A stretch of 27,280 nucleotides of DNA from a virus (IMGVR_UViG_3300044988_000111:1-27280); one strand, 5' to 3'; shown: positions 1 through 27,280, numbered from the stretch's first letter. Program-made: numbers and translations. The notes: generated from the letters alone by a model not told the origin.

Positions 1-233
1 TTAAAAGGTTTAGGTGGAATGAAAGCATCTCTTGTTTGATCGTAAGTAAAACCAATACCAGCAAAGTTTTTTCTAATATTTCCATTGTATGAAGTTTGTT
101 TCCAAACATCTCTAGTGTTGTAAAGTCTATTAATAAAATCTACTCCAGCTTGTTCAGTAGTTGCAATATCATTAGATACTACAATTACTTGTTCAACTAT
201 ATTTCCTGTTCCTAGTTTTGCAAAGTGTGCCAT
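1..233 (-). CDS. Conserved phage 'MAHFA' protein, probably tail-fibre associated (3'-truncated by window edge)
   Basis: Hand translation MAHFAKLGTGNIVEQVIVVSNDIATTEQAGVDFINRLYNTRDVWKQTSYNGNIRKNFAGIGFTYDQTRDAFIPPKPF; TAATG overlap with the upstream gene; this family typically follows Gly-rich fibre genes. Confidence 0.8.
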   Translation of the reverse strand, partial: MAHFAKLGTGNIVEQVIVVSNDIATTEQAGVDFINRLYNTRDVWKQTSYNGNIRKNFAGIGFTYDQTRDAFIPPKPF

Positions 234-1498
234 TATGCTGTGTAACTCCCTGATGCGTTAAATACTAATATTGTATCTGAACCTGATGTAGAAACTGTAG
301 GTGAACCAGTTGTAGTTCCTGAATAGTTAGCAGTTGCCATACGAAGTATTACAACTCCTGAGCCACCACTTCCTCCATTTCCTCCACCAGGTGTTCCACC
401 ATTTCCTCCACCGCCACCACCGCCTGTATTTACTGTACCATTACCTGCAACTGTAGAACTTTGAACACCTCCTGTACCACCTCCACCAGTGCCAGCATCT
501 TTTGTACCTGATCTTGAACCACCTGAACCTCCACCGCCTCTATCAACAGCAGAACCAGTTATAGAAGATGATAAGCCATCTCCACCAAATCCTGCTCCAT
601 CTGTGTTTCCAGCTTCAGCAGCTCCACCTCCTCCACCACCAATAGTACCTGAAGTTGTTCCAACACCACCATTAAAACCTTGATTAGCTGTTCCATTTCC
701 ACCTGCATCAGCATTTAAGTAATTGCCACCACCACCAGAACCACCATTTCCACCAGTTGATTCGCTTGGTCTTGAACCTCCTCCTCCACCTCCTGAAGAT
801 GTAATTGTTGTAATTCCTGTTCCTGAAATTGAACTATTAACTCCTACTACACCTCTTGCAGAACCACTAGTAGCACCAGCACCTCCTCCTCCTACTGTAA
901 CTGTATAAACTGTTCCTATTGTAAATGATAAACTTGCTTCTGAACTTCCTCCTCCACCAGATGTTTCTGTTGAATATGAATTTCTATATCCTCCTGCACC
1001 ACCTGCTCCTGCATCATCAAATCCACCACCTCCTCCTCCAGCTATTACTAAAAAATCTACTGAATATGATGTTGGAGATAAAGCATCTGTTCCTTCATTT
1101 ATACCAGATGAAGCTAACCAACCTTGTGTTGAATCTATATATGTTAATGTTGCACCTTCTCTTTCACCTGTTAATCTTAAATTATCTGTTCCACCTTCTA
1201 TTTTATTTCCATTAGGATTAATTGTTAAAGCATTTGTGTCAAAAGTTCCTGCGTAATCTAATAATATAATTGTATCTCCAACAGAAGGAGTTGCAGGAAG
1301 TGTTACTGTGAAAGCAGCTGAAGTTGTGTTACAAGGATAACCTCTACCAGCAACAGCAGTAAAACCAGTTGTTTGAACTGATTGCCAAGTAATTAATCCT
1401 GATATTCCAGAAGCTAAATCAGCAGCACTAATAATACCATTAGGTATATCGTCTGATGTTAAAGGTGCATTGGTAGGTTTTCTTCCGACAAATCCCAT
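233..1498 (-). CDS. Glycine-rich tail fibre/virion protein
   Basis: 421 aa; N-terminal 'TVTLPATPSVGD..YIDSTQGW' module then 'VDFLVIAGGGGGG...GGSGVVILR' Gly-rich domain common in aquatic phage fibres; AGGA RBS. Confidence 0.8.
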   Translation of the reverse strand: MGFVGRKPTNAPLTSDDIPNGIISAADLASGISGLITWQSVQTTGFTAVAGRGYPCNTTSAAFTVTLPATPSVGDTIILLDYAGTFDTNALTINPNGNKIEGGTDNLRLTGEREGATLTYIDSTQGWLASSGINEGTDALSPTSYSVDFLVIAGGGGGGFDDAGAGGAGGYRNSYSTETSGGGGSSEASLSFTIGTVYTVTVGGGGAGATSGSARGVVGVNSSISGTGITTITSSGGGGGGSRPSESTGGNGGSGGGGNYLNADAGGNGTANQGFNGGVGTTSGTIGGGGGGAAEAGNTDGAGFGGDGLSSSITGSAVDRGGGGSGGSRSGTKDAGTGGGGTGGVQSSTVAGNGTVNTGGGGGGGNGGTPGGGNGGSGGSGVVILRMATANYSGTTTGSPTVSTSGSDTILVFNASGSYTA

Positions 1499-1509
1499 AT
1501 TTTTATTTC

Positions 1510-1836
1510 CTATGAACTAATATCGTCAACTGTTGATACCCAAATATCTAATGATGAAGCTGCACTTGATACAACTTTTAAAGCATCACCAGATTGAACA
1601 ACAAATTTAGCTCCACCATCAAGAACTTGTAAAGCAGAACCTGCTGGGATTGGAGCATCTTTGACTAAATAAATATCGTTTGTGCCATCGTTAATATAAA
1701 CTGATGCAGTAACTGCAGATGCTGTAACATTCGCTACAGATATTCCCACAACTGTATCATAACTATTTGCTGTAAATAATGTTGCTGCTGATACTCCAAC
1801 ATCATTACTTGTAAATCTTCTAAAATTTTGTGCCAT
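1510..1836 (-). CDS. Conserved virion-associated protein (108 aa)
   Basis: Beta-rich small protein in tail operon with AGGA RBS. Confidence 0.7.
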   Translation of the reverse strand: MAQNFRRFTSNDVGVSAATLFTANSYDTVVGISVANVTASAVTASVYINDGTNDIYLVKDAPIPAGSALQVLDGGAKFVVQSGDALKVVSSAASSLDIWVSTVDDISS

Positions 1837-1851
1837 ATTTTATTTCCTATG

Positions 1852-2256
1852 TTAATTTCTACTGTTGTTTAAATATTTAATTGCATTATTTAATAAGTCA
1901 ATGTTATCTTTTAACAAACCTATTCCGGTATTGCAATCACTACATAACAAACCTCTAATTTTACTTGTAGTATGACAATGATCTACTGCAAATGCTCTTA
2001 GTTTTTTTCTGTAATACCCATTATTATCTACTCCGCAAATTGAACACTTACCATTTTGCTTGGTTAATAATTCATTATAATCTTGTAAAGATATTCCGTA
2101 TGCTTTTTGTAATTTACTATTTTTATCTATTTTGTAATCGTAAATATTATAACACTCTTTACATTTTGATGTAGTTTTAAATTTACCTAACTTGTTTTTA
2201 TAAAATTTAATTAATGGATAAGTATTTTTACAAGAAGTACATTCTCTTTGTTGCAT
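1852..2256 (-). CDS. Endonuclease VII-family (probable free-standing homing) endonuclease
   Basis: CSICG...AVDHCHTTSKIRGLLCSDCNTGIG motif of the T4 endonuclease VII family; N-terminal CxxC/CxxC; Lys-rich composition unlike flanking tail genes. Confidence 0.88.
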   Translation of the reverse strand: MQQRECTSCKNTYPLIKFYKNKLGKFKTTSKCKECYNIYDYKIDKNSKLQKAYGISLQDYNELLTKQNGKCSICGVDNNGYYRKKLRAFAVDHCHTTSKIRGLLCSDCNTGIGLLKDNIDLLNNAIKYLNNSRN

Positions 2257-2259
2257 AAC

Positions 2260-3951
2260 TCAGAGAGCTATACTCATAGCAATAGCAAAACCTGCTCCTG
2301 CTTTGTTGTCTATTTGAGTTTGAATAGCTGAAGTTACACCATTCAAATAACCAAATTCTGTATTATCTACTGTACCTGTTCCAATTTTAGTAGCAGCTAT
2401 TGAATTAACTGCAATGTTAATTGTTCCAGATGCTGTTACCGGTGAGTTAGTTACTGTAAATTCTGAAGATCCTGCATCAGCTAAACCTACGGAAGTTACT
2501 GTTCCGCCTGAGCTTGGAAATACTTGTGTATATGAAATTGAACTAGAACCAAGTGTAGCACTTGTGTCTGTAGTGCATAAAAATAAATCGTCAGCATGAG
2601 TAGAACCCTCTGATACTAAAATTAATTGTCCAGCTAATTCTGATATTGTGTCATATTCTGTATCTCTTGAAGCAGCACCTGAAGCTACAACAGTATATAA
2701 ACCATTTTGAGATGCAGTAGATTGATCTTTTAATAAAACTCTATTTCCTGTTACTAATGTAATACCATCTAATGTATCACCGTTTTCTAATCCAGAAGAT
2801 ATAGCTACGTTAGTAGTAGAAGCAACTCTTGCAACAGCTCTTGTTCTAAGTCCAGCAACTAAATTATCAACATAGTTTTTAGTAGCGGCTTCAGATGTAG
2901 ATGAAGGATCACCTAATCCTGTAATTGTTCCACCAGTTACAGCAACGTTATTTGCATTTTGAGTTGCAATAGTTCCTAATCCTAAATTAGTTCTTGCAGT
3001 AGATGTAGAAGATACATCTGATAAATTATTTGAATTTGTTAGTTTAGTTCCTAATTGAGTTTGAACTGCAGAAGTTACTCCACTTAAATATCCTAGTTCT
3101 GTGTCAGTAGTTGCAGATACTGCAATCTTTGAAGATGAGTTAGATATAACTGCTCTTGAAGCTGTTAAAGATTCTGTATCAATTGTAGTTGCTGATCCAG
3201 TAATCGTTGCTTGCTTTGCATCTAATTGAGTTTGAATAGCACTTGTTACTCCAGATACATAACCTAATTCTGTAGATGTAACTGTAGTTACAGCAACCTT
3301 ACCAGAAGCATTTGAAGCTAAAGCTCTGCTTGCTGTTAAATCTGCTGATGTAATTGTAGTAGCGCCACCTGTAATTGTAGCTTCTTTAGTATTTAATTGT
3401 GTTTGTATTGCAGAAGTAACTCCGTCAAGATAACTGAATTCTGTATTTGAAACTGCACCGCCACCGATTTTAGCTGCGTCAATTGCTGCTGATGCAGAAA
3501 TCTTAGCATTAGTAATTACTAGTTCTGGTATTGAATCATTTGTTTTAGATAAAGCACCAAGATAAATTGTAATAGTTTCATTAGATAATGAACCACTATC
3601 CCAAGTTACTGTTACAGTTGTGTTAGTTGAAAATGTAGTTGCACTAATTGTTCCGTAAATAGTTCCTGTAGAAGAACCGATTGCTTTAACTCTACGACCA
3701 ACATGATAAAAGCTTGTAACGTCTGCACTTGATACTGTGAATGAAGTTGATGAAGCATAAGTAATTGTAAATGTACTATCTCCGTCTCCATAAATAACCC
3801 ATTGAGAATCATTATACCATTCTCTAATATCAGCTGTTAGACCTCTAAATGCGTTATTGATATTTGAAGGTAACATTCCTTCAGCAATACTAATTCCACC
3901 TATTGATGTATTACTACCTGCTGTTGAACTATAATCTTTTATTCCTGCCAT
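2260..3951 (-). CDS. Tail fibre protein
   Basis: 563 aa Ser/Thr-rich; repeated GVTSAIQTQL motifs; 'AATKNYVD' and 'RVLLKDQS..QNGLY' fibre modules; GGAG RBS. Confidence 0.8.
   Translation of the reverse strand: MAGIKDYSSTAGSNTSIGGISIAEGMLPSNINNAFRGLTADIREWYNDSQWVIYGDGDSTFTITYASSTSFTVSSADVTSFYHVGRRVKAIGSSTGTIYGTISATTFSTNTTVTVTWDSGSLSNETITIYLGALSKTNDSIPELVITNAKISASAAIDAAKIGGGAVSNTEFSYLDGVTSAIQTQLNTKEATITGGATTITSADLTASRALASNASGKVAVTTVTSTELGYVSGVTSAIQTQLDAKQATITGSATTIDTESLTASRAVISNSSSKIAVSATTDTELGYLSGVTSAVQTQLGTKLTNSNNLSDVSSTSTARTNLGLGTIATQNANNVAVTGGTITGLGDPSSTSEAATKNYVDNLVAGLRTRAVARVASTTNVAISSGLENGDTLDGITLVTGNRVLLKDQSTASQNGLYTVVASGAASRDTEYDTISELAGQLILVSEGSTHADDLFLCTTDTSATLGSSSISYTQVFPSSGGTVTSVGLADAGSSEFTVTNSPVTASGTINIAVNSIAATKIGTGTVDNTEFGYLNGVTSAIQTQIDNKAGAGFAIAMSIAL
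2311..3444 (-). repeat. Four TE(F/L)xY(L/V)xGVTSA(I/V)QTQ(L/I) repeats in the tail fibre
   Basis: Copies at about 3394-3444, 3223-3273, 3052-3102 (171-nt period) and 2311-2361. Confidence 0.85.
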
Positions 3952-3952
3952 A

Positions 3953-4108
3953 TTAATCTCCTAAGAACCATGAGAAAACTTTATCGTTTTCTGTATTAAA
4001 TTTATTTATATATGTATTTACCGCTTCTTCAATCTGTCTTTGAAAATATTCTTGTGTCTCAAATGAATACCTAACATTATCTATATCTTTTTCAATAACA
4101 TCTACCAT
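3953..4108 (-). CDS. Small hypothetical virion protein (51 aa)
   Basis: MVDVIEKDIDNVRYSFETQEYFQRQIEEAVNTYINKFNTENDKVFSWFLGD; fills the gap, TAATG overlap with upstream gene. Confidence 0.75.
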   Translation of the reverse strand: MVDVIEKDIDNVRYSFETQEYFQRQIEEAVNTYINKFNTENDKVFSWFLGD

Positions 4109-5574
4109 TATCTATATCCTGCTTTACTTGCAACAAAATCTACACCTTGTGCATTATGCCAATTTGTACCTGAAGCAACTTTAATATTAGCTCTAACATA
4201 TCTTCCTGATTTTCTTACAGGATTAATACCACTATTTGTCATAGTAGATACACTAGATTGTGTAATATCATCTGCAAGACGCTCTCTTGTTTTAAGAGTA
4301 ACTGTTGCTGTAGCATCTACTACTGGTCTTACACCAGTTATGTTTGCTCTTGCTCCTGGAAATATTTCAAACTCTGATGTTTCTATTTCTGCTTCTAATT
4401 GATTTCCAGAAAAGATAGCAGCTTTATAGTTACTATCAATTGCACCTAAATACAACTGTCCACCAGACCAGAAATCTGTGTCTAATGCAATGTTAATATC
4501 ATCTAAGTCTTGAGATATAATATCCATTAACTCAACTGTATAAGCGCCAACGAACTGAGAAAATATTTGGCTAGCACTAACTTCTGCTAAAGACCATTTC
4601 TGAGTTGCATAATTATAAATTAAAATTCTATCACAAATACCAGTTGTATTATTTGTATTGTTAGATGATGGATATAACCACATCGCTAATTGATTAAATG
4701 GATCTACTGTTGCAACAATTCTATCTGTGTATGCTTTGTTTAAATTGCCATCAAAAAATCTATTAACTTTTTCAGCTCCAATAGCAATTACGTTATCACC
4801 ATCTATTTGAAAAAATCCGTCATCAGCATAAAAGAATACTCTTCTATTATCTTGACAAATAGTTTTTCCATAAACTGCACCTCTGTTTGGAGATATAACT
4901 GATAATCTAAATACAGTTGCACCACCTACATAGTCCATACGAATAATTTGGTTTTGTCTAAATACATAACCAATTTCCCCTGATGTAATTCCAACAACTC
5001 TTCCGCCTGAACCTGGTAAATCTTGAAAATCTGCAGACTTTGAACCTTCTGTCCAAGTTGAAATATCATTTATTCCAGACCATTGAATTCTATTTGTTGC
5101 ACCAGATATGTTTCCTGTAACTAAAAAATCTCTAATAACTCCTGACATTCTAAATAGAGGTGGAGTTCCATCTGTAGCAATAGTTGATAAAGCAGCAAAG
5201 TTTGTAGATGTTCCCATTAAATAATATTGAGGAGCGTCTATTCCATTACTTGCTATAATGTAATTTCCAAATTGTGTGAATGTCCAGAAATCTGTATTGC
5301 CACCAGTTAAAGAACCTTTTCTTGATGTAAATGTTCCTGAATCTAATTGGTAAATATTAGTATTAGTTGCAACAAAGTTATAAACAGTATTAGTATTATC
5401 TCTGAATGACCCAGCACCCCTAGCATTTGATGAAATCGTATTTGAGCTGTAAGCAACCAAACTTTTAAATGGTTTGTAACCTTGTAAAGCATAATAAACA
5501 TTCTTAGCAACGTTTGCACCTGGATTCAAGTGTTCTGGTTGATCTGGTAACCATTCACCAAAAGGTACTTGCAT
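4108..5574 (-). CDS. Putative tail nozzle / tail tubular protein B-like
   Basis: 488 aa beta-propeller-like sequence; position after adaptor in podovirus order. Confidence 0.65.
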   Translation of the reverse strand: MQVPFGEWLPDQPEHLNPGANVAKNVYYALQGYKPFKSLVAYSSNTISSNARGAGSFRDNTNTVYNFVATNTNIYQLDSGTFTSRKGSLTGGNTDFWTFTQFGNYIIASNGIDAPQYYLMGTSTNFAALSTIATDGTPPLFRMSGVIRDFLVTGNISGATNRIQWSGINDISTWTEGSKSADFQDLPGSGGRVVGITSGEIGYVFRQNQIIRMDYVGGATVFRLSVISPNRGAVYGKTICQDNRRVFFYADDGFFQIDGDNVIAIGAEKVNRFFDGNLNKAYTDRIVATVDPFNQLAMWLYPSSNNTNNTTGICDRILIYNYATQKWSLAEVSASQIFSQFVGAYTVELMDIISQDLDDINIALDTDFWSGGQLYLGAIDSNYKAAIFSGNQLEAEIETSEFEIFPGARANITGVRPVVDATATVTLKTRERLADDITQSSVSTMTNSGINPVRKSGRYVRANIKVASGTNWHNAQGVDFVASKAGYR

Positions 5575-5579
5575 ATTGA

Positions 5580-6251
5580 TTATTCTGTTATTGTTGTAAC
5601 GTATCTTCTTGTAAATGGAGAAGCTACTGTAACATCTGATCTAATTTGTAATGGTGATCCAGAATAAGCATCTTCTCTATCATTTAATTCAATTCTTTCT
5701 AAAGCTGTTTGATACATTTGCGACCATTGTTGAACTTGATTAGGATCAAATCCACCTAAAAAATTAGCGGCATGAAATAAACTACCGTATAAATAAACAG
5801 CAGGGTGATCTGCTAAAATATAATTAGAAGTATTACTTGAAGTTAATGGATCAAATTTTTTATAATAATTTAATATTCCTGAATAAGTTGAATCTGGTCT
5901 TGGAGCAAATCTAAATGTTGAACCTAATATTGTGTATGAACTTGGAACTCCTGTTGTTGAAGATGCTTTAACTGCATCCATTTGTGCAGGTGAAATAAAA
6001 GTCATTGGGAACTTTGCCCCATTACTTAAAATATAAAAATCTCTTACTTGTAAAAATCCTGTTGGAACGGTTTCTGTTTCAGCGTCAATTGTAATTGTAG
6101 TTTGCGCATGCATCTGACGTATTCTTAATTTAGCATTTAAGTCTGCTTCAGTAAGAACAATAAAATCATCTGATATTTCAGAAGTTAAATCTGATCTATT
6201 TAACCAATTGGCAATTGTTGTTTTTAATTCTGTATATGTACTTAAAGCCAT
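5580..6251 (-). CDS. Head-tail adaptor (tail tubular protein A-like)
   Basis: 'TYTELKTTIANWLNRSDL...FIVLTEADLN..LR' and 'HPAVYLYGSL' adaptor-type motifs; synteny. Confidence 0.75.
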   Translation of the reverse strand: MALSTYTELKTTIANWLNRSDLTSEISDDFIVLTEADLNAKLRIRQMHAQTTITIDAETETVPTGFLQVRDFYILSNGAKFPMTFISPAQMDAVKASSTTGVPSSYTILGSTFRFAPRPDSTYSGILNYYKKFDPLTSSNTSNYILADHPAVYLYGSLFHAANFLGGFDPNQVQQWSQMYQTALERIELNDREDAYSGSPLQIRSDVTVASPFTRRYVTTITE

Positions 6252-6577
6252 TATAATCTACCTGGTGCTGTTCTAAACATTTGAAATTCAGAACTGTTTA
6301 ATTTTTTTTTTAGTATTTTCTTTTGAACATCAGAAGGCAAAGCAAACCAATTTGAATTACCATTGTATTCTTTTGACCAAATTTCTAAAACTAACGTTGG
6401 AATAGAAGCAACTCTTTTTAAATCTTTAGACTTAGAGTAACCATTGTTATGAGAGTATAATTTTTTATTATGCTCAACAATAGGTTTGTAATCTATATTT
6501 CTTTCAATAACAACTTTATCACTATCTGAGTGATAAGTAGTTGTCATTAAACCATCTTTCTCAACTATCTTACTCAT
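6251..6577 (-). CDS. Conserved hypothetical protein (108 aa)
   Basis: 'RVASIP...E.W' and C-terminal 'FRTAPGRL'; TAATG coupling to adaptor gene. Confidence 0.75.
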   Translation of the reverse strand: MSKIVEKDGLMTTTYHSDSDKVVIERNIDYKPIVEHNKKLYSHNNGYSKSKDLKRVASIPTLVLEIWSKEYNGNSNWFALPSDVQKKILKKKLNSSEFQMFRTAPGRL

Positions 6578-6603
6578 AGTCTAACTTATCTAAATGTATT
6601 TTA

Positions 6604-6894
6604 TTACTTAGACATTTGACTAACAGAAGCAGTTCCGCCAGAAGATACTTGTATAAAGCTAATTTTCTGACCTGGATTTACTCTGATAATCTCAATTACG
6701 TTAGCTGGTAAATATGTATCACTAGAAGTCGCTGTTGGTGCAGCAGCTAATTTATAGTAGCAAGCTGTAGTTGCAGCAATTCTTATGTGATGTATTCCAG
6801 AAGCAAACGCAGCGCTAACCGCAGCTGTTCCTGTGTAAGCAACGTTTTCATTTGATACAACTGCAAAAGCTGGATCTGTGCTATTACCTGACAT
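6604..6894 (-). CDS. Small structural protein (96 aa)
   Basis: Ala/Ser-rich beta protein, GAGGAG RBS. Confidence 0.7.
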   Translation of the reverse strand: MSGNSTDPAFAVVSNENVAYTGTAAVSAAFASGIHHIRIAATTACYYKLAAAPTATSSDTYLPANVIEIIRVNPGQKISFIQVSSGGTASVSQMSK

Positions 6895-7058
6895 TATTCG
6901 TTCTCCTCATCTTCATCGTTAATATTTGTGTCAATATCATCATCGTCTTGACAATTTTCACACACCTTGTTTGATTGTTCGTATCTTAAATCTTCTAAGA
7001 GATCAATGATACTATCAATTCTATCATCTAAATTTAATTGTTTTTTCTTTTTAATCAT
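6894..7058 (-). CDS. Small acidic CxxC protein (54 aa)
   Basis: MIKKKKQLNLDDRIDSIIDLLEDLRYEQSNKVCENCQDDDDIDTNINDEDEENE; GGAG RBS; TAATG overlap downstream. Confidence 0.7.
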   Translation of the reverse strand: MIKKKKQLNLDDRIDSIIDLLEDLRYEQSNKVCENCQDDDDIDTNINDEDEENE

Positions 7059-7077
7059 TTTTTTCTCCGTAGTTAAA

Positions 7078-7097
7078 TGGGGATATTGCTATCCCCA
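7078..7097 (-). terminator. Hairpin/weak intrinsic terminator with GCAA tetraloop
   Basis: Minus strand TGGGGATA-GCAA-TATCCCCA followed by TTTAACT. Confidence 0.65.
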
Positions 7098-7103
7098 CTA
7101 TAA

Positions 7104-7451
7104 TTATCGTCTAATGATAACAGTTATGTCTAATGGTTGAGTCGTAGATGACGCACCGTCAGAAGTAATTGTTATGTATTGACCCTCAGTAACATTGTTA
7201 TTAGCTGTTGGTTCAGCAATATCAACGTCTCCAGCAGCAGATCCTGAGTGAGCAACTGTAAATCCACCACCTGTTACAGTAGTTCCATTTATAGCAGTTG
7301 TTACAGCAGCATTAGCTCCTGTGATTGCTCCACCTAATACAGAAATAATTTCAATAATTTTTCCATCATCAGGTACAGCAATGTTAACTGAACTAGCAGC
7401 AGACACATCGTCTAATCTAGCAGTTAAAAAGTAGTCATTAAGTGTTCTCAT
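7104..7451 (-). CDS. Putative capsid decoration/minor capsid protein (115 aa)
   Basis: Directly after MCP, small beta-rich, AAGGA RBS; function inferred from position. Confidence 0.55.
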   Translation of the reverse strand: MRTLNDYFLTARLDDVSAASSVNIAVPDDGKIIEIISVLGGAITGANAAVTTAINGTTVTGGGFTVAHSGSAAGDVDIAEPTANNNVTEGQYITITSDGASSTTQPLDITVIIRR

Positions 7452-7514
7452 TTTTTTTTCCTTGTTTGCTTCGTTCCGTCTTTAGACTTCAAAGACCAAA
7501 CTAAGTTAAGTTAG

Positions 7515-7542
7515 ATATAGGGGAGAATAATCCCCCCTATAT
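7515..7542 (-). terminator. Stem-loop after major capsid gene
   Basis: Minus strand ATATAGGGGGGA-TTAT-TCTCCCCTATAT, 12 bp with one G.U; T-tract only on the plus side. Confidence 0.6.
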
Positions 7543-7552
7543 TTTTGGGTTA

Positions 7553-8497
7553 TTATGACGTTGTTAAGTCAGCAATAATTCCTGAACCAGATTCTTGTCT
7601 AGATTCAAGAGTATATTCCACTAACAAGAATTGTTTCATAGCATCACCAGTTTTTGCTAAATCTTCTAAAGAGAAATCTCTTAAGAAAGCTACAGCGAAA
7701 AGCTCTGGAGTTAATACGAAAGCATCTCTAGCTCTTTGGAATCTGTTTGGTGTTACTTGTAAAGCACCGAAATCAGATTCGTACACATCAACAGCAGCAA
7801 CTAATCTTTTGTTTTCAGCTGGGTCAAATCTTGTAGATCCACCTGTAAAACCAGAAAGTTTTTGTTTGTTGAAAGAACCAACCATAACCATTGAAGGGTC
7901 TCCACCGTTATCCCATACTGATTTGATAACAGTTTTTAGTTGATCTTCTGTGAACGCTCTTTGAGTTCCATCAGTTCTAGCATTTGTTCCAGAAGTTCCT
8001 GGAGCAGATCCGCCAGATCCAGCACTTTGGTTAGTTTTTAACCAAGATCCTAGTCCTGAAAGTTCTCTAGCTGTTGAGTCATCCCCAGCAACTTGAGCAT
8101 TATTGTCGCAAAGTGATGTTTCCATATCTCTTTTAAGCTCTTTTGAAGCTTTAGAAATTTGGTAAGCAAGCTCAGAATTTCTTCCAGCTTTGTTAACCAC
8201 TTCTAACGTTCCGGAAATGATAACAGATTTTGTAGAAATCTGAGTAACGTTTCCTCTTCTTGTTGTGCTAGACGGTGCAGAAAAAGATACTTCATCTCCT
8301 TCAATCTTAGCATTGTCTGCAGCAGCAGATGCTAATGTGTCTAGTTGCCATTCATGATTCACCGCAGTCGCTTTTGACTTTGCAATGCTTGACATGAAAG
8401 GCGTATCAGTTGGAGATATATTATAGATAATATCTGTAAGATCTTCTCTAAGTCCAACTGCATCATACTTACTATATGTGCCTGATACTTGTGCCAT
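7553..8497 (-). CDS. Major capsid protein (DUF5309/SU10-MCP-like, HK97 fold)
   Basis: 'GLREDLTDIIYNISPTDTPF', 'HEWQ.DTL', 'KELKRDME', 'VDVYESDFG' motifs; follows scaffold. Confidence 0.9.
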   Translation of the reverse strand: MAQVSGTYSKYDAVGLREDLTDIIYNISPTDTPFMSSIAKSKATAVNHEWQLDTLASAAADNAKIEGDEVSFSAPSSTTRRGNVTQISTKSVIISGTLEVVNKAGRNSELAYQISKASKELKRDMETSLCDNNAQVAGDDSTARELSGLGSWLKTNQSAGSGGSAPGTSGTNARTDGTQRAFTEDQLKTVIKSVWDNGGDPSMVMVGSFNKQKLSGFTGGSTRFDPAENKRLVAAVDVYESDFGALQVTPNRFQRARDAFVLTPELFAVAFLRDFSLEDLAKTGDAMKQFLLVEYTLESRQESGSGIIADLTTS

Positions 8498-8509
8498 GTT
8501 TATTTTTCC

Positions 8510-9586
8510 TTATTTTTTTTTGTTGGTTATAATGTCATAGAAGATGCTTGCGGCATCGTTGACATTGCCTGATTTTTTGAGACGACCCAACTTTTCTTTA
8601 CGCTTCTGAAAATTAATATCAGAGCTATCTTTTTTCACACCAGAAGATAAAAACTTACCTGGCTTAGATGCTTGCGCAGCTGAGAGAGGTTTAACGTTCT
8701 TCATATTTCTGTACTTTAAAGCATCATTCACTAGCATAACAATTCTATGGTCATAGATTTGTCCAACTTCAGAATCATTAAATCCGTAAGAATTTAAAAA
8801 ATTTCTTAAATTGTTTTTAATTGAACTAGCTTTTTGAGCATCAGTAAATTCTGGCATTTTTTGTGCCAAGATTCTTTGTTGCTCTTGTACGTATGAGTTC
8901 AGTTGTCTTTGTTGTTCCTGTTGTAACTTCTGAGCAGCTTCCATCATCTTATCCTTTTTAAGTCTAATTTGACGTTCTACTTTTGTAGCTTCAACTGGAT
9001 CTTCTTCATACAATTTATTCAGATCAACATTGTTGATTTCTGAATTTAATTGTTGTTGTGTAAAAGCAAGTATCTGATTTAATTCAGACAAACGTTTAGA
9101 ATAGTCTTGCCTTTGTTGATCCGTTTCAGACTGGAATTGCTTTTTTTCAAAAGATAATTCTTCTGTCTTTCTACGGTAATCAGCATCTCTGGAATAACCT
9201 TTTTTTAATTCATCTAAGGTAACCTTTAATTCTTGACCTGCTACTTTTACAGTAAAGGTGGAATCAGGTTCTTTCTGAATGTTATCTGTTTGTTCTTGAG
9301 ATACTTCAGTTTCAGAAACATCACTAGTCTCTTGTTCTGTTTCTGTTTGCGTTTCCTCTGTAACCTCAGGTTGATCTGTTTCAGATTCCTGATTTATTGG
9401 TTCTTCAGCAACGTCTTGTTGTTCTGTTTGAACTTGAGCTTCTTGCTCAACTTCAGTTTTTGCTTCTGGTTTTTTAACCTCAGCAATTTTTCCTGTTTGC
9501 GGATTAAGCAATCCAGAAATTGATTTTGCAGCTATCTGCACATCAGACGCAGCTCCCTTTGTGGGGTTAGCTTGGTACTCTGACAT
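8510..9586 (-). CDS. Capsid scaffolding protein
   Basis: Acidic disordered N-terminus, 'VTLDELKKGYSRDADYRRKTEEL', coiled coil, basic C-terminus; AAGGAG RBS. Confidence 0.85.
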   Translation of the reverse strand: MSEYQANPTKGAASDVQIAAKSISGLLNPQTGKIAEVKKPEAKTEVEQEAQVQTEQQDVAEEPINQESETDQPEVTEETQTETEQETSDVSETEVSQEQTDNIQKEPDSTFTVKVAGQELKVTLDELKKGYSRDADYRRKTEELSFEKKQFQSETDQQRQDYSKRLSELNQILAFTQQQLNSEINNVDLNKLYEEDPVEATKVERQIRLKKDKMMEAAQKLQQEQQRQLNSYVQEQQRILAQKMPEFTDAQKASSIKNNLRNFLNSYGFNDSEVGQIYDHRIVMLVNDALKYRNMKNVKPLSAAQASKPGKFLSSGVKKDSSDINFQKRKEKLGRLKKSGNVNDAASIFYDIITNKKK

Positions 9587-9646
9587 ATTGTCTCCTTTTA
9601 GTTGAAGTTCCGCTATAAAGCGGTTGACCTATCCTAATTTTTATTA

Positions 9647-9940
9647 TTAGAATTTTTGACCATCAATGGATTTTCTGAAATCTTCTAATTGCTTCTTAGC
9701 AAGTTTTCCAGTTTCCATTATCTCAATAAAGTGTTGTTCCACTTTTTGAACGATTTGAAATGCTAGCCATAATTTTTCTCTAGCATCTTGTTCGTTAACG
9801 CCTGTGTTTAACAGACTTTGAGAGTACAATTTTTTTAAATTCTCTATCGCTTCCACAAAGATTGGATTTGATAAACCAAGTCTTGCTTTCTCTGATCTAC
9901 TTAATTCCGATTGGAGTTTCGTTTGATCCATTTCCTGCAT
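9647..9940 (-). CDS. Conserved protein between portal and scaffold (97 aa)
   Basis: 'REKLWLA...ETGKLA' helical protein; AGGA RBS. Confidence 0.75.
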   Translation of the reverse strand: MQEMDQTKLQSELSRSEKARLGLSNPIFVEAIENLKKLYSQSLLNTGVNEQDAREKLWLAFQIVQKVEQHFIEIMETGKLAKKQLEDFRKSIDGQKF

Positions 9941-12068
9941 TTAATTCCTGTACTTGTTGTCCAAATTCTTGCGTAGCTTTTTGTGCCGCTGTTAAATTCT
10001 TAGAAGCATTATTTAATCTAGCTTTAGTTAGATCTACTTCTCCTTGTAATTTTGCAACGTCAATCTGTGTATTATACTTTAACTCTAATTCTTTCATTTT
10101 TGTCTGAAAGTCAAGCTGCATTTTAGAACTGTCTAGTTGTAGTTCTTTAAATTGTAATTCTAAATCAGCTTGTTTTCTTTTGTTTTCACTATCTATTCTA
10201 GTGAATTCAATCTTTTCAATAGGTGTTAAAGCAGGTGCTTGTGGTGGTTGAACATACTGCATACCAACATCTGGGTTAACAAAGTAATTTTCTGTATTTT
10301 TAAGACCAGCATTTTCAATCATCTTAGATAACGTATTATAAATATTTTTTAAAGTTACCATTGGATATTCTTTATTGCCTTGCAAAGTAAATGCTTGCAT
10401 TTGTTTTTCAAGAATACTGTTTAAAATAACTAATTGTTGTTCTTTAGAACCTGAACCTAATCCAACTACAATATTAATATTATATTTATCTTTCCATTCA
10501 GTTGGTCTTACTGGAATAAATACATTGTTTAATTGTACTAATCTTTCTACTTCTTGATACTTAACTGTTAATTCAAAAATCTTTTCAAATAATTCTTTAA
10601 CGCCAGTCTCTGCAAATATTCTAGCAATTAACTCCATACGCATTTGTGTTTGCGTCATTAAAGTATTAATTCCTGTTGCAGTTTTATTTAAACTGTCAGC
10701 GTCTAATCCTTGTGCATATCTTGTAACACCAGTTCTAGTTTCTCTAACTGTGTCTAAGTATTCAAGTAATGGAAATGCTTGAGCAGAAATTGTTTGGTTC
10801 TGCATTGGTAACATAACTTGAGAAGGTGGTTGTTTTGTTCTTACAACTCCGCCTGGTCTAGCTGTTAGTAAATCATCAAGATTTACCATTCCATCCATAA
10901 TCGCAATACGATTATTATTTGTCAGATACATATTATCTAACAACTGTCTTAAAACTGTAGATTTAATTAATTGAATATCTTGTACTAATTCAGAAACTGA
11001 TCTGCCATAAAATCTATGTGGCATTGGTATTGGAGTTAACGAACAAAAAGGAATAGAATCAACTTCAACGTTTTCTAAAATATTATCTGCAGTATCTCCT
11101 ATAACTGTAATCTTTCTTAATTCTGCAAGACCATCTCCATCAAAGTCTAATCTTACATAACATTCAAAAACATCAATTGCATCTGTAGAAGAGTCTGGTG
11201 ATGAAGCAAAAGGATATTCGTCTATATCAGAATACCTAGTTAGTTTTTCAGAGTTAAAAATAATTTCTTGTGAGTGAGGTAATGCAGAGATAACATCTTT
11301 GTCATATCCCATTTGAATTAATTCAGTTCTAGTCTTAGTAGTTCTATGAGCTACAAAATTAGCATCTTGAATTGTTTTAGCGTTTCTTTGTATTAAAAAT
11401 TCTTCTGGTGGTACGTTTTCAATTTTAACTCTACCTTCATCTGAGTGTCGTCTTATTTTAATGCTATGAAGTTTTGGTCTTGGTAAATTTAAAGCTTGAC
11501 CTTGTTGCGCAGCAATTGCTTCTAGCGCTTTTATTTGTTCATCTTGAGATTCATCTTCTTCTTCAATGTGTTCAAGAACTTCTACATTCTTATCATTAAT
11601 AATTGCTTGGTAAGAATCTTCGTTTAAATCTTCGTAAGTTTCATGTTCGTATTTTTTTGTCTCTTCCCAATAAACTTTAACGATACCATTTTTTTCTAAA
11701 AGAGCATCTTTGAACCAGCTATATAAAATTGTAAAACCTGGATTATCTTTATTAAAAATATAATTAATATAATTTGTTGCTTGTTCAGCAAGAGCAACAT
11801 CTTCTGCTTTTACTGGTTCGCAAACAACCGTTCTGTCAGATGCTGTAAAAATTCTAAGAAGATTTGGAAGTATAGTTTCAATTGTATCTGCAACGTCAGT
11901 AGAGACAACTTGTGAGCGACCATCTATTTCAGTTCCTAGTTTTTCTCCTAGATAATATTCAATAGATTTTTTTCTTTGCTCAGATAATTGACCACCAAGA
12001 TAACCTAATGCTCCATTAATTTCTGCATTAAGAATTGCTTTAATTTCTGTGTCTGATAATTTTGCCAT
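9897..12068 (-). CDS. Portal protein
   Basis: 723 aa after terL; 'GRSQVVSTDVADTIE', 'KDALLEKNG', 'PMPHRFYGRS' motifs; C-terminal coiled-coil barrel (P22-like). Confidence 0.9.
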   Translation of the reverse strand: MAKLSDTEIKAILNAEINGALGYLGGQLSEQRKKSIEYYLGEKLGTEIDGRSQVVSTDVADTIETILPNLLRIFTASDRTVVCEPVKAEDVALAEQATNYINYIFNKDNPGFTILYSWFKDALLEKNGIVKVYWEETKKYEHETYEDLNEDSYQAIINDKNVEVLEHIEEEDESQDEQIKALEAIAAQQGQALNLPRPKLHSIKIRRHSDEGRVKIENVPPEEFLIQRNAKTIQDANFVAHRTTKTRTELIQMGYDKDVISALPHSQEIIFNSEKLTRYSDIDEYPFASSPDSSTDAIDVFECYVRLDFDGDGLAELRKITVIGDTADNILENVEVDSIPFCSLTPIPMPHRFYGRSVSELVQDIQLIKSTVLRQLLDNMYLTNNNRIAIMDGMVNLDDLLTARPGGVVRTKQPPSQVMLPMQNQTISAQAFPLLEYLDTVRETRTGVTRYAQGLDADSLNKTATGINTLMTQTQMRMELIARIFAETGVKELFEKIFELTVKYQEVERLVQLNNVFIPVRPTEWKDKYNINIVVGLGSGSKEQQLVILNSILEKQMQAFTLQGNKEYPMVTLKNIYNTLSKMIENAGLKNTENYFVNPDVGMQYVQPPQAPALTPIEKIEFTRIDSENKRKQADLELQFKELQLDSSKMQLDFQTKMKELELKYNTQIDVAKLQGEVDLTKARLNNASKNLTAAQKATQEFGQQVQELNAGNGSNETPIGIK

Positions 12069-12069
12069 A

Positions 12070-13338
12070 TTAAATAATATAATTCGTATTTACTTCTATC
12101 TTTTTTTTCCAATTTGTCATCTCAATTCCGTAACCCACAACACCTGTTCTTAAAGCATCTGCGGCATGGCTTGCAAAATTGTGTATGGGTCTATTCCTAA
12201 AACATTGGTTTATGTCATCCCATTTTTTCTGGTAAGATTTTAAACATTCCATACCATAATGGCATTTGTTTTTGTCAAACCAACAGTTAGGCAAAACCTT
12301 TCTTACTGCTTCAATACCATCTTCTAAAGATAGTTTCGGCGCAACCTCAAATGCTATACCTAATTCTAAGGCAGTTTCCAACCTTGATTTTCCATAAGCC
12401 CCTAGTTCTCTAACCTTGATATCATGTGGAGCAATATGTCTTGAATACTTATAACCCTTGCTTTCAATAATATTAGCGTAGTGGTCTAATCCTTCGCCGG
12501 CGTTTTCGTAAAAATCTATTAATCTTATTTCACCTTTGTGTCTCTGTGCAAACCAAATCACAGTAGAATCATTCATTCCTAAATCCCACCATGTTTCAAC
12601 CGGCAGCGCTTTGTCGTATAAATTTTCTATAACTCTATTTGTCTTTTCTAAGTTTTCAATAATAGCTCCATAGTAAGAACCTGTTATTGCAGCTTGAAAA
12701 GAACATTCAAATTCTTGTTCAAACAAATCCTCAGACATAATAGATTTGGCAGCTTTTAATTCATCATCATCTAGTATCTTTGTTTCAGATGCTCTGTGTA
12801 TTGATGAATACCAACCTTCTGTCTTTTGAGCGTATTGGTATAATTCAAAAAAATAATTTTTGCCTTTTGGCGTTCCAATAAATACACACCAACCTTTCCT
12901 ATCTGCCAAAGCTGGTCTTATGATTTCAGGAAATAAATTTGGTGCAATGCTTTGCGTTTCATCTAAAACACAACCATCTAAAAATATACCTCTTAATGCC
13001 TGGTCATTCTCAGCGCCAAGAATTGTAATCCTTGCGCCATTTGGAAAGTCAGCTCTTAATTCTGATTCGTTAAACTTAACACTTGGTATCTTGCCAGCAA
13101 AAGTTTTGATGTAATCCCAAGCTGTTGCTTTACCTTGTTTGAAAGTAGGAGAGATAAATGCGTACCTAGAATTTGGCTTCTTGGTGTACATCGCATCTCT
13201 AATCATGTGATTAATACACATCACAGTCTTACCTGCTCTTCGGTGCAAGACCAATACGGAGAATCGGTGCTTAGAGATATTATCATGCAATTTTTTTTGC
13301 AGTTCTCTTGGCTTGTATGGAATCTCAAATATTGGCAT
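12070..13338 (-). CDS. terL: Terminase large subunit
   Basis: Walker A 'HRRAGKT', Walker B 'CVLDE', 'IGTPKG' coupling motif, nuclease 'WDLG' and 'SHAADALR'. Confidence 0.95.
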   Translation of the reverse strand: MPIFEIPYKPRELQKKLHDNISKHRFSVLVLHRRAGKTVMCINHMIRDAMYTKKPNSRYAFISPTFKQGKATAWDYIKTFAGKIPSVKFNESELRADFPNGARITILGAENDQALRGIFLDGCVLDETQSIAPNLFPEIIRPALADRKGWCVFIGTPKGKNYFFELYQYAQKTEGWYSSIHRASETKILDDDELKAAKSIMSEDLFEQEFECSFQAAITGSYYGAIIENLEKTNRVIENLYDKALPVETWWDLGMNDSTVIWFAQRHKGEIRLIDFYENAGEGLDHYANIIESKGYKYSRHIAPHDIKVRELGAYGKSRLETALELGIAFEVAPKLSLEDGIEAVRKVLPNCWFDKNKCHYGMECLKSYQKKWDDINQCFRNRPIHNFASHAADALRTGVVGYGIEMTNWKKKIEVNTNYII

Positions 13339-13361
13339 TTTTAAATAAAACCCCCCTATCC

Positions 13362-13535
13362 TTAATGGACAGTCAAGGGTTTAGCAACTGGTATCTTATC
13401 TAGTTCTAATTCTTCTGTAATGTGCTGACTAAAACTCCAAGCATCTTCGTAATCTTCAAAGCCATTGAACATAACGATTACTGAGTTGGTAACTTCATCA
13501 ACCATTACTAGCGCTTTGTATTTTGTATGTTTCAT
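13362..13535 (-). CDS. Small hypothetical protein (57 aa)
   Basis: MKHTKYKALVMVDEVTNSVIVMFNGFEDYEDAWSFSQHITEELELDKIPVAKPLTVH; protein-like composition, weak RBS. Confidence 0.6.
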   Translation of the reverse strand: MKHTKYKALVMVDEVTNSVIVMFNGFEDYEDAWSFSQHITEELELDKIPVAKPLTVH

Positions 13536-13694
13536 TTGGGTTTTTGTAGTTTGTATGTGTGTACCTTCTAACGTTATATTGACGCCGCCGGAAATTGCTT
13601 TGGTGGTAGGGTCGCTATAAAACCCCCCCTATTTGCCCTGTAAAACTTAAGAACGCCTGCCTGCCTGGCGCAATACAACCTATGCTGCATTTCC

Positions 13695-13786
13695 GATAAT
13701 TGTTTGTTATCACCAGTTTTAGACAATAGCTTGTCAACAGCGCAGTAATTCTACTCATGGTTGCTAGTGATAACTTATGATTATCA
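13695..13786. promoter_or_regulatory. Pair of GATAA-N7-TTATC palindromes
   Basis: 13695-13711 and 13769-13785 in non-coding DNA downstream of terS. Confidence 0.55.
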
Positions 13787-13901
13787 ATAGTAATGAGGTT
13801 ATTAGCTTATAAGTTGTGTGTGCAAGTTTATGTCTGAACTTTGCAATTATCTTCCAACTATCCAATCAAATCAACAGCTTTAATTAAAAAACAACTAATA
13901 A

Positions 13902-14330
13902 TTAATCCTGCCATTTAATAATAATTGGGTCTTTATTGTTCCCAGATAAGCTTAAATTGTCCTTTTTAGCATATACTTTTGAAGCTATTCTCTCACTCTT
14001 CCACTTTGCTAAATCTAAATAAGCTTTGATTAAATGTGTCTGGGCTAAGTCCGGTCTCAAGTTCTTGTCTGTTTCGTTCTGTGATTTATTAATACTTTTG
14101 TTTATGTACTCTTCAGCATTAGCTAAAAGATATTCGCAACCGTCTTGCTTAGCTTGAGTATATTTCTCTCTGCGTTCTGGGTATTTATTTATCCATTGTC
14201 TAAAGCACTCCCAAGTTGGTCGCTCTGGTCTCTCCTTAGTGTTTAGCACTTCTCTGATTGACTGACCTTCTGCAAGTTCCTGACATATTTGGTCAAAGAG
14301 TTGCTCTGTATATTTTGTTTTATTTGCCAT
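13902..14330 (-). CDS. terS: Terminase small subunit
   Basis: 'KYTEQLFDQICQELAEGQSIREV' N-terminal HTH as in Sf6/P22-type TerS; C-terminal 'DPIIIKW'; upstream of terL. Confidence 0.8.
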   Translation of the reverse strand: MANKTKYTEQLFDQICQELAEGQSIREVLNTKERPERPTWECFRQWINKYPERREKYTQAKQDGCEYLLANAEEYINKSINKSQNETDKNLRPDLAQTHLIKAYLDLAKWKSERIASKVYAKKDNLSLSGNNKDPIIIKWQD

Positions 14331-14387
14331 GTATTAGTTCCTATTATGTTCTTGTTGATAAGTATATTAAATAATTGTTTGTATGTG

Positions 14388-14416
14388 TTGACTTAGTGTG
14401 TACGTTATGATTTATT
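14388..14416 (+). promoter_or_regulatory. Sigma70-type promoter for plus-strand cassette
   Basis: TTGACT-17 nt-TTTATT, followed by CGAATCA and GGAG RBS. Confidence 0.5.
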
Positions 14417-14452
14417 CCGAATCATTAACAAATAACTACGGAGATAAAAACA

Positions 14453-14899
14453 ATGGGTACTAGATGCAATATAAATATAAAAATGTACAACACAAATATC
14501 TGGTTATATAGACACCATGACGGCTATTTATCTGAAACAGGTAATAACCTTGTTTGTAATTTAATTCATTCTAAAGATGCTCAATCATTTTTAGAAAATC
14601 TTTTAAATGAAAAATATGAGGTTGATAATTTAAGACCTGCTAGAAAGATATACGAACTTACAACCTCTCAACATGGAGATATTGAGTATTTATATACTTT
14701 TGATTTTTCAAATAATAATAATTGGGTTGATGTATATATTGAAAAATTAGAATATACAGACAGTCCAATCAAAAAACCTAAAATGATTTTAGAATCTAGA
14801 TGTTTAGCAATGGATAATAAAGATCCAGAAGTTATGCCAAATGCTTTTAAATTAATTTTTGAAGAAAGAAATAAAAAATTATTTGGTCAAGCTGCTTAA
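14453..14899 (+). CDS. Conserved phage hypothetical protein (148 aa)
   Basis: 'MGTR.NI...YRHHDGY...G' and 'GDIEYLY' motifs of a widespread uncharacterised phage family; GGAG RBS. Confidence 0.8.
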   Translation: MGTRCNINIKMYNTNIWLYRHHDGYLSETGNNLVCNLIHSKDAQSFLENLLNEKYEVDNLRPARKIYELTTSQHGDIEYLYTFDFSNNNNWVDVYIEKLEYTDSPIKKPKMILESRCLAMDNKDPEVMPNAFKLIFEERNKKLFGQAA

Positions 14900-14900
14900 C

Positions 14901-14962
14901 TTTTAAGAACTTGTAACCTTGTATTTATACAGGGTTACAGGATCTTAAAATAAATTAAGATC
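14901..14962 (+). promoter_or_regulatory. Long intergenic stem with alternative hairpin
   Basis: 23-bp stem 14901-14950 (2 G.U, 1 mismatch); overlapping perfect GATCTTAA/TTAAGATC repeat 14941-14962. Confidence 0.65.
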
Positions 14963-14985
14963 AAAACAACCGGAGATATAAACTA

Positions 14986-15300
14986 ATGATTAAAATAAAA
15001 GATAAAAAAATACATGTTTCACCAGATACTAAAAATTATGTTTATTATCTGACTTTAGAAAATGATCCTGTTGAATATGAATTAACTTATTCTTATTCTA
15101 ATAGTTCTTTTTATAAAGGCGTCTCAGCAACACTATCAATTGTAACCGGTAACTTTGCTAAAGCTATTGCATGCAAACGCTTGCAATCAATTAATAGATT
15201 TACACTTAATCAAGTCTGTAAAGTATTTGATTATTACAATCTCAATAAACCTGCTGGACAGATTTTATTAAATCAACTTTACTACAAGGAGCTAAACTAA
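14986..15300 (+). CDS. Hypothetical protein (104 aa)
   Basis: GGAG RBS; no recognised motif. Confidence 0.7.
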   Translation: MIKIKDKKIHVSPDTKNYVYYLTLENDPVEYELTYSYSNSSFYKGVSATLSIVTGNFAKAIACKRLQSINRFTLNQVCKVFDYYNLNKPAGQILLNQLYYKELN

Positions 15301-15410
15301 TGAACGAAGATTTAAAACAATGCTTGCTAGCAATATTATTTATTGCTGCTTGCTACGCTTCTATGTATTTATTTTATTATGTCAGTAAATATTTAGACTA
15401 TATTAACTAA
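15300..15410 (+). CDS. Single-TM micropeptide (36 aa)
   Basis: MNEDLKQCLLAILFIAACYASMYLFYYVSKYLDYIN; AAGGAG RBS and TAATG overlap. Confidence 0.7.
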   Translation: MNEDLKQCLLAILFIAACYASMYLFYYVSKYLDYIN

Positions 15411-15419
15411 CGTATTAAA

Positions 15420-15503
15420 ATGGATAACGACTCACCAATTACAGCTTTAGTAATATTTGGCATTAATATTTTAATATTAATTACCTACTACGTTCTCATG
15501 TAG
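15420..15503 (+). CDS. Possible single-TM micropeptide (27 aa)
   Basis: MDNDSPITALVIFGINILILITYYVLM; no clear RBS. Confidence 0.4.
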   Translation: MDNDSPITALVIFGINILILITYYVLM

Positions 15504-15508
15504 TTTCA

Positions 15509-15645
15509 TCAAGTGGAGTATCGGATAACAATGTATATGGAGAGCAACACTCCACTTGAAATCTTAATTTAATCTATATGTTTAGGGGATAAAAAGAGAG
15601 ATTTAAGATTAAGATTATATTGGATATAAAAATATCAATACTATC
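15509..15645 (-). ncRNA. Candidate two-hairpin small RNA with pyrimidine-rich loops
   Basis: 11-bp perfect stem 15509-15519/15549-15559, extended by wobble pairs only on the minus strand; second stem 15560-15616; TTGACA upstream. Confidence 0.4.
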
Positions 15646-15650
15646 AGATT

Positions 15651-15678
15651 TCTGTACCTAAAATGTTCTTTTTGTCAA
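15651..15678 (-). promoter_or_regulatory. Candidate late promoter
   Basis: Perfect TTGACA at 15678-15673; -10 only TACAGA at 16-nt spacing. Confidence 0.4.
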
Positions 15679-15695
15679 TCGTTATAAAATAAATA

Positions 15696-16124
15696 TTAAT
15701 TGCTTTTAGATATTAAACTTTGATATCCTACTCTGTTCACTAAATTACAGGCGTCAAATAGAGCTAGTCTATATCTATATTTAAGCTGATTAAACGTTAA
15801 GTCTAAATACATTCTATTAAGTTCTCTAATGCTTAAGCGTTCCGGAAAGTTTCGCAGCGATAATAATTCTCTGTTGTCCTTATCAAGTTTTAACAATGTG
15901 AATATCACAAGCTCATAAATTGACAGCTGCTTGGGTGTTGCTTTGAGGTTCTTATTTTTCTTATCATGATAGCCCCAGTCCTTACTATCATAATGAACTG
16001 TTCCTATTATCTTAAACATGGAAGGCGATCTATTGTTCTTAACTCCTGGTATTATCTTCTCAACAAATGATGATGTCTTTAAGTAATTATCAAATTCTTC
16101 TATTGTTATTGGAGTATCAATCAT
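15696..16124 (-). CDS. Putative late-transcription regulator (DUF6362/RinA/Q-like C-terminal HTH)
   Basis: 'LDKDNRELLSLR...SIRELN...LTFNQLKYRYRLAL' sigma-region-4-like pattern; last gene before morphogenesis genes. Confidence 0.55.
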   Translation of the reverse strand: MIDTPITIEEFDNYLKTSSFVEKIIPGVKNNRSPSMFKIIGTVHYDSKDWGYHDKKNKNLKATPKQLSIYELVIFTLLKLDKDNRELLSLRNFPERLSIRELNRMYLDLTFNQLKYRYRLALFDACNLVNRVGYQSLISKSN

Positions 16125-16282
16125 TTTTTGGCGCAGCAGTTCCGGCGTAGCTTTTCCCTTGTGTCATGGCTAAATACTACCTACCATATCTTGATATAAA
16201 TACAATTGGTCTTGCAGTTATCCCCCCCTTTAATAAACAAACAATAACCTCTGGAGTGCTAGCTATGCTTTAGTCTGATTGC

Positions 16283-16424
16283 CTTAAGCTTATATAAGCT
16301 TATATGCTTATATATGCTTATATACTTAAATATACTTATAAGATTATATATAGGTATATATATATAGGTATATATAATGTCCAAATTTTGGACTACCCCT
16401 GTTCAAATTTTGAACATACCCCCC
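16283..16424. repeat. Putative replication origin: two palindromic iterons plus AT-rich tandem repeats
   Basis: TGTCCAAATTTTGGACTACCCC (16378-16399) and TGTTCAAATTTTGAACATACCCC (16400-16422); GCTTATAT x4; TATATAGGTATATA x2; abuts HTH initiator gene. Confidence 0.7.
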
Positions 16425-16820
16425 CTAAAGAATACTGATTATATTATCTGTTTTAGATGTGTGCTTCTTAGTAGATTTCTTTTTAATACCTACCTTTATA
16501 AACTTACGGAACTCATTATTACGCTTAATAGACTCCTGGCGTTTTGATTTATCCAATGTGTAAGTTGATGTCTGCTCTAAATGGGTCTTAAATCTTGCAA
16601 CGTACCCCAAATTTTGCAAGCGATCCAAATACTTGATGATTGTACCCCTAGACTTAATCCCTGTGCGTTCTTGTAGGTATTTAAGCGATACTCTAATACC
16701 TCTTGGAGCATGCTCATAAGACTTTAAGATAACGTAGATAATCTTCTCATGGGAATTGAGTTCAAACGAATCTAATATATCTTTAGTTATCTTCTCAAAT
16801 TTAATTGTCTCAGGTTTCAT
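16425..16820 (-). CDS. Winged-HTH replication initiator-like protein
   Basis: 'LNSHEKIIYVIL...VSLKYLQERTGIKSRGTIIKYLDRLQNLGYV' matches the N-terminal HTH of phage replisome organisers. Confidence 0.7.
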   Translation of the reverse strand: MKPETIKFEKITKDILDSFELNSHEKIIYVILKSYEHAPRGIRVSLKYLQERTGIKSRGTIIKYLDRLQNLGYVARFKTHLEQTSTYTLDKSKRQESIKRNNEFRKFIKVGIKKKSTKKHTSKTDNIISIL

Positions 16821-17332
16821 TTCTGTACTTTAAAATCTGCTTCTAGTTCTAATTTTAATTTACTGAAACTATTCCATATTTCAAAGTAAGGAAACCACAG
16901 TCCATTCTTTTGGGCTTTGCAACTGATGTGATGAATGATTGTAGTGTGGTCTCTGCCTGCCAAAATTTCCCCAATGTTATGCAACGAATAAGGGGTTAGT
17001 TCTTTTAATAAATTTATAGCAACACTTCTTGCAATAACTAAATGCCTATCCCTTTTCTCTGACAACATTAAATTAATATCAACCCCAAAATGACTAGCAG
17101 TTCTGTAAATAATAGCATCTATGATTGGCGATACTTTTGTTATCTTAACATTGCGCTTTCTTGAAAACTCCATAGCTTTGTAATTGCCAATGTGCTGCAA
17201 TGCCAAACGATAACCTGTTTTAAATCCGGCTTTAAAAAAAGCTGAGTCAGATGCATTTACTTTCTGAAACATGGTTGGTTGAATTAAACTTCTAACTTCT
17301 CTACGCCATTCGTTTTGTGGTTTTGGTCTCAT
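16817..17332 (-). CDS. DnaA C-terminal (domain IV) DNA-binding protein
   Basis: 'KRDRHLVIARSVAINLLKELTPYSLHNIGEILAGRDHTTIIH' DnaA domain IV signature; no AAA+ domain; GGGGAG RBS. Confidence 0.88.
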   Translation of the reverse strand: MRPKPQNEWRREVRSLIQPTMFQKVNASDSAFFKAGFKTGYRLALQHIGNYKAMEFSRKRNVKITKVSPIIDAIIYRTASHFGVDINLMLSEKRDRHLVIARSVAINLLKELTPYSLHNIGEILAGRDHTTIIHHISCKAQKNGLWFPYFEIWNSFSKLKLELEADFKVQK

Positions 17333-17353
17333 AGTTTTCTCCCCATTGTTAAG

Positions 17354-17521
17354 TTAAAACTTTCTTTTCTTCATGTATAAATCTTGATTTTTATGTTTCT
17401 GCTTTCTTATCACAGCTTCCTTTAAACATCTTATACAATAATCCTTGCCATCAAATTCAACCTCTGCTTGAAACACACAATCACAGCAAAGTGGGAACTC
17501 ATTGTTTTTGTTTTCCATCAT
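17354..17521 (-). CDS. Small Zn-finger protein (55 aa)
   Basis: MMENKNNEFPLCCDCVFQAEVEFDGKDYCIRCLKEAVIRK...; two CxxC motifs; ATGA overlap. Confidence 0.7.
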   Translation of the reverse strand: MMENKNNEFPLCCDCVFQAEVEFDGKDYCIRCLKEAVIRKQKHKNQDLYMKKRKF

Positions 17522-17763
17522 TTCAAATACTCACTAATAATTTCAGAAGATAATAGTTTAATAATCTTTCTGTATTCTTCTGTGTCTAATAAATCATACA
17601 CAGCTAAACGTTGAATTAAAGTTAACTCATCTACTTTAAATTTAAAAACCTCTAAGTTAATTAACTTCTCCCTCAATGCTTTCGTTGCAACAGGATCAAT
17701 CCTTGCCATGTCTAATGCTTCGTTAAGTGTCATCTTAAACGGTTTTTCTTGTTTCGCAGGCAT
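17518..17763 (-). CDS. Hypothetical protein (81 aa)
   Basis: ORF track; coupled to neighbours. Confidence 0.65.
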   Translation of the reverse strand: MPAKQEKPFKMTLNEALDMARIDPVATKALREKLINLEVFKFKVDELTLIQRLAVYDLLDTEEYRKIIKLLSSEIISEYLK

Positions 17764-17947
17764 ATAATAATACTTCTTGGTTTCTAAAGAATGTTCCTAT
17801 CTGTTTTCTACCCTTATAGTTCCTAATGTTTTTTGAATAAGTTAATTTGTTAAACACTCTATCGCATTGATAAGCAGATTTTTCATTGTAAAAATCAAAA
17901 GTAACAATGCTACCGTTCATCAATAGAATTGTTAAAACTAATTTCAT
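17735..17947 (-). CDS. Hypothetical protein (70 aa)
   Basis: ORF track; ATGA overlap with upstream small ORF. Confidence 0.65.
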   Translation of the reverse strand: MKLVLTILLMNGSIVTFDFYNEKSAYQCDRVFNKLTYSKNIRNYKGRKQIGTFFRNQEVLLYACETRKTV

Positions 17948-18111
17948 ATTAGTACAAAGATAATAACCAATACAAAGACAACACCAATAAACTTAACTCT
18001 AATTTTATTTAATCGTTTATCTTCTGCCGATTGTTTTTTTTCTAATTCTTTTTGCATACTAAAATCCTTAATAATCTTATGCTGCATTTTATAGTAATAA
18101 TTTATGTCCAT
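17944..18111 (-). CDS. Small C-terminally anchored membrane protein (55 aa)
   Basis: MDINYYYKMQHKIIKDFSMQKELEKKQSAEDKRLNKIRVKFIGVVFVLVIIFVLI; ATGA overlap downstream. Confidence 0.65.
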   Translation of the reverse strand: MDINYYYKMQHKIIKDFSMQKELEKKQSAEDKRLNKIRVKFIGVVFVLVIIFVLI

Positions 18112-18113
18112 GA

Positions 18114-18188
18114 TTATAAGAATATTGCAATAGATAAGCAGACAGAAATGATAAAAGCAAATAATATTATTTTTTTTGTTTCGCTCAT
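18114..18188 (-). CDS. Single-TM micropeptide (24 aa)
   Basis: MSETKKIILFAFIISVCLSIAIFL; ATGA overlap, fills the gap. Confidence 0.55.
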   Translation of the reverse strand: MSETKKIILFAFIISVCLSIAIFL

Positions 18189-18442
18189 ATTACTGTAATT
18201 GATTTGATACAACCTGCAGGAATTGCAACGACATCAGCGAAATCTATAGACTGATCCTTGTTAAAACTCCAAGAACTGAATATCTTTACTGTGTTTCTTG
18301 TCTTAGAAAATAAGAAACCAACTGAAGTACACTCAGCTAAAGTGTGATTTAAAACTTCTGCTTCTGTTAACCAAGCGCCATCAGCATTACAAATATCCAT
18401 CCAAACAATCTCTACTCTTTGGTAATTAAATTTATTATCCAT
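18185..18442 (-). CDS. Conserved phage protein (85 aa)
   Basis: 'V.IVW.DI...W...C.SVGFL...IP.GCI..I' widespread uncharacterised family. Confidence 0.75.
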   Translation of the reverse strand: MDNKFNYQRVEIVWMDICNADGAWLTEAEVLNHTLAECTSVGFLFSKTRNTVKIFSSWSFNKDQSIDFADVVAIPAGCIKSITVI

Positions 18443-18932
18443 TAAATATACTCTCTATTGAAATTAAATCTGTTAGTGGAACTGAATAAACCTTTGGTCT
18501 ATTTTCATATCCAAAATTAGTTAAGTATTCTGGCTTGCCTAAAGCATCACTTGAATTGATATAACCTATCACTTCAAATATTGGACAGCGATCAATAACT
18601 AATATGTATATTTCATTCGCCGAACTATCTTGTCTGATGATTAAGAAGTTTTCATTCTTAGGGGTCTGGCAACGAACTTGTACTCTTTGATTTCTAAAAT
18701 ATAAATCAGCACCCTTAAAATTATTTACATGGTGGTTGAAATGTACCTTTAAACATTTTGCAACAGCAAGTTCAGCTAACGTACCTGATAAAGACTTTGC
18801 AACTTTGTCATTAAAGTTACCAAAGTAACCATGACCCCAATTAATATTCTGTCTCATGCTTTCAGTAATACGCATCAACGCTGTACATCCTGATGTATAA
18901 ATTTCGTATTCGTCTAATTTAATTTGAATCAT
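18435..18932 (-). CDS. Restriction-endonuclease-like fold protein
   Basis: 'GTLAELAVAK..L...GADL....VQVR' degenerate PD-(D/E)XK pattern. Confidence 0.6.
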   Translation of the reverse strand: MIQIKLDEYEIYTSGCTALMRITESMRQNINWGHGYFGNFNDKVAKSLSGTLAELAVAKCLKVHFNHHVNNFKGADLYFRNQRVQVRCQTPKNENFLIIRQDSSANEIYILVIDRCPIFEVIGYINSSDALGKPEYLTNFGYENRPKVYSVPLTDLISIESIFNG

Positions 18933-18943
18933 TGTGATTCGTT

Positions 18944-18972
18944 TTACTAATTTGATTTGTTTTAACTGTCAA
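18944..18972 (-). promoter_or_regulatory. Sigma70-type promoter, near-leaderless transcript
   Basis: TTGACA-17 nt-TAGTAA ending 11 nt before the ATG at 18932; no SD. Confidence 0.6.
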
Positions 18973-19106
18973 TAATTTATCAACACAAACAATTAAATAT
19001 TAAATAAACAATTATATCTCATTGAATTATATATGTTATTTTTTATGAATAAATTAATTGATTATAGTATTGCAATAAACTGTAAATAGTTATACTGATT
19101 CGTTAC

Positions 19107-20000
19107 ATGAACGATTTAAGAATTACTGACCCAGCTTATAAAGCATTTGGTTTAGAGTATGCTAGCGTCTCACAAAATAAATTACCTGAAGATAAAAGAT
19201 TTTTTAATTACATAGTTCTTACACCACAAGAAAGAATGAACATGCCTAAGCGTTCTCACTTTACTATGGGAAACATTGTTCATAACGCAGTACAAAAAAT
19301 TCTCTGCAAAAAGGAAACACTAAAAGATGTTATCTTTGATAAAGAGAAATCATTATTCAAATCATTAAGAGCAGAAAAACCAATAGACGAAAAAGATAAA
19401 GCCAAAAGATATTACATGGCTAAAAATTTTAAATTAACATTAAAGCAATTTCAAACAGCAATAGAGAGTCTGCCAAAACAAAATTGGAATTTTGAAACTG
19501 AGTATGCAACCTGGATAGATGGAATAGGAACTTACTTTAAAATGTTTATAGATTTAGAGGGGCAAGATTATATTGTAGATTTAAAAAATATATTTGGTTC
19601 AGTAATTAAAACTAAAAAAGGTTATTCATATACTAAGAGAGCAGTACCTCAACAACCATTCCATAGTGATTGTATGCAAATGGCAGCTTACTCATACGCA
19701 ACAGGCGGTAAGAAACCTGTGCTTATTTATGCTAATCATTTTGAACATAAAGTATTTACTGAAAACAATTGTGATGATTTAAAACCTGAGAACTTAAAAC
19801 ATTTCTTAGATGAGTTGGTTATGTACCAACAAATATGGGAACAGAAATTAAAGATGGCTAATGGAGATCCTTATGCTTTGGCAAGACTTATTAAACCAGA
19901 TTTTTCAGACATAAGAAAAAAACAAGACTTTTTTTGGAACGATGTGCCTGAAGAATATATAACTAGATTTTTAAATTATTATAAAAATGAGAAACGATAG
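19107..20000 (+). CDS. PD-(D/E)XK (RecB-like) exonuclease
   Basis: 'MGNIVHNAVQ', 'FIDL', 'IVDLK', 'QMAAY' motifs. Confidence 0.85.
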   Translation: MNDLRITDPAYKAFGLEYASVSQNKLPEDKRFFNYIVLTPQERMNMPKRSHFTMGNIVHNAVQKILCKKETLKDVIFDKEKSLFKSLRAEKPIDEKDKAKRYYMAKNFKLTLKQFQTAIESLPKQNWNFETEYATWIDGIGTYFKMFIDLEGQDYIVDLKNIFGSVIKTKKGYSYTKRAVPQQPFHSDCMQMAAYSYATGGKKPVLIYANHFEHKVFTENNCDDLKPENLKHFLDELVMYQQIWEQKLKMANGDPYALARLIKPDFSDIRKKQDFFWNDVPEEYITRFLNYYKNEKR

Positions 20001-20073
20001 ATTTGAAATGTTTATTATTGCTATGCTTGCATTAGTTGCAGTTGAAACAATAAGACATTTATTTGGGATATGA
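19987..20073 (+). CDS. Single-TM micropeptide (28 aa)
   Basis: MRNDRFEMFIIAMLALVAVETIRHLFGI; overlaps end of exonuclease gene and fills the gap. Confidence 0.5.
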   Translation: MRNDRFEMFIIAMLALVAVETIRHLFGI

Positions 20074-20102
20074 AAACAATTAACAATAACAAAGGAGAAA
20101 AG

Positions 20103-20741
20103 ATGGAGAGTATAAACCTGATAGATGCTATCAAAGAATTTAGTGAAAATACTAAAGACAGTTTCATTAATATTCAAGGTAGAAAATATCTTAAAGTAGT
20201 TGATAGACTAAACTTTGTAAGACAAAAGTTTGGTGAGAGACTATGCGTTAAGACAACAACAACATACCCAGATGGTATGGCAATGTTTCAAACTGAAATC
20301 TTTTTAGATGGAAAGTTAATAGGAACTGGACATTCTAAACAGACAGTAAAGAAAGATAAAGAATTTGAGAAGATAGAATCAGTATCTATTGGAAGAGCTT
20401 TAGGTATAGCAGGGTTCGCAGGTTCAGAGCTAGCAACCTTTGAAGAGATGAATGATTTTGTTAAATCAAATCCAGTACAAAATTTTAGTAATACTTATGT
20501 TCAATCTAAGTCTCAATCTACAGATGACGCTAGAGACGACATCATTACTAAGATACAAGATGCAGAAAAGTTTTCAACAACACCTGGAATATTAGAAAAG
20601 AACTTGCAACAAATTTGGTCGCAGTATTCTGAGAAGCTAGGGTTTATGCAAGTTGAAGATCAAGACTTCTACAACACAATACTACAAGCTAGAAAAAAAG
20701 CAGAGCAAACAGTAAGAACAAGGAGTAACAATGGCAGATAA
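20103..20741 (+). CDS. Putative ssDNA-annealing recombinase (Rad52/Sak-like)
   Basis: 'GRKYLKVVDRL', 'GTGHS', 'EKIESVSIGRALG..G' motifs; between exonuclease and SSB; start moved from 20070 to ATG 20103 because of AAGGAG RBS. Confidence 0.6.
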   Translation: MESINLIDAIKEFSENTKDSFINIQGRKYLKVVDRLNFVRQKFGERLCVKTTTTYPDGMAMFQTEIFLDGKLIGTGHSKQTVKKDKEFEKIESVSIGRALGIAGFAGSELATFEEMNDFVKSNPVQNFSNTYVQSKSQSTDDARDDIITKIQDAEKFSTTPGILEKNLQQIWSQYSEKLGFMQVEDQDFYNTILQARKKAEQTVRTRSNNGR

Positions 20742-20952
20742 TAAATATGATAATACACTTTCTCTATGGAAAAATGCAAAGCGTAGAGAAGGGAAACAAG
20801 ACCCACAATATACAGGTAGCGGAATGATTGATGGAAAGAAATGGTCTATCTCTGGTTGGATTAATACAGCTAAGAAGAATGAGAAAGCACCGGATATTTC
20901 TATTAAAGTAAATCCGTTTAAAGAGTCAACAAAAGATAAAATGCCGTTTTAA
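20731..20952 (+). CDS. Small ssDNA-binding-like protein (DUF736-like)
   Basis: 'PQYTG...ISGW...ISIKV' and C-terminal 'MPF' SSB-type tail; AGGAG RBS. Confidence 0.65.
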   Translation: MADNKYDNTLSLWKNAKRREGKQDPQYTGSGMIDGKKWSISGWINTAKKNEKAPDISIKVNPFKESTKDKMPF

Positions 20953-20955
20953 TCT

Positions 20956-21255
20956 ATGAGCGATAATATTAATCCAAGTCATTATAAGAACAAATCAATA
21001 GAGACTATCCATGCTATATGCTCTCAGTTATCTGAAGCAGAAATGGTTGGTTATCTTAGAGCTTCTATAATGAAATACATTATGCGTTTTGGTAGTAAGA
21101 ATGGTTTTACTTTAGAGAAAGCCATTGAAGATACAAGAAAATGCAAATGGTTTTTGGATCAATTATTATTAGAACTAGATACTATTAAGAGTTCAGGTAA
21201 TGACTCTTATAAACATTCTAATGTTCATAGTTTATTTCCAAAGGATAAAAAATGA
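20956..21255 (+). CDS. DUF3310 protein (SaV / T7 gp1.7-like)
   Basis: 'DNINPSHY...IETI...KYIMR.G.K...ED..K..WFL'. Confidence 0.85.
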   Translation: MSDNINPSHYKNKSIETIHAICSQLSEAEMVGYLRASIMKYIMRFGSKNGFTLEKAIEDTRKCKWFLDQLLLELDTIKSSGNDSYKHSNVHSLFPKDKK

Positions 21256-21548
21256 ATAAGAAGAATGGCAAAGACTATATATTTCTAAGTAAAGTCAAGG
21301 CAGATGTATTAAATTACATAGCTAACTTTGTTAAAGAAAAGAACTACTCCCCCACTTTAATAGAGATTGGCAATCGCTTTGGCTTTACTAGAAGTAGATC
21401 AAATGCAATCGTAAATGATTTAGCTAGAGCTAATCTATTATCTAAGGATGTAAGATACCCCCAGAGAAAGATTAAACTAAGTCATCAACAACTAACAAAG
21501 ATAAGTTCTTTGAAAGTCAACGAAATATATCCGGTAAATGAAATTTGA
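21252..21548 (+). CDS. LexA-type N-terminal HTH DNA-binding protein
   Basis: 'VLNYIANFVKEKNYSPTLIEIGNRFGF'; no peptidase domain. Confidence 0.75.
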   Translation: MNKKNGKDYIFLSKVKADVLNYIANFVKEKNYSPTLIEIGNRFGFTRSRSNAIVNDLARANLLSKDVRYPQRKIKLSHQQLTKISSLKVNEIYPVNEI

Positions 21549-21717
21549 AAAAACTTATTTTTACGAATTCAATGCAAAGTTTAAAGAGATTTTTGATGAT
21601 GTGGAAGTTGCCGCAAAGTCAGAAAAACCTGGCAAGATAAAAGACTTAGAGATTACTAATGTTAAATTTATCTCTGCCAACATTAAACAGGTAAAAGAAA
21701 AAGAAAAGAATGGATAG
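21538..21717 (+). CDS. Hypothetical protein (59 aa)
   Basis: MKFEKTYFYEFNAKFKEIFDDVEVAAKSEKPGKIKDLEITNVKFISANIKQVKEKEKNG; overlaps both neighbours. Confidence 0.7.
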   Translation: MKFEKTYFYEFNAKFKEIFDDVEVAAKSEKPGKIKDLEITNVKFISANIKQVKEKEKNG

Positions 21718-21883
21718 AGAAAACGATCCTAAAAAACAAGTCAAGATAGAAAAGCGTTATTATACTCTACTTGAAAAAGAAAAGAAGTTAGAAGAAGAAG
21801 CGCTTAAAGTTGCAGAGAAGAAAAGGAAAGCTGCATACGAACTTGGTATGAAGGATTTAGAATTTGAAGATATAGCCAGTTAA
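21710..21883 (+). CDS. Small coiled-coil protein (57 aa)
   Basis: MDRENDPKKQVKIEKRYYTLLEKEKKLEEEALKVAEKKRKAAYELGMKDLEFEDIAS. Confidence 0.7.
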   Translation: MDRENDPKKQVKIEKRYYTLLEKEKKLEEEALKVAEKKRKAAYELGMKDLEFEDIAS

Positions 21884-21934
21884 AGAATAATTGGTATGCG
21901 TACTGTAGGTTGTAAAACAACTAAGGAGAGAGAC

Positions 21935-22027
21935 ATGACTAAAAAAAGAGAGATAGTAGGTTATCATGGATATTATGATAGCAAGAAGAAGCGCAGAGTG
22001 TTAAAGGTATTGTATAAAAAAATTTAA
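21935..22027 (+). CDS. Basic micropeptide (30 aa)
   Basis: MTKKREIVGYHGYYDSKKKRRVLKVLYKKI; AAGGAGAG RBS. Confidence 0.6.
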   Translation: MTKKREIVGYHGYYDSKKKRRVLKVLYKKI

Positions 22028-22123
22028 TTATTAATGAATTCAATTGGAGAAATAGACTGCCAAATGAATATTGACTATGTCAATTTTGAAAGTGTCTATA
22101 TTTGTTTTTATCTAGCGTAGAAG

Positions 22124-22154
22124 TATAGGGAGTTTTTCGTTGAGACTCCCTATA
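22124..22154. terminator. Terminator between convergent operons
   Basis: TATAGGGAGT...ACTCCCTATA 10-bp perfect stem at the convergence point. Confidence 0.75.
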
Positions 22155-22159
22155 TTAAA

Positions 22160-22285
22160 TTATTTTTTAACGCCTTTAATTATTCCTTTATTAAAAGATG
22201 CATAGAATACAGAAGCTCCTCTTTTCTTACCATAATTTTTTTGCATTTCTTTCATAATCTTTTTTCCCTTTTTACTTAGCGGCAT
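22160..22285 (-). CDS. Conserved small basic phage protein (41 aa)
   Basis: MPLSKKGKKIMKEMQKNYGKKRGASVFYASFNKGIIKGVKK; AAGGA RBS. Confidence 0.8.
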   Translation of the reverse strand: MPLSKKGKKIMKEMQKNYGKKRGASVFYASFNKGIIKGVKK

Positions 22286-22287
22286 AG

Positions 22288-22938
22288 TTATTCCTTTGTA
22301 TTATAAAATTGACTATCATCATTTTCTGTTCTCCAGCTGTCAGTCTCTACGCTTGGATAATCCATATTAGTTTTATAATCTGGAATATTATCTTTAACAG
22401 TAAAGTTAGGAAGATTAAACAAAATTCTATTATTAGGCATTAAAGCATAGTTGCCTTGCCATAAATCATTCTCTGCTATCTCTAATATATGATGATGTTT
22501 ATGTTCTGGTGATATTTCTGAATAAGTAGTGTTTAATAAGTTAATATCAGGTTGACAATAATCTATTGAGAATTCGTAATTAGCTTTATGTAATTGATTA
22601 TTTCTATCTAAGAATTTACATTGAGAAGTAGCTAAAGCATTATACTCAACAACGCCTGCATAATAAGATAGACAATCCCAATAAGCCAAGTCTTTTAATT
22701 GTAAATCTTTAACTTGATTTCTTTTATATCCATCTGCAAAGAAAGCATGAATTGGAAGTCTTGCATAGTTAGCACCATTAGGCAGCAAGATATTAAATAA
22801 AGGAGTTCTACCTTCTAATGTAGTAATAGAATGGATTAAGCAATCCTCTTCTTCTCCTATATGTTTTTCTTTATTATATAGAAACTCTAGTCTGATCTTT
22901 GCTTTCCAGACTGGGATGTTGTGGTTTAGAAACGCCAT
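22288..22938 (-). CDS. Conserved aquatic-phage protein of unknown function (216 aa)
   Basis: 'LN.NIP', 'NGANYARLPIHAF', 'WDC.SY', 'EHK..H', 'PNNR' motifs. Confidence 0.8.
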   Translation of the reverse strand: MAFLNHNIPVWKAKIRLEFLYNKEKHIGEEEDCLIHSITTLEGRTPLFNILLPNGANYARLPIHAFFADGYKRNQVKDLQLKDLAYWDCLSYYAGVVEYNALATSQCKFLDRNNQLHKANYEFSIDYCQPDINLLNTTYSEISPEHKHHHILEIAENDLWQGNYALMPNNRILFNLPNFTVKDNIPDYKTNMDYPSVETDSWRTENDDSQFYNTKE

Positions 22939-23077
22939 CGTTATATTCTTTCTCCATGCAATTTACATGCTGGCATTTTCTATCTGCGTAGATAACAAAT
23001 GAATCTGTATTAACAATTTCAACAGCACAAGATTTACAAAAACCTACATGCTGTAATCTGAATTTTTTTTTAGACAT
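22874..23077 (-). CDS. Small Cys/His Zn-binding protein (67 aa)
   Basis: CKSC...CQHVNC; 65-nt overlap with next gene. Confidence 0.55.
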   Translation of the reverse strand: MSKKKFRLQHVGFCKSCAVEIVNTDSFVIYADRKCQHVNCMEKEYNDGVSKPQHPSLESKDQTRVSI

Positions 23078-23323
23078 CTACCAATTTTTGCAAGACCAAT
23101 ATCTAGCTGTGAATTTATCTTTAGCTGTATCGCAGTTGTGTCTAGCTCTAAAAGATTTTCTTCTTGATGATATAAATTTTTTAATCTTCATCTCAGGATC
23201 ACCATATCTAACTAACTTAACTTGGTTACCCTTCTTAGCAAGAACAGCAAACTTCTTTCTCTCTCCTGGAGTTCTTTTCTGTTTATTATATCCGGAGAAT
23301 TTCTCTCCTCTATAAACAACCAT
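23078..23323 (-). CDS. Conserved basic protein (81 aa)
   Basis: 'KLVRYGDP...RRKSFRARHNC...ARYWSC..W' widespread phage family. Confidence 0.8.
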   Translation of the reverse strand: MVVYRGEKFSGYNKQKRTPGERKKFAVLAKKGNQVKLVRYGDPEMKIKKFISSRRKSFRARHNCDTAKDKFTARYWSCKNW

Positions 23324-23559
23324 TATCTTGCTAATGGATTAGATGAGCTTGCTCTAAGTTCTTTCATTTGAACTTTTAGTAATTCAATTTCTTTTTGTGC
23401 AATAGCTAAGTCTTGTTTAATCTGACCAGCTTTAGCAGGATCAATGCTGTCAATCTTTGACATGATCTCTCCATACTTGATGAAGCCACCACCAATAGTA
23501 CCAATGATTGCAACTGTTGCTATAATTTCTTTTAAATTATTCTTAACTTTATCTATCAT
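23323..23559 (-). CDS. Membrane-anchored coiled-coil protein (78 aa)
   Basis: TM 'IIATVAIIGTIGGGFI', heptads, C-terminal 'NPL'. Confidence 0.75.
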   Translation of the reverse strand: MIDKVKNNLKEIIATVAIIGTIGGGFIKYGEIMSKIDSIDPAKAGQIKQDLAIAQKEIELLKVQMKELRASSSNPLAR

Positions 23560-23560
23560 A

Positions 23561-24829
23561 TTAACCTTTTGTTTTTCTAAGTTTTTCTAATTGGATAATA
23601 ATATCATCCTCTTCTTCTTGTATTTGTTTTAACATATTTTGTCTAGCTACCAATGGGTCTTTGTTTATATAATTGTTTAGATTAACATTAACATATATGG
23701 CTTTTTGTTCCAGTTGTAATTGATTAAAGAAATCAGGATTAGGAACACCTACCATTTGCTTTGATATATAAAATGGTTTATTCTCATACACACTTAAACT
23801 AGGTTGATTACTTTTTAATGCGTCAATTTTTATTTCTTGTACTGACTTCACTTTTGTATCTACACCTTTTAATTCTTTTTCTACTTTATCTAATTGTTGT
23901 TTCGCTTTGGCATCTACCTGCGTACTGCCTACACTTTGTTTCTCTTCAGTTGAAGAAACTTTAGTAGTATCTTTGCCTGTGGGTAACTCTTCTTTTGAAG
24001 ATTTTTGTTCTTTGATTGACTCTTCTTTGTTCTCTGTTTGTTCTTTATTAACTTCTTTAGGTTGTTCTGTGGATTGTTTTGTTTGTTCTGGCGCTGGTTG
24101 TGCCAACTGAATTGTTTCATTAATCTTTGTTGGTTCAGAAGATTGCTGAACTACAACAGGAGATTCTATAACCGGAGATTCAATAATTGCTGCAACAATA
24201 GGTTCTGTAATTGTAACTTGCTGAATAACTGGACTTAAAATTTCAATGGGAGTTATTGTAATAGGTGGCAAAGGATTTGTTACATACGTAACAGTCAAAG
24301 AAGGATTAATTAAATCAGCAGCATAGTGATATGGAGAATTTGTAGATTCATAAAAAGAAAATCTACTTGTAATACTGTAATTGTTTTGTAAGTTTTTATC
24401 TATAACAGCTATGTTTAAATAATTATTAAAATAAGAATTAGTAAAGTTAACTGTTCTATTTTGTGTGGTAGATACACCGTTATCATTAGTAATAACTTGT
24501 GTCATGGTTACATTTTGATTTGGATTGCCAGACCAAAACCAAATATCTGCACCCTGAGTAGATGTAAAACCCTCATTGATTTGTGCTTTAGATAATCCAA
24601 CAGTAGATAATGAAATTGTATTCTCAATATATTGACCACTAACTCCTGCTATTGTTCCGCTACCATGAGTAGAATAAAGATTAGTTCCACTCCAACCATT
24701 AGCAGTTGTGAATGTACTTGGAGTTAAATTAGAAGTTGTTGTTGTTTGAGAAAATGAAACTACAGAAGTAATAAACCAAATAATAAAAGTGTAAAAAATG
24801 ACCATGAGTTTTCTTTCGCTTCGTACCAA
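23561..24829 (-). CDS. Exported protein: beta domain, Pro/Glu-rich linker, coiled coil
   Basis: Hydrophobic signal-like N-terminus ending 'SFS-QTTT'; start may be ATG at 24805 rather than TTG at 24829. Confidence 0.75.
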   Translation of the reverse strand: MVRSERKLMVIFYTFIIWFITSVVSFSQTTTTSNLTPSTFTTANGWSGTNLYSTHGSGTIAGVSGQYIENTISLSTVGLSKAQINEGFTSTQGADIWFWSGNPNQNVTMTQVITNDNGVSTTQNRTVNFTNSYFNNYLNIAVIDKNLQNNYSITSRFSFYESTNSPYHYAADLINPSLTVTYVTNPLPPITITPIEILSPVIQQVTITEPIVAAIIESPVIESPVVVQQSSEPTKINETIQLAQPAPEQTKQSTEQPKEVNKEQTENKEESIKEQKSSKEELPTGKDTTKVSSTEEKQSVGSTQVDAKAKQQLDKVEKELKGVDTKVKSVQEIKIDALKSNQPSLSVYENKPFYISKQMVGVPNPDFFNQLQLEQKAIYVNVNLNNYINKDPLVARQNMLKQIQEEEDDIIIQLEKLRKTKG

Positions 24830-24845
24830 GCGTCTATATCTTCAA

Positions 24846-25457
24846 CTACTTTTTTTCAGTTAAAGACTCCTGCTTTTTTGTTTCTTCAATTACTTTTAGT
24901 TTTTCAATATATAAATTATAATCTGGTCTTAGCTTGTCATACTTCAACCATTGAGCAGTTGCGTCAGCTCCAATCTTACCTTCAAATGGACATGGTGTTC
25001 CTGAATTTTCCATTGCATGAAATACTCTTGCGTCTTGGCAAAGGATAGAAACAGAAGCCACTTTCATTCCAAGATCATTTAGAACTTTAGCTAGTTTAAT
25101 TCTTTCACAGTTTTCATCTTTAGTATAACTGCCACCAGATATACCTACTCCGAATGTTGACACTCCACCACTATATCCGACAACGCATAAGTCTTGTGAG
25201 AAGGCAGACATTGCTGGTGCAGATGCTGTTGCTGCAACTCTTGTGTCTCCTGAATAGGCGTTTGTAGTAGAATTAGTTGTTGTAGTAGAATTAGATGCAG
25301 AACCTGATTCGTATGTTGAAGAACTGGAAGAAGTATATCCGCCAGTAATAGAAGTATTACTACCAGAAGTATTATTCTGTGTAGTTGTTTGAGATGATGC
25401 ACTAGTGATTAAGCATAGTATTAAAACTATAGTTGTTAGTATAATGTTCTTTCTCAT
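24846..25457 (-). CDS. Exported Cys-containing conserved protein (203 aa), candidate -1 frameshift gene
   Basis: Signal peptide MRKNIILTTIVLILCLITSASS; 'SQDLC...DENCERIKLAK...LCQD.RVF.AM..GTPCP' family motif. Confidence 0.85.
   Translation of the reverse strand: MRKNIILTTIVLILCLITSASSQTTTQNNTSGSNTSITGGYTSSSSSTYESGSASNSTTTTNSTTNAYSGDTRVAATASAPAMSAFSQDLCVVGYSGGVSTFGVGISGGSYTKDENCERIKLAKVLNDLGMKVASVSILCQDARVFHAMENSGTPCPFEGKIGADATAQWLKYDKLRPDYNLYIEKLKVIEETKKQESLTEKK
24849..24871 (-). promoter_or_regulatory. Candidate -1 ribosomal frameshift signal
   Basis: AGGAG-TCTTTAACTGA-A_AAA_AAG-TAG in frame. Confidence 0.6.
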
Positions 25458-25458
25458 C

Positions 25459-25584
25459 TTATTTTTTATAACCTTTTTTCTTAATTACTTTTTTAAATCT
25501 TATAACTCTTTTGTATCTTAGGGGTTCATGTTTGAACGTAATGTATTCTTTTAAAAAGTTATTTATCTTCTTAAATATATTCAT
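25459..25584 (-). CDS. Highly cationic peptide (41 aa)
   Basis: MNIFKKINNFLKEYITFKHEPLRYKRVIRFKKVIKKKGYKK; TAATG overlap with holin, fills the gap. Confidence 0.7.
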   Translation of the reverse strand: MNIFKKINNFLKEYITFKHEPLRYKRVIRFKKVIKKKGYKK

Positions 25585-26000
25585 TATTCTTTATTAGATT
25601 GTTTGTTGGCTAAACTTCTAGCAATACTTTCACCAGATCTTCCAACTACATATCCGCCTAACCCTATTTGTAACAATGTCCAAACATCTCCTGGTAATTC
25701 AAAACCAACAACAATGCCTGTAATCATTTTAATAATAGGTGCAAAGATATAATTGAATACTAAAACAAATATTAAAACGTACATTAATAATGGTCTCCAT
25801 GATGCAGAAAACCAACCTGATTTAGCTTCAGCTTCTACGATAGATGCTGCTGCTTTTAATTCTTCAGTAGATGATTTTAATAATTGTTCGTTTAACTGTG
25901 CTTTTAATTTTGCTTGTAAGTCTTTATCTTCAACAGACTTTTCTATTGTACTGAATAATATTTTTGCAAGTGGCGCAATAGCATTTAATGCTGGTAACAT
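25584..26000 (-). CDS. Holin (GTA-type '3TM holin' family)
   Basis: 'EAKS.W....WRP' followed by TM segments and 'GLGGYV.GRS.E'; next to lysozyme; GAGG RBS. Confidence 0.85.
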   Translation of the reverse strand: MLPALNAIAPLAKILFSTIEKSVEDKDLQAKLKAQLNEQLLKSSTEELKAAASIVEAEAKSGWFSASWRPLLMYVLIFVLVFNYIFAPIIKMITGIVVGFELPGDVWTLLQIGLGGYVVGRSGESIARSLANKQSNKE

Positions 26001-26034
26001 ATTTTTATCTAACCTCTATTTTTGTTGATTTAAC

Positions 26035-26466
26035 TTATGCGCAAGTTCGCATAAGATCAGATAACTCTTGGCAACGTTTAGGAGTCTGAACTCTCCATTG
26101 AGAGTCTAACATCTGATTTGCAGCTTCATTATAGTCTTTTTTTCGTAACGCTTCAAACATTTTTTTAAATTTAGAAACCCCACCAATACCTAATTGGAAT
26201 ACCATTTCTACTATAATTTCTCTTGCAGTATCACAAATATCAATGCCTTCTAATAATTGTTCTGCATTATAAGCTGATCTATTAAAGTCTTTATCAAATA
26301 AAACTTCTAATAAAGATTTATCGTATTGAATACCCTCTTCAAAATCATCATCTTCAGTTAACAAATGTCCATAACCGATAGTGGCTTTGCCTAATGAATC
26401 TAAATAAACAGTATTTCTAAACCCCTCATGTTTTTTAATTCTATCTTTAACCGCTTTATAATCCAT
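26035..26466 (-). CDS. Endolysin, GH24 (T4-type) lysozyme
   Basis: 'HEG.....YLDS.G..TIGYGH' catalytic E-x8-D-x5-T motif; start most likely ATG at 26466 (frame open to 26571). Confidence 0.92.
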   Translation of the reverse strand: MDYKAVKDRIKKHEGFRNTVYLDSLGKATIGYGHLLTEDDDFEEGIQYDKSLLEVLFDKDFNRSAYNAEQLLEGIDICDTAREIIVEMVFQLGIGGVSKFKKMFEALRKKDYNEAANQMLDSQWRVQTPKRCQELSDLMRTCA

Positions 26467-26527
26467 AATACATTTACAATTATTTAATAAGACACAACCT
26501 ATATCATTGTATAGGTAATTAATGCAC

Positions 26528-27013
26528 TTACTTGATACTATCCATCTTTTCTTTGTTGTTGAAAACATCAACTAAATCTTTAAATGACTTGTAACATTTT
26601 TGTTCTTTTCTGTTTTTCTTATATTTGTTTTGTTCAACTGTAAGTTTATTTTCTTTAGATAATTCTTGGTTATGTTTTAAATCTGTTAGTATTTGTTTTG
26701 TGTCAATAATCATTAGTTCAACACCAAGTTGTTTTTGTTTTTCATTTGGAGATCTGTGAATATTATGATTGTTTTTTTTACGATATGATTTTGTTTTAAC
26801 ATCTATTAATCTTACTATACCATTTGGTTTGATTGCAACCAAGTCAAAGATACATTGTGGATCAATTGACTTTGCAACCATATATCCTTGTTTGACAAGA
26901 GAACAAATCGCTTCATATTCTGATATAGCACCTATAGCACTTTTACTTAATTGGCTAACAGTCTTACTATTAGATCTGCTACCGCCCCTATACTTAGTGT
27001 TAAGACTAACCAT
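26528..27013 (-). CDS. PD-(D/E)XK endonuclease, Holliday-junction-resolvase-like
   Basis: 'GAISEY....L...GY.V....FDLVA.....RLIDVKT'; start uncertain. Confidence 0.75.
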   Translation of the reverse strand: MVSLNTKYRGGSRSNSKTVSQLSKSAIGAISEYEAICSLVKQGYMVAKSIDPQCIFDLVAIKPNGIVRLIDVKTKSYRKKNNHNIHRSPNEKQKQLGVELMIIDTKQILTDLKHNQELSKENKLTVEQNKYKKNRKEQKCYKSFKDLVDVFNNKEKMDSIK

Positions 27014-27156
27014 AACACCTTATATATGGTATTGATCTTATCTTCAATATGTTTCAGATGATTATTCATTAATAAATCAATCTTTTGGTCTAGTAATTTT
27101 AGCTTTCCGTTCAATATAAGTATCTGTTCGTTGTTTTTTTGTGATTGTGTACTCAT
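26947..27156 (-). CDS. Small coiled-coil plus C-terminal TM protein (XhlA-like)
   Basis: 'NNHLKHIE' then hydrophobic 'VLWLVLTLSIGAVA'. Confidence 0.7.
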   Translation of the reverse strand: MSTQSQKNNEQILILNGKLKLLDQKIDLLMNNHLKHIEDKINTIYKVLWLVLTLSIGAVADLIVRLLAN

Positions 27157-27157
27157 G

Positions 27158-27280
27158 TTATTTTACATAATTCCTAATAAGTTCTTTTAAATAATCTTTG
27201 CCTAAAGTCTCATCTAGTATTCTTCTTTGTGATAATGGTATTTTTTCTATTTCATATTTTAAAATAAACGGAGCTAACCC
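27158..27280 (-). CDS. C-terminus of an upstream gene (5'-truncated)
   Basis: Open frame GLAPFILKYEIEKIPLSQRRILDETLGKDYLKELIRNYVK-stop ending 1 nt before next ATG. Confidence 0.6.
   Translation of the reverse strand, partial: GLAPFILKYEIEKIPLSQRRILDETLGKDYLKELIRNYVK

Follow-up and report, generated by a model that had tools for sequence, protein, structure and literature searches.

A putative -1 frameshift at the end of a lake phage gene, predicted to yield soluble and membrane-anchored forms of a likely exported protein

Genes and features of the locus

The window of this study, i.e., the whole stretch of DNA that was analysed (27,280 nucleotides), is a phage contig of 27 kb that carries genes for terminase, portal, capsid, lysozyme and a 3-TM holin. 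The best match of its capsid protein is with the Pelagibacter phage HTVC106P (57%) and the stretch is found mainly in lake metagenomes; we infer that the host is a freshwater SAR11. The order on the minus strand is holin, gene A, gene B and gene C (Table 1), with a basic open reading frame (ORF) of 41 aa at 25459-25584, between the holin and gene A. A scan for promoters and terminators gave results at chance level, and a search for tRNA genes found none.

Table 1. Genes and sequence features around the end of gene A (window coordinates).
Feature	Position	Strand	Remarks
Phage lysozyme (endolysin)	26035..26571	-	
3-TM holin	25584..26000	-	Upstream of gene A
Gene A, 203-aa 0-frame product	24846..25457	-	Predicted signal peptide, Ser/Thr/Asn-rich linker, Cys-containing core, charged helix; PHROG 20531 (unknown function)
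Predicted cleavable signal peptide, gene A residues 1-22	25392..25457	-	By eye: basic start, hydrophobic core, small residues ahead of Q23
Conserved core of gene A	24885..25262	-	Invariant Cys at four positions; a beta-hairpin lies between the first two and helices follow; from alignment and AlphaFold2 (mean pLDDT 71.7)
Second A_AAA_AAG	24873..24879	-	No SD; -1 frame closed in the window
Internal Shine-Dalgarno (SD)-like AGGAG	24867..24871	-	11 nt 5' of the shift site
-1-frame TGA	24856..24858	-	Directly 5' of the heptamer; confines a productive shift to the terminal A run
Slippery heptamer A_AAA_AAG, in frame	24849..24855	-	A7 run including the preceding A; invariant across 17 unique variants of the window lineage
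0-frame stop TAG	24846..24848	-	Abuts the heptamer; TAA in some relatives
-1 extension, 29 codons + stop	24760..24849	-	Stop TAG at 24762-24760; without ATG/GTG/TTG
14-residue hydrophobic C-terminal tail	24763..24804	-	Predicted membrane anchor
5-bp hairpin, 16 nt downstream of the site	24817..24832	-	-6 kcal/mol; probably not a stimulator
Gene B	23561..24829	-	Candidate starts TTG 24829 and ATG 24805; overlaps the tail, in the third frame, with its predicted signal peptide; further a long Pro/Glu/Lys linker and a helical end
Gene C, 78 aa, third gene of the module	23323..23559	-	Hydrophobic segment and coiled coil; HTVC033P and HTVC023P give weak matches at this place (E 0.04 and 0.2)

Sequence searches with gene A against Pfam, NCBIfam and the PDB gave no match above the cut-off, and matches in the ESM Atlas were limited to hypothetical viral clusters. 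A model of the full-length protein was unusable (pLDDT 43). The core model had no match in the PDB (best Foldseek E 1.1, best VIA-align Z 4.0), which does not imply a new fold, and nine matches in BFVD (E up to 0.001), all without a functional name; its structural neighbours are uncharacterised phage proteins. The signal-peptide cysteine is missing from the close homologues P0004 and P0007, which makes it unlikely that gene A encodes a lipoprotein, and Cys15 lies, as judged by eye, outside any lipobox. Related proteins number 4,671, viral stretches with the family are estimated at about 1,800, and the closest cultured phages carrying a family member infect SAR11.

Gene B has two candidate starts: TTG gives a basic N-region and agrees with the ATG of one related locus (L024); the form in the Atlas begins at the later ATG. 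A carbohydrate-binding-like domain in gene B is a possibility raised by a weak Atlas lead (scores up to 0.80), and the HTVC033P gene at the same position is annotated as carbohydrate-binding. Gene A followed closely by a long B and a short C is also the arrangement in pelagiphage isolates. Gene A is close to the lysis genes in the window as well as in HTVC033P and HTVC023P, but close to the terminase in HTVC202P and Baldr.

The candidate recoding site and its conservation

A sequence-only reading of this locus had proposed that a -1 frameshift in the manner of dnaX and IS911 adds a membrane anchor to a secreted protein. The coordinates of the AGGAG, the 11-nt spacer and the in-frame A_AAA_AAG abutting TAG at the end of the 203-aa gene all check. 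Its -1 frame, which would give the peptide VVEDIDAWYEAK, runs to 24760 and ends in 14 hydrophobic residues, was reproduced, with a shifted product of 232 aa, a best 10-residue hydropathy of 2.8 and a mean over the last 15 residues of 2.09. The overlap with the start region of the next gene is likewise real, since gene B of the window starts inside the tail. Because a -1 TGA precedes the A run and the extension has no start codon, the extension can be reached in the window genome only via a shift in the terminal run. The 37 genes of the window (7,532 codons) contain four in-frame A_AAA_AAG, and only the terminal site of gene A combines one with an SD 9-14 nt upstream and a hydrophobic extension; SD-like motifs precede 15 of the 37 gene starts. 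The terminase large subunit gene also has an in-frame A_AAA_AAG without SD (window position 12107), nine codons before its stop, where the -1 frame stays open for 31 codons, beyond the stop and into the region of the portal gene.

Two parts of the earlier proposal stood only in part. The second heptamer, 24 nt upstream, indeed lacks an SD and meets a TGA in the -1 frame of the window, but that TGA is missing in 10 of the 17 unique close variants. The CGCTT/AAGCG hairpin is present, 16 nt downstream, but its role as a frameshift stimulator is unsupported and was rejected: the 59-nt downstream region folds no better than its shuffles (z 0.61; z -2.4 for the 25-nt piece around the hairpin) and the outer pair is broken in 14 of the 17 unique variants. 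The same hairpin covers TTG 24829, the candidate start of gene B.

Among 80 viral loci, 23 close relatives keep the A7 site, GAA AAA AAG TAG/TAA, and the 29-aa tail. The heptamer, the SD spacing and a hydrophobic -1 extension hold up in homologues as proposed. An A8 allele, which would have pointed to an assembly indel, was seen in none of the sequences spanning the site: A7 without indel is found in two contigs of RNA libraries and in those of four DNA runs made on other samples, with the proviso that these are assembled contigs, which hide rare or minor variants, and that the RNA-library runs contain 11-15% of the words. Across the 17 unique variants the tail frame contains neither a stop nor an indel, and its stop varies between TAG and TAA. 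Changes at 24817, 24808, 24775 and 24772 are silent in the tail and alter gene B; those at 24806, 24800, 24797 and 24791 are silent in gene B and alter the tail. With silent-in-one-frame changes in both directions and no stop or indel, both the tail frame and the gene B frame look constrained.

For the wider family 479 sequences were gathered (478 loci and the window), of which 461 could be anchored and 421 had a complete 3' end (229 unique); 225 had the full core, and 141 unique gene ends fall in one clade of a quick tree, both trees used here being quick SH-aLRT trees with many open forks. In this clade 84 of the 141 ends have a short hydrophobic -1-frame ORF, seven an in-frame tail and 50 no tail, counts that depend on clade and hydropathy thresholds chosen after the data had been viewed, with 23 of the 84 tailed loci belonging to the single lineage of the window. 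All 84 tailed ends carry an in-frame X_XXY_YYZ within the part of the -1 frame that is open, where 12.7% would be expected on the basis of the same genes; a heptamer is also present in seven of the 50 tailless ends. The tailed ends comprise 22 anchor-to-stop lengths, in the -1 frame every time. An independent small gene as the origin of the tail was rejected, since an ATG, GTG or TTG start for the -1 ORF is missing in 84 of 84. When all loci are clustered, tail and heptamer remain associated at 95% identity (23/31 versus 3/67, P 1e-12) and at 90% (6/11 versus 2/40, P 6e-4); at 85%, where single linkage merges the clade, the counts are 1/4 versus 0/29 (P 0.12). Outside the clade there are ten hydrophobic -1 ORFs that lack a heptamer; they did not enter the clade count and resemble gene B shadows or ATG-started ORFs.

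Several loci depart from this layout. The site GAA AAA AAG with its stop is kept in L328, L333, L337 and L388, where the -1 frame closes after five residues and the site would be decayed or repurposed. Distant homologues of the Cys core in Ralstonia phage RSP15 (ORF122; L125) and Roseobacter phage CRP-810 (gp53; L479) have neither tail nor shift site, and the ‘OmpA family’ label of gp53 was unsupported in searches with gene A. The genome collection yielded only three loci, in MAGs; L319 and L320, on Porticoccaceae MAG contigs, combine an A10-bearing A-B-C module with an upstream pair that is spanin-like, and are likely phage contigs binned into a bacterial MAG.

Homologues that encode the tail in frame had been named beforehand as evidence against a shift, and they do exist. 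In all seven loci of a sister lineage a homologous tail lies in frame behind an A10 run; yet both shifted frames soon meet a stop, at one and three codons, so that the arrangement appears inverted, and we count these loci as support. A 206-aa member of a related cluster (P0123) ends as a one-base deletion predicts, at the protein level and possibly through error. In six distant relatives, HTVC115P among them, the hydrophobic end is in frame and such an A run is absent. By core sequence the nearest relatives of the window are tailless, and the quick tree needs about eight changes for the tailless state; the tail appears, from these data, to have been lost repeatedly, also in those nearest relatives. 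Since most cultured relatives, namely the pelagiphages HTVC023P, HTVC202P, HTVC033P and Baldr, are tailless as well, the tail seems to be dispensable.

Routes to the two products and competing explanations

We consider it probable that at the end of gene A a fraction of the ribosomes slips -1 at the combination of SD, 11-nt spacer, A_AAA_AAG and stop, and that the gene thereby yields a soluble exported protein of 203 aa and a form of 232 aa predicted to be held in the inner membrane. The anti-SD of the elongating ribosome would pair with AGGAG and strain two Lys tRNAs, which would then re-pair on AAA AAA; the adjacent 0-frame stop likely gives the pause for which Mosig, a relative treated below, has a hairpin. 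The presumed SAR11 host would possess the anti-SD and a single tRNA-Lys, which pairs weakly with AAG. The 232-aa form has the hydrophobic C-terminal segment of a C-terminally anchored protein, although 14 uncharged residues without a basic end are short for spanning a bilayer and may make a weak anchor. With low confidence, we suggest that an anchored minority tethers the soluble form together with the B and C products, as part of an envelope module close to the lysis genes.

The same two products could be made at the window site by RNA polymerase slippage, with an extra A in the A7 run, which we regard as unlikely. As far as the consulted parts of two papers go, polymerase slippage is efficient on nine As (PMC5009743), and dnaX uses the ribosomal or the polymerase route depending on the species (PMC5009743, PMC3711429). 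Long runs of about 8-9 As or more, as befits transcriptional slippage, occur in 44 of the 84 tailed loci (A8-A10), mostly without SD, and in the seven in-frame A10 loci. The window, however, has only A7, followed by G, and its two RNA-library contigs show A7, contigs being apt to hide minor forms. Stimulation of -1 shifting is described for an SD 9-14 nt upstream (PMC5009743, in the part available), and GGAG or GAGG lies 9-13 nt upstream of 35 of 36 A7 sites and of only 4 of 44 A8-10 sites, against a background of 42 in 4,312 positions (1%). In 13 distinct contexts the spacer of the GGAG is 10-11 nt long and variable in sequence, with a distance to the stop of 17 to 48 nt; since the spacer is constant and the stop distance variable, the SD tracks the shift site and not a terminator. 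C_CCA_AAG stands at the stop of four loci, of which three lack A_AAA_AAR, and such sites without a long homopolymer favour ribosomes over polymerase.

The cultured myovirus Mosig EXVC030M has an SD, 11 nt, A_AAA_AAG, 6 nt and a 6-bp hairpin (z -3.4); the 0-frame stop, at which the annotation ends, lies 10 codons past the site, and a hydrophobic -1 tail follows. Besides Mosig, four other marine sequence types have a 3' stem-loop; with Mosig included, the z values range from -1.7 to -3.4. For the A9-A10 relatives without SD we expect that the same two products are likely made via RNA polymerase slippage, and for the sister lineage a likely inversion, with the anchored form in frame and the soluble form arising through slippage.

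It is very unlikely, in our view, that the shift is real but serves to deliver ribosomes to gene B (translational coupling), with the peptide tail incidental. In most marine classes the ATG of gene B stands 1-3 nt past the tail stop or overlaps it, and slippage in Shigella spa13 affects spa32 expression (PMC5009743, in the part available to us). The tail, however, is hydrophobic and of fixed length even in the three classes where it overlaps nothing (L169, L192 and L371), gene B of the window starts within it, a different gene follows in L030 (an unrelated gene of 80 aa at 3272-3514, inserted between the gene A tail and gene B), and in-frame tails exist. Given the proximity of that ATG, coupling may be a second effect of the proposed -1 shift, by which in the marine relatives shifted ribosomes would also be delivered to the gene B start.

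T-rich DNA reads hydrophobic in two frames, and the tail could be the untranslated shadow of an overlapping signal peptide or small membrane ORF, in which runs of Ile ATT read as Leu TTA, with the A runs as ordinary Lys-rich ends. In 19 of 22 length classes the tail does overlap a hydrophobic +1-frame ORF (the signal peptide of gene B or else a small membrane ORF), the gene ends are AT-rich and Lys-rich, and an SD before gene ends is common in phages (PMC5009743, as far as available). We nevertheless hold this highly improbable. At loci with the small ORF, all 37 tailed cases keep the overlapping frame open over 14-16 codons (partly by definition), whereas it closes within six codons in 24 of the 26 tailless cases; the remaining two, L329 and L330, have the full shadow in frame 0. 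The heptamer is present in all 84 tailed loci, only 15 of the 318 upstream Lys-Lys pairs are encoded as A|AAA|AAG, the rest of the gene end has -1 stops at 16% of its codons, and the SD tracks the heptamer rather than the stop.

As to the small ORF itself, it is mostly in the -1 frame at tailless loci and in the +1 frame at tailed loci. An unannotated membrane ORF of 33-42 aa with its own SD and an NPY(D/N)F end is present in Mosig (L118, about 2031-2150) and at many marine loci, where it overlaps the -1 tail and the gene B signal peptide, so that three frames are in use at one junction. In L329 and L330 a hydrophobic tail of 13-14 residues lies in frame 0, five codons behind the TAG, possibly owing to stop-codon readthrough or a hop, or as a vestige.

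Finally, an assembly error, a recent pseudogenisation or a DNA-level phase variation of the A run is hardly credible: the homopolymer, the in-frame homologues and the one short allele in the A10 lineage (P0123) would fit it, but A7 stands without indel in the 23 relatives and in the contigs of the four DNA runs made on other samples, both TAG and TAA occur as the stop, and the isolate Mosig, sequenced at 348x with Illumina (PMC7892664, in the part seen), has the same layout.

Relation to known recoding systems and implications

With E. coli dnaX and IS911 the site shares A_AAA_AAG and an internal SD 9-14 nt upstream (PMC5009743, in the parts available), to which Mosig adds a 3' stem-loop at 6 nt. 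A difference is that at gene A, a phage gene for a predicted exported protein, shifting would lengthen the product, by a hydrophobic tail. The site in the window further differs in having an adjacent 0-frame stop and, in place of the 3' stem-loop, a weak hairpin 16 nt away (z 0.61). From its sequence the window would nevertheless fall in with dnaX and IS911 in site, SD and conservation, both of the site and of the open -1 frame.

In layout the site agrees with the reversed dnaX (Chlorobium type) and with the transcriptional slippage of Thermus thermophilus dnaX, where a 0-frame stop directly follows the site and the long form is made by shifting, with A7-A10 runs and with ribosomal and polymerase routes interchangeable among orthologues (PMC5009743 and PMC3711429, in the parts available). 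The split in the gene A family between short runs with an SD and long runs mirrors this interchange of PRF and slippage in dnaX (PMC3711429, same proviso). The proteins are, however, unrelated, and the two putative gene A products differ in predicted membrane attachment, whereas those of dnaX differ in a replisome domain.

The phage frameshifts described in the literature available to us belong to tail chaperones, to extended capsid or tail proteins and to a handful of regulators. In the G/GT tail chaperones of lambda and the capsid or tail extensions of T7/T3, A2 and A118, a shift near the end of a phage gene gives a minority extended form, as proposed here, but these are cytoplasmic assembly chaperones or virion proteins, whereas gene A has a predicted signal peptide. 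Unlike the tail chaperones, gene A lies outside the tail-chaperone position and occurs in small phages and T4-like myoviruses. A tail-assembly-chaperone (G/GT) frameshift was rejected, as gene A follows the lysozyme and holin genes and begins with a hydrophobic export-like peptide.

Spanins (Rz/Rz1 and unimolecular) are comparable as exported or anchored proteins adjoining holin and endolysin. Gene A has no conserved lipobox Cys and no family match; moreover, the myovirus locus L320 has, as judged by eye, a separate Rz/Rz1-like pair upstream, which makes a spanin function of gene A improbable.

As proposed for gene A, a soluble and a membrane-bound product from one recoded gene are made by E. 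coli copA and, through editing, by the Ebola glycoprotein gene (PMC5009743, in the part available). In copA, however, the shifted product is a short cytoplasmic chaperone, and filoviruses are RNA viruses of eukaryotes in which the polymerase does the editing; both are analogies only, without homology.

We found no published report of a pelagiphage frameshift or of a phage frameshift adding a membrane anchor, in a search mainly of open-access papers, to which the cluster tables of PMC3711429 could still add; the available parts of the Mosig paper (PMC7892664) and of the paper on HTVC010P-type phages mention no frameshift. The mechanism would be a known one, in what appears to be a new gene class and with a new output.

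The broader proposition, that this widespread pelagiphage gene family, found in both small phages and T4-like myoviruses, keeps the soluble and anchored pair under selection and swaps the route to it, is in our judgment evenly balanced; the routes would be an SD-driven shift at A_AAA_AAG or C_CCA_AAG, slippage on A9-10, the inverted in-frame arrangement and perhaps UAG readthrough. Genes of the gene A type are all annotated without the anchored form, e.g., Mosig_00202. Their orthologous sites with differing signals make the interchange of PRF and slippage, known from dnaX, testable in one family. If true, the proposed pair would be a bacteriophage counterpart of the filovirus switch between soluble and anchored glycoprotein, and would provide a natural series on the interconversion of recoding mechanisms that can be tested in a cultured phage-host pair.
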